IMG/VR virus record: IMGVR_UViG_3300021511_000005
Location: 32,001-96,000 of that record
Source of the DNA: a virus
Reading direction: 5' to 3' (one strand)
Length of the DNA: 64,000 bases
Below the pieces are notes generated by a model. The model was not told the origin of the DNA. It did no database searches and worked only from the letters and a program-made list of their open reading frames with translations. The position numbers were made by a program, and so were the translations under genes. Below, in pieces: positions 1 through 64,000 of the stretch; positions within the stretch are counted from its first letter, which is position 1, and each line of letters opens with the position of its first letter.

Positions 1-95
1 AATCGCTTGGACCCTCGCGGGGTCCCGTTCGGGATTCCCGAGCCTCCGCCCCGCGCGGGTCCTTGTTCCATGATCCGATAGAGAAGGAGGAAACG

Positions 96-605
96 ATGGC
101 GTGTAATTGCGGCAAGGATCCCCACGAACCGACGTGTCCGGAGTTCTCTGGGGTGCGGGGGATGGACGACAAGCGGCGGCTGTTGGGATTCTTCGCCCAG
201 AAGGGACACCACAACTTGGTCCTGCGGGTGGTGGATGTCCTAGATCTGGCGGATCAGACCCAGGCCAACTTGATCGGCATGGTGGCGATCAACCGGGACG
301 GGGGGCTTCCCGAAGTGCCCGGCGGCGATCTGAAGGGTTGGTGGTTGCAGCAGTATCCGGGCGGCTATATCACCATCCCGATCAACAAGCTCTTGGAGCC
401 TCTCCCGCTGAAGGAAGTGGCGGTGGTCCAGCAGGTGGTGGCGGAGTATCGAGACGTCCGCATGGGTAAGGGTTCTCCCAGCCGCAAGGACCTGTGCGTC
501 AAATGCCATGGGAAGGGCTGCAGCGATTGTCACGAGGGCTACGTCTACACCTTTTTGGAGATGGACGAGTACGAGGTGGAGCTGGCCAAGAAGGAGATCG
601 GATGA
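96..605 (+). CDS. hypothetical protein with C-terminal Cys (CxxC-x3-CxxC) zinc-ribbon motif
   Basis: SD AAGGAGG upstream of ATG 96; CVKCHGKGCSDCHEG; ATGA overlap with the next gene. Confidence 0.7.
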   Translation: MACNCGKDPHEPTCPEFSGVRGMDDKRRLLGFFAQKGHHNLVLRVVDVLDLADQTQANLIGMVAINRDGGLPEVPGGDLKGWWLQQYPGGYITIPINKLLEPLPLKEVAVVQQVVAEYRDVRMGKGSPSRKDLCVKCHGKGCSDCHEGYVYTFLEMDEYEVELAKKEIG

Positions 606-838
606 AGCCTGGAGAGAAGACGGCGAAGCAGAACCGGGCCCATAAGCACGCCTTGGGGGATCAGCCCAACAACGTGGCTAACAAGTACTTGTCGGGGCAC
701 CGAGGTCAGCAGGTGGTGATCTACTTCGGCCGGGAACAAATCTTGGCCGGCGAGCTGGAGGCCTTCGACCTGTACAGCTTCACCGTGGACGGTTGTCTCG
801 TCTTCAAGGGGCCGGGCGTTTGGATCCGCGCGGTCTGA
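602..838 (+). CDS. Hfq/Sm-like RNA-binding protein (divergent)
   Basis: YLSGHRGQQVVIYF-x5-LAGELEAFDLYSFTV-x3-LVFK aligns by eye with Hfq Sm1 (VSIYL..GIKLQGQIESFDQF) and part of Sm2 (MVYK). Confidence 0.55.
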   Translation: MKPGEKTAKQNRAHKHALGDQPNNVANKYLSGHRGQQVVIYFGREQILAGELEAFDLYSFTVDGCLVFKGPGVWIRAV

Positions 839-1308
839 TCAAGCTCTATAACCAGCTCGTTGGCCTGATGGTCGAGGGCAAGTTCCGGCCGAGTTATGGT
901 CGGCGCGGCGGCTTCAAGCAGTTTACGGCCAAGAACCTGGAGCAGGCCACCGAGCTGCTGGGCTATCTTGAGGACCGCGAGTGGGATCCGCTGGTCTACT
1001 TGGCGGGGGCGTTCGGCTCGCACAACTGGTGCTACCAGCCGAAGTTCGAGCGACTCTTGACGCCCCAGTACAAGAAGCTCTACCACACGAAGGAAACGTG
1101 GGCCTGGTGGTCGCTGTTGAAGCGAGAGGACCGTTTCGCGGACAAACCCGAGGGCGTTCACCCGGGTCACGAGATCATCCGTCAACGCTACTTCGCCACC
1201 CATGGTTCCGCCGGTGGAGAGCTGTGCCACATGGAGGGTTTCGCCGGGCGCTTCGATGCGCGATCCAAGTTCTGTCCCAGCTGTCCACGGAAGGACGATT
1301 GCCGATGA
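820..1308 (+). CDS. hypothetical replication-module protein with C-terminal C-x15-C-x2-C-x5-C motif
   Basis: In-frame TTG at 820 after AAGGGG (start uncertain); lies just upstream of the helicase. Confidence 0.6.
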   Translation: MDPRGLIKLYNQLVGLMVEGKFRPSYGRRGGFKQFTAKNLEQATELLGYLEDREWDPLVYLAGAFGSHNWCYQPKFERLLTPQYKKLYHTKETWAWWSLLKREDRFADKPEGVHPGHEIIRQRYFATHGSAGGELCHMEGFAGRFDARSKFCPSCPRKDDCR

Positions 1309-1367
1309 GCGATTGGGCGCGGGCGACGGCGAAGAGGGTAATGAAGATAGATTGGAGCAAGGAGTGA
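1305..1367 (+). CDS. 20-aa micro-ORF MSDWARATAKRVMKIDWSKE
   Basis: ATGA overlap with the upstream stop and GTGA overlap with the likely helicase start. Confidence 0.35.
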   Translation: MSDWARATAKRVMKIDWSKE

Positions 1368-2773
1368 GCTTCCCCTTTGATTCAGAATTCCAGCGCAAGA
1401 TGATCAAGCTGGCTTTGGAGGATGACGGTTTCTGTTCCCAAGCCCTGAAGCACATTCAGCCGGGAATGTTTGAGTCCGACGGCCTGGCCTGGGCGTGGAA
1501 GATGATCCAACGGGAGCGGGAGGAGGGGCGTGCCCCGTCCATGCTGGTCTTGAAGGATCGACTTCGCGACGTCCAGCAAGTTCTCCAGCCGCGCTACTCG
1601 GCGCTGGTCCAGATGCTCGAGGCGGACCAGCTCCAGGAGGACCGCTTCATCCGTCATCGGCTTGCGGAGTTCATACAGCGCAACATGTTTGTGGCGGCTT
1701 TCGCGGACTCCAAGCGGCTCTACAACATGGAGCGGGTGGACGAGGCCATCGATTTGATGCGTGGTGAGTCTCAGAAGGCTGCCCAGATTACCTTCGATGC
1801 GCCGGACCGCGGGTGGTTCTTCCGGGAGCTGCAGGACCGCCAGCGGCTCCGCCGGCGGATGCAGGATCGGGCCTGGGAGTACACTTTTCCGACGGGGATC
1901 CACATCACGGACCAGGTCTTGGACGGCGGCCTGAGCCGCGGCGAATTGGGCACCTGGATCGCGGACAGCAAGGGTGGGAAATCTCTTTTCCTGGTCCATC
2001 TGGCACTCTATATCGCGCGGGCGCAGATGCAGCCCGTTTTGTTCTGCATCTTCGAGGGCAGCCGGCACCAGACGGAGAATCGGCTCGAGGCGTTGGCCGC
2101 GGGGATGTTCTACCGCGAGATCAAGCGTGGTGAGATCGATCCGGAGACCTTCGAGCGCATCATGGCGGAGTACCGCAGCCTGGCGAACAATCTGGTCACG
2201 CGCGGCTTCACCGACAGCTGGAATTACACCGGCGCCGATATCCGCGCGGAGTTGGACGACCTGCGGAGCCAGCACGGCTGGCGGCCGGTGGCGATCATCT
2301 GCGACTACGGCGACCTTTTGCGGAGCCAGGCCGGCCGCGTCAGCTCAGAGGAGCAGCATCAGAGGGACGCCTTCGGGGACTTGAAGACCATCACGACCCA
2401 GGACGACGGATATGCTCTGTGGACGGCGAGCCAGGCCAGGCGTCCATGGGAGGAGAAGGACGGCGACGACAAGAAGAAGGGTGGCAATAGGATTTGGGGA
2501 CAACGTGTGTTGCGCGCCAAGGATGTGGCCGACTCCTACAACAAGATCCGTCGGAGCGACTTTATCGGCAGCATCAATCAGTCGCCAGAGGAGAAGAAGA
2601 AGGGGGAGGCGCGGCTCTACCACGAGCTGTACCGAGACAACGCGGCCCACCGGATTTGCCGCATCAAGCAGGACCTGAATAAGATGGTCTTCGTTGACCT
2701 GCTGGACCCCTACAACCGGCCCGGCGCGCAGAACGACGGCGACCCGGAGAAGATCCCGGAGCTGGATATATGA
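1364..2773 (+). CDS. dnaB: replicative DNA helicase, DnaB/SF4 family
   Basis: 'FPTG..ITDQVLDGGLSRGEL', Walker A ADSKGGKS, Walker B IICDY, 'WTASQ'; adjacent to primase; GTG start at 1364 inferred. Confidence 0.9.
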   Translation: MSFPFDSEFQRKMIKLALEDDGFCSQALKHIQPGMFESDGLAWAWKMIQREREEGRAPSMLVLKDRLRDVQQVLQPRYSALVQMLEADQLQEDRFIRHRLAEFIQRNMFVAAFADSKRLYNMERVDEAIDLMRGESQKAAQITFDAPDRGWFFRELQDRQRLRRRMQDRAWEYTFPTGIHITDQVLDGGLSRGELGTWIADSKGGKSLFLVHLALYIARAQMQPVLFCIFEGSRHQTENRLEALAAGMFYREIKRGEIDPETFERIMAEYRSLANNLVTRGFTDSWNYTGADIRAELDDLRSQHGWRPVAIICDYGDLLRSQAGRVSSEEQHQRDAFGDLKTITTQDDGYALWTASQARRPWEEKDGDDKKKGGNRIWGQRVLRAKDVADSYNKIRRSDFIGSINQSPEEKKKGEARLYHELYRDNAAHRICRIKQDLNKMVFVDLLDPYNRPGAQNDGDPEKIPELDI

Positions 2774-3840
2774 CGGTTTGGTGGCAGGCGGAAGCCCGGT
2801 TTGACTGGGGCGAGTACGTCCGTAACAAGGGCGGGATGCGGTCGCTCCGGGGGCGCGCGGATGAGTACCTTTTGGCGTGCCCGGACTGCCATAAGCCCAA
2901 GCTGGCGGTGAACATCGCCCGGCGGAAGTGGCGCTGTTTCGTGTGCAGTGATGGCGGTCAAGACGCGGCAAGCTTGATCGCCAAGGTGGATCAGCTTCGC
3001 TTTGGGGACGCGTTGCTGCAGGTGATGACCGGCTATCGCGGCGCGGTGGGGCGGATCGATGTCATTGAACAGAGCCTCGACCCCCAGGACGATCGGCGGT
3101 TGGGCTGGATCCCCAAGCCCATTTCGTGGCCGGAGGGCTTCGTGTGGTTGGCTCCGTTCGACCGGCCCAACGGCGGGATGGTCCACCGGCGCGCCGTTCA
3201 ATATGCCATCGGTCGTGAGTGGCCAGAGTATGCGGCTGATGCTATGCGTTTGGGGGTCTGCGAGCGTGGGCGCTTTCGTGGACGGATCATCTTTCCGGCC
3301 TTTGATAGCGGGGACCGATTGATCTTCTTTCAGGGCCGGGCGACGTGGACCCCCGATCCACGGGAGCGCCATGTCAAGACGTTGAGTCCGCGGCGAGACG
3401 ATCCGGAGAATCAGGCCGGGCCGGCGGACTGCTTGCTCAATCTCCACACCGTTATGTCTCAGGGCTTCGACAGTGTGGCCTTGATTGAGGGTCCCACCGA
3501 TTGCATCAAGGCCTGGCCGGACGCGGTGGCGAGTTTCGGCAAGACGATCAGCGCTCGACAGATGGAGCTGTTGATTCGCGCGGGCGTCCGACGTGTGGAT
3601 ATCTGTTGGGACAACGATGTCATCCCGCCAGAGCAACGGGCTCGTGGGGTGATCAGCGGCTACGAGGCGGCGCTGAAGGTGGCGCCGACGATGACGGACC
3701 TGTTCGACGTTCGCGTGGTTTGTCTGCCCCTGGGGAAGGATCCGGGGGAGTTGACCAAGGAACAGCTCGAGGGGTATCGTGCTCACGCTCAGCGGTGGGG
3801 GCATGGCGACCGTTTGAGCCACATCCCGGATACGTTGTAG
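2770..3840 (+). CDS. dnaG: DNA primase, DnaG type
   Basis: N-terminal Zn finger CPDC...CFVC, 'RIIFP..FFQGR', TOPRIM 'IEGPTD', 'WDND', 'KDPGE'. Confidence 0.9.
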   Translation: MTVWWQAEARFDWGEYVRNKGGMRSLRGRADEYLLACPDCHKPKLAVNIARRKWRCFVCSDGGQDAASLIAKVDQLRFGDALLQVMTGYRGAVGRIDVIEQSLDPQDDRRLGWIPKPISWPEGFVWLAPFDRPNGGMVHRRAVQYAIGREWPEYAADAMRLGVCERGRFRGRIIFPAFDSGDRLIFFQGRATWTPDPRERHVKTLSPRRDDPENQAGPADCLLNLHTVMSQGFDSVALIEGPTDCIKAWPDAVASFGKTISARQMELLIRAGVRRVDICWDNDVIPPEQRARGVISGYEAALKVAPTMTDLFDVRVVCLPLGKDPGELTKEQLEGYRAHAQRWGHGDRLSHIPDTL

Positions 3841-3863
3841 CCCTTCGGGGCGGAGGAGGCGCA

Positions 3864-4346
3864 ATGCACGAGTGGTCAAGAGTCGTCTGGGCAGTCTTGA
3901 GACCCCGTTACCGAGCTGCGCGCAGGCTGGGGCTTCATCGTGACGAGCTGGAGAGCTTGGCGGGCATGGCCGCGGTTGAGGCGGAGCTGTCGTGGGTTCC
4001 CGATGGCGGCCGGAGCCTATCCAGCTGGGTCTACCTGTGCGTGGAGTTCGCGGTCAGGAAGCGATTGGCCAAGGTCGCACGGGAGTTTGCGGACGATGAG
4101 ATGGACGAGTGGGTGATGGACCCCGATGAAGGCCCGGAAGCCCGCGTGGTGGTTTCGGAGGCCCTGGTCTATCTTCAGGCCCGGCTCACCCAGGCTGAAT
4201 GGTGGCTGCTGTGGATGTATCACGGTGAAGGCTACAGCGCCAAAGAGTTGTCCAAGCAACTTGGCCTTGCATATGGGACAGTTAGGAACCAATTGTCCGC
4301 AGCCCGTCGGAACGCGATGACAATCCTGAACCACGCGGAAGGGTAA
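3864..4346 (+). CDS. phage-encoded sigma-70/ECF-like RNA polymerase sigma factor
   Basis: Region-2-like 'DELESLAGMAAVEA..W.PDGGRSLSSWVY' and region-4 HTH 'EGYSAKELSKQLGLAYGTVRNQLSAAR'; SD GGAGG. Confidence 0.75.
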   Translation: MHEWSRVVWAVLRPRYRAARRLGLHRDELESLAGMAAVEAELSWVPDGGRSLSSWVYLCVEFAVRKRLAKVAREFADDEMDEWVMDPDEGPEARVVVSEALVYLQARLTQAEWWLLWMYHGEGYSAKELSKQLGLAYGTVRNQLSAARRNAMTILNHAEG

Positions 4347-4350
4347 GGAT

Positions 4351-5295
4351 ATGAGCAACGAACCCCCAATTATCGATGATCCGGAGGACGAGGCGGAGGT
4401 GGACCCCGAGGAGCTGAAGCAGCTCCTGGGACAAGCCCACGACCTGGGACTCCACATCAACAGCCGGGATCCCATCGAGATCGCGGCCCTGGTGGCGCTG
4501 GCCCAGCAGGAACGCGGATCGGAGCATCCGGTTCCCTGCTACGGCCTGAGCTACGACCCGACAGACAGGCGCTGCCGTGTTTGTCAGCTCCGCACCAAGT
4601 GCGCAGAGCTGGACCAGTCGCCGCGGGTGGAGGTATCCGACCTGACCCAACTTCAGGCGGTCCCGTGTGATGTGTGCGGGGGGTCGCTGGAGGTCGAGCT
4701 ACTGGACCGAGAACACCAGGAGGTTCGGGACTACGGATGCACCACCACCGGCTGTGCCAACACGTTGGGTGTCCAGTGTGGGTGGGAGACTCGCGCGGCT
4801 GACGTGGTCCGGGACATTGTGTTGCCCAAGGATGAAGTGGCCGAAGCGGAGCCGGAGGACGATTCCGTCCCCCCCTCGGAGGTCCCCCCTCCGGCTCCGC
4901 CGAAGCCCTCCAAGAAGAAGGCCAAGAAGAAGGCCAAGAAGAAGGCCAAGAAGAAGGCCAAGAAGAAGCCGAAATCCGACGCTACGCCCGCTCCCAAGAA
5001 GAAGGTCCAGGTGAAGGTGAAGCGGAAGCCGACCAAGCCAGCCAAGAAGAAGGCCAGCAAGAAGAAGACGGTCACGGTGAAGCCCAAGGGCAACGGCAAG
5101 CCCACGGGGAAACTGGTCTACATCTATGACGGCGAGCCCTACAACACGTTGACCCCGATCGCTGTGGCCATCAGCGGAAGCCGAAACTGGAGCGGCAAGC
5201 GGTTCTTCCGGGTCAAGGGCGAGCTGGAAGCGGGGACCACCCTGGAGCGCGAGTGGGAAGGCCAGACCTACTCCGTCCGCGTCGAGAAGGAGTAG
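4351..5295 (+). CDS. Cys-rich, Lys-rich (histone H1-like) protein with C-terminal DUF2924/RAMA-like domain
   Basis: Two Cys clusters; (KKKA)4 tract; 'YIYDGEPYNTLTPIAVAISGSRNWSGKRFF' resembles the DUF2924 signature. Confidence 0.6.
   Translation: MSNEPPIIDDPEDEAEVDPEELKQLLGQAHDLGLHINSRDPIEIAALVALAQQERGSEHPVPCYGLSYDPTDRRCRVCQLRTKCAELDQSPRVEVSDLTQLQAVPCDVCGGSLEVELLDREHQEVRDYGCTTTGCANTLGVQCGWETRAADVVRDIVLPKDEVAEAEPEDDSVPPSEVPPPAPPKPSKKKAKKKAKKKAKKKAKKKPKSDATPAPKKKVQVKVKRKPTKPAKKKASKKKTVTVKPKGNGKPTGKLVYIYDGEPYNTLTPIAVAISGSRNWSGKRFFRVKGELEAGTTLEREWEGQTYSVRVEKE
4912..4968 (+). repeat. 12-nt tandem repeat AAGAAGAAGGCC x4.75 encoding KKKA
   Basis: Read directly from the sequence. Confidence 0.95.
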
Positions 5296-5298
5296 ATC

Positions 5299-5883
5299 AT
5301 GTACGAGGGCAACAACGGCCGGGTGGCAATCGCGATCCCGAGCTTCAACGACATCGTGTCTCGGATTGCCAAGTTCGAGACCTTCCAGGTGGCGGATCGG
5401 CTCTACAGCGCCGACTTGCTGATCCCCCAGCTCACCATCAGCGGTAAGGACCTGATCGCGGAGGCCGCGAGCTGCGCCGCGCTGATCCTCTACTGGGGCG
5501 TGGAGGCCGCGCGTGCGCGGCGTCACGTCGAGAGTGTGGAGGGCTCTTATCGCGGGTGGCGGGATCGGAAGTGGCTGGATCTGAAGTCCACGCCGATTGA
5601 CGACGGCAAGGGCGGGGTGAAGATCCCGTCTGATGCCGTGTGTGATAAGCAGTATCGCACTCACCCAGAGTATGGCGTCTGGCAGCAGCGGAAGGCCGCT
5701 GCTCAGGAGGCCGCCGAGTGTGCCGAAGCGGTCCACGAGGCGTTCAAGGCCAAGAAGGATCTGGTCAAGGTGATGGAAAATCTGATGCGTGACGAGGCCG
5801 GTGGCCCCTATTGGGTCTCGGAGCAACCGTCCGTTGAAGTCCCACGACAGCCCCAACTAGCAGGAGAACAGGCCAATGAGTAA
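5299..5883 (+). CDS. UvsY-like recombination mediator (putative)
   Basis: Helical protein with 'HPEY....RK..AQE...AVHEAFKAKKDL' C-terminal pattern; located just before SSB and RecA. Confidence 0.45.
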   Translation: MYEGNNGRVAIAIPSFNDIVSRIAKFETFQVADRLYSADLLIPQLTISGKDLIAEAASCAALILYWGVEAARARRHVESVEGSYRGWRDRKWLDLKSTPIDDGKGGVKIPSDAVCDKQYRTHPEYGVWQQRKAAAQEAAECAEAVHEAFKAKKDLVKVMENLMRDEAGGPYWVSEQPSVEVPRQPQLAGEQANE

Positions 5884-7441
5884 CGGAGATCCGTCCCAGA
5901 ACTATCCACAGCCGGGCCAGGGGCCGGGGGTCCACGGACATGCCCAAGCCGCACCGGACCCACAGCAAGGCTACCAGCAGCCGCAGGGTCAGCCGCAGGG
6001 TCAGCCGCAGGGTCAGCCGCAGGGTCAGCCGCAGTATCCCCAGGGGCCGCCACCGCAGGGCCAACAGGGGTATCCGCCCCAGCAGCCTCCGCCCCAGCAG
6101 CCCCAGCAGCCTCAGCCGTGGTTCGACCAGAATACGGGGCAGTGGGTTTATCCCCAGCAGCCTCCGCCCCGGCAGCCGCAGGGACCAGGGCCGTCGCAGC
6201 TCAGTCAGGCCGAGCTGGACGCCTTGAACGAGACTAAGCAGGAGCTGGACGATCGGACCAAGGACTTCGGGGACGTGGATTACTACAAGCCGAAGCAGCC
6301 CCAGTCCGTGGGTGACACGGTGGATAGCCTGGTCCGTCTGCTGCCGGCTTGGCCGGGCAAGGAGCAGACGGCTCAACCCGCCGGAATGTTCTGGAAGGAA
6401 TATGTTCACTTCATCTGGGTCCCGAGTCAGGAGGATCCGGGGAAGAATACCCGGATGGCCGTTCTCTGTGAGCGGGAGATGACGCCGGCGGGCTACGCGC
6501 CGGCGCCGTGTCCGGTCTGCGATCGGCGCGACTTGGCGGAGAAGGAAGGCGACCAGAAGATGGCTACGGCCCTGTCGGCGCGGCCGCGGTTCCTCTTTAA
6601 CGTGATCGACATGGAGGACAACAACCGTCACTGGAAGCAGGACAAGGCCACAGGGGCCTACACTTGCACCGCGGCGGTCGGCACCTTCGGGCCCGGGCTG
6701 ATGAAGAAGTTGATCAACATTTTCCATCAGCGTCAGAACATCGCGGACATGCGGTACGGTAAGAGCTTGGCCATCAGCACTAGCAAGGTGGGCAAGCAGC
6801 GACGGGATGTCCGTTACGACGCCTTGGACCACGGCGATCCGGGTCCCGTGCCTCAGGGGATGGAGAACATTATTCTGGTGGACCTGTCGCAGGTCACTCC
6901 CAAGAAGGACTACAACGAGGTGGCCGTGGCGATGAGGGTCACCTATCCGCCGCGGGACCAAGCTCCGCCGCCCCAGGGTTATCAGCAGCCTCAGGGTCCA
7001 CCGCCGCAGCAGGGCTATCAGCAGCCTCCGCCCCAACAGGGGCCACCGCCACAGCAAGGTTACCAGCAGCAGGGGCCGCCGCCGCAGCAGAGGCCACAGC
7101 CGCCCTACGGGAACCCCTATCCTCAGCAGGGCGGGCCGCCGCCGCAGCAAGGAGGCTATCAGCCTCCACAGCAGGGCCAGCAGCCTCAGCAGGCCGGCCC
7201 GCCGCCCCAGCAGCCTCAGCAGGCCGGCCCGCCGCCCCAGCAGGGATATCAGCCGCCTCAGCAGGCCGGCCCGCCACAGGGCCAGCCAGGGCCCCAGGGG
7301 GGCCCCCCGCCTCAGCAGGGCTATCAGCCCCCAGGAGGCTACGCCCAGCCGGCGGGGCCTCCTCAGCAGCAACAGCCACAGCAGGGGCAGCAGTCGGTCC
7401 CCTACGGTGAGCAGGGGCAGGATCCGGATGTCCCTTTCTAG
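5876..7441 (+). CDS. single-stranded DNA-binding protein, T4 gp32-like core with long Q/P/G low-complexity arms
   Basis: 'VRLLP', 'FWKEYVHF', 'CPVC', 'RFLFNVID' core; acidic SSB-Ct-like terminus DPDVPF; upstream of RecA. Confidence 0.75.
   Translation: MSNGDPSQNYPQPGQGPGVHGHAQAAPDPQQGYQQPQGQPQGQPQGQPQGQPQYPQGPPPQGQQGYPPQQPPPQQPQQPQPWFDQNTGQWVYPQQPPPRQPQGPGPSQLSQAELDALNETKQELDDRTKDFGDVDYYKPKQPQSVGDTVDSLVRLLPAWPGKEQTAQPAGMFWKEYVHFIWVPSQEDPGKNTRMAVLCEREMTPAGYAPAPCPVCDRRDLAEKEGDQKMATALSARPRFLFNVIDMEDNNRHWKQDKATGAYTCTAAVGTFGPGLMKKLINIFHQRQNIADMRYGKSLAISTSKVGKQRRDVRYDALDHGDPGPVPQGMENIILVDLSQVTPKKDYNEVAVAMRVTYPPRDQAPPPQGYQQPQGPPPQQGYQQPPPQQGPPPQQGYQQQGPPPQQRPQPPYGNPYPQQGGPPPQQGGYQPPQQGQQPQQAGPPPQQPQQAGPPPQQGYQPPQQAGPPQGQPGPQGGPPPQQGYQPPGGYAQPAGPPQQQQPQQGQQSVPYGEQGQDPDVPF
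5978..6034 (+). repeat. 12-nt tandem repeat CAGCCGCAGGGT x4.75 (QPQG)
   Basis: Read directly from the sequence. Confidence 0.95.
7178..7237 (+). repeat. 30-nt exact tandem duplication (QQPQQAGPPP x2)
   Basis: Read directly from the sequence. Confidence 0.9.
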
Positions 7442-7565
7442 GGGAGGGGTCTCCACGGCCACCCGTTGGCTCTGACGGGTGGCCGATTTGCCGCGGCCAC
7501 CATAACGACACGGATCGAACCTGCGGTCTGTGTGCCAGGTCGGAGGCGTGCAAGGTGGAGACCCC
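7432..7565 (+). promoter_or_regulatory. candidate -1 programmed ribosomal frameshift signal
   Basis: In-frame X XXY YYZ heptamer C CCT TTC (7432-7438); 7-nt spacer; stems 7446-7456/7555-7565 (11 bp) and 7457-7466/7475-7484 (10 bp). Confidence 0.7.
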
Positions 7566-7656
7566 GCCGGATGCGGGTCCGCCGCCCGTCCCCACAGAAC
7601 ACCCAGCCCAGGACCCCGAGGCCCTGGAACGCATGATGCGAGGTACCGATGGCTAA
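7438..7656 (+). CDS. -1-frame extension of SSB (72 codons, C-x10-C-x2-C-x5-C motif)
   Basis: Open frame with no ATG/GTG/TTG before its Cys motif; fills the SSB-recA gap; stop overlaps the recA start (ATGGCTAA). Confidence 0.6.
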   Translation, partial: LGEGSPRPPVGSDGWPICRGHHNDTDRTCGLCARSEACKVETPPDAGPPPVPTEHPAQDPEALERMMRGTDG

Positions 7657-8788
7657 GTCAGCCACCGCCCAGAAGAAGGCCACTAAGAAGACCACCAAGA
7701 AGGCCACCCCCAAGCGCAAGGGTGCGGGCAAGGTCAGTCCCAAGAAGCGGGCCACCCAGCTCCAGGTGATGGTGGAGGCCCGCGAGTTCCTGCAGCAGAA
7801 GCACGGCAAGGGTGCGGTTCGGATGATGAACGAGGTGGACAGTACCATCCCGGGCTATATCTCCACGCAGTCCTTGGCGTTGGACAAGCTCGTAGGCAAT
7901 GACGGGGTCCCGCAGAGTCGGATGATCGAGATCTACGGGCCGGAGGGGATCGGGAAGTCCACCATCAGCGATCATCTGATTGCCCAGGTCCAGAAGCTCG
8001 ACGGTGTGGCCTATCTGTGGGATACGGAGAACGCGCGGGACCACCGTTACATGGACCAGGTGGGCATCGTCCGCGGCCGCGCTATCCGCGTTGAGGCGGA
8101 CACGGTGGAGGCGGGTTACGCTATCGCTCAGGACACCATCGACTGGCATCTGGCCCATTACCCAGACCGGCTGGGGATCTGGGTCTGGGACACAGTGGCG
8201 GGAACGCCCACTGAAGCGGAGTTGGACCCCAGCAAGTCCAATGAACGCTTCGGGCCGGCGAAGATGATCCGCGGCATGTGCCGTGTGTTGACTCAGAGCC
8301 TCAAGAAGTCCCGCTGGATCTTCGTGGTGGTCAACCAGACCTATATCACGCAGAAGGGGCACTTCCCGGTAGTCAAGACCTACGGCGGTGAGGGGATCCC
8401 CTACTACAGCTCTGTTCGGCTTGAGTGCGGCTACCGGAGTCCGCAGTGGCGGACGACAACGTCCAAGGAGGCCGGCGAGGATCCGATTGGGCAGACCATC
8501 ATAGTCAAGTCGTCTAAGAACAAGACCTTTCCACCGTTGCGGTCAGAGAAGATCTACATCCGCTACGGCGAGGGCATCGATAACGTGTGGACGTTGTATG
8601 ACACGCTGTGTGGTGCCGGGATGATCACTCAGGCTGGGGGCTGGTACGAGCTGGACTGGCCGGAGGTGGCGGGCAAATACCCCAAGTGGCAGAGCGGCTA
8701 CGACGGGTTGAAGCAGCTCTGCTCGGAGAACGTGGATCTGTGGAGAGACGTGATTCTGGGCTATCAGGCGCTGGAGAAGAGGCGATGA
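7649..8788 (+). CDS. recA: RecA/UvsX recombinase with Lys-rich N-terminal extension
   Basis: 'ISTQSLALD..G..GVP..RMIEIYGPEGIGKS', 'WDTE', 'DTVA', 'VNQ', 'TYGG..IPYYSSVR', 'KNK'. Confidence 0.92.
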   Translation: MAKSATAQKKATKKTTKKATPKRKGAGKVSPKKRATQLQVMVEAREFLQQKHGKGAVRMMNEVDSTIPGYISTQSLALDKLVGNDGVPQSRMIEIYGPEGIGKSTISDHLIAQVQKLDGVAYLWDTENARDHRYMDQVGIVRGRAIRVEADTVEAGYAIAQDTIDWHLAHYPDRLGIWVWDTVAGTPTEAELDPSKSNERFGPAKMIRGMCRVLTQSLKKSRWIFVVVNQTYITQKGHFPVVKTYGGEGIPYYSSVRLECGYRSPQWRTTTSKEAGEDPIGQTIIVKSSKNKTFPPLRSEKIYIRYGEGIDNVWTLYDTLCGAGMITQAGGWYELDWPEVAGKYPKWQSGYDGLKQLCSENVDLWRDVILGYQALEKRR

Positions 8789-9420
8789 GCAACGGACAAC
8801 CGGCGGAGGCCTACCCCCTATATTGGCCGGAGAGCTGGACGAGGACCGCTCCGCATAAGCGTCAGCGAGCCGCCTACAAGGTTAGCCCGGGCCGGGCCAT
8901 GGACGACCTTCAGGCGGAGCTGCGGCGTTTCAACGCACTCTACGTGGTCATCAGCTCCAACATCCCGTTGCGGCTCGATGGGTTGCCCAGGGCCAACAGC
9001 ATGGACCGGCTCTACGATGATCCAGGCGTGGCGGTCTACTTCAGCCGCTACGATGAGACCAGCCGCGAGCACATCCCCCACGTCATGGCCTGTGACCGCT
9101 GGGACCTGGTCCACCACAATATGCGCGCGGTGGGCCAGACCATCGAGGCCATGCGGACCATCGAGCGGACGGGAGCGCTTGAGCTACTCAATCGGGCCTT
9201 CGAGGGCTTCAAGGCTCTGCCGCCGGCGGAGAAGCCGAAGCGGCCCTGGTGGGAGGTCTTCGGTCTGCAGAAGGAAGGGACGAGCCTCCTGGTGGTGGAG
9301 GCTGTCTACAAGGCCCGGGCCCAGGAAACCCATCCCGACAAGGGAGGCGATGAGGATGCCTTCAAGGAGCTGGGTCAGGCCCTGGAGGACGCTAAGGTGG
9401 ATCTCGAGGAGGCCCGGTAG
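8785..9420 (+). CDS. J-domain (DnaJ-like) protein
   Basis: C-terminal 'WWEVFG...YKARAQETHPDKGG' with the HPD motif. Confidence 0.8.
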   Translation: MSNGQPAEAYPLYWPESWTRTAPHKRQRAAYKVSPGRAMDDLQAELRRFNALYVVISSNIPLRLDGLPRANSMDRLYDDPGVAVYFSRYDETSREHIPHVMACDRWDLVHHNMRAVGQTIEAMRTIERTGALELLNRAFEGFKALPPAEKPKRPWWEVFGLQKEGTSLLVVEAVYKARAQETHPDKGGDEDAFKELGQALEDAKVDLEEAR

Positions 9421-9734
9421 TGACAGATCGCCCCGATATCGTCAGAGAGCTAGTAGGCCCGCACCAGTCGTTGAACCTGATCCAGTCCGCGGTGGACGAT
9501 CTGAAGACCACGCTGGAGGCGTGTCCGAGCCAGGAGGACCCGTTGACCAGCCCCGTCTACAGAACCTGGGACCGTCGCGTCTGCATGAAGTTGGGTGCGG
9601 CTTTCGGCCATATACGCCATGCCCAGGCCTGCGGGCACATCACACCGGACGTCTACCACAAGATTTATCTTGAGCTGCTGGGCATCACGACGCGCCAGGC
9701 CGCGGCCGTGGAGATGGGGCTCCAGAAGCCATGA
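9420..9734 (+). CDS. hypothetical protein
   Basis: Coupled ORF in operon, GC3-rich codons. Confidence 0.6.
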   Translation: MTDRPDIVRELVGPHQSLNLIQSAVDDLKTTLEACPSQEDPLTSPVYRTWDRRVCMKLGAAFGHIRHAQACGHITPDVYHKIYLELLGITTRQAAAVEMGLQKP

Positions 9735-9874
9735 AGTGGTTGGCAAGGATAGCTCCCCTATTCATCGGGGCTGGGGCGGTCTTACTCTGGAGCGCCAACG
9801 GCCGGTGGTGGCTTTTGTTGCCGGGCGTGGTTTTGTTCGCGGCCGGGTTGGCCGTTAGTCAGGCGCGTCCATGA
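9731..9874 (+). CDS. small membrane protein (47 aa, two hydrophobic segments)
   Basis: MKWLARIAPLFIGAGAVLLWSANGRWWLLLPGVVLFAAGLAVSQARP; ATGA overlaps at both ends. Confidence 0.55.
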   Translation: MKWLARIAPLFIGAGAVLLWSANGRWWLLLPGVVLFAAGLAVSQARP

Positions 9875-10182
9875 GTCGTGGTTGGTCTGTCAACCTGTCC
9901 CTGGTGGGTCAGTCCCAGGAGATCGACTTGCCCGCTCCCCCGTTGTTCCAGACGAGCGTGGGGCCAGTGGTGGAGCTGGTCTTCTGGAGCCTGTTGGTGG
10001 AGCGCTGGATGCACGCGGTCAGTGAGCATTTCGAACGCGAGCTGCCATTGGGTCACGTTCAGGTGACCTACGGCGATTTGACCTGGATTCGCCGGGTGGC
10101 GGCTCGATCGGGTATCGAGGGTTTGCGGGAGTGCGTTTCCGATTTGGAGGAGTTCCAGCTCCCGAGCAAGGGGGAGGGATGA
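9871..10182 (+). CDS. hypothetical protein
   Basis: ATGA-coupled ORF. Confidence 0.55.
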   Translation: MSRGWSVNLSLVGQSQEIDLPAPPLFQTSVGPVVELVFWSLLVERWMHAVSEHFERELPLGHVQVTYGDLTWIRRVAARSGIEGLRECVSDLEEFQLPSKGEG

Positions 10183-10433
10183 GGCCTCCTGTACAAGTTG
10201 ATGTCCGATACGACGGAGATCCCCATAACGATGAAACTATCTTGAGCACGATGATGTGGGAGGCACCGCGGGCGGGGGAGCATCTGTGGTTGATCCAAGG
10301 AGAGGGCTCTGATCCCTGGCCGCCATTCGGTCATACGTCGTGGACGGTGACGTCTGTGGCCCATTGGATCTCGGAGGGCGGATATCACCACGTTTGCGTG
10401 TACGCCAAGCCGACGGAAGGCGCCGATGGCTAA
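10179..10433 (+). CDS. hypothetical protein
   Basis: SD GGAGG; overlaps the polymerase start. Confidence 0.55.
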   Translation: MRPPVQVDVRYDGDPHNDETILSTMMWEAPRAGEHLWLIQGEGSDPWPPFGHTSWTVTSVAHWISEGGYHHVCVYAKPTEGADG

Positions 10434-12489
10434 GCGCAGACCCAAGCCCGGAGCCATGGGCCACATATTCGACCAGGACGTGGACTGGGAGGTGGTCCAG
10501 GACGGCGATCGGCTGGAGAAGGCGCTCCGCGAATTGGAGGATCAGAAGTTTATCGGTTGGGACACGGAGGGCACAGGCCTATCAACTTTCAGGGGGGCGC
10601 GGATCATTGGTCATAGCTTCGCTTGGAGGCAGTCTAACCAGCGGATGAAGGCGATCTATATTCCGATTCGGCATGAGTCGGAGCGAATTGGGCTGTCTCT
10701 CTTCAATGACGAGACCAATATGGACGCGGCTGCGGTTACTGAGGCGTTGAAGCCCGTCTTGGAGGACCAAAGCACCATGAAGGCGGCCCATCACGCCCGG
10801 CATGACATCCACATGGCCCATGCCGATGGTATCAAGCCGGCCGGACGATTCACGGACACGGTTATCGCGTGCAAACTGATAGATGAGACCTGGCATAACC
10901 ACCAGCTCGAGACGTGCCTCAGTAAGGCGAAGTTGCCTCACGATCCCGACTGGAAGAGCACGATGACCGGCGAAGTTGAGCGAGTGGCCAAGCTGATGAA
11001 GCAGGGGCCCAAGGCGCACAAGGAGGAGCACGGTTACAAGTTCGGCTCGATTGGCGTGGTGGGGCGCTACGCTTGTCAGGACGCGGCCTACGAGCTGCGG
11101 TTGGCTGAATGGGCACTGCCTCAAGTAGAGAGCAAGTGGCCGGACATCTGGCGGATGGAGTCGGAGCTGCTGTGGGTCGTGCTGGATATGGAGCGCAAGG
11201 GGGTCCCCATTGATCCAGACAAGCTCCGCCGATTGTCGGAGGTGGCCTTCAAGGAACAGGCGCATCTGGCCCCGCAGGTCTGGGGCGCGGCAGGCTTCGA
11301 GTTCGACCTGGGCAACGATAACGCTGTCCGTGAAGCCCTATTCGAGCGGCTGGGCTTTCCGGTTCTGGGGACGACCAAGCACAAGACCCCCCAGGTGGAT
11401 GACGATACGCTGTGGAAGCTCGAGCTGGGGATCCGCGTCGAGGACAAGGACAAGGAGCGGGTTCGGAAGCTGGTCAAGCCCTTGCGGGAGTGGCGCGACT
11501 TCCAGAAGATCAAGACCACCTACACCTTGGGCTTGATCGAGCTGGCCGACGCCAACAGCATCCTTCATGCTGAGCTGGACCAGGGCGGTGCCAAGACTGG
11601 CCGTCTGTCCTGCCGCAACCCCAACCTTCAGAACATCCCGGTCCGGACCAAGCTGGGTCGCCGCGTCCGCGAGGCTTTCCACGCGCGGGAGGGGATGGTC
11701 CGCTACTGCCTGGACTATTCCCAGGTGGAGCTGCGGGTCTTGGCCCACTTGACCAAGGATCCGCTGTTGCTCAAGGTGTACCGCGAGGGGCTGGACGCCC
11801 ACGCCACCACGGCTATCGAGGCCTTCGGCACGTCGGGCAAGGTCGGAGGCGTGGACATGCGGAAGATCGCCAAGATTCTTAACTTCGGGACCAGCTTCTG
11901 CATGACCGAGGTGGGGCTGATGGGCAACGTCAACAAGGACCTACCCGAGGGCGTCCCGTGGATCACCGAGAACAAGGCCAAGGACTTCCAGGCACGGTTC
12001 TACGCCAAGTACAGCTCCATCATCGGATTCCGTGAGTACCTGTGGCGCTGTGTCGAAGCGCACCCCCAGCATTACTTCGAGAATCTGTACAAGCGGCCGC
12101 GGCGGATGGGGCGGGGCTTTGACTTCGGTGCGCCGAAGTGGGTCCGTCGGATGGTGGAGCGACAGACGATTGCGTCCATGGTCCAGGGCTCCGCGGCGGA
12201 CATGATCAAGTTTTCGATGGTCGAGACGTGGAAGTATCTCAAGTCCCAGCAGGACTGTGAGGCGGACATGGTCCTGATGGTTCACGACGATCTGCAATTC
12301 GATATGATGCCCCGCGGCTCTGCCAAGGTGATCCGGGAGATCAAGGCCATCATGGAGGACACGGGTGTCCGCGAGCTGAAGCGGATCAGCGGAAAGGACT
12401 TCGCGGTCCCGGTGGTGGTGGACGTCGAATACTTCGCGAGTCCGGACGGCAACTGGGCCCACAAGCACAAAATGGAACTTGGAGGATAA
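10426..12489 (+). CDS. polA: family A DNA polymerase (3'-5' exonuclease + polymerase, no 5' nuclease)
   Basis: ExoI DTE, ExoIII YACQD, 'TGRLS..NPNLQNIP', motif A DYSQVELR, motif B RKIAKILNFG, motif C VHDD. Confidence 0.95.
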   Translation: MAKRRPKPGAMGHIFDQDVDWEVVQDGDRLEKALRELEDQKFIGWDTEGTGLSTFRGARIIGHSFAWRQSNQRMKAIYIPIRHESERIGLSLFNDETNMDAAAVTEALKPVLEDQSTMKAAHHARHDIHMAHADGIKPAGRFTDTVIACKLIDETWHNHQLETCLSKAKLPHDPDWKSTMTGEVERVAKLMKQGPKAHKEEHGYKFGSIGVVGRYACQDAAYELRLAEWALPQVESKWPDIWRMESELLWVVLDMERKGVPIDPDKLRRLSEVAFKEQAHLAPQVWGAAGFEFDLGNDNAVREALFERLGFPVLGTTKHKTPQVDDDTLWKLELGIRVEDKDKERVRKLVKPLREWRDFQKIKTTYTLGLIELADANSILHAELDQGGAKTGRLSCRNPNLQNIPVRTKLGRRVREAFHAREGMVRYCLDYSQVELRVLAHLTKDPLLLKVYREGLDAHATTAIEAFGTSGKVGGVDMRKIAKILNFGTSFCMTEVGLMGNVNKDLPEGVPWITENKAKDFQARFYAKYSSIIGFREYLWRCVEAHPQHYFENLYKRPRRMGRGFDFGAPKWVRRMVERQTIASMVQGSAADMIKFSMVETWKYLKSQQDCEADMVLMVHDDLQFDMMPRGSAKVIREIKAIMEDTGVRELKRISGKDFAVPVVVDVEYFASPDGNWAHKHKMELGG

Positions 12490-12490
12490 G

Positions 12491-13021
12491 ATGGGTGGAC
12501 GTAACTGGAAACCTGAGCACATCGCGGCTGTGTTGAAGCTCCGGCACTTGTTGGGGAGTCATTGCAATGAGGCCATTATCAAGGTGTTGCGTTGGCAGGA
12601 TCGTGAAATCTTCGGCTATCGGGGGCGAGCGCCTCGGACGGCTGGGGCGATCGATAGTCTGGTCTCGCTGATCAAGAAAGGCGAGCGCCATGCTGCGGTC
12701 TTGAAGCGGCTGGGCGTGGAGCCGGGGACTTTCCGGGGTGTGATGACGATGAACACCCGGGGGCTGGCGGGTTGGCCTGCGACGGAGAAGAAGATCCGAC
12801 GCGAGATAAACAAGTTCAACAAGGAGAGGGGGCGCAAGACTGATCAGATGCCCTTGCCCCAGCTCCGGGCCAAACGGGCGCCGCCTAAGCAGCCGCCGGG
12901 TTTGGGACGGACTCCGGAGCAGGAGGCCCAAGTGGCGTTGGATGATCTGATCAAGGCGCAGGAGCAAGTATCCGCGGCTCGTAAGCGGCTAGATCGGGCT
13001 TACCGGGAGATGAGTGGGTGA
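12491..13021 (+). CDS. hypothetical basic protein
   Basis: SD GGAGG before ATG 12491. Confidence 0.6.
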   Translation: MGGRNWKPEHIAAVLKLRHLLGSHCNEAIIKVLRWQDREIFGYRGRAPRTAGAIDSLVSLIKKGERHAAVLKRLGVEPGTFRGVMTMNTRGLAGWPATEKKIRREINKFNKERGRKTDQMPLPQLRAKRAPPKQPPGLGRTPEQEAQVALDDLIKAQEQVSAARKRLDRAYREMSG

Positions 13022-14079
13022 TTATCCTGTCAGACTTGCACTTGAAGGAGGCCAACGAACACCTGGTCTGGGAGGTCCTGGACCGGGTGGAAGAGCTGGC
13101 CGTGGAGGATCCGGACTGCCGGGTGGTCTTCACCGGTGACTGGTGGCAGCTCCGCTATCAGGTCTCTGTCCGCTTGTTGAACTTGGTCCACGAGCGGCTG
13201 ACTCGTTGGGTCGCGCGGGACATCAACGTGGACTTGGTTCCGGGCAACCACGACCAGGTGACGGTCCAGGGCGTTAACGCGTTGGAGATCCTGGCGCGGG
13301 ACGGCGTGGACGTGTGGACGGAGCCGGGGATCAGCGAGGTCCGCGAGGGTTGGCCGGGCCGGTGGTGCGGCTACGTCCCCTACCGCAAGGATCCGGAGGG
13401 GCAGCTGGCCGCGTTGGAGGCGGTCTTGGGGGCGCTCCGGGTCGAGGAGGCGGCGCATCCGGTGGTCTTCGGACACTTCGGGGTCCACGGGGCCTTGATG
13501 AACAACGGACAGAAGGACCGCGGAGGGCTCGAGGCCGGCGATCAAGACAGCTACCTCTTGGTCCTGGGGCATTACCACAAGCACCACGCGCCGGCGCCGG
13601 GGGTGGTCTACGTCGGCAGTCCCTTCCAGCATACCTTTGGGGAGGTCGGTAACCGGACCGGCGTGGGCCGTGTTCTGTGGGTCGATGGGGGCGTGGTCTT
13701 CGATCAAATCGAGCTGGACGTGGGACCGAAGCATTACGTGGTGTCCTGGGACGTCGCGAAGGAGGAGAGGCCGCCGGCGCCGGAGTCTCTGGTCAACGGG
13801 CAGCCGCGGCCGCAGGACAAGGTCCGCGTGGACATCGTGGCCCCGCCGAGCCTGATCAACAAGGACCTGACCAAGCGGCTGATGACGGCCGGCTACGAGG
13901 ACGCCCAGGTCAACGTCCAGCCGGCGCCGGAGAAGCGGGAGCATCGTTTCCCCCTGGTTCCGGGCGAGTCGCTGGTGGAGCTGGCGGAGCGGTTCGTGGC
14001 CCACCGGTTCGAGAAGCAGATCGATCCGGACGAGGATCCGCTGTGCCGCAAGCTTCATGAGTGGGCGGGTGAGCTATGA
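13018..14079 (+). CDS. sbcD: SbcD/Mre11 (gp47-like) metallophosphoesterase nuclease
   Basis: SDLH, GD, GNHD, GHYH, YVGSP motifs; adjacent to the SMC-type ATPase. Confidence 0.9.
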   Translation: MIILSDLHLKEANEHLVWEVLDRVEELAVEDPDCRVVFTGDWWQLRYQVSVRLLNLVHERLTRWVARDINVDLVPGNHDQVTVQGVNALEILARDGVDVWTEPGISEVREGWPGRWCGYVPYRKDPEGQLAALEAVLGALRVEEAAHPVVFGHFGVHGALMNNGQKDRGGLEAGDQDSYLLVLGHYHKHHAPAPGVVYVGSPFQHTFGEVGNRTGVGRVLWVDGGVVFDQIELDVGPKHYVVSWDVAKEERPPAPESLVNGQPRPQDKVRVDIVAPPSLINKDLTKRLMTAGYEDAQVNVQPAPEKREHRFPLVPGESLVELAERFVAHRFEKQIDPDEDPLCRKLHEWAGEL

Positions 14080-16112
14080 GACTGATCGAGCTGGAGCTGG
14101 AGAATTTCCAGACCTATACCGGCGTTCACACGCTGGTCCTGGACAACCGCGGCCTGGTACAGGTCTCCGGCAACAACCTGGACGATCCGGGCAACAACGA
14201 CAACGGCGCCGGCAAGACGACGATCCTGGAGGCGCTGACTTGGTGTCTGTTCGGGGAGGGGCTACCTCGCAGCCAGGGCAACAAGGAGAAGGGCGTCCAG
14301 GCCGATGAGGTGATCCCCGACAACACGAAGGGCCAGACGCGGGTCACGGCCTATCTGATGGACGAGCAATTCGCGCCCACCCATATCGGCGTGGTCCGCT
14401 GGCGCAAGTACAAAGAGGGATCCAAGAAGCGGTCGAGCGGAGTCACTATCCGGGAGGATGGTCAGGACTTCACCTACCTGGACATGTCGGAGGGGAACAA
14501 GCATATCAAGAAGACCCTGGGCATCGACCGGGACATCTGGGTCCGGTCCGTCATCTTTGGTCAGGAATCCGCCTTCAACTTCTGCGAGGCGACGGCCAAG
14601 CAGCGGGCGGACATCTTGACCACGGTGATGGGGCTTGAGGAGCTGGACCGCTGGCTGGGGCGCTGCAGGGACGAGCGGACCAACCTCCGGCCGATCCTGG
14701 CCCGCGCCGAGGGGGCCCACGAGCAGCAGGCCCACCAGCTCGAGCAGGTCCGCGCCGAGAATCCAGCGGAGCGCGTCGAGGCGTGGGAGCAACAACGGCG
14801 GCAGCGGCTTGAGCAAGCCCGAGCCTACCGGGATGAGATCGAAGCCCATGGCAAAGACCAGAAGGCCAAGCTGGACGCGCTGCCGGCGCCGGAGCCTATC
14901 GAGGAACCGGCTCATGGCGTGGACCCCGCGCTGGAGGAGAGACATCACCAGCTCCGGACGCAGCACATCGCAGCGTGCGGTGAGGTGACACAGCGAGAAC
15001 GGACGCTGGCTGAGCTGGTAGGGAGTTTGGACAGCTTGCGGGACTTCAACCAGAAGGCGACGTGCCCAGTCTGTCTCCAGGATATCCAAGAGGAGCACAA
15101 GCGATCCTGTGAGCAAGAAGCAGCGCAGCGGTGCCACAACGCGCAGATTGAATTGGAGGCGGCCAAGGCTGCCGTACCGGTGACGGAGCAGGCCTTCGCG
15201 GCCGCGGACGCGGAGCTGAAGGAGGTCCGCCAGCAGCTGGCCCGGGCGTGCGAGTACTACGACGTCCACAAGGCTCGCAATGCGCGGCTGAGCATGGATC
15301 GGCTCACCCTGGAGCAGGCCGTCAAGCTGGATCGCAGCAACTGGCAAACGGCCAACACACGGGTCCTGGAGATCGAGACCGAAGTGAATCCCCATCTGGA
15401 CCTGGAGCAACTGTGGCGGGCGAAGGTGAGCAGGCTCGAGCAAGAGCGGGCCGCTAGCCAGGCCGCGGTGGATGATCTTCAGGAGCAGATGGGCGTCTTG
15501 GATTGGTGGGCCGCCGAGTTTCCGCGGTTCAAGACCTGGTTGTTCGATAGTGTAGTGGACAGCCTGGCCGCGGAGGCCAATCGCTGGATCAAGGTGATGA
15601 CCGGCGGCGTACTGTGGATCCAGGTCTCGACACAGCGGGAGCTGGCCAAGGGAGCGTTGAAGGACGAGCTAGACGTCCAGCTCTATCGCTGGAACCCGGA
15701 CGGGTCTATCACGAGCCGGCCCTATCGTGTATGGTCCGGGGGCGAGAAGCGCCGGGTGGCGTTGGCGGTGGACCTGGGGTTGTCCAGACTGATGGCCCAG
15801 CGAGCCTCCAAGCCCTATCGCTTCTTGGCGCTTGATGAAGTAGACCGCCATCTGGACACCCAGGGGCGGGAAGGCCTGCGGCAAGTCCTGGAGGAGTTAC
15901 GACGCGAGCGAGAGACCACCTTGGTCATCACGCACGATCCCGAGTTCCGCGCGTCATTCGATCGGGAGATCCGGGTCACCAAGCACGGGGGCTCGAGCAC
16001 AATGGAGACCATCAATCATGGGCAAGAAACGAGAGATCAAGCAGACGCGGACCCGGAAGGTCGCCAAGAGGACGAAGCCGCGCACCAAGAAGCAAGTTCT
16101 CCGCCGGCCTGA
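14076..16112 (+). CDS. sbcC: SbcC/Rad50 (gp46-like) ATPase
   Basis: Walker A NGAGKTT, Q-loop FGQ, zinc hook CPVC within coiled coil, signature SGGE, Walker B LDE, ITH. Confidence 0.92.
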   Translation: MRLIELELENFQTYTGVHTLVLDNRGLVQVSGNNLDDPGNNDNGAGKTTILEALTWCLFGEGLPRSQGNKEKGVQADEVIPDNTKGQTRVTAYLMDEQFAPTHIGVVRWRKYKEGSKKRSSGVTIREDGQDFTYLDMSEGNKHIKKTLGIDRDIWVRSVIFGQESAFNFCEATAKQRADILTTVMGLEELDRWLGRCRDERTNLRPILARAEGAHEQQAHQLEQVRAENPAERVEAWEQQRRQRLEQARAYRDEIEAHGKDQKAKLDALPAPEPIEEPAHGVDPALEERHHQLRTQHIAACGEVTQRERTLAELVGSLDSLRDFNQKATCPVCLQDIQEEHKRSCEQEAAQRCHNAQIELEAAKAAVPVTEQAFAAADAELKEVRQQLARACEYYDVHKARNARLSMDRLTLEQAVKLDRSNWQTANTRVLEIETEVNPHLDLEQLWRAKVSRLEQERAASQAAVDDLQEQMGVLDWWAAEFPRFKTWLFDSVVDSLAAEANRWIKVMTGGVLWIQVSTQRELAKGALKDELDVQLYRWNPDGSITSRPYRVWSGGEKRRVALAVDLGLSRLMAQRASKPYRFLALDEVDRHLDTQGREGLRQVLEELRRERETTLVITHDPEFRASFDREIRVTKHGGSSTMETINHGQETRDQADADPEGRQEDEAAHQEASSPPA

Positions 16113-16632
16113 GTGGTACCGGCTCGAGGCGCTGTTTCGGGATGCGCCGGCCAACACGGTCAGCCAGGTGGACGGCGGCGATGTCGTCATGTGCGGATTC
16201 TTGCCTCCGGAGAACGAGGTGGCTCTGTGCCTGGCTCCGCCGTCGATCACCCATGAGCAGGGGCTGGCGCTTCAGAAGCTCCTGGAGGCCAACTTCCGCG
16301 CACCCGTGATGATCCTGACCAACAACATTCAGCTGGTTCGCCTGAAGCCCATCACGGAGGCGCTCGCGAACAAGGTGATCGCGGAGACCACTGGCGAGGT
16401 CGTTCAATTCGGACACGATGGAGAAGACGATGGGAGCGAAGTCGGGACCCAAAGGGAAAACGTTCGAGAGGAAAGTTGCCCAGCTGATGAGGGAGATCTA
16501 CGATCCGCCGGAGCTGCTGGCGGAGCTGGCGGACTTGTCGAAACTGGCGGCGAGGGCCGCGAAGGGGAAGAAGGGTCCGCTCCTGCAGACTCATCGGGAG
16601 CTTCAGAAGTCAAGCGCGGTCCGACGTTCTGA
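16018..16632 (+). CDS. hypothetical protein, basic N-terminus
   Basis: Coding-like frame overlapping both neighbours. Confidence 0.55.
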   Translation: MGKKREIKQTRTRKVAKRTKPRTKKQVLRRPEWYRLEALFRDAPANTVSQVDGGDVVMCGFLPPENEVALCLAPPSITHEQGLALQKLLEANFRAPVMILTNNIQLVRLKPITEALANKVIAETTGEVVQFGHDGEDDGSEVGTQRENVREESCPADEGDLRSAGAAGGAGGLVETGGEGREGEEGSAPADSSGASEVKRGPTF

Positions 16633-17074
16633 CCAGGGCAAGGGTGCCATAGAGCCCGATGTGGTGATCCGGGAGGGGCTCTGCCCTTGTTGGTTGGAAT
16701 GTCAGGACGCTGCGGGGATCAATTACAGGCCCAAGGCCAAGTACACGCAGGCATGCAGGGATGTGGTGGAGAGTCGGTCTCCGTTGTGGCCGGTGGCCAT
16801 CTGCCACAAGACCGGGGACCAGAAGATCGGCGTGTGGATCGGACTACCCCACCTGGTCCTGCTGGCCAACATGCAGCCGGGCGTTGGGCGGACCTGCGAG
16901 GCCGGACCGCTGAATCGCTGGTCCCAGGGCTTCGAGTTGCGGCAGCCCGTCCGCCTGGACCTGGAGGACTTCCTGTTGCTGCTGCGGGATGACAACTCAC
17001 GCCGCAATGTGCAGAGCAACAATGGGGCCAAGATGCTGGAGCGGCAGAATAACGCGCTGAAGAGGAACCAATGA
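16430..17074 (+). CDS. PD-(D/E)xK Holliday-junction-resolvase-like nuclease
   Basis: 'KGKTFERKVA', 'EPDVV', 'LECQ' (K replaced by Q), 'PVAICHK'; start at 16418 or 16430. Confidence 0.6.
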   Translation: MGAKSGPKGKTFERKVAQLMREIYDPPELLAELADLSKLAARAAKGKKGPLLQTHRELQKSSAVRRSDQGKGAIEPDVVIREGLCPCWLECQDAAGINYRPKAKYTQACRDVVESRSPLWPVAICHKTGDQKIGVWIGLPHLVLLANMQPGVGRTCEAGPLNRWSQGFELRQPVRLDLEDFLLLLRDDNSRRNVQSNNGAKMLERQNNALKRNQ

Positions 17075-17262
17075 ACGAATTAGGCGATAAGCTTTTCGAA
17101 TTAAGGAAGGCGCTCAAGGAGCAGGCCGAATTGATGAGGCGCTGGGCCGGGGAGTGCAGGATCTTTGGGTGGTCCACCCAGTTGGTGGAGCCGATGCGCC
17201 GCCAGGCGGATCTCCTTGATGAGCTGCTGATTCGCCACAGGCAAGGGGAGTCCGATGGCTGA
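17071..17262 (+). CDS. hypothetical protein
   Basis: Coupled ORF. Confidence 0.5.
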   Translation: MNELGDKLFELRKALKEQAELMRRWAGECRIFGWSTQLVEPMRRQADLLDELLIRHRQGESDG

Positions 17263-17857
17263 GGACCTGGACAAGGTGAAGGCCCAGCTGAAGGCCGCCA
17301 AGATCAACGAGGTCCTGAATCGGCTGAAGGTCTCCGGGGCGGAGGACTTCTTCAAGGACCACCCCCAGCTCAAGCAGGGCTACGCGATCTACATGCAGCG
17401 GCGGGCGATGCGAGCCAAGGTCGGTGCCGATATGGCCCCGGGTGGTTGTTTCATCCTGGGGGATGCCGCGGTGATCGCCGGCTGCGTGGCGGAGGCCCAT
17501 ACCATGCTGGCGCGGTTGTTGCGGCTTCCCGCGGAGAACATCAAGCTGTCCATCGAGCGTCCGGGGCTCAACACGGGGATCCGACTCAACGCGGACGTGC
17601 AGATCCCGGAGGGCTACATGACACCGGTCCACACACTGGACTCCCCGGAGGCCCAGCTCGACGAGATCGGCAAGTTGACCAAGGACTACCTCGAGGTCTG
17701 CCTGTCCAAGATCAACCCTATCTTCAAGAAGGATCTGACCGAGCGGTTGGCCCACGTTCGTGTGACTCGGCCGGACTTGAACCAGCCGGTGGTCCCCTTC
17801 CGGAAGGAAGTCAGTGGCGAAGAAGAAGAAGAAGAAGGTCGTCCTGGTCCGGAGTGA
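17255..17857 (+). CDS. hypothetical protein
   Basis: SD GGGGAG; strong GC3. Confidence 0.65.
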   Translation: MAEDLDKVKAQLKAAKINEVLNRLKVSGAEDFFKDHPQLKQGYAIYMQRRAMRAKVGADMAPGGCFILGDAAVIAGCVAEAHTMLARLLRLPAENIKLSIERPGLNTGIRLNADVQIPEGYMTPVHTLDSPEAQLDEIGKLTKDYLEVCLSKINPIFKKDLTERLAHVRVTRPDLNQPVVPFRKEVSGEEEEEEGRPGPE

Positions 17858-18470
17858 GGCCCAGGAGGCGCGTTCCGCCAAGAAGTGGCAGCGGGAAGAG
17901 GCGCTCCGTAGCGCGGAGGTCGCCTATATCACGGACGAGCAGCAACGGTCCCTGGAATGGTGGTGGCATCAGCTCTGCGACAAGGTGATCGACCTGCGGA
18001 CCTATACGGTCCGGGCGTCGAAGGGCAAGTGGGCCGATCGTCGGGAGAAGTACTGGCGCGGTGTCCAGCAGGCCATCCTTCGCCAGTCCAAGAACCACGC
18101 GATCCGGGATCGTGTCCGAGGGCTTCAGGAGATCCAGAAGGTGAGGGACAACACGCTGGAGTTGATTCAGCCCAAGATCGTGGACGGTCAGAAGTTCTAC
18201 AAGGTCCAGCCCAGCACCTACGAGGGGATGGCCCGGGCCTTCGTGAAGCTCGACGAGCACCTGTCCGCTGAGCGCGACGGGATCCTGTCCATGATTGAGC
18301 CCGACCTGGCCCGCGACGAGCTGGGCGAGGAGCGGACACTATTCCCCCATGACGAGATGACAGCTCTGGCCGAGACCCTGCTGGAGATGCGACGACAGAA
18401 GCAACAGAAGCGGCTCGAAGCCAAGGTGGCCAAGGAGAGTGAAAATGGATCCGAAGACGATCACGATTGA
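17814..18470 (+). CDS. hypothetical helical protein with poly-Lys N-terminus
   Basis: Strong GC3; overlaps both neighbours. Confidence 0.6.
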   Translation: MAKKKKKKVVLVRSEAQEARSAKKWQREEALRSAEVAYITDEQQRSLEWWWHQLCDKVIDLRTYTVRASKGKWADRREKYWRGVQQAILRQSKNHAIRDRVRGLQEIQKVRDNTLELIQPKIVDGQKFYKVQPSTYEGMARAFVKLDEHLSAERDGILSMIEPDLARDELGEERTLFPHDEMTALAETLLEMRRQKQQKRLEAKVAKESENGSEDDHD

Positions 18471-19827
18471 GACTGCGGAGGTCCGCGAGGGCCGCCGAGT
18501 CCGCTCTGATCTGGGTGATGTGGATGGCCTCGCGGCCTCCATCCGTGACCTGGGGCAGCTCCACCCCATTGTGGTGACCAACGGGGGGCACGGTCGCTAC
18601 GACCTTGTGGTGGGCGCCAGGCGGCTCCGTGCGTGCAAGAAGCTGAAGGTTCCGGTCCGAGCCGAAGTGGTGACGGTGGAGGAGGCGCTCAAGCGGCTGG
18701 ACATGGAGATGCACGAGAACCTACGCCGTAAGGATCTGGATTTGGCGGAGGAGTCGGAGGCCCACGCACGGCGGAAGGCTCTGTGGGAGAAGGCCCATCC
18801 CGAGACCAAGCGCGGTGCTCCGCTCAAGAAGGGCGACAAGAAGCCGGAGCCTCCCGTGTCGCAGAAACCGCGAGACGGGGAGCCGCCGGAGCCGGTCAAG
18901 CGCTACACGCTGATGGCCGCGGAGGCCCTGGGCTGCAGCGAGCGGCGGGTCCAGGAGCTGCTGGAGATCCAGAAGCTCCCCAAGGACGCGCTGGAGAAGG
19001 TTCTCAAGGGGTGCAAGACAACGACAGAGCGTAATCGGGCCTGTCAGGACTTGCTTCGCCAGGTCCGCCAGAAGCGGAAGGAAGACAAGCTCCAGAAGAA
19101 GGCGGAGGCCAAGAAACAGCAGACGATCGAGGATGTGACCAGGCCCAAGGTTATCTTGCACCACGGTAACTGTATGGAGCTGATGGGGCACGCGGAAGAG
19201 ACCGTGGACCTGTGTATGACAGATCCGCTCTATGACCGGAAGCGAAGTCTGATCACCCACGCGGCCCGGGCGGCCATCGGGGAGGATGTGGACTGGGACC
19301 ACGAGCTGGACCTGGGTTGGATCTTCAAGATGGCGCCCATGTTGAAGAAGGGCGGCCAGGTCTTGGCCTTCTGCCCGCTGGAGGCCGTGGGCTCCTATGA
19401 GGTGGTGATGAAGGCCGCGGAGCTGGAGTACCGGATGACCCTGATCTGGTGCAAGACCAACCCCGGTCCGGCCCACCGGCCCACCTATGTCCATGCTACC
19501 GAGGCCATCGTCTGGGGAGTCAAGCCAGGCAAGGCTCCCTACTTCGAGCCCTGGGGCGACCAGAGCGGCGGTGAGGCGCTCAATTGGATTGAGGGTCCTA
19601 TCTGCCAGGGTAACGAGCGGCTCAATCATCCGACGCAGAAGCCTGAGTGGCTGATCACGAAGCTGATTAACCGCCATAGTCAGGAGGGGGACAACGTCCT
19701 GGATCCCTTCGCGGGCGTGGGGACCACCGGAGCGGTCTGTATGGATCTGAAGCGGGCCTGCACCATGATGGAGCTGGAGCCCAAGTACGTGAAGTTGGCC
19801 CGGATGCGGCTGGAGGCGAGGCGATGA
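18445..19827 (+). CDS. ParB-N domain fused to beta-class N6-adenine/N4-cytosine DNA methyltransferase
   Basis: 'LAASIRDLGQLHPIVV...LVVGARRLRA...ENL.RKDL'; MTase TDPLY, HPTQKP, VLDPFAGVGTT. Confidence 0.85.
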   Translation: MDPKTITIETAEVREGRRVRSDLGDVDGLAASIRDLGQLHPIVVTNGGHGRYDLVVGARRLRACKKLKVPVRAEVVTVEEALKRLDMEMHENLRRKDLDLAEESEAHARRKALWEKAHPETKRGAPLKKGDKKPEPPVSQKPRDGEPPEPVKRYTLMAAEALGCSERRVQELLEIQKLPKDALEKVLKGCKTTTERNRACQDLLRQVRQKRKEDKLQKKAEAKKQQTIEDVTRPKVILHHGNCMELMGHAEETVDLCMTDPLYDRKRSLITHAARAAIGEDVDWDHELDLGWIFKMAPMLKKGGQVLAFCPLEAVGSYEVVMKAAELEYRMTLIWCKTNPGPAHRPTYVHATEAIVWGVKPGKAPYFEPWGDQSGGEALNWIEGPICQGNERLNHPTQKPEWLITKLINRHSQEGDNVLDPFAGVGTTGAVCMDLKRACTMMELEPKYVKLARMRLEARR

Positions 19828-20015
19828 TCTGGCTCTGGTTTGCGGGGGCTGTGGTGATCTCCTTTAGCGTTGGTTACGCGGTGGGGCACGTCCACGAAGG
19901 TGATTATTGGGAGCGGAGGGCTCGCATTCAGACACCTGTCTGTCACCGAGGGGAGTTCTACTATGTGGTGCCCGAGGCCGCGTATGTGGAGATCAAACGG
20001 GAGGCCAGACGGTGA
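19824..20015 (+). CDS. small membrane-anchored protein
   Basis: Hydrophobic N-terminus; coupled ORF. Confidence 0.5.
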   Translation: MIWLWFAGAVVISFSVGYAVGHVHEGDYWERRARIQTPVCHRGEFYYVVPEAAYVEIKREARR

Positions 20016-20203
20016 GCCGAGTTAAGATCACGGTGACCACGGTGGGGGCGGGCCACGACCAGCTCCCCACCGAGACGATGCGGAAGGCCATCCAGCAGGA
20101 CGTCCAGGCCCAGATCAACGCGGGTCGGACGCTGCGCGCCGGCGTGAGTCGCGGTGGCGCGGTCTACCTGGTCTACGCGGAGAAGGTGAAGGGGGAGCGG
20201 TGA
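20012..20203 (+). CDS. hypothetical protein
   Basis: GTGA-coupled ORF. Confidence 0.5.
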   Translation: MSRVKITVTTVGAGHDQLPTETMRKAIQQDVQAQINAGRTLRAGVSRGGAVYLVYAEKVKGER

Positions 20204-20394
20204 TCACTGTCGTCCTGGTCAAAGAGGAGGAGGTCTGGGCCTATGACATCGGCCGCAGGCCTGGGGGTGAGTACGTGGTGGAGACGATCCCCTGTGGGGC
20301 TCAGGCTCACTTGGTCAGTGCGGCGATCAAGAAGCTCGACGGGCATCTGATGACGACGCAGAAGCGGGGCTGTAAGCGGAGGCGGAGACGATGA
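20200..20394 (+). CDS. hypothetical protein
   Basis: Coupled ORF. Confidence 0.5.
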   Translation: MITVVLVKEEEVWAYDIGRRPGGEYVVETIPCGAQAHLVSAAIKKLDGHLMTTQKRGCKRRRRR

Positions 20395-20555
20395 AGTGTG
20401 GGCAGTGCGGCGCGCCGACGTTCTCTTTGGTGGGGGACCGCTGTAAGTTCTGTCGGCGCGAGGGCCTGGTGGCCCGGCTATGGTGGTGGCTCCATCCCGA
20501 CTTGATGCGGCGCGTCCGCTGGCGTCAGAATTTCCGCGCGGGGGGCTGGTGGTGA
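20391..20555 (+). CDS. small CxxC...CxxC zinc-finger protein (54 aa)
   Basis: MKCGQCG...RCKFCRR; ATGA overlap; below the size limit of the ORF track. Confidence 0.5.
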   Translation: MKCGQCGAPTFSLVGDRCKFCRREGLVARLWWWLHPDLMRRVRWRQNFRAGGWW

Positions 20556-20556
20556 C

Positions 20557-20847
20557 GTGCCCAAGACAGGCTCCAGGCGATTCATTCGGGTCTGCCACGA
20601 GGACCACTGGTACGAGATCACGGTTCCGCAGTGGCGGGCCTTCGATTTGCTGTCTCCCCAGTGGATGTGGATCAAGTGGAAGGTTATTCACTTCAACACG
20701 CGGCTGGGGCTCGAACGTCAGGGCTGGGCGGAGTTCCGCAATGTCAGTGGAACGTTGCAAGTCCGGCTCACACCGCTGGGGCTTATCATCCGCGACAAGG
20801 TGGAGCTGCGGTTGGCCCAGCGCCGCGATCGGGAGCTGAGACGATGA
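20557..20847 (+). CDS. hypothetical protein
   Basis: Coupled ORF. Confidence 0.5.
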   Translation: MPKTGSRRFIRVCHEDHWYEITVPQWRAFDLLSPQWMWIKWKVIHFNTRLGLERQGWAEFRNVSGTLQVRLTPLGLIIRDKVELRLAQRRDRELRR

Positions 20848-21353
20848 TTGTCCGATTGCCTGATGTGCCCCCGATGACCGAAGACGGCGATCCTCCCGAT
20901 CCATTGGCGGTGTTGCTGGGGTCAGCGGGACCTTGGCAGCCCCGGATCGCCAAGGACTTGGGGGCCAAGGCCGGTTCAGCGGGGGCGGTGGTGATGACGG
21001 ATTGCCCTATTCGGGGAGTTCTGCAGACGGAGGGGTATCGTCCGGAGCCCATCTTGGACGCGATTCAGCTGTTGGTGGAAGCCGCGGATGTGGTGATGGT
21101 CTGGATCGATGGGGGTCCTGTGTGGTTGTGGCTTGAGCTGGGGGTCTGGATCGCGGATCGTCGTTTCGTTTGGGGTATCGACGAGTCAGTCCGAAGCCAT
21201 TTTCATCACGTTGGGCATCTCTATCACTTGTTGGTCCGCGAGGGCCGGGCGGTCCGCGCAACTCGTGAAGATACCCTAATAGAGGCCGGGATCCGGCTAC
21301 AGGAGAGACGAGCATGGAGACGCGACACATCCGGTTCTACATCAGCGAGTTGA
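20844..21353 (+). CDS. nucleoside 2-deoxyribosyltransferase-like protein (putative)
   Basis: 'VLLGS..PWQ', 'EAADVVMVW', 'WLELG' pattern of NDT-like folds. Confidence 0.45.
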   Translation: MIVRLPDVPPMTEDGDPPDPLAVLLGSAGPWQPRIAKDLGAKAGSAGAVVMTDCPIRGVLQTEGYRPEPILDAIQLLVEAADVVMVWIDGGPVWLWLELGVWIADRRFVWGIDESVRSHFHHVGHLYHLLVREGRAVRATREDTLIEAGIRLQERRAWRRDTSGSTSAS

Positions 21354-21829
21354 TCGCGGCGCTCGAGGCCTATGGCAAGCTGCGGCGGCCGTCCATCTCG
21401 GAGGCGTTGACCTACTACTACAACTGGGCCTACGCCCGAGGGTGGCGGATCATCAGCGTCCTGGGGCATGGTGGCCGTCAGAGGATCTGGACGGGGGCAG
21501 GTGACCGGTCTACCCAGCTCGAGATCCAGGAGCTGGACTACGCCTATGAGGTGGTGATGGCCGGCGAGGACACAGACGGGACCTGCGACTTCATCGAGGC
21601 CTTTCCGGTGGTGGTGGCTGTCCGCGATATCGTCGAGGAGCTGGAGGCCCGGGGCTGGGTCATAGACGCCGATCGCGATGGCTACCAGAAGGAAGACGGC
21701 TATCTCTACATCGCGGGCGGACAGATCGCCAAGCTACCCCTGGAGCGGGTCTTCGACTGGGACAGTCCGGAGGGGGTGGCGGAGGCCTGCGATCTGCTGG
21801 AGTCCAACGCCGTTCGGATGGGCATCTGA
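21314..21829 (+). CDS. hypothetical protein
   Basis: SD AGGAG; strong GC3. Confidence 0.6.
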   Translation: METRHIRFYISELIAALEAYGKLRRPSISEALTYYYNWAYARGWRIISVLGHGGRQRIWTGAGDRSTQLEIQELDYAYEVVMAGEDTDGTCDFIEAFPVVVAVRDIVEELEARGWVIDADRDGYQKEDGYLYIAGGQIAKLPLERVFDWDSPEGVAEACDLLESNAVRMGI

Positions 21830-22035
21830 TGGGCTTCAAGCGCCACAGGGAAGCAGGGGAGCCGACCCACGTCCAGGTGATGGAGAGCCACGATTGGGTT
21901 CTCCAGGGGGGCTTCTGGGTCAAGGACATCAACGGGGATCTGCGGAAGCTGTCCGCCGGCCTGGTTCTGCGGCTGTGGGAGGAACAGGGGCCGCGGAATT
22001 TGGAGAGGACGGTCCGTGCCAAGGAGGCCGAGTAG
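21829..22035 (+). CDS. hypothetical protein
   Basis: TGATG-coupled ORF. Confidence 0.5.
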   Translation: MGFKRHREAGEPTHVQVMESHDWVLQGGFWVKDINGDLRKLSAGLVLRLWEEQGPRNLERTVRAKEAE

Positions 22036-22230
22036 ATGCCGCGTCCACAACCTCATGATTTCCGCCTGGAGCGGCTCTGCGCGTCTGGGTGGTTACTGTT
22101 GGACTTCGGGACCCAGCGGGAGATGAACGCCGGCTATCGGGCTCTGACGGGCTCGCTCGAGCTGATTCATGTCCGGTTCCGCGTGTTGCGGCCGGACGGC
22201 AAGACCGAGGTGGATACAGGAGATCGATAA
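22036..22230 (+). CDS. hypothetical protein
   Basis: SD AAGGAGG. Confidence 0.5.
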   Translation: MPRPQPHDFRLERLCASGWLLLDFGTQREMNAGYRALTGSLELIHVRFRVLRPDGKTEVDTGDR

Positions 22231-22514
22231 TGCCCTTCAAGCAGGACCTACAACAGCTGATGCAGCAGTTCGGCGGGCCGATGAACGCCATGGCGACGGT
22301 CCAGGGGATTGCCGGCGTGGCGATGGCGGTGGTCTACCAGGACCCCGAGGCGAGCGCGGAGGAGCGCAAGGACGAGGTGGCGCTGATCATCGTGCCCAAG
22401 CAGGCCCATATGGAGGACGACGTTATCCAGGTGGCCATCAACGCACTACAGGCGCATCTGCAGACCAAGCAGGCCCAGGACGCCGGCGGCGCTGCTGGCG
22501 GACCCAACAACTAG
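22230..22514 (+). CDS. hypothetical protein
   Basis: SD AGGAG; TAATG coupling. Confidence 0.6.
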   Translation: MPFKQDLQQLMQQFGGPMNAMATVQGIAGVAMAVVYQDPEASAEERKDEVALIIVPKQAHMEDDVIQVAINALQAHLQTKQAQDAGGAAGGPNN

Positions 22515-22522
22515 GAGGAGAC

Positions 22523-22762
22523 ATGGACGTCAAGACCGCAGTCGAGGTGTTGGAGCGATTCAAAGCCCACTACAGCATCTTGAAGTACTTCAGGTGGGAT
22601 CATCTTCCCGAGCCTCTACAGGCGGTTTCCAGGTCTTTCGGGATGCTGGCAGCGCGGGCGTTGCTCGACGTAGGTGATACGAAGGCGCCGGCGGAGGTGG
22701 CCGCGGGCCTGCGGAAGCTCCTGGAGGCGAAGGACTGTTTCGTCCGCGCGGCGCTGAAATGA
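22523..22762 (+). CDS. small helical phage protein (HLP...LRKLLEAKDCFVRA family)
   Basis: SD AGGAGG; recognisable phage motif 'YF.WDHLP..LQ.VS..F' / 'GLRKLLEAKDCFVRA'. Confidence 0.7.
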   Translation: MDVKTAVEVLERFKAHYSILKYFRWDHLPEPLQAVSRSFGMLAARALLDVGDTKAPAEVAAGLRKLLEAKDCFVRAALK

Positions 22763-22977
22763 GCGAGTATCTGTGGAGGGGATTGGCCATGGGGGTGGCC
22801 GAGACCGATTCGGCATTGAAGGCCTGGCCCAGGCAGATCTTCCAAGACTATGATGCTGGCGCGGCGGTGGCGAAGAAGGAGCGTGTGGCGCTGGCTCAGC
22901 TTCTTCGCGAGGCGTTGAAACATCTCGAGCCTGGCGATCTGCGGGAACGCGTCAAGCGGGCGCTATCGGGGGAGTGA
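22759..22977 (+). CDS. hypothetical protein
   Basis: Coupled ORF. Confidence 0.5.
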   Translation: MSEYLWRGLAMGVAETDSALKAWPRQIFQDYDAGAAVAKKERVALAQLLREALKHLEPGDLRERVKRALSGE

Positions 22978-23195
22978 TGATCGGGGCTCTGAAGGACTTG
23001 GTTTGGGCGTTCCTCCACCGGGTCGAGATGACGGTCGATATCTTGGACAAGGCTCCGGCACTGAGCTTCCGCCAAGCGTGGGGGATGGCCTGCCAGACGA
23101 TGCGGCAGGTAGAGCTGGAGGAGCTGGAGGATCTGCGGAAGCAGGTGGCCCGTATGCGGGACCTACGGGACGATTTGCGGAAACGGAGGACTTGA
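22974..23195 (+). CDS. hypothetical protein
   Basis: Coupled ORF. Confidence 0.5.
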   Translation: MMIGALKDLVWAFLHRVEMTVDILDKAPALSFRQAWGMACQTMRQVELEELEDLRKQVARMRDLRDDLRKRRT

Positions 23196-23362
23196 TGCAC
23201 TGGACATGGAAATTCGCGATGGTGGTTGCCGTCATGATCTATGCGAGCCTGGCGATCTGGGGATCGGAGTATATCTGTCGCGGAGCTTTGGCCGGGACCG
23301 CGTTGACCTACGTGCTGGAATTGGTCCCCTGTTGGCGGCGCAGGAGGCACCGATGGACTTGA
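23195..23362 (+). CDS. small membrane protein
   Basis: MHWTWKFAMVVAVMIYASLAIWG..., Arg-rich tail. Confidence 0.45.
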   Translation: MHWTWKFAMVVAVMIYASLAIWGSEYICRGALAGTALTYVLELVPCWRRRRHRWT

Positions 23363-23718
23363 AGCTGGTTCCGGGTGACAACGCCCTGATCAACACGGTG
23401 AGGGCGGCTCGCCAGCTCCTGTTGGCGCGGAAGGCCTGGCTGGAGAAGGAGCGGACCCTGTATGTGGAGCGACTCACCAGCAGACACAAAGGCCTCGAGC
23501 CGGACTTGGATCTGATGAACGAGTTGGAGGACGAGCGCTTCCAGGTCCAGGCGGAGGGGTTGTCCTACGAGGCCATGGCGGCAGAGTTGCAGGTCCTGGT
23601 GGACGGCTACGAGATCGTCCGCGAGCGGGGAGCCAACGGTTACCGTGTGGAGATCCGCGTGGAGCCCATTTCCGATTCCAACAACTTTGTGGATCCACCC
23701 GACAAATCGACACCTTAG
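23353..23718 (+). CDS. hypothetical coiled-coil protein
   Basis: SD AGGAGG. Confidence 0.55.
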   Translation: MDLKLVPGDNALINTVRAARQLLLARKAWLEKERTLYVERLTSRHKGLEPDLDLMNELEDERFQVQAEGLSYEAMAAELQVLVDGYEIVRERGANGYRVEIRVEPISDSNNFVDPPDKSTP

Positions 23719-23781
23719 ACGACACCCCGAAGATCCGCGGAAGGGCGGAAGGATCGGGGGCGACAGCAAACAGGAGCCGAC

Positions 23782-24837
23782 ATGAGCGAAACTATAGACA
23801 GAATCGTCGCAGTGGCCAAGTTCGCGGACGCCAAGAGCGACATCAACAGCAGCTTCCAGACTGTCCAGTTCACCAAGGGACGCGTGGCCGCTTGCAGCTA
23901 CGAGGGAGGGGCGTCCATGAGTATCGATGTGGACGTCAAGGCTGTGGTGGCCGCGTCCATCCTGCTGAAGGTCTGTAAGGCGATGCCCAACGCGGAGCTG
24001 TCCATGACGGAGCCGGAGAAGGGGTCCAAGGAGCGTCCGCGGCTGCAGCTCCGCCAGGGCGAGTCCGTGGCGGTCATCGACACCCAGCCGGACCAAACGG
24101 CCCCCAGAATCCCCAAGCCAGCCAAGAAGGCTACCTGGCATGAGGTCAGTGGGCTGGACGAGTTGGCGCGTGTGGCTTGGTGTTGCTGCGCGGATCCCAC
24201 GCGGAGGCACATGGCGGGCGTCTACCTGGGCCAGTACGGGATGGCCGCCACGGATGGTCACGCCGCTGTGATGCTGCAGACACCGGGGGACCTGACCAAG
24301 GAGCTGGGGGAGAACGGACAGATCGTTCCGCCGGCGATGATGAAGGGTTTGGGAAGCCCGGTGATGATGACGTCCAGCGGGCGGCAGCTGTTCTTCGCGG
24401 AAGACCCCAGCTCCGGCGATTTCCGTGTGGCCAATTGCTACGACGGACGATTCCCCCCCTTGGACCAGGCGATGAAGGGCGTGTGGAAGCAGCCCAAGAT
24501 GGAGGTCCCACGGGTCGAGTTCGAGGACATGGTCAAGTCCGCCAAGCTCGCGGACAAGAATCTGGTCCTGGCCGTGGAAGGTCAGCGGCTCCGCGTGGTG
24601 GTGGACCGCGGACGGATGGTCCAGACCCTGTTCGACTTCGAATCGGCCGTGAGCTTCGAGGGGAAGGTTCCCCCGGGCTATATCGGGTTCGGCGCTCATC
24701 TGGTTCTTCCGGCGCTCCAGGCCTGTGACAGCGATACGATCCAGGTCTTCCTCAATCCCCACGAGAAGGGGAGCATCGAGCCGATGGGCATCAGGGACGG
24801 TGGATACAAGGTCGTCATCATGCCCACGCGGATGTAG
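23782..24837 (+). CDS. dnaN: DNA polymerase III beta-like sliding clamp
   Basis: 351 aa; 'R.HMAGVY', 'AATDGH', 'DGRFP', 'IGF...V...L', C-terminal 'VVIMPTR'. Confidence 0.8.
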   Translation: MSETIDRIVAVAKFADAKSDINSSFQTVQFTKGRVAACSYEGGASMSIDVDVKAVVAASILLKVCKAMPNAELSMTEPEKGSKERPRLQLRQGESVAVIDTQPDQTAPRIPKPAKKATWHEVSGLDELARVAWCCCADPTRRHMAGVYLGQYGMAATDGHAAVMLQTPGDLTKELGENGQIVPPAMMKGLGSPVMMTSSGRQLFFAEDPSSGDFRVANCYDGRFPPLDQAMKGVWKQPKMEVPRVEFEDMVKSAKLADKNLVLAVEGQRLRVVVDRGRMVQTLFDFESAVSFEGKVPPGYIGFGAHLVLPALQACDSDTIQVFLNPHEKGSIEPMGIRDGGYKVVIMPTRM

Positions 24838-24840
24838 CCG

Positions 24841-25068
24841 GTGACCGTCCAGGAGCTGCGAGTGGTGCTGGCTGATCTGCCGGCGGAGATGCCAGTGTTG
24901 GTCCCCACGGGGACCAACTGGGCCTTCGTTGTCGAAGCGGGAGTGGAGGTCGTTTCCATCAAGGGAAGACATATCGCGTTGTCCGCAAGCGCGGGGTCAG
25001 GATTGGGAGTGGAGCTGCGGGGTTTGTTCTTGAAGCCTTATGAGGGCGATGGAGACAGGTATCCATGA
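24841..25068 (+). CDS. hypothetical protein
   Basis: 'MTVQELR..LADLP.EMPV' common phage N-terminus. Confidence 0.55.
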   Translation: MTVQELRVVLADLPAEMPVLVPTGTNWAFVVEAGVEVVSIKGRHIALSASAGSGLGVELRGLFLKPYEGDGDRYP

Positions 25069-25274
25069 TGCGTTCGAGCTGGATCTTGAAACTGGTGTCC
25101 GCGGAATGGCAGAAGCGGCCATTGACCAAGGCGGAGGCGGAGCGGTTGGTGATGTACCTGGACCATCTGGACAGCGCGGTGGCGGAAGCTTCTCTGGCGT
25201 TTGGACAGATGGAGGGCCACGCGCGGACGTTCTACAGATGTACTCAGGCCGCTGATGGGCGCGCGGACGAATGA
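25065..25274 (+). CDS. hypothetical protein
   Basis: Coupled ORF. Confidence 0.5.
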   Translation: MMRSSWILKLVSAEWQKRPLTKAEAERLVMYLDHLDSAVAEASLAFGQMEGHARTFYRCTQAADGRADE

Positions 25275-25305
25275 CATCCGCAGCTCCCCGCGGAAGGGTA
25301 GAGGT

Positions 25306-25485
25306 ATGAAGGATCCGACGTTCATGGATTACAAGGACTGGAAGCGCCGCCACTTGAGGGAGTGCCGTTACACGTCCATGGACGCTAGGCGGTCCACGCT
25401 GAGTCGGACGGTCATGTGTGCCAAGTACTTTGTGGGTCGGCGCTGCATGTGGAGGTGGTGTCCCCTGCGGAAGGAAGATCCATGA
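25306..25485 (+). CDS. small Cys-rich protein
   Basis: MKDPTFMDY..., four Cys. Confidence 0.45.
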   Translation: MKDPTFMDYKDWKRRHLRECRYTSMDARRSTLSRTVMCAKYFVGRRCMWRWCPLRKEDP

Positions 25486-25682
25486 AGTTGACGATCGAGC
25501 TGCCCGAGGTGGACGTGGACGAGGCGATCCGCGCCTTGTATGGGGTTCGTCGGTGGTGTCGGCTGTATTCCGATGAGGGGCTGCGGGAGCCAGAGATGGG
25601 CGATGAGCGGTTGTTGGAGCAGGACGCGTGGAACGTGCTGGAGGTGTTGCGGAAGGCCTTGGAGAGGGGGCGCGGACGATGA
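25482..25682 (+). CDS. hypothetical protein
   Basis: ATGA-coupled ORF. Confidence 0.5.
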   Translation: MKLTIELPEVDVDEAIRALYGVRRWCRLYSDEGLREPEMGDERLLEQDAWNVLEVLRKALERGRGR

Positions 25683-26194
25683 AACTGGTCCGATTGATCG
25701 GCGGCAAGCCCGCGCCGGAGGCCAAGTTCGAGGTGACCGTCCACGGCTACTCCATGATGATCAAGTGTCCGTGTGGAACGGTATGGACCACCACGGTCCC
25801 GGGTCCGGGGAGGCAGCGGGAGGAGATGTGCCCCAGCGGCTGTGGACACGGGATTGACGTGGACGCACGCCCGATAATGGAGGTCCAGTGGGTGGATCTT
25901 CCACCGCCGGGGCCCCTGGAGGATGTGCTGCGGAATTTGACCTATCCGGTCCCGGAGGTCTTGCGGAACGCTTTCCGTATTCCGGAGGAGCGTTTCCACA
26001 GGGAGTATCTGTGCGAGCCGGTACCGGCCGGCTTTGACTGGTTCTGCGGGGTCTGCCGGTTGGGTTACTACTCGCCGGACGTGAAACGGTCGGACGCGGA
26101 CAGCAATCCGCTGTGTCGCTGCGGACGGGTCCTGAACGGTTCACACGAACAACCCCCAGGACTGCGCTGGGTAGGAGAAGACGATGGGGACTGA
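25679..26194 (+). CDS. Cys-rich (zinc-ribbon) hypothetical protein
   Basis: CPCG...CPSGCG and CGVC...CRCG. Confidence 0.55.
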   Translation: MKLVRLIGGKPAPEAKFEVTVHGYSMMIKCPCGTVWTTTVPGPGRQREEMCPSGCGHGIDVDARPIMEVQWVDLPPPGPLEDVLRNLTYPVPEVLRNAFRIPEERFHREYLCEPVPAGFDWFCGVCRLGYYSPDVKRSDADSNPLCRCGRVLNGSHEQPPGLRWVGEDDGD

Positions 26195-27860
26195 CTACTA
26201 TCTGATCGACCCGAAGGCCCGGCAAGTCCTCTACATCGACCGCGCGGGCTCTGACTTCTGCTGCGTCCATCCCGGTCCCGAGCGCCAGAAGGTCCCGGAC
26301 CACGGGACCGTCCGCGTGGTGACCGCGGGAGTCTTGGAGGCAGTGAGGGAGAGCCTGGAGGATGATGGGCCGCACGCGGACTTGCGCACGAAGGACGCCT
26401 ACAATTGGTGCCTGGGGCGGACGCCGGTCCTGCTGGTGGACGACCACAGCTCCGGGGATGAAGTCGCGTTTGCATTCTGCGGTATGGTCTCTGCCGGCGA
26501 GGTGGAGGGCTGGTCCGCGGCGCCGGACGCGGGGACGGACCCCCGTCCGCGGAGCCAGCAGGAGCGGTGGGACAGCGCCATGTTCGAGCTGCGGGAGGCC
26601 GGCGTGGACGTTCCGCGGATGGCCATCGAGCAGGCGATGCGGAACTACGTCCGCCTGGGCCTGGGCAAGGATGAGCGGAAGGCCGCGGACGAGGCGATCC
26701 CCCACCGGATGTCCGCGGAGGGGATGAAGCTCCAGTACGAGCTGGACGTCCGCGACTTCGACGCGGGCGTGGCGGACACGGCCCACACGGTCCTGGTCCT
26801 CCGCAGCAAGGACCCCGGCCACGGTTTCCACCAGCCGGTCTACGGCGCGGTCTTCCAGGAGGAGTGGAACGGCGAGGACGACCCAGAGGCCCAGGGCGTC
26901 CGCATCGGCTACGGGCGGGACGTGCTGTCCGCCATCCAGGACCTGCTGGGCTCGGAGTCCGCGGAGGTGGACGAGGGCGACCTGCCCGGGCGGACCACCG
27001 GCGCGGAGCTTCCGCGGGAGGTGATCTTGGAGGCGGCGCTGGCGGACGCCTACGGACGGATCGAGCAGCTGCTGGAGGAGCGCCGGCCTCTCCTGGACCA
27101 GGCCAACGCGCTGGTCCTGTCCATGGAGCAGCGGGAGGCCATCGGGGAGGACTGGCACCCCTACTACGATCAGTGGCTGCGGACGTTCGCGGAGTGGTGC
27201 GCGCGGATGGGGCCCGAGTACTGGGGTCACCGGGATGCCGCCCACCTGGTCCGCTCCCTGTTCGCCAAGCTGTCGGGCTTCGAGCCCCAGGAGTCGCCGG
27301 AGCCCCGGCCGCTGTTCTACCCGACGATCCGCGGCGGCGAGCCTGAGCGGGACCAGGAGCGCCCGCAGACGTCGGAGCTGGAGAAGGACCCGGACCCCCA
27401 GAACGCCTACTGGGCGCAGCGGCGCGAGTCGGTGGAGGCCGGTCCGCCGGAGTGGCGTCAGCGCCGGCCGCCGCGGACGACGCGCGACAGGAGCGTGACC
27501 CACGAGGTCGTGACCCGCTTCAACGTGGAGACGGGCTACGTCGAGTGGCGCGGCTACCGCATCCTGCTGGGCGCGCTGGAGCCGCTGGACCAGCCCCTTC
27601 TGCAGAGCAACGGCCACCTGTTGGAGGGCGTGATGTTGCTCCACGAGGTCTGGGAGGACATCGCGGAGAAGTTCATGCTGGGCGTCCCGCCGGAGAAGTC
27701 TCTGGCGGACATCCTGACGGGGGACATCACGGAGCGTGTCCGCGCCTACCTCGACCGGATCCCGCGGGTGACGGAGGACGACCTGGCGGACAGCCACGGC
27801 GGGCCGGAGCTGGGCTCCCCGGCCCCCCACAAGCTATGGACAGGAGAGGACGATGGATAA
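26184..27860 (+). CDS. large hypothetical protein
   Basis: 558-aa ORF, SD AGGAG, very high GC3. Confidence 0.7.
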   Translation: MGTDYYLIDPKARQVLYIDRAGSDFCCVHPGPERQKVPDHGTVRVVTAGVLEAVRESLEDDGPHADLRTKDAYNWCLGRTPVLLVDDHSSGDEVAFAFCGMVSAGEVEGWSAAPDAGTDPRPRSQQERWDSAMFELREAGVDVPRMAIEQAMRNYVRLGLGKDERKAADEAIPHRMSAEGMKLQYELDVRDFDAGVADTAHTVLVLRSKDPGHGFHQPVYGAVFQEEWNGEDDPEAQGVRIGYGRDVLSAIQDLLGSESAEVDEGDLPGRTTGAELPREVILEAALADAYGRIEQLLEERRPLLDQANALVLSMEQREAIGEDWHPYYDQWLRTFAEWCARMGPEYWGHRDAAHLVRSLFAKLSGFEPQESPEPRPLFYPTIRGGEPERDQERPQTSELEKDPDPQNAYWAQRRESVEAGPPEWRQRRPPRTTRDRSVTHEVVTRFNVETGYVEWRGYRILLGALEPLDQPLLQSNGHLLEGVMLLHEVWEDIAEKFMLGVPPEKSLADILTGDITERVRAYLDRIPRVTEDDLADSHGGPELGSPAPHKLWTGEDDG

Positions 27861-29820
27861 GCTACAGGCGCTGGAGGAGCGCATCCTTGAGCTGCAGAAA
27901 CGGGAGAAGGTGGTGGCTGCTTTGGAGAAGCGGCTCGCCCAGGTGGAGGGTCTTCTCAGCATGCCCGAGGATCAGGACGAATCCCTGTGGGGTCTGGAGA
28001 AGCGGGTCAGGGCCCTTGAGAGCATCGAGCTGCGGTTGGCCCAGCCCCTGGCGGACCGACAAACGGAGCTGGCTGGGCGGATGTCTGAGCTGGAGGAGCT
28101 GGCCGGGCGGATGTCTGAGCTGGAGGAGCTGGGACAGCGGCTGTTGGGCACGTTGGAAGCGCAGCCCCATCAGCTCTTGAATCTGGCGTCCACAACGAAG
28201 CTCGAGGATCTGGAGGATCGGGGCAAGGCCGGGCTCAAGCGTCTGCAGGCGCTGGAGATGCGATGCTCCAGGATGGAGACGAACACAGATGAGTGGCTGG
28301 CCAAGGTGGGGGACCAGGCCTCGGGGGCTCTGCAGCGGGTGGCCCGTCTGGAGGAGGATCGGGGGGAGATGGAGGCTCTGGAGGCCTTGGCGGACAAGTT
28401 CGATTCGATGGGGGGGTGGTCCCGGCTCCTTGACGACGTCCAGCCCCGGCTGGAGGCCCTGGAGGCCAAGGCGGATCGGTTCCCCGATGGGATGGGGCAG
28501 CAGGCGATGAAGCGGCTTGAGGCGTCGGAGCAGGAGTGGGTGATCTGCCAGGCCCGTATCATGGCGCTGGAGGAGTTCGAGGTGGATGGGCAGCGGCTCA
28601 CTCGAAAGCGTTTCGACGTGCAATTGTTGAGTCGGTTTCAAGAGCTAGAGGAGTTGATGGAGCGGGTCCAGGAGCGGGTGATGGACGGCTTTCGCCAGCG
28701 TCCGCGCTGTGTGGACTGTGGTGCGGCGATTAAGGCTCCAGCATGCCGCTGTCCTCAATGCAGTGGGGGGGAGCCTGTTGGCCTAGCGGCGCGAGTCGCA
28801 GTGTTGGAGGAGCAGGCGCCATGGGCGGACGCTTTCCGCAGTCTGCGGAAGCGAATAGAGGGGTTGGAGGAGGATCCAAGCCTCGCGGGGCTCCAGGGGG
28901 CCATTGACGGCGTGGAGGATGCTGCCGAGCTGGCGCGCGGACGGCTGGAGAAGCGGATCGATTTGTTGGAGACGACGCAGAGCGATGCCGCCCGGGCGCG
29001 GACGGAGATTCGGGAGCATCTGTCCCGGGCGATGAATGTGCCGGGCAAGGCGATCAACGGGTTTGAGCGCCGGCTTCACGCGATAGAGGCAGCGCAAGCG
29101 GGCCAGGTCCTTCTGGACAAGGACCGGGCCGTGGAAGCCCAAGAGCTGAGCCATGGCCTGGCCAACCAGGTGGACGCTTTGAACGCACTGGACGGCCGTG
29201 TGGCTGTCCTGGAGACGATGCCAGACGAGGGTCCGGTGGTGGGCAAGCCCTTCCGCAATACCAAGGACCTGCAGAACGTTTTGAGTGGCACGGTGATGGG
29301 CGGATTCATCCCCAGTCCCCAGGCCCAGGCGGAGGTGAATCAGCATGTCCGGAACCTGCAGGACACGGCCGCCTTGCTGCAGGGGTTGGCGGAACAGCAG
29401 GAGCTGGCCGGGGCCTATCCGGCGAATAGCGAGCTGGCGGGACCTTGCGACTGTCCCCAGATGCCCTGTGAGCATGATAACCTGCCACCGTTGTTCGCGA
29501 ACGGGGAGCGCGCGAACCTGGTCAAGCTTCAAGCCCCGGTCCAGAGTCTGGTCCGTCCAGTCGGGTGGGTGATGACGGACTACGTGGGGGCTGTGACGGT
29601 GGAACAGCGCGGGGAGGTCATCAAGCTCCGCGGCGATTGCCTGGTGACCTGGACCTCCGTGGGGGATGTGTGGGTGGCCGTATTGGGCGACAATGCTATG
29701 GTGTCCGGTAAGGTAAGGGCTTGGGAGGCTGCGGGGGCAAATCCAATGACCTTCGAGTCCAAGCCGGTCTTGGAGGTGGAGGTCATGGAGGTCAAGCGCT
29801 ACGGCGACAAGGCCCATTGA
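27853..29820 (+). CDS. long coiled-coil protein with central CxxC..CxxC
   Basis: Repeated RLxALE heptads. Confidence 0.7.
   Translation: MDKLQALEERILELQKREKVVAALEKRLAQVEGLLSMPEDQDESLWGLEKRVRALESIELRLAQPLADRQTELAGRMSELEELAGRMSELEELGQRLLGTLEAQPHQLLNLASTTKLEDLEDRGKAGLKRLQALEMRCSRMETNTDEWLAKVGDQASGALQRVARLEEDRGEMEALEALADKFDSMGGWSRLLDDVQPRLEALEAKADRFPDGMGQQAMKRLEASEQEWVICQARIMALEEFEVDGQRLTRKRFDVQLLSRFQELEELMERVQERVMDGFRQRPRCVDCGAAIKAPACRCPQCSGGEPVGLAARVAVLEEQAPWADAFRSLRKRIEGLEEDPSLAGLQGAIDGVEDAAELARGRLEKRIDLLETTQSDAARARTEIREHLSRAMNVPGKAINGFERRLHAIEAAQAGQVLLDKDRAVEAQELSHGLANQVDALNALDGRVAVLETMPDEGPVVGKPFRNTKDLQNVLSGTVMGGFIPSPQAQAEVNQHVRNLQDTAALLQGLAEQQELAGAYPANSELAGPCDCPQMPCEHDNLPPLFANGERANLVKLQAPVQSLVRPVGWVMTDYVGAVTVEQRGEVIKLRGDCLVTWTSVGDVWVAVLGDNAMVSGKVRAWEAAGANPMTFESKPVLEVEVMEVKRYGDKAH
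28066..28131 (+). repeat. 30-nt near-exact tandem duplication (ELAGRMSELE x2)
   Basis: Read directly; one mismatch. Confidence 0.9.
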
Positions 29821-30296
29821 TGCCGATCCTGGATAGTGTGAGGGGGCAGCAGCCTACGATGGGATCGTGGGGGGCGCCGGCGACGGTGGACGGGACGCCG
29901 GCGATGGATACACCTCTATTTCGTCGATGTACGGGCCACTGCTGTCAGTGCTTCTGTCTGGGGGGTATGTCTCTCGAGGACTTCCGCGAGAACCTGCGGC
30001 GCTCGCGACTGCCGGGCGGCTACTTGTCGCAGGGCTGGCCCCAGCGATGTTCCAATGGGAAGTTTCTGCAGGGGCCGGTGGTCGATATCGAGCTGATCGT
30101 GGATATGCTGATTCCATGGAAGGAAAGCGATCCACGACCAGTGAGTCGATCATCAGGGACCCCGGATAGCCTTCCGCGGTTCACCTGCCGGTACCTGGAC
30201 GGGGATCGCTGTAGTATCTACAGTCGGCGGCCGCACTTCTGTCGGAGCTATCCGAATGGGGCGTGTGAATACCGAGATTGCACGAGGGAGCATTGA
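29820..30296 (+). CDS. YkgJ/CxxCxxCC cysteine-cluster protein
   Basis: 'CTGHCC', 'CRYL.GDRCSIYSRRPHFCRSYP'. Confidence 0.75.
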   Translation: MPILDSVRGQQPTMGSWGAPATVDGTPAMDTPLFRRCTGHCCQCFCLGGMSLEDFRENLRRSRLPGGYLSQGWPQRCSNGKFLQGPVVDIELIVDMLIPWKESDPRPVSRSSGTPDSLPRFTCRYLDGDRCSIYSRRPHFCRSYPNGACEYRDCTREH

Positions 30297-30514
30297 CCAA
30301 GGTCAATCTGATCCGCGATCACCCGCTGACCTGGCGGATGGTGAAGGGCGCGCGCAAGGGTGTTTGTCGGTACTACACGGCGCAAGGACGGCCGCCGCGG
30401 CGCGATTCGATTCTGTGTCTGGGGCTCGAGGGCGCGTGGCGGCCATGCCTGGATCGAGAGATCTGCCTAGAAGTGGCACCGGGCCAGCGGCGTGGTGTAG
30501 ACTCGAAACGCTAA
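30278..30514 (+). CDS. small Cys-containing hypothetical protein
   Basis: Fills operon gap; start uncertain. Confidence 0.45.
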   Translation: MHEGALTKVNLIRDHPLTWRMVKGARKGVCRYYTAQGRPPRRDSILCLGLEGAWRPCLDREICLEVAPGQRRGVDSKR

Positions 30515-30756
30515 TGGGGCAGCTCACGGACAGTCAGCGGAGGATCTTGGGGATCCTGGTTGTGGAGCATGGATGGTGGGCCAAAGCGACGAGCTTGGCG
30601 TCCATGCTAGGCATCAATCCCCAGGGCTGCGGGATGGCGCTGAAGGGGCTCTACAAGCGGGGGCTGGTGGACCGTCGGCCGCCAGCTCCCAAGGACTCGG
30701 CGGAGTATCGGATCAACGCGGAGGGCATCAAGGAGGCCCAACGCCATGGAGAGTAG
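30514..30756 (+). CDS. winged-helix (MarR-like) DNA-binding protein
   Basis: 'LTDSQRRILGIL...SLASMLGI......ALKGLYKRGLVDR'. Confidence 0.65.
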   Translation: MGQLTDSQRRILGILVVEHGWWAKATSLASMLGINPQGCGMALKGLYKRGLVDRRPPAPKDSAEYRINAEGIKEAQRHGE

Positions 30757-31045
30757 ATATCGCGTGGACCTGGCAGTCTTTGATCCCCCGGAGGGAGAGG
30801 ACGAGGAGCCGGCCGTGGTTTGCCAGATGACGGCTCACGGGGCCAGTTTGGAGGGCGCCATCGCCAACGCGATCGTGGCGATGGCGCCGCATATCATCCA
30901 CATGGGCTACGAGTTCATGGTGGTGGGCGCGGGGGTCTTCTGCGACGTCCACGGCTGCTACCACGAGATCCGGAATGTTCTGGGCCATGCCGCGGAACAG
31001 CCGGAAGTGGTCTTCGAGGGACCGCCGGAGCCGGCGGTCAATTGA
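30746..31045 (+). CDS. hypothetical protein
   Basis: SD AGGAGG. Confidence 0.55.
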   Translation: MESRYRVDLAVFDPPEGEDEEPAVVCQMTAHGASLEGAIANAIVAMAPHIIHMGYEFMVVGAGVFCDVHGCYHEIRNVLGHAAEQPEVVFEGPPEPAVN

Positions 31046-31049
31046 GGCC

Positions 31050-31265
31050 ATGATGGTCCACGAGGTCTTGTTGTTGTGCGAATGGAAGCTGGAGGCCTTC
31101 GAGCAAGCGCTGGGAGTCGAGTGGCCCTACATCCGGTTGGCGCTGCGAGTGTGGCGTCAAGCCCTTGGGCTGTGGCCACGGGGGGTCATCGGTCCGGAGC
31201 GCCAGCTTCCAGCTTACCAGTTCTTCTACGGGCAGCTGTGGCGATTGAAGGGGGTCACGAGGTGA
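31050..31265 (+). CDS. hypothetical protein
   Basis: Coupled ORF. Confidence 0.45.
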   Translation: MMVHEVLLLCEWKLEAFEQALGVEWPYIRLALRVWRQALGLWPRGVIGPERQLPAYQFFYGQLWRLKGVTR

Positions 31266-31519
31266 CGACGATCAAGGAGGCCTTCGCGAAGGTGGCTGTC
31301 GTTTTCACGGATGGCGCGATGGACAAGTTGGTCTACGGGCCGGGCAAGGACGGGGAGCCTGTCCGCATGATGTCCGAGCTGAAGAAGGGAGACCGTTTCC
31401 GCGAGTTCCGGTGGGATGGTCCGATCGAGGTTGCCGGTGGAGACGCTTATCAGATGGACAATCCACCGCCTGGGCCGAAGGGGAAGCTCTGGTGCGTGCC
31501 GATGGACCGGAGTCGCTGA
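31262..31519 (+). CDS. hypothetical protein
   Basis: GTGA-coupled ORF. Confidence 0.5.
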   Translation: MTTIKEAFAKVAVVFTDGAMDKLVYGPGKDGEPVRMMSELKKGDRFREFRWDGPIEVAGGDAYQMDNPPPGPKGKLWCVPMDRSR

Positions 31520-31776
31520 TGGCGGGCAAGCGGGCGTTGAAGGCCTACCTCGCGGTCCTGGAGGCCTTGTCCACCGGGCCCAAGATGAAGACCGATTTGA
31601 AGCGGGCCTGCGGCTACGACGTCATCCGCGAGTACCCAGCTCTGGATCGTCTGCTTCAGGATATGCGAGTGGCCGGGGTCATTGAGTGCCGCGGCAAGAC
31701 CTGGGTCTTGGCGGAGGGCAAAGAGCTGTGCCCCCAGTGCCATGGCCGGGGGATCTGGGATAAGGAGACGGGTTGA
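31519..31776 (+). CDS. winged-helix-like protein with C-terminal CxxCxGxG
   Basis: 'VLEALSTGP..KTDL...LLQDMRVAGVIE', CPQCHGRG. Confidence 0.5.
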   Translation: MAGKRALKAYLAVLEALSTGPKMKTDLKRACGYDVIREYPALDRLLQDMRVAGVIECRGKTWVLAEGKELCPQCHGRGIWDKETG

Positions 31777-31921
31777 TGAGCAAAGACAAAGACAAGGATA
31801 CGGGTACAGACAGGGATCTGTTACGGGAGGGGGTGGGTCACCAAAACGATCAGATCGATGAGGCCATGAGGGAAGAGACAAGGGATGATCGAGGGGGCGG
31901 GGATCGCGAGGAGAACGGCAA

Positions 31922-32551
31922 GTGATGTGGAGCTGGATGAAGGCGAGTCCCTGGACCTTCGCTGTCGGTGGTTTGATTGCTGTTTTGGCGGTGGGTGGTG
32001 TTATCTACGCATTGGCGACTCACAAGAGGCGGATGGCCGCGCGGGACAAAGGGCTGATGATTCGTGATGGTCACCGACTTCGCTGGAAGCGGGAGGACTT
32101 GCCCCTGGGGGTCTGGTTCCATCCGGGCCTTGCTGACGAGCTGCTGGAGGCCTGGAAGGGTGCCACGGCGTTGTTCGAGCAGGCCGTGGGGCGGCCGCTG
32201 TTCATGATCCCGCTGATGGCCCCTAATGACCTGGACCTGGACAAGCCGCCGCGGGGGAACGTGGTCCTGAAGACGACAGACCCCCAGGGCGATATGTCGA
32301 GCGACCATGGACGGACGGAGCACCGCTACGACAAGCGGGACGGTTACTTGATCAGCGCCATTGTGTCGTTGCCCTGGGTTCCGCGGACCGGGCTCCACCG
32401 GCATGTGGCGGTCCACGAGATTGGTCATGTCTTGGGTCTGGACCATGACGATGTGACGTCGTCCATCATGTTCCCAACGTTGAGCTTGCGGAGGACGCCG
32501 GGGACGCTGTCCGATCTGGACGCGCAGAGGCTCAAGGATATCTATGGTTAA
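31922..32551 (+). CDS. membrane-anchored matrixin (metzincin) metalloprotease
   Basis: N-terminal TM helix; HEIGHVLGLDH zinc motif; Met-turn SIMFP. Confidence 0.85.
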   Translation: MMWSWMKASPWTFAVGGLIAVLAVGGVIYALATHKRRMAARDKGLMIRDGHRLRWKREDLPLGVWFHPGLADELLEAWKGATALFEQAVGRPLFMIPLMAPNDLDLDKPPRGNVVLKTTDPQGDMSSDHGRTEHRYDKRDGYLISAIVSLPWVPRTGLHRHVAVHEIGHVLGLDHDDVTSSIMFPTLSLRRTPGTLSDLDAQRLKDIYG

Positions 32552-32621
32552 GGTAGGGCCGGCCATCGAGTCGGAGGGTTGGCGCCCGGTGGTGGGGAAG
32601 GCGCCGCTATAAGGGGAGGGG

Positions 32622-32650
32622 TTGACAGGTAGCCGGGCCTAGGGCACCTT
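32622..32650 (+). promoter_or_regulatory. sigma70-like promoter candidate TTGACA-N17-CACCTT
   Basis: Perfect -35 in one of the few intergenic gaps. Confidence 0.45.
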
Positions 32651-32777
32651 GGAGCCTGGCGGACCGAAGGCGTTGGGTTATCCAGTGAGCAACTGGCCCG
32701 GTCCATGAGGTCGGGCTTATCCAGCTCCATACCATGTTCGCCATCACGAGGTCACATGCAAGGGACACCCTGGATCA

Positions 32778-33011
32778 ATGGAATCTCGCGTGGACAGCTC
32801 CCCGGCTGCGCTCGAGGCGCGGCGACTGAGGTCCGCTCTCCGGAAGACCAAGGTTTCGGAGGGGCCGGTCCTGATGGTGGTGACACCGCAGGAGCAGGCC
32901 GAGATCTGGGCGGAGCTGACTCCCAGGGAGAGGGAGAGGGTCACGCTCCTGACGAGCTGGCCGTGGAGCGCTCCCGCGTTGGCCAGCTCCCGGTTGTGCC
33001 GAGCCGCCTAG
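32778..33011 (+). CDS. hypothetical protein
   Basis: Best + frame ORF in the interval. Confidence 0.35.
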   Translation: MESRVDSSPAALEARRLRSALRKTKVSEGPVLMVVTPQEQAEIWAELTPRERERVTLLTSWPWSAPALASSRLCRAA

Positions 33012-33046
33012 ATCTGCGGCTCAAGGACGCCCTGATCGGGTGATCC

Positions 33047-33373
33047 ATGCGCTGGTCAGGGTTGATTGTCGCGGTGGTGGCGCTGGTCCTGGCCTTCGTG
33101 GTGGCCGTTCTGGGGTCCTGCACGGCCCCCAATCCATCGCTTCAGGACTGGGAGGCCTGGGACGTCTACTGCTATCCGGACAGCTGTGTGGCGGTCTGGC
33201 GGGCTCAGGACGGCGGTTTGGGCGTGGACCGGCTTCTGCTGTGCGATGAGACCGGGTGCTACTGCATGGGCGGGGGGAGCCTGCGGACGCGCTGCTGCGA
33301 CCGGCAGCCCTTCACCATGGAGGCCATGGAGTCCGTCTACCTCGGTGGGTGCTGCGCTACATTAGGCCCTTGA
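33047..33373 (+). CDS. Cys-rich putative lipoprotein
   Basis: Signal peptide ending in lipobox-like LGSC. Confidence 0.5.
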   Translation: MRWSGLIVAVVALVLAFVVAVLGSCTAPNPSLQDWEAWDVYCYPDSCVAVWRAQDGGLGVDRLLLCDETGCYCMGGGSLRTRCCDRQPFTMEAMESVYLGGCCATLGP

Positions 33374-33428
33374 CTTACTCCGCACTGCGGTCACCATCCT
33401 ATTGTCTTCGGACAACAAGGAGGCTCAC
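33367..33428 (+). promoter_or_regulatory. repeated promoter/operator/stem-loop/RBS cassette, copy 1
   Basis: CCCTTGACTTACTCCGCACTGCGGTCACCAT...TTGTC-TTCG-GACAA...GGAGGCTC. Confidence 0.85.
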
Positions 33429-34310
33429 ATGGCGACCAAGCAGCTCTCTCTTCTTCCCAAGTTGGCCCTGGCGGCTGCGATGTCTAGCGAGTTGAACAAG
33501 GCCAAGCGGGACGAGACCATTCCCGACCTGCAGAGCTACGATATCATTCTGGTCAACACCAGCGCGGGCAAGGACAGCCAGGCGATGCTGGACCTGGTGG
33601 TGGAGCACGCCAAGGCGGCCGGCGTCCTGGACCGGGTAATCACGGTCCACGCGGACCTGGGTCGGATGGAGTGGGCGGGGACTGGCGAGCTGGCCCGCGA
33701 GCAGGCTGAGCACTACGGGCTCCGTCTCGAGGTCGTGAAGCGTCCCCAGGGCGATTTGCTGACCCAGGTGGAGGACCGGGGTATGTGGCCGGGCCATACC
33801 ACGCGCTACTGCACCAGCGACCAGAAGCGGGGTCAGGTCTACCGCGCGATGACCGCCTTGGTCCGCGAGCTGGGTCTGAAGCGCCGGGCGCGGATCCTCA
33901 ACTGCCTGGGCCTCCGCGCGGAAGAGAGTCCTAACCGTGCCAAGCTCGAGCCTCTGAAGGCGGACAAGAAGGCCAGCAACAAGACTAAGCGTGAGGTGGA
34001 CACCTGGCTGCCCATTCACGACTGGACGGTGGAGCAGGTCTGGGCACGTATCAAGCAGAGCGGCGTCCGCCACCACCGGGCCTACGATTTGGGGATGCCC
34101 CGGCTCAGCTGCGTGTTCTGTATCTTCGCGCCCAAGGCGGCCCTGGTGCTCGCCGGCAAGCACAATCAGGAGCTGTTGGACGAGTGTGCGGGGATCGAGA
34201 AGCGGATTGGCCACACCTTCCGCCAGGATCTGACGCTGGCGGAGGTCAAGGAAGCGGTGGAGGCCGGCGAGGGCGGGGCCGTCGAGGACATCGACAGCTG
34301 GTGCTGCTAG
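33429..34310 (+). CDS. PAPS-reductase-family (PP-loop, Fe-S) protein
   Basis: PP-loop SAGKDS, 'HADLG..EW', 'RYCTS..K', 'GLRAEES..RA', 'RLSCVFC'. Confidence 0.85.
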   Translation: MATKQLSLLPKLALAAAMSSELNKAKRDETIPDLQSYDIILVNTSAGKDSQAMLDLVVEHAKAAGVLDRVITVHADLGRMEWAGTGELAREQAEHYGLRLEVVKRPQGDLLTQVEDRGMWPGHTTRYCTSDQKRGQVYRAMTALVRELGLKRRARILNCLGLRAEESPNRAKLEPLKADKKASNKTKREVDTWLPIHDWTVEQVWARIKQSGVRHHRAYDLGMPRLSCVFCIFAPKAALVLAGKHNQELLDECAGIEKRIGHTFRQDLTLAEVKEAVEAGEGGAVEDIDSWCC

Positions 34311-34322
34311 GAAGCGATTAGA

Positions 34323-34388
34323 CCCTTGACATGCTCCGCGCTGGGGTCAGCATATAGGGGTCCTCGGACACAACTCACGGAGGCTCAC
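34323..34388 (+). promoter_or_regulatory. repeated cassette, copy 2
   Basis: CCCTTGACATGCTCCGCGCTGGGGTCAGCAT...GTC-CTCG-GAC...GGAGGCTC. Confidence 0.85.
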
Positions 34389-35348
34389 ATGACGACTCAG
34401 ACCTTGTTCGACTTTGCCCGCCCCAGCCGGCCCACCAGCACCTTCACCGATAGTGACCAGCTGACGGTCGTGGACCTGTGTTGCGGCGCCGGGATGGCCT
34501 CCTTGGGCTTCAAGGCGGCCGGCGGCTACGACATCCTGGGCGGCGTGGACATCTGGGACGACGCGGTGGAGGCCTTCTGTCTCAACCACGGCAATGACTA
34601 CGACTTCTTCCAGGACGCGGGCTGGCTGGGCGTCGAGGGCGCAGCGGCTGGCCGTCAGGAGCATTCCGACGGTTGGACGGTGGACGTGGTCTTGACCGGT
34701 CCGCCCTGCCAGGACGACAGCCTGGCCAACCACGCCGCGGACAAGGGTCGTGGCGCCATCAAGGCTCCGGCGCTGGCCGCGGCGCGGGCGATGGGGGCCA
34801 CCTGGATCATCATGGAGATGGTCACGAGCAAGTACGCTGACTGGTGCCGCAGCCAGGGTGCCCGTCAGATCCTGAAACTCCAGGACTGCAAGCTGGGCGG
34901 CTTCACCATGCGGACCCGCTGGTTCGCCGTCTGGGGTCCCTGGGACCTGGTCATCACGGAAGAGCAGGGACGCGGCTGGGGTGAGGCTCTGGGTGTGGAC
35001 GACCCCGACGCCCGTCTGGCGACCGAGAGTAACAGCAAGGCCAAGCGTTGGCAGCGGGCCAAGGCTCCCCACGAGGCCGCGGATGCCTGCGTGGGCGGCG
35101 ACCGGCGCCACGTCATCCGCTTGGGTAACGGCGAGGAGATCCGGTTGGGACCCCAGGACGAGGCCGCGTTGGCCGGTTTCCCCAACTTGGAGCTGCAGCG
35201 GTCCGAGCACATGTGCAACGGGGAGCGTGAGTGGACGTGGACTCAGGGCGCCCAGAACGAGCGGGACGCCAACACCATGGTCGGCAACGGCTGGCCCATG
35301 AGCTTCGGGCGCGCCATCGGGCGGGCCATCACAAGGAGGAGCCGATGA
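34389..35348 (+). CDS. C5-cytosine DNA methyltransferase (divergent)
   Basis: Motif I DLCCGAG, motif IV GPPCQ, motif VI EMV (usually ENV), motif VIII RTR, motif X VGNG. Confidence 0.8.
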   Translation: MTTQTLFDFARPSRPTSTFTDSDQLTVVDLCCGAGMASLGFKAAGGYDILGGVDIWDDAVEAFCLNHGNDYDFFQDAGWLGVEGAAAGRQEHSDGWTVDVVLTGPPCQDDSLANHAADKGRGAIKAPALAAARAMGATWIIMEMVTSKYADWCRSQGARQILKLQDCKLGGFTMRTRWFAVWGPWDLVITEEQGRGWGEALGVDDPDARLATESNSKAKRWQRAKAPHEAADACVGGDRRHVIRLGNGEEIRLGPQDEAALAGFPNLELQRSEHMCNGEREWTWTQGAQNERDANTMVGNGWPMSFGRAIGRAITRRSR

Positions 35349-35518
35349 CCGAGAGGGAGAAGAAGCTTCAATCGATTAGGGCCGTGGCGCAGAATCTTCG
35401 AGGTGTGGCGTCGTCGGAAGAGACAACCGACGAGTACGCCATTTGGCTTCGACGTCAGGCCGCGGTCTTGGAGTCCTCGGTTCGATTTCTGGCCTCACAG
35501 CGCGAAACGAGGGAGTAG
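35345..35518 (+). CDS. hypothetical protein
   Basis: SD AAGGAGG; ATGA overlap. Confidence 0.5.
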   Translation: MTEREKKLQSIRAVAQNLRGVASSEETTDEYAIWLRRQAAVLESSVRFLASQRETRE

Positions 35519-35854
35519 ATGGCCGGCAAGGATAGCCACGGGGCAAGCGCGGCCCGGCGCGCCAAGGCGGACGCCAAGGACAAAGCCCGGCGCTTGAAGG
35601 CGCGCGGGACCTGGACGCCGCGGAAGCCGGAACAGTTGGAGCTGCCGCTGGACCGGATCGCGCTGGAGGAGGGCGTGATCTACCATCCGTGCGAGACCGG
35701 GATGGAGCCCTGCGAGGCTTGTACCGAGTGGGCCAAGACCGCGGAGCGCGACGAGTGGGGGTACTTCATAGGTCCCAGTCCCTGCGACCTGGTTCGGCGC
35801 CGGCGGCTGGAGGCTTTTACTGCGGAACACAAGACCCGAGGAATCACACTATGA
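35519..35854 (+). CDS. hypothetical protein
   Basis: SD GGGAG; contains QLELPL. Confidence 0.55.
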   Translation: MAGKDSHGASAARRAKADAKDKARRLKARGTWTPRKPEQLELPLDRIALEEGVIYHPCETGMEPCEACTEWAKTAERDEWGYFIGPSPCDLVRRRRLEAFTAEHKTRGITL

Positions 35855-36171
35855 CTGACGAACAGATAGAAGCCCGAGCTTGGGCGTTGATCAACGAGGG
35901 GCCGCTGTTTCTGGCGAAGCAGATCGTCCGGATGGATGAGGCCCTGGTGGGTCTGATTGAGCGTGTGGACCGGCTCGAAGAGAATCAGGTTGTCCTGGAT
36001 GTGGATGACATCGAGGGCCGCCTGGGAGCGGTTGAGGCGTCCTCCGAGCGATTCGAGGATCTGCAGCTCCTGGCCTTCACCGAGACCACCGCGGACCAGT
36101 TGGAGAGCCTGGAGGGTCGCCTGGATCGCTTGGAGGAGCGGGTTCCAGACCCGGAGCTGCGGACACCATGA
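35851..36171 (+). CDS. acidic coiled-coil protein
   Basis: ATGA-coupled; RVDRLEE/RLDRLEE heptads. Confidence 0.55.
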   Translation: MTDEQIEARAWALINEGPLFLAKQIVRMDEALVGLIERVDRLEENQVVLDVDDIEGRLGAVEASSERFEDLQLLAFTETTADQLESLEGRLDRLEERVPDPELRTP

Positions 36172-36914
36172 CCGCGTTCGCGAGGGGCTCCGATCTGATT
36201 GCCAAGTCTCTGGACGTGCCCGGGGTTCGGGATGCCCGGGTCTATGAGTCTGAGCCTGGGAAGGTGGATTTGGTGGTCTGGACGTATCCCGAGTATGTCT
36301 ACCCTGGCCGTGATTCGGAAGTGATCCTGGACGAAGTCCGCAGGCAAGTATCGGGGATGATACCGATGGGAGTCTTGATCAAGGTGATCAAGGGGGAGGA
36401 CATCCCGATCCAGCTCAAGAGGGCGATGATTGGCCTCCAGGGCAACGCGGCGGTGGCTATGCCTATCCTCGATTGGGTTACTGCAGATGACTTCGCTGCG
36501 GGCCTCCTGGAGTGTGAGGACCAGGTCTTCGGGAGGAGCGGGAACTGCAATTGTCAGCTGTCATGGTTCTGGTGCGCGGCCCGCTGCGCCCAAGGATCTC
36601 CACGGGCCCGGCGCTGGCTGGGGGTGGATCTGGAGCGGTCACCGGAGAGCTACTGGCAGGATCGCCACGTCTGTCAGGCGCTGAAGAGTCCCGCGATAGA
36701 GGATATCTTTGTTCATGATATCTTTCTGGAGGCCGCTGGTTACGCACCCATCCTGAAGGTTCTCCGGATGGCCTACGCCGGCGAGGGGCTGATCCTGGAT
36801 CGGGGAGTGAGCGGGGAATGGTGGGAGCTGGTCGGACTCCGCCACCAGGCCCAGCGTCGTGTTATCCTGGAGGCCGTGTGGGGCGGTGAGGAAGACGAGT
36901 CGGACTCCCCGTGA
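36168..36914 (+). CDS. hypothetical protein, N-terminus resembling a baseplate-J-type domain
   Basis: 'SLDVPGVRDARV..PGKVDLVV...ILDEVR......PMGVLIKV'. Confidence 0.5.
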   Translation: MTAFARGSDLIAKSLDVPGVRDARVYESEPGKVDLVVWTYPEYVYPGRDSEVILDEVRRQVSGMIPMGVLIKVIKGEDIPIQLKRAMIGLQGNAAVAMPILDWVTADDFAAGLLECEDQVFGRSGNCNCQLSWFWCAARCAQGSPRARRWLGVDLERSPESYWQDRHVCQALKSPAIEDIFVHDIFLEAAGYAPILKVLRMAYAGEGLILDRGVSGEWWELVGLRHQAQRRVILEAVWGGEEDESDSP

Positions 36915-36916
36915 CC

Positions 36917-36980
36917 CCCTTGACATACTCCGCATAGCGGTCAACATACAGGGGTCCTCGAGACAACTCCGGAGGCTCCG
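36917..36980 (+). promoter_or_regulatory. repeated cassette, copy 3
   Basis: CCCTTGACATACTCCGCATAGCGGTCAACAT...GTC-CTCGA-GAC...GGAGGCTC. Confidence 0.85.
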
Positions 36981-38075
36981 ATGACCCAGACAGCTCTGAA
37001 CGTAGACCGGATTGTGACCCTCAACTGCGGCCTGGGGCGTGATTCCATCGCGATGACGGGGCTGCTGGAAGAGGGCGAGCTGGTGGTGGCGGAGCGGGTT
37101 TGGTGTTGCCGGGATTGTGGAGCTGAGATCCCCATGGTGGAGGAGCTAGCCCCGATCTGTGATTGTACCGACCCCGACGGTTGGTGTGTTCCCGCCATGA
37201 TCCAGTTGACCACCAAGATCGGCCGCCAGGACGTGGACTACGTGGTCTTTTCGGATGTTGGTCACGAGTGGGAGCATACCTACAAGCTGATCCCGACCAT
37301 CCGCGAGAAGTGCGCGGCGATGGGCGTCCGCTTCTTCGTACTGGCCAAGGGCAACGGTCGGAGCTACCCCGCGAAGCCCTCCACCTGGGCCGAGGTTGAG
37401 GCCAAGGCCGCCGCGGGCGGTTATCACGTTAGCAACAAGGGTCAGGCCCTCCCGGCCCTCATGGATGAGATGTTGTCCCGGTCCACGGTGGTCAACTTCC
37501 GCGGACAATGCACGGACAAGCACAAGATCTCCCCGATGCGCCGGCTCATCGAGGATGTGGCCCGGATCCGCTTCGGCGTTCGTGACAACCGCCGCTGGGG
37601 TCACGAGGTCCGCAAGGGTCAGCGCCGTCCCCATCTGGCAATGGTGGGTATCGCCGCGGATGAGACTCCCCGCATCAACAAGGCCGCCCAGGCTGCGGGT
37701 GTGAGCTACGTGGACGAGACCTATCCGCTGGTCACCATGGGGATCGCCAAGACGGACGAGCAGCCTATCCTGGAGCGTCACGGTCTGGGGCACGTCCGGA
37801 AGTCTGGCTGCTACCTTTGCCCCTTCCAGCCGGCGAGCTGGTACTGGGCTTTGAGCGTGACCGATGAGGTCGCCTACCAGATGGTGGTGAGCTACGAAGC
37901 TCAGGCCCTCCAGAACAATCCCAACATGCACGCCACGGCTGCCAAGAAGACCATCCCCGAGATGGTGAAGACTTGGCGAGCTGCCAACCCGAAGGCCACC
38001 GTGGGCGCTGTTCTGGCCAAGACTTACGAGATGTGCCCCGCCGCGGCTCGAACGGCCCAGCGGGTGGCGGCTTGA
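36981..38075 (+). CDS. second PAPS-reductase-like (PP-loop) protein, different subfamily
   Basis: 'CGLGRDS', 'FSDVGHE', 'QCTDKHKI', 'GIAADE..R', 'YPL', 'KSGCYLCPF'. Confidence 0.75.
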   Translation: MTQTALNVDRIVTLNCGLGRDSIAMTGLLEEGELVVAERVWCCRDCGAEIPMVEELAPICDCTDPDGWCVPAMIQLTTKIGRQDVDYVVFSDVGHEWEHTYKLIPTIREKCAAMGVRFFVLAKGNGRSYPAKPSTWAEVEAKAAAGGYHVSNKGQALPALMDEMLSRSTVVNFRGQCTDKHKISPMRRLIEDVARIRFGVRDNRRWGHEVRKGQRRPHLAMVGIAADETPRINKAAQAAGVSYVDETYPLVTMGIAKTDEQPILERHGLGHVRKSGCYLCPFQPASWYWALSVTDEVAYQMVVSYEAQALQNNPNMHATAAKKTIPEMVKTWRAANPKATVGAVLAKTYEMCPAAARTAQRVAA

Positions 38076-38134
38076 CATATTCCGCAGTGCGGTCAATATC
38101 TAGAGGTCCTCGCGACACTGACCAGGAGGCTCTG
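38071..38134 (+). promoter_or_regulatory. repeated cassette, copy 4
   Basis: CTTGACATATTCCGCAGTGCGGTCAATAT...GTC-CTCGC-GAC...GGAGGCTC. Confidence 0.85.
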
Positions 38135-38476
38135 ATGGCTCGATTGACCCAACCCCCCAAGAACCAGGCCTACGCGCAAATCACTGAGGCCATCGGTACA
38201 CGCGGCCGGTGGAACCTGTTGGGCTACGCTCGCGTGTCTCTGCTCAGTCCAACTGATCGGGAGGAGATTACGGTTCGTGTTCAGGCGAGCGCTTGCGAGG
38301 TCCCGGTGGGCCACAAGCGGCAACTCAGGCGATGCGACCTGTTCATTACGCCGGAGGAGATCGAGTGGCTCGAGCGGCAGATCGCCTATACCCAGAGCCA
38401 TGATGGGAAGGCCCCGCATCCGGGCGAGCGACCGGATTGGCCCAAGGCCGGGGACCAGCTCGGGCTGGGCGTGTGA
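38135..38476 (+). CDS. hypothetical protein ending in QLGLGV
   Basis: Starts at the cassette RBS. Confidence 0.65.
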   Translation: MARLTQPPKNQAYAQITEAIGTRGRWNLLGYARVSLLSPTDREEITVRVQASACEVPVGHKRQLRRCDLFITPEEIEWLERQIAYTQSHDGKAPHPGERPDWPKAGDQLGLGV

Positions 38477-38533
38477 CAATCGGCAGGGGCGCGGAATAGG
38501 ATCAACAGGGGCTTTGGCCCCAGGGAGGCACCG

Positions 38534-38800
38534 ATGGCGGGATCACCCAACCTGAAGGTCTACGCAGGCCGCGAGTATGTGGCGAGCTGCAAGCATATCG
38601 AGGACGCGGTGGTGATTGCGGCCGTCCGCGGCGAGGGCACCACCATCCGCTACGGGCACGGCAAGGCTGCGATCCTGTGGACGGAGGGGGCGGAGGGCCA
38701 GTCCGCTAGCGAGAGTTACGACCACGCGACGGCCGTGGTGGTCTCGCGGATGGAGGCCCACTTCGCGCTGCTGGCGCGCAGGCGGAAGGCCCGCGGCTGA
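38534..38800 (+). CDS. hypothetical phage protein
   Basis: SD GGAGG; 'KVY...EYVASCK' pattern. Confidence 0.65.
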   Translation: MAGSPNLKVYAGREYVASCKHIEDAVVIAAVRGEGTTIRYGHGKAAILWTEGAEGQSASESYDHATAVVVSRMEAHFALLARRRKARG

Positions 38801-39132
38801 TGTCCAACCCGGACCGTAACCGGATTGAGCTGCCTGGGGTAATTCTTCAACTGGGCAAGCCACGGTTGACAGCCCGGGGACGGGTCATGGTGATCCCGGC
38901 GCTGCTCTACCCGGAGCGGCCGGTTAACTTCATCAACACGACGATCACACTCGGAGGCGGAGATGCCCCTGTTGGACGACAAGGACCGGGCGACGTTGGC
39001 CTGGCTGAAGGAGGCGAAGATGACGAGGGACGGAAGGTACAACACGACGCCGGCGGTGGACCGCAAGGCGGCCAAGCTCCGGGCGGAGGGGTTGAGCTTC
39101 CGCAAGATCGCGGAGGCTCTGGGGGTCAGTGA
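38800..39132 (+). CDS. hypothetical protein
   Basis: TGATG-coupled; tail overlaps the next gene. Confidence 0.4.
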   Translation: MSNPDRNRIELPGVILQLGKPRLTARGRVMVIPALLYPERPVNFINTTITLGGGDAPVGRQGPGDVGLAEGGEDDEGRKVQHDAGGGPQGGQAPGGGVELPQDRGGSGGQ

Positions 39133-39385
39133 CAAGACGGCCAAGCAGGCCGCGGAGCGTGGCGCTAACGGTCGTCAGCTGGACGCCGAGAAGGCCAGGG
39201 GCCAGGAACTGCGGAAGCTCCTGAAGGACCGCTGGCGGAGGCTGACGGACCCGGAGATGGAGGCAATGGAGCGGCGGATGGCCGGCGATACCCAGGACGC
39301 GATCGGCGCCAAGCTGGGCATCAGCAAGCAGCGGGTGGCCCAGCTCCAGGCCCAGGCGGAGAAGAAGCTTCGGGAGGAACGATGA
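38963..39385 (+). CDS. double helix-turn-helix DNA-binding protein
   Basis: 'GLSFRKIAEALGVSDKTA' and sigma-r4-like 'TQDAIGAKLGISKQRVAQL'. Confidence 0.75.
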   Translation: MPLLDDKDRATLAWLKEAKMTRDGRYNTTPAVDRKAAKLRAEGLSFRKIAEALGVSDKTAKQAAERGANGRQLDAEKARGQELRKLLKDRWRRLTDPEMEAMERRMAGDTQDAIGAKLGISKQRVAQLQAQAEKKLREER

Positions 39386-39753
39386 CGACGGCCGAGCGAC
39401 TCAGGAAGATCTTGACGAGGCACCGTTACAGGTCCTTTGACTACTCCAACGACTTCAAGATCAAGGCGACAGACGCCCTGCTGGACAAGCTGGTGGCGGA
39501 GCTGCTGGAGGTCGTGGAGGATCAGGAGAAGAAGGTTCACGCGGCATACGCGCCTGACGTGGCCGCTTCCTTCGACAAGGTCAATCAGAGTGATTTCGTT
39601 ATCGGGCTGGTCCGCAAGGTCCGCAAATGTAATGCCTGCGGTTGTTCTAAGTGGGAACCCTACGTTCCGCTGGGGCGGTTCGGGGCGGACGGGCTCGTCT
39701 GCGCGGGCTGTGGTAACGCTATCGAGAATAGCACCATGATGGAGGAGCCCTGA
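39382..39753 (+). CDS. hypothetical protein with C-terminal zinc ribbon
   Basis: CNACG...CAGCG. Confidence 0.55.
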   Translation: MTTAERLRKILTRHRYRSFDYSNDFKIKATDALLDKLVAELLEVVEDQEKKVHAAYAPDVAASFDKVNQSDFVIGLVRKVRKCNACGCSKWEPYVPLGRFGADGLVCAGCGNAIENSTMMEEP

Positions 39754-40910
39754 TGGGCCAAGATAGACTTACCGAGGGCGGCCGGAGCATTGTGTGGAAG
39801 GCCGTGATGGACAGTTTGAACGCTCACCGGCGCCAGGGGATGGTCTTCAAGACCAAGCTGTTCTTGAAGTTCGAGCGCTGGGGCGTGGGGGTGGAGGATC
39901 TGTGGGAGCCCGGGATGCCCGACAAGCCTGGGATTCCGGAGGAGACGATCCAGGCCTTCGTTGCGGACATCGCCGCGGACGTCTGCAAGCGTGTGGAGGA
40001 GGCGCTGGACCGCATCGACCCTAGGCCAGGGCCCAACCAGGAGATCATCTGCCAGAGCTGCGGTCAGGAGTTCGTGACCACGGTGGGTGGAGCTTGCCCG
40101 AGCTGCGGACACAAGTGGGACGGGACAACGCCGGCGACAAAGGACCTGTCCGCGGCAGACCGGGCGAAGCGGGCCTGGGGCGAAGTCCAGATTGGCGGAC
40201 CTGGTGACGTGGTGGAGCCGCCGGCGATAACCGACGCCATAGAGCGCTGGAAGGCGGATCCGGAGCCCAGCATGGACGAGACGTGGACGGAGGCCGAGAG
40301 GATCTCGTGGACGGAGGCCGAGAGGATCTCCTGGGAAGCAGTGGAGCGGTTGGAGGGGAGCGGCCACACCCCCCATTGCGCGCGGAGGATGATCTGGGGA
40401 GATGGGGAGTGCGAATGCCAGCTGCCGAAGGCGAAGGCCTCCGCGATCACCTGCACCTGCCACCTGATGGACCCGGGGAAGCTCTGTGCCGTCTGCTTGG
40501 AGGACATGAATCGCCAGCTCCAGGAGACCTACCAGCCGGCCTTCCCGGACACGCAAAGTCGGATCGACGAGCTGCGGGGAGCGCTCGAGGCCGGCGCACG
40601 GTTGGCGGAGGAAGAGCCCCTTCCGGTGATGGACGACCCGATGGGTCCCGTATCGCAGGCCCCGCGACACGGGACACGACCAGGCCGGCCCCCGCGGAGC
40701 TACAAGGAGATGGCCCGAGATGAGCGAGAGGCTGCAGAGAGAGACGCTAGGGTTCTGCATGAATTGTGGGGATCCGCTGGTCCCAAGGGACCTAGAGCTG
40801 GCGGTGGTGCAGCTCCGGAAGACGATCCTCAATCAGCTGAGGAGCGTGGGCTGGACGCCGGGCTGGAGGACCGCGGACAACCTGGCCCGGACGATCCTGT
40901 CGGGGATTGA
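39753..40910 (+). CDS. mosaic Cys-rich hypothetical protein
   Basis: Several CxxC motifs; internal repeat. Confidence 0.55.
   Translation: MGQDRLTEGGRSIVWKAVMDSLNAHRRQGMVFKTKLFLKFERWGVGVEDLWEPGMPDKPGIPEETIQAFVADIAADVCKRVEEALDRIDPRPGPNQEIICQSCGQEFVTTVGGACPSCGHKWDGTTPATKDLSAADRAKRAWGEVQIGGPGDVVEPPAITDAIERWKADPEPSMDETWTEAERISWTEAERISWEAVERLEGSGHTPHCARRMIWGDGECECQLPKAKASAITCTCHLMDPGKLCAVCLEDMNRQLQETYQPAFPDTQSRIDELRGALEAGARLAEEEPLPVMDDPMGPVSQAPRHGTRPGRPPRSYKEMARDEREAAERDARVLHELWGSAGPKGPRAGGGAAPEDDPQSAEERGLDAGLEDRGQPGPDDPVGD
40282..40329 (+). repeat. 24-nt exact tandem duplication (WTEAERIS x2)
   Basis: Read directly from the sequence. Confidence 0.9.
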
Positions 40911-40953
40911 GGATTACGGGCGAGAGGAGCCTCCACCGAATTCTGACCCTTGA
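40720..40953 (+). CDS. hypothetical protein
   Basis: SD AAGGAG; ends in the cassette TGA. Confidence 0.45.
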   Translation: MSERLQRETLGFCMNCGDPLVPRDLELAVVQLRKTILNQLRSVGWTPGWRTADNLARTILSGIEDYGREEPPPNSDP

Positions 40954-41012
40954 CATGCTCCGCGGCGCGGTCATCATCTCGGTTGTCTTCGGACGCTACC
41001 TTGGAGGCTCGA
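40947..41012 (+). promoter_or_regulatory. repeated cassette, copy 5
   Basis: CCCTTGACATGCTCCGCGGCGCGGTCATCAT...GTC-TTCG-GAC...GGAGGCTC. Confidence 0.85.
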
Positions 41013-41309
41013 ATGTTCAGCAGCTACGACAACTGGAAGACCACGGACCCCCGCGACTCTGAGCGGGAGGTTGGGATGGTGGATTGCCCCGACTGTCAAG
41101 GCGAGGGCCATGGTTGCGACGAGGACGGCCCCTGGTACTGCCCGACCTGCAGCGGCGAGGGTTGGCTGTGGGAGGAAGTCCTGGAGGTCATGGAAGCGGA
41201 GGAGGAGCTGGACGCGGGTTGTCCGCGCTGTGGTGGCCTTCTCTGCAACTGCGTCAACATCGAGGCCAGTATAGAAGCCATGATGGCCGGAAAGGAAGAA
41301 GCTGCCTGA
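41013..41309 (+). CDS. small protein with DnaJ-type CxxCxGxG zinc motifs
   Basis: 'YDNWKTTDP', CPDCQGEG, CPTCSGEG. Confidence 0.65.
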   Translation: MFSSYDNWKTTDPRDSEREVGMVDCPDCQGEGHGCDEDGPWYCPTCSGEGWLWEEVLEVMEAEEELDAGCPRCGGLLCNCVNIEASIEAMMAGKEEAA

Positions 41310-41680
41310 TGGACCGCACCGATCCCCGACACGTCGCCCACGAGCTGACCCCCCTGGAGCGTGTTCTCCAGACCATGTCCTACCACACCGGCCTGGTGAT
41401 GACCGAGCCGGCCCCCAGCACCTTGAAGATGGGGCTGTCCCACGAAGACGTCTTGGTCTTGGTGGAGATCACCATCCAGCCCAGCTCCTGCGGCCCGCAG
41501 GAGGACAGCCCCCTGGGTCCCAACGTCATGGACCAGTGTTGCATCAAGGTCGAGGGGGAGGCGAAGGGCTCCTGGGTTGGGAACCGCTGTGGTGCCCGTC
41601 AGGCCCTGGCAGCGCTATACGCTCCGGTCATCGCGGCCGCAGCCGCGATGGAGTCCGAGACCGAGAGGAATGCGGCTTGA
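41309..41680 (+). CDS. hypothetical protein
   Basis: TGATG-coupled ORF. Confidence 0.55.
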   Translation: MDRTDPRHVAHELTPLERVLQTMSYHTGLVMTEPAPSTLKMGLSHEDVLVLVEITIQPSSCGPQEDSPLGPNVMDQCCIKVEGEAKGSWVGNRCGARQALAALYAPVIAAAAAMESETERNAA

Positions 41681-41859
41681 TGGATCGGGATCAGTGGAAG
41701 AGGCGCGTGGTGTCCAAGCGGGAGGCCAGGATCGCCAAGTTGGTCCGTGCTCATGGTTTCACGCGCGTATCGGATCGGAAGGTCCGCTGTCCTCATTGCG
41801 GCGCGGAGCTGACCTATAATCTGGTGCGACGTGTCCATTTGACCGGGAGGTGTGTCTGA
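41680..41859 (+). CDS. small C2H-C zinc-finger-like protein
   Basis: CPHCG...VHLTGRC. Confidence 0.5.
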   Translation: MDRDQWKRRVVSKREARIAKLVRAHGFTRVSDRKVRCPHCGAELTYNLVRRVHLTGRCV

Positions 41860-42608
41860 TGGCCAAGCCGAAACAATACCGCTGGGTCTGTCCTCAGTGT
41901 GGGGCCGGCAAGCTGGCGCCGAGCAGGCCGCGGAAGGACGACGTCCGCCGCTACTGCCTACCCTGCAGCGAGCGGACGGGGCGGTTGGTGGAGAGACTGT
42001 CTCCGGCGCTGGAGCGCCAGCGTCGGGAGAAGGAGGAGCGCCGGCGGAGCAGGGACAAGCGCAAGCGGGCGGCCAAGACCCGGGCGAGGGCTCGCAATCG
42101 CGAAGCCCGGGCGGAGTGGATCGTGGAGCGGGAGATCGCTTTGGGCTTTGCCCAGGACGGCGGGAAAGACTCCATCCACGGTTGGTTCCGCAGGCTCCGG
42201 AAGCTGAAGGCCTGGGGCTGCAAGATGAGCCACTGCAGCCTCCGGGTCCGTTACAGCGACACGGACCGTCACGCGCATCCCTGGACCAGCGGACACGCCT
42301 GGCTGGAGGAGGGCGAGATCGTGATCACGGCCGCCAAGCCCAGGGCGGGTTACCCGACGTTGCGGCAGAAGGCGGAGGTGATCCAGACTCTGCTCCACGA
42401 GCTGGCCCATCCCGCAGCCTTTGGGCGTTTCGGACACGAGGGGACTAACCACGGCCCGGAGTTCAAGCGGACACTGCTCGAGGCCGCGGAGGAGCTGACC
42501 GGTCGGGTAGCGGATGTGACCGTAGAGCACGCGACTTATGACGTGGACCAAGAGGTTGTGGATATGCTTCACCTGTGGCTGATGGAAGAGGACGCCGATG
42601 GCTGCTGA
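41859..42608 (+). CDS. SprT-like zinc metalloprotease with N-terminal zinc ribbon
   Basis: TLLHELAH...HGPEFK. Confidence 0.65.
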   Translation: MAKPKQYRWVCPQCGAGKLAPSRPRKDDVRRYCLPCSERTGRLVERLSPALERQRREKEERRRSRDKRKRAAKTRARARNREARAEWIVEREIALGFAQDGGKDSIHGWFRRLRKLKAWGCKMSHCSLRVRYSDTDRHAHPWTSGHAWLEEGEIVITAAKPRAGYPTLRQKAEVIQTLLHELAHPAAFGRFGHEGTNHGPEFKRTLLEAAEELTGRVADVTVEHATYDVDQEVVDMLHLWLMEEDADGC

Positions 42609-43245
42609 CCTAACACGGGGACAGGTGATGGACGCCCTGGAGCAGCTCATATGGGGTGGGACCGCTTCGTGGCTGGGGGAGGACCTGGCCCACGCGATGG
42701 CCATCTTTGAGGGCACCGGGCGGATCAGCGAGCGCTTGATGGAGGTGGTCCAAGATCACGTCCAGGTCCGAGAGGTTGAGCGCTTGGAGCAACAGGTGGC
42801 TCAGACTGCCCTTCGGGAGACCGCATTGGAGGCTATGAAGAAGAAGGGGCGGAAGGTTCACTGGCGGATCGCGGGTCAGCGCAAGACGGCTTGCGGGTTG
42901 GTCCTCAATCCTCAGCGCGAGCCCTACAACGCGCCGGCGGCCGATTACGATCCGGAGAAGGTCACCTGCAAGAGTTGCCTGGGATCCAGTGGGCTCCGGG
43001 AGCTGCGGTCCAAGTGGCCGCCGGTTCGTGTGTTGTCTGCGAGCTTCAGTTTGGAGGGGCCACCGGAGGGCAGGACTCGGGTCTTCAGTTATCGGCGCCG
43101 GATGACCCCGGAGGAAGTGGCGGTGGTGACGACACTTCTGGAGGAGCGAGTCCCCAGTCTACTGGAGGAGCCGGATCCCAAGATTGTCACAGCCTATCGC
43201 GCGGCCAAGGCGGCCGCGGAGAGGAGGGACGCCGATGGCAGCTAA
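42598..43245 (+). CDS. hypothetical protein
   Basis: 'VH...TACG...VTCKSC' small zinc motif. Confidence 0.55.
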   Translation: MAADLTRGQVMDALEQLIWGGTASWLGEDLAHAMAIFEGTGRISERLMEVVQDHVQVREVERLEQQVAQTALRETALEAMKKKGRKVHWRIAGQRKTACGLVLNPQREPYNAPAADYDPEKVTCKSCLGSSGLRELRSKWPPVRVLSASFSLEGPPEGRTRVFSYRRRMTPEEVAVVTTLLEERVPSLLEEPDPKIVTAYRAAKAAAERRDADGS

Positions 43246-43426
43246 GGTCTACATGTTGGAGCTGGAGAACGGGACCTATGTCTACCTGTGTCCCCAGCAC
43301 CTGAAGGATTGGCGGGTGGCTGGCGGCAAGGAGAAGGCCAAGGTGGCCACCGGCCGCGACTGCGATCACTGCGCGGCTGGCGGTGGGCCGGGCAGCTCCT
43401 GGAGCGTGCGCGATGATGACGCCTAA
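43235..43426 (+). CDS. small Cys/His protein
   Basis: LCPQH...CDHC; SD GGAGAGGAGG. Confidence 0.45.
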   Translation: MAAKVYMLELENGTYVYLCPQHLKDWRVAGGKEKAKVATGRDCDHCAAGGGPGSSWSVRDDDA

Positions 43427-44066
43427 GCGGTTGCTCCGGAACCTGCGGGACGCCAAGGCGGCCCGCAACAAGTTGGTCAAGGTCTGGCGCCACAAGGTCC
43501 AGCTCCCCGAGGGGGCGAAGGTCCAGTGTCGGGGTAAGGGTTGCGTGGGCTGCTGTTACCAATTCGTCCTGGCGGGCATCTGGGAGGGCGCGTTGATCGC
43601 TCACTATCTGCTGCACACGGAGGGCTCCCACGAGCTGATTCAGGAGTGCGCGCGGGCCGGGGACGAGCAGCTCGAGCGTGTTGGGCCCGAGTACACCCCG
43701 GACGCGATCAACGCGGTCACGGGGCCCTGGTTGGACGAGAGACACCCCTGCGTCTTCCTGAAGGATGGGGTCTGCGAGATTTATGCTCTGCGGCCTATCG
43801 CGTGCTCGAGCTACGTTGTCATCAGCGATCCGGAGGTCTGCGCCGCGGGGAGCGGGGCGGAGGTTTGCGCCGGCGACAACGCGAGCTGTTTGGCCTGGAG
43901 GCTTGAGGTGGACCGGCGGCTCGTTTCGGAGCTGCTGAGCATCAAGCGGGACGACGTGGTGGTGATGCCCTTGCCGCTGCCCCGGGCGGTGACTCTGGGC
44001 TCTCAGCTCCTGCTGGAGGGGCCAGAGGCGCTTCGTGGGATTGTCCTGGGCGAATCGAACCCTTGA
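43413..44066 (+). CDS. YkgJ/CxxCxxCC cysteine-cluster protein
   Basis: 'CRGKGCVGCC', 'CVFL.DGVCEIYALRPIAC'. Confidence 0.8.
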   Translation: MMTPKRLLRNLRDAKAARNKLVKVWRHKVQLPEGAKVQCRGKGCVGCCYQFVLAGIWEGALIAHYLLHTEGSHELIQECARAGDEQLERVGPEYTPDAINAVTGPWLDERHPCVFLKDGVCEIYALRPIACSSYVVISDPEVCAAGSGAEVCAGDNASCLAWRLEVDRRLVSELLSIKRDDVVVMPLPLPRAVTLGSQLLLEGPEALRGIVLGESNP

Positions 44067-44125
44067 CATAGTCCGCATCGTGGTCACCATATGCTCGTCT
44101 TCGGACGCAACCTCAGGAGGCTCCA
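44060..44125 (+). promoter_or_regulatory. repeated cassette, copy 6
   Basis: CCCTTGACATAGTCCGCATCGTGGTCACCAT...CGTC-TTCG-GACG...GGAGGCTC. Confidence 0.85.
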
Positions 44126-44434
44126 ATGACTAAAGTGGTGTTTGAGCGGATGGAGACGGATCCCCAGGACGGGACCACGACTTGGGAGATCCGGTTGGAG
44201 ACCGGGGGCGTGACCGAGGTGGTGGGCTCCATCCACAAGGATACGGTGTGGTGCGGCGATGGCTACCGGGCGGATACCTATCATGTCGAGGTGGACCGGG
44301 ATCAGTGGGACGATTCGCGGGAGAAGACGTTCCAGGTCTGCAATATTTGGAGCCGCGGTCGTGGAACGTCGGCGCGGACTGCGATGGCCGAGGCGAAGGC
44401 CTGGGCACGCGAACAGCTCAAGGAGGGCCTCTAG
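44126..44434 (+). CDS. hypothetical protein
   Basis: Starts at the cassette RBS. Confidence 0.65.
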   Translation: MTKVVFERMETDPQDGTTTWEIRLETGGVTEVVGSIHKDTVWCGDGYRADTYHVEVDRDQWDDSREKTFQVCNIWSRGRGTSARTAMAEAKAWAREQLKEGL

Positions 44435-44676
44435 TGGCTCGCAACTCAGACGGCACGTTTGCCAGCAAGCAGCACCTGGATCGCTTCGACCATCAGCGGC
44501 AGCTCCAGATGAAGCTCCGCGAGGTCTTGACCACCGCCGCGGACAAGTTGGATCCCCAGGACGCGCTGTGGGGTGTCAAGGTGATGCGGGAGCGGCCGGA
44601 CTGGGCCGTCCCAGTGATCGAGCGTATCGAGGCCGAGCTGGCCGTTGACCGTCTAACTGGAGGCTGCAATGGTTGA
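44434..44676 (+). CDS. hypothetical protein
   Basis: TAGTG-coupled ORF. Confidence 0.5.
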   Translation: MARNSDGTFASKQHLDRFDHQRQLQMKLREVLTTAADKLDPQDALWGVKVMRERPDWAVPVIERIEAELAVDRLTGGCNG

Positions 44677-45022
44677 TCTGTTCCTGGCCCTTCTCTCCAT
44701 CCCCTTCGTTCTCCGCCCGCGGGAGGACGACTGTTGCCGGTGGGACGTCTACGCAGGCCCCATGCTCGTGGCGATCGTGGAGTACGTCCACAGCGCCAAG
44801 GGGGAGTGGATGTGGAGTCCTCCGTGTTCCGGGTTCCGTTATCCCTGTCCCTGGGACTCTTCCCGGGGGACCTGGGCGGACTCCTATCCGGACCGCCACG
44901 AGGAGGCGCTGATGGCGGAGATCCGGCGCTTCATCGAGATCCACAACGTCGAGCATCACCAGGCCTACCTGCTTGCCATGATGACCGGGGAGCGGCGCTT
45001 GCTCGAGCTGGAGGGAGAGTAG
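44669..45022 (+). CDS. hypothetical protein
   Basis: SD GGAGG. Confidence 0.55.
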   Translation: MVDLFLALLSIPFVLRPREDDCCRWDVYAGPMLVAIVEYVHSAKGEWMWSPPCSGFRYPCPWDSSRGTWADSYPDRHEEALMAEIRRFIEIHNVEHHQAYLLAMMTGERRLLELEGE

Positions 45023-45024
45023 CC

Positions 45025-45276
45025 ATGGACAAACGATCGGCCCCTACTCTGTACTTCAGCTCCAAGACCGGCAAGTGGGGCACCACGCCGATCGAGGGTG
45101 CTCCCACCTGGCAGCACAGCTCCATGATGGTCTATGAGGCCTGGTTGCGGAGCCAGGACCGTCGGCGGCGCTACGCGGCCCAGAGAGCCGCGGACCGTCG
45201 GCGGACCAAGGCCCAGTCCAAGTACATCGTCGAGCGGTGCCTGATGGCACTCCTGGCTCACTGGGAGCGGTCATGA
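45025..45276 (+). CDS. hypothetical protein
   Basis: SD GGAG. Confidence 0.5.
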   Translation: MDKRSAPTLYFSSKTGKWGTTPIEGAPTWQHSSMMVYEAWLRSQDRRRRYAAQRAADRRRTKAQSKYIVERCLMALLAHWERS

Positions 45277-45563
45277 GGCGGCGCGCGGGTGAGGACCAAG
45301 AGGATACACGTCGGCGGTTGACCTGGCGCATTGAACAGCTGGCGGAGGTGGGCTGGATCCCGGTGGGCTGGGATGATGTCCGCGGGAAGTTGGCGCCTAA
45401 GTCTCCGGCGGAGAGCCATAGGGTCCGCTGTCCCCATTGTGAAGTGACCTTTGACCACAGCAGCGGGACGGCCCGGGAGAAGCACTTGATCAAGAAACAT
45501 GGTTACAGTCGCCTGGACGGTTTCTACCGGGCTCATGGGATGGACTGCTTCGAAGAGCCTTGA
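45273..45563 (+). CDS. C2H2-like zinc-finger protein
   Basis: CPHC...F...REKHLIKKH. Confidence 0.55.
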   Translation: MRRRAGEDQEDTRRRLTWRIEQLAEVGWIPVGWDDVRGKLAPKSPAESHRVRCPHCEVTFDHSSGTAREKHLIKKHGYSRLDGFYRAHGMDCFEEP

Positions 45564-45628
45564 CATACTCCGCAGCGGGGTCATCATATCGGTTGTCAGG
45601 GCTTCGGCCCACAACCCAGGAGGCTCCG
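45558..45628 (+). promoter_or_regulatory. repeated cassette, copy 7
   Basis: CCTTGACATACTCCGCAGCGGGGTCATCAT...GGTTGT-CA-GGGC-TTCG-GCCC-ACAACC...GGAGGCTC. Confidence 0.85.
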
Positions 45629-45859
45629 ATGACCAAGACCGTTACGAAGGAACGCAAGGATGGCCGGGACCTGGCCAAGCTTCTCCGCTCCAATTTCGGC
45701 TCCTACGAGCTGGTTCAGAATGTCCTGACCGCACAGTGCGCCGGCTGTCGCGAGATGGCTCAGGGGATGTTGGACGAGCTGACTGTGGACGAGCTGGACG
45801 AATTGGACGCCCAGATCGAGCTGATTCAGACTCAGATGGCTCAGCAGGCGCAGGAGTAG
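45629..45859 (+). CDS. hypothetical protein
   Basis: Starts at the cassette RBS. Confidence 0.6.
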   Translation: MTKTVTKERKDGRDLAKLLRSNFGSYELVQNVLTAQCAGCREMAQGMLDELTVDELDELDAQIELIQTQMAQQAQE

Positions 45860-45862
45860 GCG

Positions 45863-46672
45863 ATGCACCAGCTCCGCCTTGCCATCGAGCCCCTGGACGA
45901 CACCCGGCCCATTCCGACCTGCCAGGATGGAACCGGGCCCATCTGCCCCTGGTGCGGGGAGGAGCGTTTCCTGGATGTCCTGGAGTACTGGCCGGAGGAG
46001 CGGGCGTGGATGTTCGATACCTGCTGTGAGGGCTCCCATCAGGATGCCTGTGAGCACGCCGCCCAGGACCCCCGGGGCTTCGGTCGTTGGTTTGAGGGCG
46101 TGACTGGTTGCTACGTCCGTCAGGGTTACCAGAGTACGGTGGAGCCCGACTTTCTCCGCCTGGACTTCGGTTTGACCGTGGGGCCGGTGAAGCAGGCGGA
46201 CGCCAAGGCCTTCATCAGCGAGCATCACCGCCACAACAACGCACCGGCCGGCTGGAAGTGGGGTTTGGGCTGCTACAACGGCCACGAGCTAATCGCAGTC
46301 CTGTGGGTCGGTCGTCCGGTGGCGCGGAAGCTGGACCACACCAAGATCGTCGAGGTCAACCGCTTGTGTGTGAATCCCGACCTGGACCCGGAGCTGGTGT
46401 GGAACGCTTGCTCGAAGCTCTACGCTGAGGCGGCCCGGGAGGCCAAGACTCGGCGCTACGACAGGGCCATCACCTACACCCTGGCGAGCGAGTCCGGCGG
46501 GACCCTGGTGGCTGCGGGCTGGACCCCGACGCACCGCACCGAGGGAGGAAGCTGGGATCGCCCGAGCCGAGCCCGCACCGACAAGGCCCCGACTTGCCAG
46601 AAGATCCGTTGGGAGAAGGGTTGCAACAAGCGCGCCCGTAAGGACATCGCCAAGCGGGCCATCACCCTGTAA
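45863..46672 (+). CDS. XF1762/Mom-like GNAT-fold putative DNA-modification protein
   Basis: 'AKAFISEHHRH', 'VGRPVAR.LD', 'EVNRLC', 'NACSKLY', 'ITYTL.SESG..L.AAGW'. Confidence 0.75.
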   Translation: MHQLRLAIEPLDDTRPIPTCQDGTGPICPWCGEERFLDVLEYWPEERAWMFDTCCEGSHQDACEHAAQDPRGFGRWFEGVTGCYVRQGYQSTVEPDFLRLDFGLTVGPVKQADAKAFISEHHRHNNAPAGWKWGLGCYNGHELIAVLWVGRPVARKLDHTKIVEVNRLCVNPDLDPELVWNACSKLYAEAAREAKTRRYDRAITYTLASESGGTLVAAGWTPTHRTEGGSWDRPSRARTDKAPTCQKIRWEKGCNKRARKDIAKRAITL

Positions 46673-46674
46673 GC

Positions 46675-46703
46675 TTGCCCACCGAGGTCTCGCGCGTTAC
46701 GCT
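46675..46703 (+). promoter_or_regulatory. promoter candidate TTGCCC-N17-TACGCT ahead of the lysis genes
   Basis: sigma70-like spacing in a short intergenic gap. Confidence 0.3.
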
Positions 46704-46709
46704 GGGGCC

Positions 46710-47420
46710 ATGCCCGCCAAGCCCAAGATGGTCAGGTTCAACGAGCTGGCCGGGATCCCCTGCTACTACGCGAGGGTCAACGCGGCCTATGGGGACCTGG
46801 CGAGGACCACGAGCAGAACCGACAAGGGACGTATGCGGAGTTTGGCGCCGAGCTTCAAGGCCCGGATGGATGCCTGCATCGCGGAGATCTACTGGCTGAC
46901 CTACGGGCTGCTGGGGCCCTTGCAGGCCATCACCAGCGGTGGCGCCTATGTGAACAAGCCGGGCTGGCATCGTAAGGGCAAGGCCTACGATCTGGGCGGG
47001 CTTCACTGGCCGGAGCGGAAGCTGGTCCTGATTCAGACCGCCTCCGCGCGGAAGCTGGGTGAAGACTGGAATTGGCATCTGTATTTGGCCGTGGAAGCCG
47101 CGATCCGGCGGCACTTTGGGACCGTCTTGGGAATCCTCCACAACCGCCAACATTGGAATCATTACCATATTGATCCGGGGACCAAGGTGGGCTTCTGGAC
47201 CGAGGGCTTCGGAGCTACCACCAGGATCACCTTCCTCCAGGCCGTGTTGAAGGACATCTGGGGTCACTACGTCGGCAAGCTGGACGGGGACTACGGTCCC
47301 AAGTCCAAGGCGGCCGTGGCGGCCGTCCGAAAGGAGCTGGCCCTGGGCCCCCTCGAGAACCCCACGGCCTGGAGTCAGTTTCTGCTTCTGACCGCGATGT
47401 CGGGGATTCAGCATGGGTAA
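46710..47420 (+). CDS. putative endolysin: M15/extensin-like zinc peptidase + peptidoglycan-binding domain
   Basis: H-x6-D 'HRKGKAYD', 'HWNHYHID'; PG-binding 'LQAVL...GKLDGDYGPKSKAAV'. Confidence 0.7.
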   Translation: MPAKPKMVRFNELAGIPCYYARVNAAYGDLARTTSRTDKGRMRSLAPSFKARMDACIAEIYWLTYGLLGPLQAITSGGAYVNKPGWHRKGKAYDLGGLHWPERKLVLIQTASARKLGEDWNWHLYLAVEAAIRRHFGTVLGILHNRQHWNHYHIDPGTKVGFWTEGFGATTRITFLQAVLKDIWGHYVGKLDGDYGPKSKAAVAAVRKELALGPLENPTAWSQFLLLTAMSGIQHG

Positions 47421-47982
47421 GAGCTGGACTGATGACCTGAGCCGTTACCAGGACCTGGCGCGGCAAATCGAGCCCGCGATTCGATTGACCACGAAGGACG
47501 GGTGGTTCTGGCGGGCGTTGGCGGTTGTGGTTCACGGTGTCACATTCGGGGGGACCACGCGGACAGAGTTCCTCGAGGACTACGGGACGACGATCGGGCC
47601 GGTGATGGCCAATCCTCGACGTTGGCCGCGGCTTGGTGAGGGCTACATTGTCCACGAGGGGACCCACGCCGCGGACATGCGGAAGGCTGGTTTGGGTATC
47701 CATCCGTGGGTCGGGTTGTTGTTCTACGGCCTGGTCTACCTGTTGGTGTTCTTCCCCTTTCTTTTGGCCTATGGGCGGTACAAGCTCGAGCTGCGAGCGG
47801 ACGTGGCCCGTTGGCGTCACGAGCTGAAGCAGGGATTGAGGTCTCCGGATCAGCTCCGCGCGCACGCTGAGCGCCGGGGGAAGTCGCTCAAGGGGGGAGC
47901 CTACGCCTTCGCTTGGCTGTGGGCCCGCAAGGGGTACGCGAGCCGCGTGGAGGCGGTGATCGAGGAGATCGGTCATGTCTGA
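47413..47982 (+). CDS. membrane-associated HExxH protein
   Basis: 'IVHEGTH', hydrophobic segment, 'YKLELRA'. Confidence 0.55.
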   Translation: MGKSWTDDLSRYQDLARQIEPAIRLTTKDGWFWRALAVVVHGVTFGGTTRTEFLEDYGTTIGPVMANPRRWPRLGEGYIVHEGTHAADMRKAGLGIHPWVGLLFYGLVYLLVFFPFLLAYGRYKLELRADVARWRHELKQGLRSPDQLRAHAERRGKSLKGGAYAFAWLWARKGYASRVEAVIEEIGHV

Positions 47983-48520
47983 CGACAGCACGCCGTCTCA
48001 TCCAATGCTGCAGGTCTTCAAGGACATCGGCTCCATCAAGACCGGGATTGCGAACCTGGAAGGCGGGCAGGCGGAGCTGGACGGCAAGGTTTCCGGGCTC
48101 CACCACACCATCGCGGGCCTGGTCACATCGGATGAGTGTGAAGCCCACAGGGACGCGCTGGAGGCGTCCATGGAGATGGCGGAGGGTCCGACAGCTCAGC
48201 TCCCCCCAGGCGGACCGGGGCTGCTGGAGCGCGCCGGCAAGCATGCCAAGGCCATCACGGCGATCCTGGTCCTGTTGGGGATGGTCGGAGGGATCCTGTT
48301 GGTCATGTCCCGGTTGGTGGGCTCTGTGGAGCGGACGCTGGCTGCGGACCGTCAGGCTCAGAAGGCCGTCCAGGCCCAGGTCCTCCAGGAGTTGAAGAAG
48401 CCTCAGGAGCCCGTGGTGGTTCGGGAGAAGGTTTATGTCTACCCGGACGCGGGGGCTCGCAGGCGGCGCCGGCGGCCTGTCAGGCGGCGTCGGGTTCCGC
48501 GGACCAAGCGGACCCCCTAG
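47975..48520 (+). CDS. single-TM coiled-coil protein (holin/spanin-like candidate)
   Basis: Central TM AITAILVLLGMVGGILLVM; Arg-rich C-terminus; lysis context. Confidence 0.45.
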   Translation: MSDDSTPSHPMLQVFKDIGSIKTGIANLEGGQAELDGKVSGLHHTIAGLVTSDECEAHRDALEASMEMAEGPTAQLPPGGPGLLERAGKHAKAITAILVLLGMVGGILLVMSRLVGSVERTLAADRQAQKAVQAQVLQELKKPQEPVVVREKVYVYPDAGARRRRRRPVRRRRVPRTKRTP

Positions 48521-48565
48521 ACAGACCTACACCGCGGAAGATACTCTACTGCCCAGGAGGGTCAC

Positions 48566-48874
48566 ATGCCTGTTTACGCTTACACCTGCCAAGCCTGCGG
48601 GGAGACAACGGATCATTGTGTCCCCTACGATAGCCGGTTGAGGTCGCTGGATTGTCCGCTTTGCGAAGCTCCCGAGGCGGCCAAGTACTCCTGTGTGGAC
48701 GGTCGGCCGCCGATGTCCACCATGAACGCAGTTCGGCCGCGGAAGGACGATGGCCGGATGATCTTCGATGAGCGGGAAGTCCACGCCGATTCAGAGCGGG
48801 GCAAGGATTGGCGGGATGAGGGGACCAACGGTAACCCGGGCGGCGCCGGCGAGAAGCTTTATTTCCACGATTAG
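48566..48874 (+). CDS. FmdB-family zinc-ribbon protein
   Basis: MPVYAYTCQACG...CPLC. Confidence 0.8.
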   Translation: MPVYAYTCQACGETTDHCVPYDSRLRSLDCPLCEAPEAAKYSCVDGRPPMSTMNAVRPRKDDGRMIFDEREVHADSERGKDWRDEGTNGNPGGAGEKLYFHD

Positions 48875-48877
48875 CCG

Positions 48878-49333
48878 ATGACCACCCTGATCATCACGGC
48901 GATCCTGTGGTTGGCGCCTCAGGTGGAGCCGGCGGACGCGAAGCTCTACGCGACTCATATTCAGCGAGAGGCCACCCGCTGGGACCTGGACCCCCTGCTG
49001 GTGCTGGCGGTGATCAAGCGGGAGTCCGGCTTCAACCCCAGGGCCAGGTCCAAGACGTCCGACTATGGCCTGATGCAGGTCCATGTCTCCAAGACGACCT
49101 ACTCCGGCTACCTCCATCATCCGGAACGACTCTACAACCCCAAGCTCAACATCCGTTTGGGGATCCGCCTGATGGCCATCTGGAGGGACTACCACGCCGG
49201 CCGATGTGAGGGTCAGCATCCGTTCTGGGCCCACTTCAAGTACGGCAAACGGATCCCGCGCAAGCGCAAGGGCAAGAAGGTGGACGCTATCTACCGGGAG
49301 CTGGTGGCCAAGTTCCGCAGTTCGGGGGTTTGA
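48878..49333 (+). CDS. lytic transglycosylase (SLT domain)
   Basis: 'LDPLLVLAVIKRESGFNPRA.S..DYGLMQV...LYNPKLNIRLG'. Confidence 0.85.
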   Translation: MTTLIITAILWLAPQVEPADAKLYATHIQREATRWDLDPLLVLAVIKRESGFNPRARSKTSDYGLMQVHVSKTTYSGYLHHPERLYNPKLNIRLGIRLMAIWRDYHAGRCEGQHPFWAHFKYGKRIPRKRKGKKVDAIYRELVAKFRSSGV

Positions 49334-51417
49334 TGCAGCGATACCCGGTGATGGGGCGGGTCCCCAAGGTCCTGCTGCGGAACACCAAGCCCACCCCCAC
49401 GCCGGTTATCAACGGGACGACGGTTCCGCCCATCCGGGAGCTGGTTAACGCGGAGCTGACGCCGGAGCGAATCGCCGCAGCGGTGGAGCTGGCGGGCACC
49501 GCGGCCCAGCACGATCCGGGCTGGAGCTGCGCCTACGATCAGCTGCTGCGGACCAGCTGCTGCTTCTTCGCGACGGAGAAGATCCGGGGCCCCCAGGAGG
49601 AGCCCTATAACGGCAAGTTCCTGGTGGGACGCCATCACCTGGAGTGGGACAAGATGATCCCGCGCTACGACCGGATGAATATCCTGGCGGCGCGGGACCA
49701 CGGCAAGTCCTTCTTCTGGACGCTGGCCTACCCTATCTGGAAGGCCGGCTACAACAAGCCTGGGAGCTTGGGTTACATCTTCAGTTCGACGCAGCCGGAG
49801 GCGGAGAAGTTCCTCCGGATGATCAAGGACGAGATCCTCGAGAATCCGGAGTTCGCCCACCTGATCCCTTACACGCGGGACCGCTACTGGTCGGCCAAGG
49901 AGATCAAGCTCCGCAACGGGTCGGTCATCAGGGCGCGCGGCTTCGGGGTCAAGGTCAGGGGCGGGCACCCCGACTGGGTCATTGCGGATGACGTCCTGGA
50001 CGATGAAGACATCTATTCGGAGACTATCCGCCGGCGCAACGTGGACTACTTCTTGTCCGCCATCGCCAACATGGTTCCGATGCAGGAGCATGTGGTTGAG
50101 CACAAGCGGGCTCAACTAGTGGTCGTCGGGACTCCGATGCACCAGGCGGATCTCTATGCGGCGCTGGACTCCACAGGTGAGTACGAGTGTCGGAAGTATC
50201 CCTGCAGGAACAAGGCGGGGGAGCTGTTGTTCCCCGAGCGCTACAGTGAAGCCACGTTACTCCGTAAGCGGCGGGAGCTGAAGTCAGAGGCCCGGTTCGC
50301 CAGGGAGTTCATGTGTGAACCGCTGAGCGATGAGGCCAGCCTCTTCCCCTCAAAACTGTTCGTGGGAAAGACGGTCAGCGGGGACGCGATTCGTGTGCCC
50401 TACAAGTTGGGGATGCCTGCGAGTTACTGGGAGGCCAAGGGCTGCTTGCGCTATACCGGCGTGGACATCGCGATGTCCGCGGAGACCGGGGGCGACTACT
50501 TCGTGATCTTCACGGTCGCGGTGGACCAGGCGGGCAACCGCTGGATCGCCAACATCACCCGTAAGAAGGGGATCAGCTTCCAGGCTCAGCTCGACTTGAT
50601 CAAGGACGAGTACTATCTCTTGAAGCCCGAGACCATCCTGATTGAGGCGAACCAGATGCAGCGGGTCTGGGCCGACGAGATTGTCCGGGAGACAGACCTA
50701 CCAGTGAAGAAGTTCTTCACGACGGGCGTGGGTGGAACGCAACCGGATCAACCCTGGAAGAAGGGAGCCACGTCCATCAGCGTCAACAAGAATCACCTGG
50801 ACCGTGGCGTTCCGGCGCTGCGGATCTCCCTTGAGAACGGCAAGTGGCGGATTCCGCGCGGGGACGCGGAGGCCATCGAGACCACTGACTACTGGATTGG
50901 GGAGATGGGTGCCATTGGCTGGATCGATGGGAAGGTCCAGTCAGTGGGCGAGCATGACGACACTGTGATGGCCTGCTGGATGTGCAACACGGCGGTCACC
51001 ATGGGCGCGGCCGCGAAGCTCGACATGATCGAGACCGGTCCGGAGGAGCGTCGGGCTATCTTGGCGGCGCCGAAGCCGGAGGAGCTGATGGGAGAAGACG
51101 AGGTCAACACTTTGGAGCAGGACACCAGGAAGGCTTTGGCCGCCGTCCACAGCGGTAAGAAGACCAGCCTGGACCGGGACACCTACATCATGGGGGGCCG
51201 GGATGCTTTGCAACACTACGCCGGTCAGTGCGTGGACTGGGGTGATGAGACCCGGGCGGTGGTGGTGCTGGAGGAGATCAAGCGGCTGGACCGGTTACAC
51301 GGGGTCCGTGCTGGAGACGTCCACCTTGCATCTGCGGAACGCGGAAGGTATGTTCAAGGCGCCGATTGGGCACCCCAGGAGCACGCCCCAACCGCCGAAG
51401 ATCTTGGTGTTACCTAG
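49333..51417 (+). CDS. terL: terminase large subunit
   Basis: Walker A ARDHGKS, Walker B IADD, VGTP, nuclease GVDIA/DYF/HDDTVMA. Confidence 0.92.
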   Translation: MQRYPVMGRVPKVLLRNTKPTPTPVINGTTVPPIRELVNAELTPERIAAAVELAGTAAQHDPGWSCAYDQLLRTSCCFFATEKIRGPQEEPYNGKFLVGRHHLEWDKMIPRYDRMNILAARDHGKSFFWTLAYPIWKAGYNKPGSLGYIFSSTQPEAEKFLRMIKDEILENPEFAHLIPYTRDRYWSAKEIKLRNGSVIRARGFGVKVRGGHPDWVIADDVLDDEDIYSETIRRRNVDYFLSAIANMVPMQEHVVEHKRAQLVVVGTPMHQADLYAALDSTGEYECRKYPCRNKAGELLFPERYSEATLLRKRRELKSEARFAREFMCEPLSDEASLFPSKLFVGKTVSGDAIRVPYKLGMPASYWEAKGCLRYTGVDIAMSAETGGDYFVIFTVAVDQAGNRWIANITRKKGISFQAQLDLIKDEYYLLKPETILIEANQMQRVWADEIVRETDLPVKKFFTTGVGGTQPDQPWKKGATSISVNKNHLDRGVPALRISLENGKWRIPRGDAEAIETTDYWIGEMGAIGWIDGKVQSVGEHDDTVMACWMCNTAVTMGAAAKLDMIETGPEERRAILAAPKPEELMGEDEVNTLEQDTRKALAAVHSGKKTSLDRDTYIMGGRDALQHYAGQCVDWGDETRAVVVLEEIKRLDRLHGVRAGDVHLASAERGRYVQGADWAPQEHAPTAEDLGVT

Positions 51418-51430
51418 CTAGGAGAGGCCC

Positions 51431-54400
51431 TTGTCCCATTACCTACGGAATCCCCTGATACCGGGGCAAGGCCCCAAGCTGGTGATAGGTATGCGGAACC
51501 TGCGGAACGATGTCCGCGTGGACACGTCTGCGCTGGCGGAGTTGACCCGGCCGCCGAAGCCCCTGGGCCGGCCGGTCATACCCGGCGGGGAGCATGAGTA
51601 CCGCTCCGCGGATGAGGTCGCCAAGGGTCTGGGACTCAACCACGACCAGGAGCGGGACTTTCTCCAGGCGATGAAGGCCTGGTTGAGCGAGCCCAACGTG
51701 GTGTCCTTCCGCAAGTCGCTGGTCCGCGGTCTGCGGAAGATGGCACCCGGCAACGGTCCGTTGCGTGGGGAGCTGGCGCGCCGGGCGGTTCAGGTCTGGA
51801 AGGCCACAAGGGGGAACCACCCCTCTCGGACCTACGGACGGGAGGGGCAGCCCCAGGACATCATCCGCAAGGCCAAGAAGGACAAGCCTATCAGCGGTCA
51901 GTTGGGGTTGTTTGGGGGGACGCTGCCCAAGGGCGTCACAGTGGGCAAGCCCAAGAAGCCCAAGAAGCAGGTGAAGGCCGCGGCGGCGAGTGCGGGCTGG
52001 CAGGCGATCCCCGCGGGGAAGCACGGCGGCCAGCGCCGGCGGAAGGGCAATAAGTGGGAGTACCGCTACCCCGATGGTAAGGGAGGCTGGTCAGGCCAGC
52101 CCCAGAAGGCTGAGCCCAAACCGGTGAAGGTCCCAGAGCTGAAGCCCGAGGCCCGGAAGATGGCGTACAAGGGCCTGCGGACCTGGGTCACCGCGAGCGG
52201 TCACGGGACGACCAAGGAGGAGCTGGAGCAGCGACTGGCCGCGGCGCTCGAGGCCCAGAAGCAGTCCGAGGTATTTAGCTTCAAGGTGACGCACGTCAAG
52301 CGGGAGAAGGCCCAGAAGCATGACGACGGCCGATCGGTCCCCGCCTATGACGAGTGGGACGTGGAGGTCGAGCACCAGGCTGCCATTCCCGGTCACCAGT
52401 TGACCGGCAAGATCGAAACGGCCACTGGCGTGGTGACGCTGTTCCACGACAAAGCTACCGTTTCCAAGGACGATTACGCGCGGGCGCAGAGGGGCGTCTG
52501 TGACGTCTGCAAGACCAAGCGTCGGCGGAATTCGGTCTTCGTGGTGCAGCGGGAATCCGACGATAAGCACTTGTTGGTGGGTGGAGAGTGTTCCAAGAAG
52601 TTCAAGGGGGCCAATCTGTGGCGGTTGGCCAACGCCATGGAGGAGGTGGACCTGGGCGGCGCCATCGCGGATGCCTTTGACGAGGGAGAGGGCTTCGGCG
52701 GTGGTGGTGGTGGCGGACCCCGGTCCGCGGAGCCCCACGATCTGCTGGGGACAGCGTTGTGGCTCGTCCGTAAAGAGGGCTATATCGGCGGCGCGGATGC
52801 AGATGCCGAGATGACCATGTCCACACCCGATCGGGTCAAGGAGATCCTGGCCGGGGGGAAGGCCGCCCCAACCAAGGAGGAGCAAGCCGAGATTGATCGG
52901 GAAGCCGAGCTGATCAAGAAGGACCTTCCCGAGATTCGGAAATGGATCCAGGAACGCATCCCCACGGACCCGGACGCGGTCATCACCAAGGACATCGCGT
53001 TTGCGGTGACGGTGGACAAGCTCCTGGGCTCCGATTTCATCGAGCCCAAGCACTTCAGCCGCGTGGTGTGGGTTCCACATCGCTACTACAAGATGGTTCA
53101 GCGGCGTGAACAGAAGGCGAAGGCCAAGCCCTACGAGGCTCCCCACGCCAAGATGCACAACCTCCCCGGTGAGTGGACGATCTTGTCCAACACCGTCAAG
53201 GACTCGGACTACGGTTCCTACAACTCGGTGACCGCGATGGACGCGGAGGGACACAAGATCTGGTTCCGCCAGACAGACGCCTACGATCTGAAGGAGGGGG
53301 ACAAGGTCACGCTCCGCGGCAAGCTCAAGGATCAGAAGGACACCATCACGTTCATGTCCCACATGAAGGTGAAGAATCTGTCCGAGGAGAAGCGGCAGTC
53401 TGTGATCGAGGCCGAAGCCGAGGAGTTCCGCAAGGAGCGGGCGCGGCGGATGGCGAGTACGGATCCGAAGGAAATCGTCCAGGTCAAGATGCACGAGGCC
53501 TATGATCCAACACCAGGCGGCACTGAGCGCCAGTCGGCCTTCCGCAAGAAGCTGGTCAAGGCTGTGGTGGCTTTGATGAAGGAAGGCGCCGAGATCCCCC
53601 ACGACGCCCTGTATACGACGTGGGATTACTTCGACGGCTACGGCGACGACAAACGACCCGAGAAGGAGAAGCGCGGGGACCCGGTAGCCGCCGCGGCTAC
53701 ACGCCAGTATGCCAAGGTCCAGGCCGGCGAGAATCCGGTCAACGCCAAGGAGCTGTTGGAGCTGTTACCCGAGGTGGGGGCTCGCATGATCCGCAAGAAG
53801 TTGGGGGAAGAGGCAGCCAAGTGGATCTTCAAGCGGGCCGGCCTGGCCAAGTCCATGGATGATGATTTGGCGAGGCTGCGGCCGCGGATGATCCTTCAGC
53901 CCACGAGTCACCCTATGGAGCTGGTATGGATGGCCGAAGAGGTCCCGGACAATCTCCACGAGACCTGGAAGCGGATGCCTCCGGGTTGGCCGGCCGCCGA
54001 TGAGATCCTCAAGGCGAAGTACTTCAAGCGGACGGGCTCGCCGGGAAACTACGTTTACTACTACAAGCGAGACGATGGATCGGTCCAGGCCGTCCGCCAG
54101 AAGATGCACCCGGAGGGTGATCCTCGGAGGCGGGGTCCCTACAAGAAGACCAAGAACGCCAAGGGAGAGACCGTTTACACCGGCGGGGAGAAGCCGCCGG
54201 GCGCGGGCTGGGAGAAGATCCCGGAGAGTCCACACGGCGGGATGCGGCGGCCGGTGAGCGGCGGCAAGGTCCGTCAGTGGGAGTTCTGGTATCCGGGTGG
54301 GGGGGAGAAGCAGACGGCGATGTTCGGTGGTGGGGGTGCAGCCCCGCCGGCACCGGCGGCACCCGAAGCGGCCAAGGGTGGCCCGGTCAAGTGGTCCAAG

Positions 54401-56881
54401 ACGGATGGCGGCTACGAAGCCCGCGGCGGCTCCATCAAGATCCGGAAGCAGGGCAAGAAGTGGGAGATGGTCTACTACGGCGAGACCATCCCCATCACCA
54501 CCAGGAAGCCGAGCTTCGACCACGCGGAGGGTTTGATTCGCGAGCGTGAGGCGCCAAAGCAGACCGACCTGTTCCGTGCCCTGATGGCCACGGGTCTCTT
54601 CGAGCTGCGGAAGGCGGCGGGGCACAAGTACTTGAAGCGGATCCCCACGGGCAAGCCCAAGCCCAAGTATCGCTACATCTACCGCCAGCCCAAGGGTGGG
54701 CTCACCAGCTCCAGGGACATCCAGGCCGGCGCCAAATTCAAGGTGGAGCACGCCGGCAAGTTGGGTCACTTCGAGGTCAAGGGCCACGACGCCCACAACG
54801 GAATCGTGACGCTGCAGCATGACGAGTCGGGCAGGATCGCCCATATCCGGGAGAAGGACCTACACCGGATGATCACCAGCCACCACGAGAAGCAGACCAA
54901 GAAGGTTACCGAGAAGCCGGACGAGTTCGCGGCAGAGCGGGCGGAGCTGCGCCAACGGCTGGCCACGAGTGAGGCCAAGCGCCGGCGCGCGGAGAAGAAG
55001 GCCCCCAAGAAGCCGGAGGCCAAGGGGCCCGTTCCGGAGCTTCCGCGGGCGAGCCTGGAAGACCTGGGCAAGGGTGGCTACGACAAGATCGAGGGCTTCA
55101 GTGCCGACCCGAAGGATCTGGAGACGCAGGCGTCCCTGATGGGGGGCGATCGGGAGTATGCGATCATTCCCCAGGCCGGTGGTCACGTTCTGGCGAGCCG
55201 GGCCAAGGCCAGCGGGACGGTCAAGGAGGCCAAGGGAGACAAGGCGGAGCTGGTGATGCGGGGCTCCAAGGGCAAGAGCCTGGACAAGGTGGAGGTGGAG
55301 TACGTGGTGATGGAGGCCAAGGACCTGGTGGCCAGTCATGATCCCACAAGCTTCGAGCCCCGGGCGGCCTATCCCGAGGGCGTCCAGGAGCGGCGTTACG
55401 AGGTCCAGGGCTCCGGTGATCAGGGCAAGATCGATCGCATTGCGCGGGAAATGGAGCCGGCGCTGATGGTCAACACCAATCCGTCCGCCATCGACGGGTC
55501 CCCGATGGTCACCGAGGAGGGGATCGTCCTGGGCGGCAACGGGCGAACCATGGGCCTGCAGCGGGCCTATCAGCTCTATCCAGAGAAGGCTCAGGAGATG
55601 AAGGACTACCTGGCCAAGCATGCCCGCGGCTTCGGCGTTAGCTCCGCAGAGCTGTCCAAGATGAAGCAGCCGGTCCTGGTGCGGCGGATGAAGGCGGAGA
55701 CCAAGGATCTGACCGCGCTGGGTCGGCGGATGAATGAGGCGCTGACCCAAGGCATGGACCCGCGGACCATCGAGGTCGCGCTGGGTCAGAACTACGTCAC
55801 GCCCGAGCTGATGGACAGCCTCACCCACAACATGGACCCGGGCCAGTCGATGTCCGAGTTCCTGCGGACCGCCAAGTCCCGCCCCTTCGTGGAGGCGCTC
55901 GAGCGCGCCGGCGTTATCGACCAGTACAACAAGGACGAGTTCGTGGAGAAGGGAAAGGGTGTCCTGAACGAGGACGGCCGGATGCGGGTGGAGCGAGTTC
56001 TGACCGCTCGCATGATCCCGGATGCCAGCGCCTTGTCCCGGATGGGGACCAAGCTCCGGCAGACCATCGCCAAGAGCGTCCCTTCCCTGATCCAGATGGA
56101 GCGCAACGGGTGGAGCGTCCAGGAGGCGCTGGAGCTGGCCGTCAAGGTGGACAACGACATGCGGCTGGAAGGCTTCAGCGGCGGGACCCGGACGTCCAAG
56201 AAGGCAGGCGGCAAGATCAAGATCCCGATGTCCGAGCACCGCGAGTCCTACAGGCAGCAGCAGACCCTGGGGGACAGCCTTCAGCGCCAGATCGAAGGGA
56301 ACCCGCTGGCCCAGCTCCTGCTCGAGACGATCCAGGACAAGGCGGACAAGAACATGCCGTCCAAGTGGCGTCAGGTGGCGCTCGAGGCGGATCGCCAACG
56401 GGCGCGCAAGGCCTCCGCCGGTGAAGCTAAGGGTCAGGCCATGCTGGGCGGCGAGGACATCGTGGAGGAGCGGTCCTTGGAGGACAGCATCCGCGGCGCG
56501 TTCGGGCTGAAGAAGCAGGCCCAGCAGGGTGGCCTGTTCGCCATGAGCCTCCCGGAGCCGGATCTGGTGAAGGCCGGCGCGGAGCTGACCAGCTACCTGA
56601 TGCACGCGGTCTTGTGGGAGGTCGAGAACCTGATCCGCGGGGCGGTGGTGGACGGGAAGCCCCCGAGCGGCGGGCAGCTTTTGCCGCGGCTCCAGGCCTT
56701 CATCAAGGACCAGGCCGCGGCGGACCAGAAGTTCGCCCAAGCTTTGGGCGCTCATCCCCTGAGTTCGGAGGCCCTGAAGGGGCTCCTGAAGGCCTCCGCG
56801 ATGTCACGATCGACAGACCTGGCCAAGAGCATGGCTCGCTCGAGCCTGCATGCCAGCTGGAGGGATTTGTATGCCGGCTAA
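51431..56881 (+). CDS. giant (1816 aa) mosaic/polyvalent protein with DdrB-like ParB domain; probable virion-internal protein
   Basis: 'YVVMEAKDLVASHD...YPEGVQERRY...DGSPMV..G.VLGGNGR' (~55295-55760); lies between terL and portal. Confidence 0.7.
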   Translation: MSHYLRNPLIPGQGPKLVIGMRNLRNDVRVDTSALAELTRPPKPLGRPVIPGGEHEYRSADEVAKGLGLNHDQERDFLQAMKAWLSEPNVVSFRKSLVRGLRKMAPGNGPLRGELARRAVQVWKATRGNHPSRTYGREGQPQDIIRKAKKDKPISGQLGLFGGTLPKGVTVGKPKKPKKQVKAAAASAGWQAIPAGKHGGQRRRKGNKWEYRYPDGKGGWSGQPQKAEPKPVKVPELKPEARKMAYKGLRTWVTASGHGTTKEELEQRLAAALEAQKQSEVFSFKVTHVKREKAQKHDDGRSVPAYDEWDVEVEHQAAIPGHQLTGKIETATGVVTLFHDKATVSKDDYARAQRGVCDVCKTKRRRNSVFVVQRESDDKHLLVGGECSKKFKGANLWRLANAMEEVDLGGAIADAFDEGEGFGGGGGGGPRSAEPHDLLGTALWLVRKEGYIGGADADAEMTMSTPDRVKEILAGGKAAPTKEEQAEIDREAELIKKDLPEIRKWIQERIPTDPDAVITKDIAFAVTVDKLLGSDFIEPKHFSRVVWVPHRYYKMVQRREQKAKAKPYEAPHAKMHNLPGEWTILSNTVKDSDYGSYNSVTAMDAEGHKIWFRQTDAYDLKEGDKVTLRGKLKDQKDTITFMSHMKVKNLSEEKRQSVIEAEAEEFRKERARRMASTDPKEIVQVKMHEAYDPTPGGTERQSAFRKKLVKAVVALMKEGAEIPHDALYTTWDYFDGYGDDKRPEKEKRGDPVAAAATRQYAKVQAGENPVNAKELLELLPEVGARMIRKKLGEEAAKWIFKRAGLAKSMDDDLARLRPRMILQPTSHPMELVWMAEEVPDNLHETWKRMPPGWPAADEILKAKYFKRTGSPGNYVYYYKRDDGSVQAVRQKMHPEGDPRRRGPYKKTKNAKGETVYTGGEKPPGAGWEKIPESPHGGMRRPVSGGKVRQWEFWYPGGGEKQTAMFGGGGAAPPAPAAPEAAKGGPVKWSKTDGGYEARGGSIKIRKQGKKWEMVYYGETIPITTRKPSFDHAEGLIREREAPKQTDLFRALMATGLFELRKAAGHKYLKRIPTGKPKPKYRYIYRQPKGGLTSSRDIQAGAKFKVEHAGKLGHFEVKGHDAHNGIVTLQHDESGRIAHIREKDLHRMITSHHEKQTKKVTEKPDEFAAERAELRQRLATSEAKRRRAEKKAPKKPEAKGPVPELPRASLEDLGKGGYDKIEGFSADPKDLETQASLMGGDREYAIIPQAGGHVLASRAKASGTVKEAKGDKAELVMRGSKGKSLDKVEVEYVVMEAKDLVASHDPTSFEPRAAYPEGVQERRYEVQGSGDQGKIDRIAREMEPALMVNTNPSAIDGSPMVTEEGIVLGGNGRTMGLQRAYQLYPEKAQEMKDYLAKHARGFGVSSAELSKMKQPVLVRRMKAETKDLTALGRRMNEALTQGMDPRTIEVALGQNYVTPELMDSLTHNMDPGQSMSEFLRTAKSRPFVEALERAGVIDQYNKDEFVEKGKGVLNEDGRMRVERVLTARMIPDASALSRMGTKLRQTIAKSVPSLIQMERNGWSVQEALELAVKVDNDMRLEGFSGGTRTSKKAGGKIKIPMSEHRESYRQQQTLGDSLQRQIEGNPLAQLLLETIQDKADKNMPSKWRQVALEADRQRARKASAGEAKGQAMLGGEDIVEERSLEDSIRGAFGLKKQAQQGGLFAMSLPEPDLVKAGAELTSYLMHAVLWEVENLIRGAVVDGKPPSGGQLLPRLQAFIKDQAAADQKFAQALGAHPLSSEALKGLLKASAMSRSTDLAKSMARSSLHASWRDLYAG

Positions 56882-59800
56882 CGTTGTGACGACTGGGACG
56901 GACGAGGCCCGGTGGGCCCGTGCGAAGGCAGCGGCGGCCAAGCAGGGAAAGGCCAAGAACTACGCGCTGGTGATGCACATCTACAAGCAGATGACCAAGG
57001 CGAAGGACCCGGATGAAGACGAGGGCGAGGCCCACAAGATGCCCATCCCGGGGATCCCCGCGAGCTGGAACAAGGGGGAGATTCTGACCGGTGGCGAGGG
57101 GGACAAGCGGCCGGACTCCGACTTTGACGCCACGGCGCTGAAGCAGGGGATCAAGGTGGAGTTCGAGCACACCACCAGCCGAGCGGTGGCGAAGGAGATC
57201 GCCAAGGACCACCTGACCGAAGACCCCCAATATTACAAGAAGCTGGCGACCATCGAGAAGGCGTTTCCAGGTCCGGCAGCTCCACCGGCGGGACATGCGG
57301 CCGGCGGCGCTCAGATTGGGGAGGTCCACGACTGGGGCCGGGGCAAGATGCGGAAGGTGGCTCCGGGTAAGTGGGAGCCGGTGACGGGGCCGCAGTCGGG
57401 GGCAAAACAGCAGCCCACAGGGCCAGAGCCAGCCACAGAGGGCACGGCGGACCATCACCGTCAGCAGGCCCTGGTCCACACCCAGGCGGCCATGGCGCAC
57501 GCCGTAGCTCACCAGAGCGCCAAGGAGCAAGAAGAGGCCGCCAAGCATGACGACAACGTCAGGGAGGCCAAGGAAGCCAGCCAGGAGGCTTACGAGGGCA
57601 AGGACGGCCGCCCGGTCGAGCCCCAGAGCCTGGAGGACAAGATCAAGGCTCTGATGGAAGAGCACGGCCAAGATGCGGTAGCCGCGGCTACCAGCAAGGC
57701 GGCCAAGGCCACAGCGGCCGGGCTGGACAAGGCTTTCCAGGCGGAGGCCAAGAAGGTGGCGGGCTCTGAGGGTGTCCAAGCGGCCGCCGGCGATGCCATC
57801 GCCGCGGCGGGCATCAAGAAGGGCGGAGAGGCTCCTAGCAAGTCTCAGGTGGACCAGGCGGTCAAGCACGCAGCCCAGGACCCCAACGTCAAGAAGGCGG
57901 CCCGGGATGGGCTGAAGGCGCTTGAGGGCCCCGGCGCGGACGCCTTGGTGTCGGGACTCGAGGCCGCGGTTCCGCCGGAGGAAAAGAAGAAGGCGAGCTG
58001 GAAGACCAAGGCGGCCGCGGTGGCCAAGATGATGATCCGGCCGTTTGTCTTCGGGTTCGTGGATAACTTCGTGATGTATGTCGCGGGTTCCGCGGTGGAC
58101 GGCGCTGTCCAGGGCGCTGGCTTCAGCTCTGCGGCCACGGCGGGGATCGGCAACGCCATCTCTGACGCGGTGGGCGAGACCGCTGGCGGCTTGCTCGAAC
58201 GGGCTCTACCGGACGAGGAGAAGCTGAAGGCGGAGCTGGGCAAGGACACCTACGAGAAGATGGAGAAGTTCCTGCAGCCGCTGGGGGTCTTTACCGGCGC
58301 GCTGCTGGGGATGATTCCGTTGGCCTTCGGGGTATCCTTCGGTAAATCTATGCGGCGGGAGATGGACATCCAGAAGGCCAGAGCCAAGGTCGCCGCGGGG
58401 CAGATGGGCTTCCAGTTTGGGGCGGCGAAGCCGGCCGGCGGCGGCGAGGGTTCGAGGGGTGGCGAAGTTGTGGGTCACACGGCCAGCGGCAAGGCCATTT
58501 ACAAGAAGAAGGTCGCGGACCACGAGGCCAAGGCCAAGGAGCATGCCACCGCGGCAGCCAAGGCGACGGACCACGGTGTTCGGACCAAGCATTTGCACGC
58601 GGCCAAGGCTCACCAGGTTGCCGCGTCAGCCCACCGTATTGGGCACAAGGACGCGGACAAGGTGAGCACGGGGGCGGAAGGTTACAGCCGGCGAGCCCAT
58701 CGGGCGCGGCCGACAGCGCCCCAGCGTCCTAAGCTTCAGCGGCCCACGTCTGCGGACCGTCCGCCGGGGATGCGAGCGAGGGCACCGGCAGCCAAGAAGG
58801 TGTCACAACCACACGCACAACCGGGCTCCGGCTCGCACCTGCAATTCTCAATGGAGGACAACATGGACATGAACAAGGCCGAGCTGCGGAAGTCTCTGAT
58901 CAGTTTCCGCGGTCTGCGGAAGGGGCTGTACAACCGCGTGACCGAGTGGGCCGGTCAATTCATGGGGACGCCGCTGTACGTGGAGGCGTTGCGCTGCCTG
59001 AAAGAGAAAGCCCAGTGCGACAAGGAGGCGGAGGCCACGCGGGCCAAGCATAAGTCTTGGCGTGAGCTGGAGGAGCTTCCGCGGAGTCGGCGCCAGGAGA
59101 TGCGGAAGAAGCAGGACAAGGCCATGGACGTCCACCACCAGCGCAGCAGCAAGATCCTAGCGAAGATGGACGGTTTGGAGGAGAGGCTTCTGGACCACCA
59201 GATCGCGGAGGCGGAGCGGATGGGCAAGGGCGACGTGGACAAGGCCACGCCGATCAACCTTCCGGTGATCAAGTCCACGGACGCTGTTGTCGAGGGGTTG
59301 GAGGAGCTGTTCAAAGCCGGCCAAGCGGCTGGACCTTTCCGCGGTCCCAAGGGTGGGCTGTGGGCTGATCCCGAGCACAAGGTCCCCTATAAGCCGTTGG
59401 CGGGCAAGACGTCCAAAGCCGGACACAAGGGGGCCCACAAGGCTCATGTGATTCACCACGAGCGGGAGGCGGTCCGCGCGCGCAACAAGGGCAACGAGAA
59501 GGTGGCTGGCGCGCACCTGGACGCGGCGGACGCCCACAAGGTCGCGATGAAGGCCAAGCCCACTACGCTTGCGCGAGAGGCTGCCTATTCGGCTACCAAG
59601 AAGGCGAGTCACGACAAGGATCGGGCAATCCGGAAGCAGGCCTCGCACGTCAATAGCCACAAGGACCACGGGCATTATGCCGCCCGGCTCCGCAGCTCGG
59701 CGGAGGAGGCCAAGCAGATGGGGATCGGCTCCCATGTAGACAAGTTGGCCCGGCAGCACGAACAGGCCAGCTCCGCCCACAAGCACGCTGCGGAGATGCA

Positions 59801-61100
59801 CGGTAAGGGGCACGAGTCCGCGGATGACCACAGCAAGGTGGCAGCCAAGGCCACGTCCACGGCCTTCGGGGATCCCACGAAGCTCCCCCCATCACCACCG
59901 CCGGCGAACAAGGAGTCCGTCTTGGGCGGAGGCCACGCCCATCCAGCAGGGACTAAGGGAGCCGCTGAGCATCACGGCAAGTCCAAGGACTACCATGGGC
60001 GCCAGGCCGCCCACGCGCTGGCTCACGGCTACAAGAAGGACGCCATGATGCACGCGATGGCGTCCAAGCTCCACGGGGATGCTCAGGATTTCCACGACAG
60101 CAAGCATGACGACGCGGGCTACTGGAGTGAGATGGCAAACAGCTCTACCAGAGCCGCAGAGCATCCCGAGGGCTTCAGCGACAAGCCGGGGGCCAAGACG
60201 ACCCGAGAGGAGAAGGCAGCGATGGGCAAGAGCTTGGACCAGACGATGGACGATCTGATGAAGGCGGCCAACGGGGAGCCTGTGGCCGCATCCATGCGCC
60301 CCAAGGACGGCAAGGACGCCCAGACCAGTCTGGTGAAGAAGAAGTCTGGAGAGGAAGAGGAGGAGAACGGTCCCGGGGACAGCGAGCACCACAAGGACCA
60401 GGCGATGTCCCATCTGGCGGCCGCCCAGGCCCATGCCACGGCCCACCGTTCCGCGAAGCAGCTCGAATCCGCGGACGGGCATCAGAAGAACGTCGAGGCG
60501 GCGCAGCAGGCCAGCGAGGCCGCAGCTCCGCCGGAGGAGGAGAAGAAGCCGGTGAAGAAGCCAAACGCGATCAAGAAGGGGTCCATGGTGATTCACCTGG
60601 ACGCCGAAGAGGAGATCCTCAAGGGACTGGGCGACTCCGGGTTATCGGTCCAGGGAGCGGCCCAGGATCCCTACGGCAAGTACCGGATGGCTGCCATGGG
60701 GCGCGGAGATCCCGATGAGAACGTTCGCGCGGCGTCCTTCGAGAAGAGCGGGGTGGCCGGCGGGACGATCTTCGAGGGCGAGCACAACACTCAGGGTTTC
60801 CGCGAGGGTGACTCCCGGGAGGCCCATATGCGCGCCCAGGAGCTGGCCCAGGTAGTGGAGGATGACCCGGCGGGCTTCGAGGGTCAGGGCGGCCTTCCGA
60901 GCTGGTGGAGGGACGCGGGCCACCTGGTCAACGTCCCGGTGGGGGTCCGACCGATGGTCAAGGCGGTGGAGCCCCCGGTTCAGATCCTGGACGATTCCGA
61001 CCCTCACACGCGGGCGATGGTCAACACCGATCCGCGCGAGGGGCAGATGGGCGCTCTGATGGCATACAAGGGCGCTGGCAAAGGCCGCGGCACCCGATAG
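56871..61100 (+). CDS. giant (~1409 aa) mosaic protein: DUF5661-like, TMEM65-like and His/Ala-rich modules
   Basis: 'LKQGIKVEFEHT...AKEIAKDHL.EDP.YY.KL'; 'PFVFGFVDNFVMYVAG'; HxxAAxAH repeats. Confidence 0.7.
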   Translation: MPANVVTTGTDEARWARAKAAAAKQGKAKNYALVMHIYKQMTKAKDPDEDEGEAHKMPIPGIPASWNKGEILTGGEGDKRPDSDFDATALKQGIKVEFEHTTSRAVAKEIAKDHLTEDPQYYKKLATIEKAFPGPAAPPAGHAAGGAQIGEVHDWGRGKMRKVAPGKWEPVTGPQSGAKQQPTGPEPATEGTADHHRQQALVHTQAAMAHAVAHQSAKEQEEAAKHDDNVREAKEASQEAYEGKDGRPVEPQSLEDKIKALMEEHGQDAVAAATSKAAKATAAGLDKAFQAEAKKVAGSEGVQAAAGDAIAAAGIKKGGEAPSKSQVDQAVKHAAQDPNVKKAARDGLKALEGPGADALVSGLEAAVPPEEKKKASWKTKAAAVAKMMIRPFVFGFVDNFVMYVAGSAVDGAVQGAGFSSAATAGIGNAISDAVGETAGGLLERALPDEEKLKAELGKDTYEKMEKFLQPLGVFTGALLGMIPLAFGVSFGKSMRREMDIQKARAKVAAGQMGFQFGAAKPAGGGEGSRGGEVVGHTASGKAIYKKKVADHEAKAKEHATAAAKATDHGVRTKHLHAAKAHQVAASAHRIGHKDADKVSTGAEGYSRRAHRARPTAPQRPKLQRPTSADRPPGMRARAPAAKKVSQPHAQPGSGSHLQFSMEDNMDMNKAELRKSLISFRGLRKGLYNRVTEWAGQFMGTPLYVEALRCLKEKAQCDKEAEATRAKHKSWRELEELPRSRRQEMRKKQDKAMDVHHQRSSKILAKMDGLEERLLDHQIAEAERMGKGDVDKATPINLPVIKSTDAVVEGLEELFKAGQAAGPFRGPKGGLWADPEHKVPYKPLAGKTSKAGHKGAHKAHVIHHEREAVRARNKGNEKVAGAHLDAADAHKVAMKAKPTTLAREAAYSATKKASHDKDRAIRKQASHVNSHKDHGHYAARLRSSAEEAKQMGIGSHVDKLARQHEQASSAHKHAAEMHGKGHESADDHSKVAAKATSTAFGDPTKLPPSPPPANKESVLGGGHAHPAGTKGAAEHHGKSKDYHGRQAAHALAHGYKKDAMMHAMASKLHGDAQDFHDSKHDDAGYWSEMANSSTRAAEHPEGFSDKPGAKTTREEKAAMGKSLDQTMDDLMKAANGEPVAASMRPKDGKDAQTSLVKKKSGEEEEENGPGDSEHHKDQAMSHLAAAQAHATAHRSAKQLESADGHQKNVEAAQQASEAAAPPEEEKKPVKKPNAIKKGSMVIHLDAEEEILKGLGDSGLSVQGAAQDPYGKYRMAAMGRGDPDENVRAASFEKSGVAGGTIFEGEHNTQGFREGDSREAHMRAQELAQVVEDDPAGFEGQGGLPSWWRDAGHLVNVPVGVRPMVKAVEPPVQILDDSDPHTRAMVNTDPREGQMGALMAYKGAGKGRGTR

Positions 61101-61109
61101 GAGGCCCTG

Positions 61110-62819
61110 ATGGGCGACTTCATGGAGGGCCTGTCCAAGGCGCTGGAAGGCGTCATGGTGGACGCGATGACCAACGCGATGGCGAAGGCCAACGCGCGGG
61201 ACATCGATGGTCGTCAACCGATGACGCTGGAGGGGGCGAAGCCCCAGCCTCTGCCACCTGAGCCGGCCATGGACGAGCCGACCGGGCTCCTGTTCGATCC
61301 CTTCGCCCTGATTGACCAGTTGGGCTACCGGGACCGGCCCAGCGGCCTGACTTATCAGACGCTGCGGGAGATGGCCAAGCGGGTCCCGACCTATGCGGCC
61401 ATCGAGCAGATCCGGGTCAACCAAATCTGCGGCTTCGCCCAGCCCCAGGAAGACGAGCGGGATCCGGGCTTCAAGATTGAGCTGCGAGACTTCAAGCAGA
61501 CCCCGAGCCGCAAAGACGTCAAGCGCATGAACGAGATAACGGACTGGGTCCAGCAGACTGGGACCGCCTGGGGTCCGACGCGCGATGATTTCCGGACCTT
61601 CCTTCACAAGCTGTCCCGGGACAGCCTCGAGCTGGATCAGGGGACCTTCGAGGTCGGGCTCAACCGCAGGGGGGTTCCAGCGGAGTTCGTTTGTCTTGAT
61701 GGCGCCACCATGCGGCTGGCGGATGTTCCGCCGGGCGCGGAGCATCGACCTGATCCGACGGACATCAAGTACGTACAGGTCTACGATGAGATCATCATCG
61801 GGGAGTTCCCGATCAATCGGCTGTGCTGGGGGATCCGCAACCCGCGGTCTGACATCCGGGCCAACGGCTACGGCTACTCCGAGCTGGAGATGTTGATCAA
61901 CGTCATCACGGCGAGCCTGTGGGCCTTCGAGTACAACAAGCGCTTCTTCTCCCAGGGGACGAGCGCCAAGGGCGTGGTGAACCTGAAGGGCGGCGTCCCC
62001 GATGCCAAGATGGATGCCTTCCGCCGCATGTGGCAGATGATGATTGCCGGCGTGGGCAACGCCCACCGGACCCCGATGGTGTCCGTGGACGAGGTTCAGT
62101 GGATCGATCTGCACAAGTCCAACACGGATATGGAGTACTCCGCGTGGATGGATTGGCTGATCAAGATCACATGTGCGGTCATGTTGATGGATCCGGCGGA
62201 GCTGAACTTCAATTACGGCAACACCGGTCAGGCCAGCCAGATGTATCAGGCGCCGGCCGAGCAGAAGATGAAGGCCTCCAAGGACCGCGGGCTCCGGCCG
62301 CTGTTGACCTACTTCGCCAAGTGGATCAACACCCACCTGATCTGGCGGCTGGACCCCAACTACCGCCTGGTCTTCAAGGGGCTTGACGCCAAGGGCGAGG
62401 ATGAGAAGGTGGACCTGTCCAAGAAGAAGTCCTCCTACCTGATGACGGTGGACGAGCTGCGCGCGGAAGAGGATTTGGAGCCACTGCCGGACGAGCTGGG
62501 GAACGTCATCCTGGATCCCACCTGGCTCCAGAACAAACAGGCCGCCGAGATGGCCGCCCAGGGCGATATGGGGATGGAGGGGGAAGAAGACGAGGAAGGG
62601 CCGGCGCCACCGCCGGGGGTCCCTGGGGTGGATGACCAGGAGGAAGAGGACGACGGTTCAGACGACTTCGATCAGATCTTCGGTCAGGCTGACCAGGAAG
62701 AGAAGTCCCTGTCCGCAGCGGAGCGGATCCGCGCATCACGTCAGCGGCTTGAGGCGGGCCAGCCGGATGACGATCCACTGCAGAAGGCCCGAGTCACCGT
62801 CTACGAGATCGACCTGTAG
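61110..62819 (+). CDS. portal protein
   Basis: 'RNPRSD...GYGYSELE', 'YNKRFFSQG', 'DMEY..W', 'DPAELNF', 'SKDRGLRPLL', 'TVDELR'. Confidence 0.9.
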   Translation: MGDFMEGLSKALEGVMVDAMTNAMAKANARDIDGRQPMTLEGAKPQPLPPEPAMDEPTGLLFDPFALIDQLGYRDRPSGLTYQTLREMAKRVPTYAAIEQIRVNQICGFAQPQEDERDPGFKIELRDFKQTPSRKDVKRMNEITDWVQQTGTAWGPTRDDFRTFLHKLSRDSLELDQGTFEVGLNRRGVPAEFVCLDGATMRLADVPPGAEHRPDPTDIKYVQVYDEIIIGEFPINRLCWGIRNPRSDIRANGYGYSELEMLINVITASLWAFEYNKRFFSQGTSAKGVVNLKGGVPDAKMDAFRRMWQMMIAGVGNAHRTPMVSVDEVQWIDLHKSNTDMEYSAWMDWLIKITCAVMLMDPAELNFNYGNTGQASQMYQAPAEQKMKASKDRGLRPLLTYFAKWINTHLIWRLDPNYRLVFKGLDAKGEDEKVDLSKKKSSYLMTVDELRAEEDLEPLPDELGNVILDPTWLQNKQAAEMAAQGDMGMEGEEDEEGPAPPPGVPGVDDQEEEDDGSDDFDQIFGQADQEEKSLSAAERIRASRQRLEAGQPDDDPLQKARVTVYEIDL

Positions 62820-62827
62820 GAGAGATC

Positions 62828-63226
62828 ATGAGCACCGTATATATCCGCCACCGCGTTGTGGTGGTGGCCGCGATGGACAGCGATGAGAAGAACCTCCAGC
62901 TGAAGCGGGAGGACGAGACCTTGACCACCGTCAACGATGAGCTGGCGGCGGAGGAGTCGGGTCACGCGGTCCTGGGGTCGGGTGAGACGGGTTTCAGTCT
63001 CCCCATGGGCAAGGTGGCCACCGGGGCGCTTCTCTTCATCGAGAGCGATAAGGAGCTGGTCCTCAACTTCGATGGCGGCGCGGAGGACATTCCGATCAAG
63101 CCGACGCAATCGGGGGTCAAGGCGAAGCTGCTGTTGACTAGCAGCTTCACCACGGCACCGAGCCTGGACAACGCCACTTCGGAGGTTGCTAACGTGACCT
63201 TCCTGATTGCCGGCGCCACGGCTTAG
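62828..63226 (+). CDS. hypothetical beta-rich structural protein
   Basis: SD AGGAG; follows portal. Confidence 0.65.
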   Translation: MSTVYIRHRVVVVAAMDSDEKNLQLKREDETLTTVNDELAAEESGHAVLGSGETGFSLPMGKVATGALLFIESDKELVLNFDGGAEDIPIKPTQSGVKAKLLLTSSFTTAPSLDNATSEVANVTFLIAGATA

Positions 63227-63227
63227 G

Positions 63228-63473
63228 ATGAAGATCCGCGTGGAGGCGGAGCCCGGCGAGCTGCAGGAGCGGCTGGGCGATGCGATCAAGGTCCTGCAGA
63301 CGCTGTCCTTGGAGAAGGCGCTGCCCGGGATCCCGGATACGCATACCGACCAGGAGCCGCGGCCGCTGGATTACGAGGTTCTGCAGGCCGCGGTGGTCCG
63401 AGCGAACCAGCGCCAGGTCGTCCGCATCAAGCGAGCGCTGGACAAGCGGGTCGCGCAGATCCTGAAGGGGTAG
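63228..63473 (+). CDS. hypothetical head-region protein
   Basis: MKIRVEAEPGEL...; contains LEKA. Confidence 0.6.
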   Translation: MKIRVEAEPGELQERLGDAIKVLQTLSLEKALPGIPDTHTDQEPRPLDYEVLQAAVVRANQRQVVRIKRALDKRVAQILKG

Positions 63474-63476
63474 CTC

Positions 63477-64000
63477 TTGGCCCTGTTGACACCAGAACAG
63501 CTGGAGCAGCTGCGGCGCGCCATTCAAGACGCATCGACCGCCGTGGCAATCTCCACCGTGGGCCACACGGTCACGGATGACGAGCTGCAGCGGCTGGTGG
63601 ACGAGGGCTGGGTGGATCCCGATAAGGTAGACGACGTCGTCATGACGGGTTTCCAGTACGGTAATCTGTTGAGCCACCTTCCCCGGGCCGCGGACATGGG
63701 CCTGGGGGCCTTCATCAAGGAGATCCAGCGGAACCCGATCAAGCTGTCCGCCGCGGAACGCCAGGCCGTCCAGATCGCGAGGGACCGTGCTGGCCAATAC
63801 TGCGCGGGCCTGGGCTCGAGGTACAACGAAGAGATGGGCCGGATGGTGGTGGAGGCGGACGCCCAGCTGGCCAAGGTTACTCGAGAGTTGATTGCTGACG
63901 AGACCGCCAAGAACATCGCCACACGCGGGACGCGGAAGCAGCTGGGTCAAACCCTGGGCAAGTTGACCCGCGACTGGGCCCGCGACTGGCGCCGAATCGC
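63477..64000 (+). CDS. MuF/SPP1-gp7-like minor head protein (runs off the window end)
   Basis: Open from TTG 63477 to the end; 'LGKLTRDWARDWRRI' typical of this family; post-portal position. Confidence 0.65.
   Translation, partial: MALLTPEQLEQLRRAIQDASTAVAISTVGHTVTDDELQRLVDEGWVDPDKVDDVVMTGFQYGNLLSHLPRAADMGLGAFIKEIQRNPIKLSAAERQAVQIARDRAGQYCAGLGSRYNEEMGRMVVEADAQLAKVTRELIADETAKNIATRGTRKQLGQTLGKLTRDWARDWRRI

Follow-up and report, generated by a model that had tools for sequence, protein, structure and literature searches.

In tailed bacteriophages, T7 gp14-16, P22 gp7, gp16 and gp20, and the T4 internal proteins together with Alt reside in the capsid, undergo trimming by the prohead protease and leave with the DNA to act at or in the host envelope, and the ejected internal proteins of podoviruses form trans-envelope channels. 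The current view of polyvalent cargo proteins is that of an injected toolkit, made up of soluble enzymes whose targets are host DNA, RNA and proteins. Iyer et al. 2017 (PMC5512222) report two of their domains, ddrB-ParB and InPase, exclusively from polyvalent proteins of the phage type, which are packaged in virions. Mass spectrometry has found DdrB in P1 particles (PMC9024508), and the Dar proteins, DdrB among them, have been reported to be co-ejected with DNA (PMC12810830). TMEM65 is a mitochondrial inner-membrane protein needed for Na+-dependent Ca2+ efflux and lately proposed as the exchanger of these ions in mitochondria, and the activity of the human protein requires residues D132, D167, G170 and E178 (PMC12830682); whether TMEM65 is itself the ion transporter is still debated (PMC13483046). 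Here we describe a TMEM65-family domain within a giant protein encoded in the head operon of an uncultured tailed phage. Its sequence and those of its relatives suggest that a membrane ion module may enter the host along with the DNA of some phages.

A giant gene between the large terminase and portal genes

The window, the 64,000-nucleotide stretch of viral DNA that was analysed, contains a tight operon in which the genes for TerL, a 1816-aa giant, the TMEM65-bearing protein, the portal, an InPase giant, a protease and the major capsid protein (MCP) follow one another in this order on one strand. The large terminase subunit (TerL; 49330-51417, plus strand) matches Pfam Terminase_6C and phrog_38 (E = 4e-58), and an SLT-like transglycosylase gene is located directly upstream of it. 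The next gene (51431-56881, plus strand) encodes a 1816-aa polyvalent protein with a ddrB-ParB domain at residues 1285-1421 (Pfam PF18763, E = 2.5e-21), and its residues 1285-1793 are homologous to phage P1 DdrB (tblastn E = 1e-10). The portal protein (61110-62819, plus strand) matches Pfam Phage_portal and phrog_12 (E = 2e-45). Only the start of the 1069-aa giant lies in the window (63477-64000, plus strand; genome 95477-98686); this protein harbors a polyvalent-type InPase domain (Pfam PF18823, E = 2.2e-35) and matches PHROG "minor head protein" families. The prohead protease is encoded at genome 101048-101854. A sheath gene in this phage indicates a contractile tail. Because the TMEM65-bearing gene sits between TerL and the portal, its description in the first-pass annotation as coding for a giant phage head-region protein holds.

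From the ORF list, translation and GC3, the TMEM65-bearing gene occupies 56871-61100 on the plus strand and encodes 1409 aa from an ATG, the same length as the database gene call (P0153). A GGAGG is located 8 nt 5′ of this ATG, the gene start overlaps the stop of the upstream gene by 11 nt, and the portal start, preceded by GAGG, lies 10 nt past its stop. Residue numbers throughout are those of the mechanical ORF, P0002 (56850-61100, 1416 aa), for which 56871 is the likely start. The GC3 of the ORF, 0.82, is in line with that of the phage's real genes. Positions 58029-58340 of the plus strand read in frame 1 as an open 104-residue peptide, corresponding to residues 394-497 of the 1416-aa ORF, which contains PFVFGFVDNFVMYVAGSAVD, SSAATAGIGNAISDAVG and GVFTGALLGMIPL; the opposite strand of this segment has a stop codon. 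Its orthologues show 51-54% identity across 750-760 aa, with an identical layout.

DUF5661 and TMEM65 are the only domains recognised in P0002 by Pfam, PHROG and NCBIfam, and the protein has no PHROG match at E ≤ 0.01 and no NCBIfam family. The DUF5661 domain (residues 95-137; 57132-57260, plus strand) matches Pfam PF18905 (E = 4.4e-11, 43.4 bits against a cut-off of 27), and its region is spanned by a tblastn match to an uncultured 462-kb phage. A helical pre-domain (about residues 240-393; 57567-58028, plus strand) is found next to the membrane module in every giant relative, with BLASTP alignments to 14 of 14 giants starting 100-250 aa before the transmembrane core. AlphaFold2 (AF2) predicts helices in it with pLDDT values of 73-88; the larger, 406-aa model has a pLDDT of 62, a moderate confidence, and was used for secondary structure only. 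The rest of the giant protein is low-complexity, His/Ala/Lys-rich helix. A recurrent 20-aa motif, GPFRGPKGGLWADPEHKVPY (residues 828-848; 59331-59393, plus strand), is present in one to four copies in related giants, and short BLASTP matches fall on it as well. The C-terminal region (residues 1125-1415; 60222-61097, plus strand) is kept only with the two closest orthologues, P0154 and P0003 (60-71% identity), and has no Pfam, PHROG or NCBIfam match.

The phage domain retains residues required in human TMEM65

The segment at 58029-58340 had been read as TMEM65-like at first pass, and the Pfam profile PF10507, with its cut-off of 25 bits, bears this out. The whole protein scores 52.4 bits (E = 5.8e-14) and the fragment alone 59 bits (E = 5.3e-16); the match spans profile positions 5-107 of 109 and was found again in the genome search (57.6 bits). 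In the alignment and in the AF2 model of the domain (pLDDT 90.3), the motifs FGFxDN, GxGNxxSD and GxxxGMxPL are located on three successive helices, at domain residues 5-32, 48-72 and 86-108. Nine alignment columns, F22, G23, D26, N27, G34, G55, N56, G104 and G108, are invariant among 48 sequences (this domain and 47 relatives). Judged by its profile match, its motifs and the residues required for function, the stretch is a true member of the TMEM65 family.

Helix 1 (residues 394-416; 58029-58097, plus strand) contains the FGFVDN motif, in which D405 (58062-58064) corresponds to human D132. Helix 2 (residues 425-448; 58122-58193, plus strand) is rich in Gly, Ala and Ser and contains the GIGNAISD motif, with D439 (58164-58166) and G442 (58173-58175) corresponding to human D167 and G170, while E450 (58197-58199, plus strand), just past helix 2, corresponds to E178. 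This mapping to the human residues is indirect and was made via P0040, a eukaryote-type relative in which all seven human spacings recur. In the clade of 19 sequences described below, D405, D439 and G442 are each conserved in 18 of 19 members, and position 450 is acidic in all 19; the position of human Q195, which is dispensable, varies freely. A plain hydrophobic anchor would not need these retained functional residues.

Helix 3 (residues 474-497; 58269-58340, plus strand), an AF2 helix with the GxxxGMIPL motif, is the most hydrophobic segment of the protein, with a Kyte–Doolittle 19-residue peak of 1.82 at residues 478-496. The best such window in helix 1 is 1.38, and the mean for helix 2 is 0.46. 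Weak hydrophobicity of helix 2 is family-wide, with means of 0.86 in the rest of the family and 0.54 in the clade, a contrast that rests on one clade and so does not represent independent observations. The lower value in the clade fits a module that is kept soluble in the capsid. Basic residues past helix 3 are at odds with a simple N-in/C-out topology.

The first-pass annotation had also placed TMEM65 in a VIT/CCC1-like group, and this part found no support. There is no VIT1 (PF01988) Pfam hit at E ≤ 1 for either the protein or the fragment, VIT1 is absent from the Foldseek and VIA-align matches, and the literature search returned no paper linking the two. The domain has no sequence relative in the PDB; Foldseek against the PDB gave no match below E = 2 (best E = 2.1), and the best match in the wide VIA-align search has a Z of 6.3, within helical-bundle noise. 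At this noise level the fold gives no functional information and no support for VIT1. The ESM Atlas leads to TMEM65 clusters only below threshold (0.80).

Giant relatives form a single clade and are fused to polyvalent domains

An exhaustive HMMER search returned 552 relatives of the domain. All 15 giant relatives (1251-3037 aa) fall in a single clade of 19 tips (support 0.989), and because they share this one clade a single origin of the module is indicated. Apart from the two close orthologues and a protein of 1251 aa, every clade member that was scanned has polyvalent-protein domains. The fusions are to ddrB-ParB or ParB (about 10), SNF2 or Sno helicases (4), InPase (3), ART-PolyVal (2), LPD1 (2) and an N6-methylase (1), with an additional weak match to DarA_C (25.2 bits against a cut-off of 27). 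At one locus, L018, TerL is directly upstream of the module-bearing giant. The membrane module is present in about twenty other giant phage proteins, which are probably virion-delivered, and mid-sized TMEM65 versions are present in viral contigs. The polyvalent-type module was not found in 50,697 phage records, in which the sole match is a 94-aa Vibrio phage protein, in 72,556 plasmids or, by two strict peptide patterns, in 185,579 species genomes. No description of a TMEM65–polyvalent fusion was found in the searchable literature.

A clade-specific tail and a candidate cleavage site

The FGKS that the first-pass annotation placed straight after the TMEM65 domain is confirmed at residues F497-S500 (58338-58349, plus strand). 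This tail is invariant in the polyvalent clade and specific to it: FG[KG] follows helix 3 in 17 aligned domains, from proteins averaging 1658 aa, and in none of the other 133 aligned domains. Seven residues past FGKS is the sequence DIQK/A (residues 506-510; 58365-58379, plus strand), a candidate prohead-protease site at which a cut would leave the TMEM65 module as the C terminus of the first fragment. Past the candidate cut is a QMGFQF motif (58401-58418, plus strand), which in relatives is QLSLF, QLDLF or QLGLF.

The motif [DE]-hydrophobic-x-K/A, which was defined post hoc from these very proteins, occurs 7 times in P0002 compared with 1.1 expected. It is enriched over shuffles in each giant, and also in the 1816-aa protein and the MCP, and its density in head-region proteins is seven times that in the remaining proteome (Poisson 1e-13). 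Its density is highest in a scaffold-like ORF and in the small ORF after the MCP gene, and one site is located at the MCP N terminus. In eight clade members the motif is found at +5 to +7; in most of the others, hydrophobic-x-K/[AGS] occurs at a distance of up to about 40 aa. The motif looks like a prohead-protease site, and its conserved position after helix 3 makes release of the module plausible.

A putative route to the host membrane and its rivals

The best explanation of this locus, to which we give an even chance of being correct, is that the TMEM65 domain was captured once by phages and is now a mobile module of polyvalent capsid-cargo proteins, stored in the virion, trimmed by protease and ejected to act in the host membrane. 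From genomic context and homology, we infer a route of packaging, cleavage, ejection, insertion and ion transport. The resemblance of the neighboring protein to P1 DdrB, a virion protein, and the head-specific cleavage-site motif point indirectly to packaging. The giant would be expressed late from the TerL–portal operon and packed into the procapsid alongside the neighboring DdrB/ParB and InPase giants, where the prohead protease would cleave it at [DE]-hydrophobic-x-K/[ASG] sites. After a first cut at K510/A511, the first fragment would be about 500 aa long and, like stand-alone TMEM65 proteins, would end just past helix 3. This fragment would leave the capsid together with the DNA, after which its helices, which are marginally hydrophobic, would insert into the host cytoplasmic membrane, where the conserved Asp/Asn/Glu network (D405, N406, D417, N435, S438, D439 and E450) may bind or conduct cations. 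As a result, ions would flow locally or the membrane would depolarise, or else the cargo would be anchored at the site of entry. Counting against this route, P0002 lacks the signature enzymatic domains of polyvalent proteins, a three-helix monomer is small for a transporter, and the hydrophobicity of helix 3 could direct the nascent protein to the membrane of the producer cell, in competition with packaging. That some tailed phages store a TMEM65-type exchanger or channel in the capsid, trim it and inject it, and that it then inserts by itself and alters ion gradients or membrane potential within seconds, is a tentative proposal that we hold to be rather doubtful.

The module might instead work in the producer cell and never be delivered. 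Inserted late and cotranslationally into the infected cell's membrane, it would balance cations or tether the giant and its partners until assembly or lysis. Helix 3 is hydrophobic enough for capture by SRP or YidC, and TMEM65-like genes also exist as stand-alone phage genes outside head modules, such as the 94-aa gene located among tRNA genes in Vibrio phage 2.275.O, and as the mid-sized versions in viral contigs; the stand-alone phage and giant-virus homologues presumably adjust cation balance. Moreover, we know of no class of tailed-phage capsid cargo that consists of integral membrane proteins. Nevertheless, we regard this alternative as unlikely, as the module lies within, or is joined to, DdrB-ParB and InPase domains, is part of the head operon, carries the head-specific cleavage-site motif and has two weakly hydrophobic helices, the second weaker still in the clade. 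A soluble role, in which glycine-zipper helices bundle cargo in the capsid inner body or core as a packing or oligomerisation element, would agree with helices 1 and 2 being under the usual transmembrane threshold, with their Gly/Ala-rich, zipper-like composition and with the low-complexity remainder of the protein. It is nonetheless improbable given the retention of the intramembrane acidic and polar residues required in human TMEM65, the clear hydrophobicity of helix 3 and the fact that all other known members of the family are membrane proteins.

Among the three roles suggested at first pass (conduit, depolarisation and exclusion), the conduit is the least likely. A module that forms or lines an inner-membrane DNA channel, as T7 gp15/gp16 or P22 gp7/gp16/gp20 do, would suit the SLT-like transglycosylase gene next to TerL. 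Phages with a contractile tail, as here, normally use the tube and tape measure, however, and a cation-site domain with three helices falls far short of the size of a DNA pore; there is no match to a PHROG ejection or internal-virion family, and the module is rare and variably placed in anti-defence-type proteins, which argues that it is not a conserved essential ejection gene. We therefore consider a conduit very improbable. Long spurious ORFs are abundant in high-GC genomes, and the domain could on that basis be a chance match or annotation artefact, either within such an ORF or as a small separate gene read through. The GC3, the Shine–Dalgarno sequence at the start, the coupled neighboring genes, the orthologues with a shared layout and a profile E of about 1e-14 have already effectively refuted this reading, and we assign it a negligible probability. 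A holin was considered and rejected, as the helices are embedded in a giant protein and there is no lysis context.

Delivery of a transporter-family module with its ion-site residues kept would extend the polyvalent toolkit to the host membrane and raises the biophysical question of how a membrane domain is stored in a capsid and inserted after ejection. If the tentative proposal of an injected exchanger or channel is correct, the module would be the first virion-delivered member of any transporter family and, at 105 residues, would give the disputed mitochondrial Na+/Ca2+ exchanger a minimal model from a prokaryotic virus. As bare three-helix cores, the phage modules reveal which residues survive the greatest evolutionary distance sampled here, and they supply the TMEM65 field with small constructs, workable in bacterial systems, for reconstitution and for solving structures.

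Comparison with known systems

The phage module and eukaryotic TMEM65 share the profile family, the three-helix core, the motifs FGFxDN, GxGNxxSD and GxxxGMxPL and the four residues required for activity. In the phage, however, a core of about 105 aa is part of a 1409-aa protein, whereas the eukaryotic proteins stand alone, are about 240 aa long and have both a targeting peptide and an acidic tail. The phage module also has a one-residue deletion between helices 1 and 2 and a less hydrophobic helix 2, adds the clade-specific FGKS tail and the cleavage-like site, and belongs to a virus with a prokaryotic host.

Stand-alone viral TMEM65-like proteins are of the same family; they include the 94-aa NVP2275O_332 of Vibrio phage 2.275.O, annotated PF10507, and those of Megaviridae, Mimivirus and Heterosigma virus in BFVD, and the phage domain matches four such BFVD models with Foldseek probabilities of 0.98-1.00. 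They end directly past helix 3, where the predicted mature fragment would also end. In contrast to P0002, they are encoded by small separate genes outside head modules, have no FGKS tail, helical pre-domain or polyvalent partners, and branch outside the 19-tip clade. The ejected proteins of T7 and P22 and the T4 internal proteins and Alt follow the same logic as that proposed here with no sequence relationship (PHROG); they are conduits or soluble enzymes, and none belongs to a cation-transporter family.

In gene context there is a parallel with the phage-type polyvalent proteins, including P1 DdrB and DarB, in a paper (Iyer, Burroughs, Anand, de Souza, Aravind 2017, PMC5512222) the main text of which mentions no TMEM65, transmembrane or membrane domain. 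Like these, P0002 is a giant encoded in a terminase–portal head operon with a DdrB homologue as its neighbor, and relatives of its module are fused to ddrB-ParB, InPase, ART-PolyVal, LPD1, DarA_C, helicases and a methylase. Polyvalent proteins combine several disparate enzymatic or DNA-binding domains in one protein, whereas P0002 has no enzymatic signature domain of its own, and the system is split across three genes around the portal. With DUF5661 and TMEM65 as its only domains, P0002 is thus better termed a component of a split polyvalent/cargo system than a canonical polyvalent protein.

A TMEM65 domain within a giant protein of the head operon

The segment 58029–58340 (+ strand) comprises 104 stop-free codons, its opposite strand contains a stop, and its translation, which holds every stretch quoted in the first-pass annotation, confirms the TMEM65-like peptide proposed there; the peptide forms residues 394–497 of a 1416-aa ORF (56850–61100; P0002). 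The GC3 of this ORF, 0.82, is similar to that of confirmed genes of the same phage. The likely start of the gene is ATG 56871, which lies 8 nt after a GGAGG and gives an 11-nt overlap with the stop of the upstream gene; the database annotates a product of 1409 aa. The portal ATG, itself preceded by GAGG, follows the stop of the TMEM65 gene by 10 nt. The source virus record spans 109,478 bp, of which the window is bases 32001–96000, and has an estimated completeness of 97%. The phage has a contractile tail, as its sheath gene shows, and its head module, with genes for a protease and an MCP, is of the HK97 type; its TerL shares at most 31% identity with that of any cultured phage. Genes for a Mom-like DNA-modification protein and an SLT-type transglycosylase are located at 45863–46672 and 48878–49333, the transglycosylase immediately 5′ of TerL.

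The Pfam TMEM65 profile (PF10507) matches the whole of P0002 with an E value of 5.8e-14 (52.4 bits) and the fragment alone with 5.3e-16 (59 bits), against a cut-off of 25 bits and with profile positions 5–107 of 109 aligned, which bears out the TMEM65 signature read from the sequence. Domain residues F22, G23, D26, N27, G34, G55, N56, G104, and G108 are invariant across an alignment with 47 relatives, and AF2, run on this alignment, predicted a confident all-helical domain (pLDDT 90.3, pTM 0.74) whose helices span residues 5–32, 34–43, 48–72, 77–84, and 86–108 of the domain. No sequence relative was found in the PDB, and neither Foldseek against the PDB nor VIA-align returned a fold match above noise. 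Among viral structure models (BFVD), the top four matches have probabilities of 0.98–1.00; three, the best of them included, are giant-virus proteins and the fourth, of 94 aa, is probably the stand-alone Vibrio phage protein. GVMAG (giant-virus MAG) contigs L019–L023 contain further TMEM65-domain matches. The suggested grouping with VIT1/CCC1 is unsupported, because we found no profile match at E ≤ 1, no structural match, and no paper joining the two families.

[quoted passage not shown] All seven residue spacings are reproduced in P0040, a eukaryote-type relative, through which the required residues correspond in P0002 to D405, D439, G442, and E450, and the G140 and E144 positions to G413 and D417. 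Within the 19-tip clade described below, 18 of 19 members conserve each of D405, D439, and G442, and all 19 have an acidic residue at the E178 position. Since these required positions are kept and the dispensable Q195 position varies freely, the conservation pattern argues for retention of the biochemical core of the family rather than a generic hydrophobic anchor.

A monophyletic module in polyvalent proteins

An exhaustive phmmer search with aa 380–510 against 1.84 billion representative proteins (E ≤ 1e-3) gave 552 matches. Twelve of the 13 best are 1251–3037 aa long, with the domain at widely differing positions, and the remaining matches are mostly 110–700 aa. All 15 giants fall within one 19-tip clade (support 0.989), which has its own tail after helix 3, PLLFGVxFGKS; the FGKS noted earlier behind the TMEM65 core is real and belongs to this tail. 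A helical pre-domain of ~150 aa accompanies the core in every case. The module had no match in 72,556 plasmids and, by two strict peptide patterns, was absent from 185,579 species-representative prokaryotic genomes; its sole match in 50,697 cultured phage records is a 94-aa stand-alone gene. IMG/VR viral contigs L005–L012 encode mid-sized TMEM65-domain proteins, ~250–500 aa where checked.

Pfam scans of the clade members found domains that are hallmarks of phage-type polyvalent proteins. These are ddrB-ParB or ParB (P0004, P0008, P0011, P0012, P0014, P0015, P0155, and the giants of loci L016, L017, and L026, that of L016 apparently being the same protein as P0015), InPase (P0005, P0007, and the L026 giant), ART-PolyVal (giants of L015 and L026), LPD1 (P0007, weaker in P0011), DarA_C (a weak match in P0004), SNF2 or Strawberry-notch helicases (P0009, P0010, P0155, and the L017 giant), and an N6-methylase (P0009). 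In L018, the giant gene is directly preceded by TerL.

In the present phage, the domains fused in relatives are split among three giant genes, two before and one after the portal. The 1816-aa upstream protein (51431–56881) carries a ddrB-ParB domain, and its aa 1285–1793 (55283–56809) are homologous to P1 DdrB (25% identity, E 1e-10); DdrB is annotated as a putative metallopeptidase in one P1-like record. The 1069-aa protein after the portal (63477–64000, continuing to genome position 98686) contains a polyvalent-type inorganic pyrophosphatase (InPase, PF18823, E 2e-35), and PHROG "minor head protein" families also match it. By Rosetta-stone reasoning, the presence of these domains on single polypeptides in relatives implies that all three separate giants function as one system. 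According to Iyer et al. 2017 (PMC5512222), DdrB-ParB and InPase are confined to polyvalent proteins of the phage type, which are packaged in virions.

A candidate prohead-protease site follows the module

We counted [DE]-hydrophobic-x-K-[ASG], a stricter form of hydrophobic-x-K-[ASG] that was defined post hoc, against expectations from shuffles. P0002 contains seven such motifs (1.1 expected), the 1816-aa protein six (1.3 expected), and the MCP two (0.1 expected), including DLRK|A at aa 28–32, the expected end of a short propeptide; a scaffold-like ORF (genome 101865–103274) has five. Head-region proteins (window 51431–64000 plus genome 95477–105376) carry 3.85 motifs per 1000 aa (25 in 6,499 aa), compared with 0.55 (13 in 23,668 aa) in the other 77 ORFs, a 7-fold enrichment (Poisson 1e-13). 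These motifs are candidate prohead-protease sites.

The first site in P0002, DIQK|A (aa 506–510), lies 7 residues past FGKS, with no K-type site upstream of it. The motif occurs at +5 to +7 in eight clade members; in most of the rest, LLFK|A, LLLK|S, or a comparable sequence lies no more than ~40 residues away. Cleavage at DIQK|A would release a fragment of ~500 aa ending just past helix 3, like the stand-alone members, and predicted to contain DUF5661, a small β-hairpin, the helical pre-domain, and the TMEM65 core. The β-hairpin, G.MRKVAPGKWEPV (aa 159–177; 57324–57380), has a predicted pLDDT of 77–89, and P0008 carries a near-identical RKVAPGKW peptide.

Several further motifs were observed. 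A highly conserved 20-aa motif, GPF[IR]GP[RK]GG[KL]WADxxH[KT][IV]P[WY] (P0002 aa 828–848; 59331–59393), is repeated in related giants (four copies in P0007, two each in P0004 and P0013), usually directly downstream of a K|[ASG] site, and could serve to dock or target cargo fragments. After the candidate cut site P0002 has QMGFQF (58401–58418), where homologues have QLSLF, QLDLF, or QLGLF, sequences that resemble the bacterial β-clamp-binding pentapeptide consensus. Helix repeats rich in His and Ala (H..A..AH..A..AH) occupy aa 199–237, 533–618, and 1176–1226 (57444–57560, 58446–58703, and 60375–60527); cross-matching copies are present in the orthologue P0154, the His spacing would line up one side of a helix, and the repeats possibly bind metal.

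A possible virion-delivered membrane module

P0002 has only two hydrophobic peaks in its 1416 residues, at aa 391–425 (best window 1.38) and aa 478–496 (1.82). Helix 2 is weakly hydrophobic family-wide and weaker in the phage clade (0.54 vs 0.86), a contrast that is not independent evidence because it comes from one clade. We consider the following model of virion delivery an even call. The giant would be expressed late, alongside the head genes, and enter the procapsid together with the DdrB-like and InPase proteins; after trimming by the prohead protease it would leave the capsid along with the DNA. In the host, its marginally hydrophobic helices would integrate into the cytoplasmic membrane, where the conserved Asp/Asn/Glu network might bind or conduct cations, or anchor cargo at the entry site.

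The chief weakness of this delivery model is the strongly hydrophobic helix 3, which could draw the protein to the membrane during its synthesis. Integral membrane proteins are also not known as capsid cargo, and the debate over transport by TMEM65 counts against the model as well. Action in the producer cell's own membrane is a less probable reading. A soluble packing element built on glycine zippers appears unlikely, and a role as a component of the DNA conduit very unlikely. That the domain is an artefact is scarcely credible.

Among its 131 domains, Iyer et al. 2017 mentions in the main text neither TMEM65 nor a transmembrane or membrane domain, and literature searches for TMEM65 in phages gave nothing relevant; one 2026 preprint names both TMEM65 and phage. 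What is new is a monophyletic TMEM65 module inside polyvalent cargo proteins. Among known systems, P1 DdrB was found in virions by mass spectrometry (PMC9024508), and Dar proteins are reportedly co-ejected with DNA (PMC12810830).
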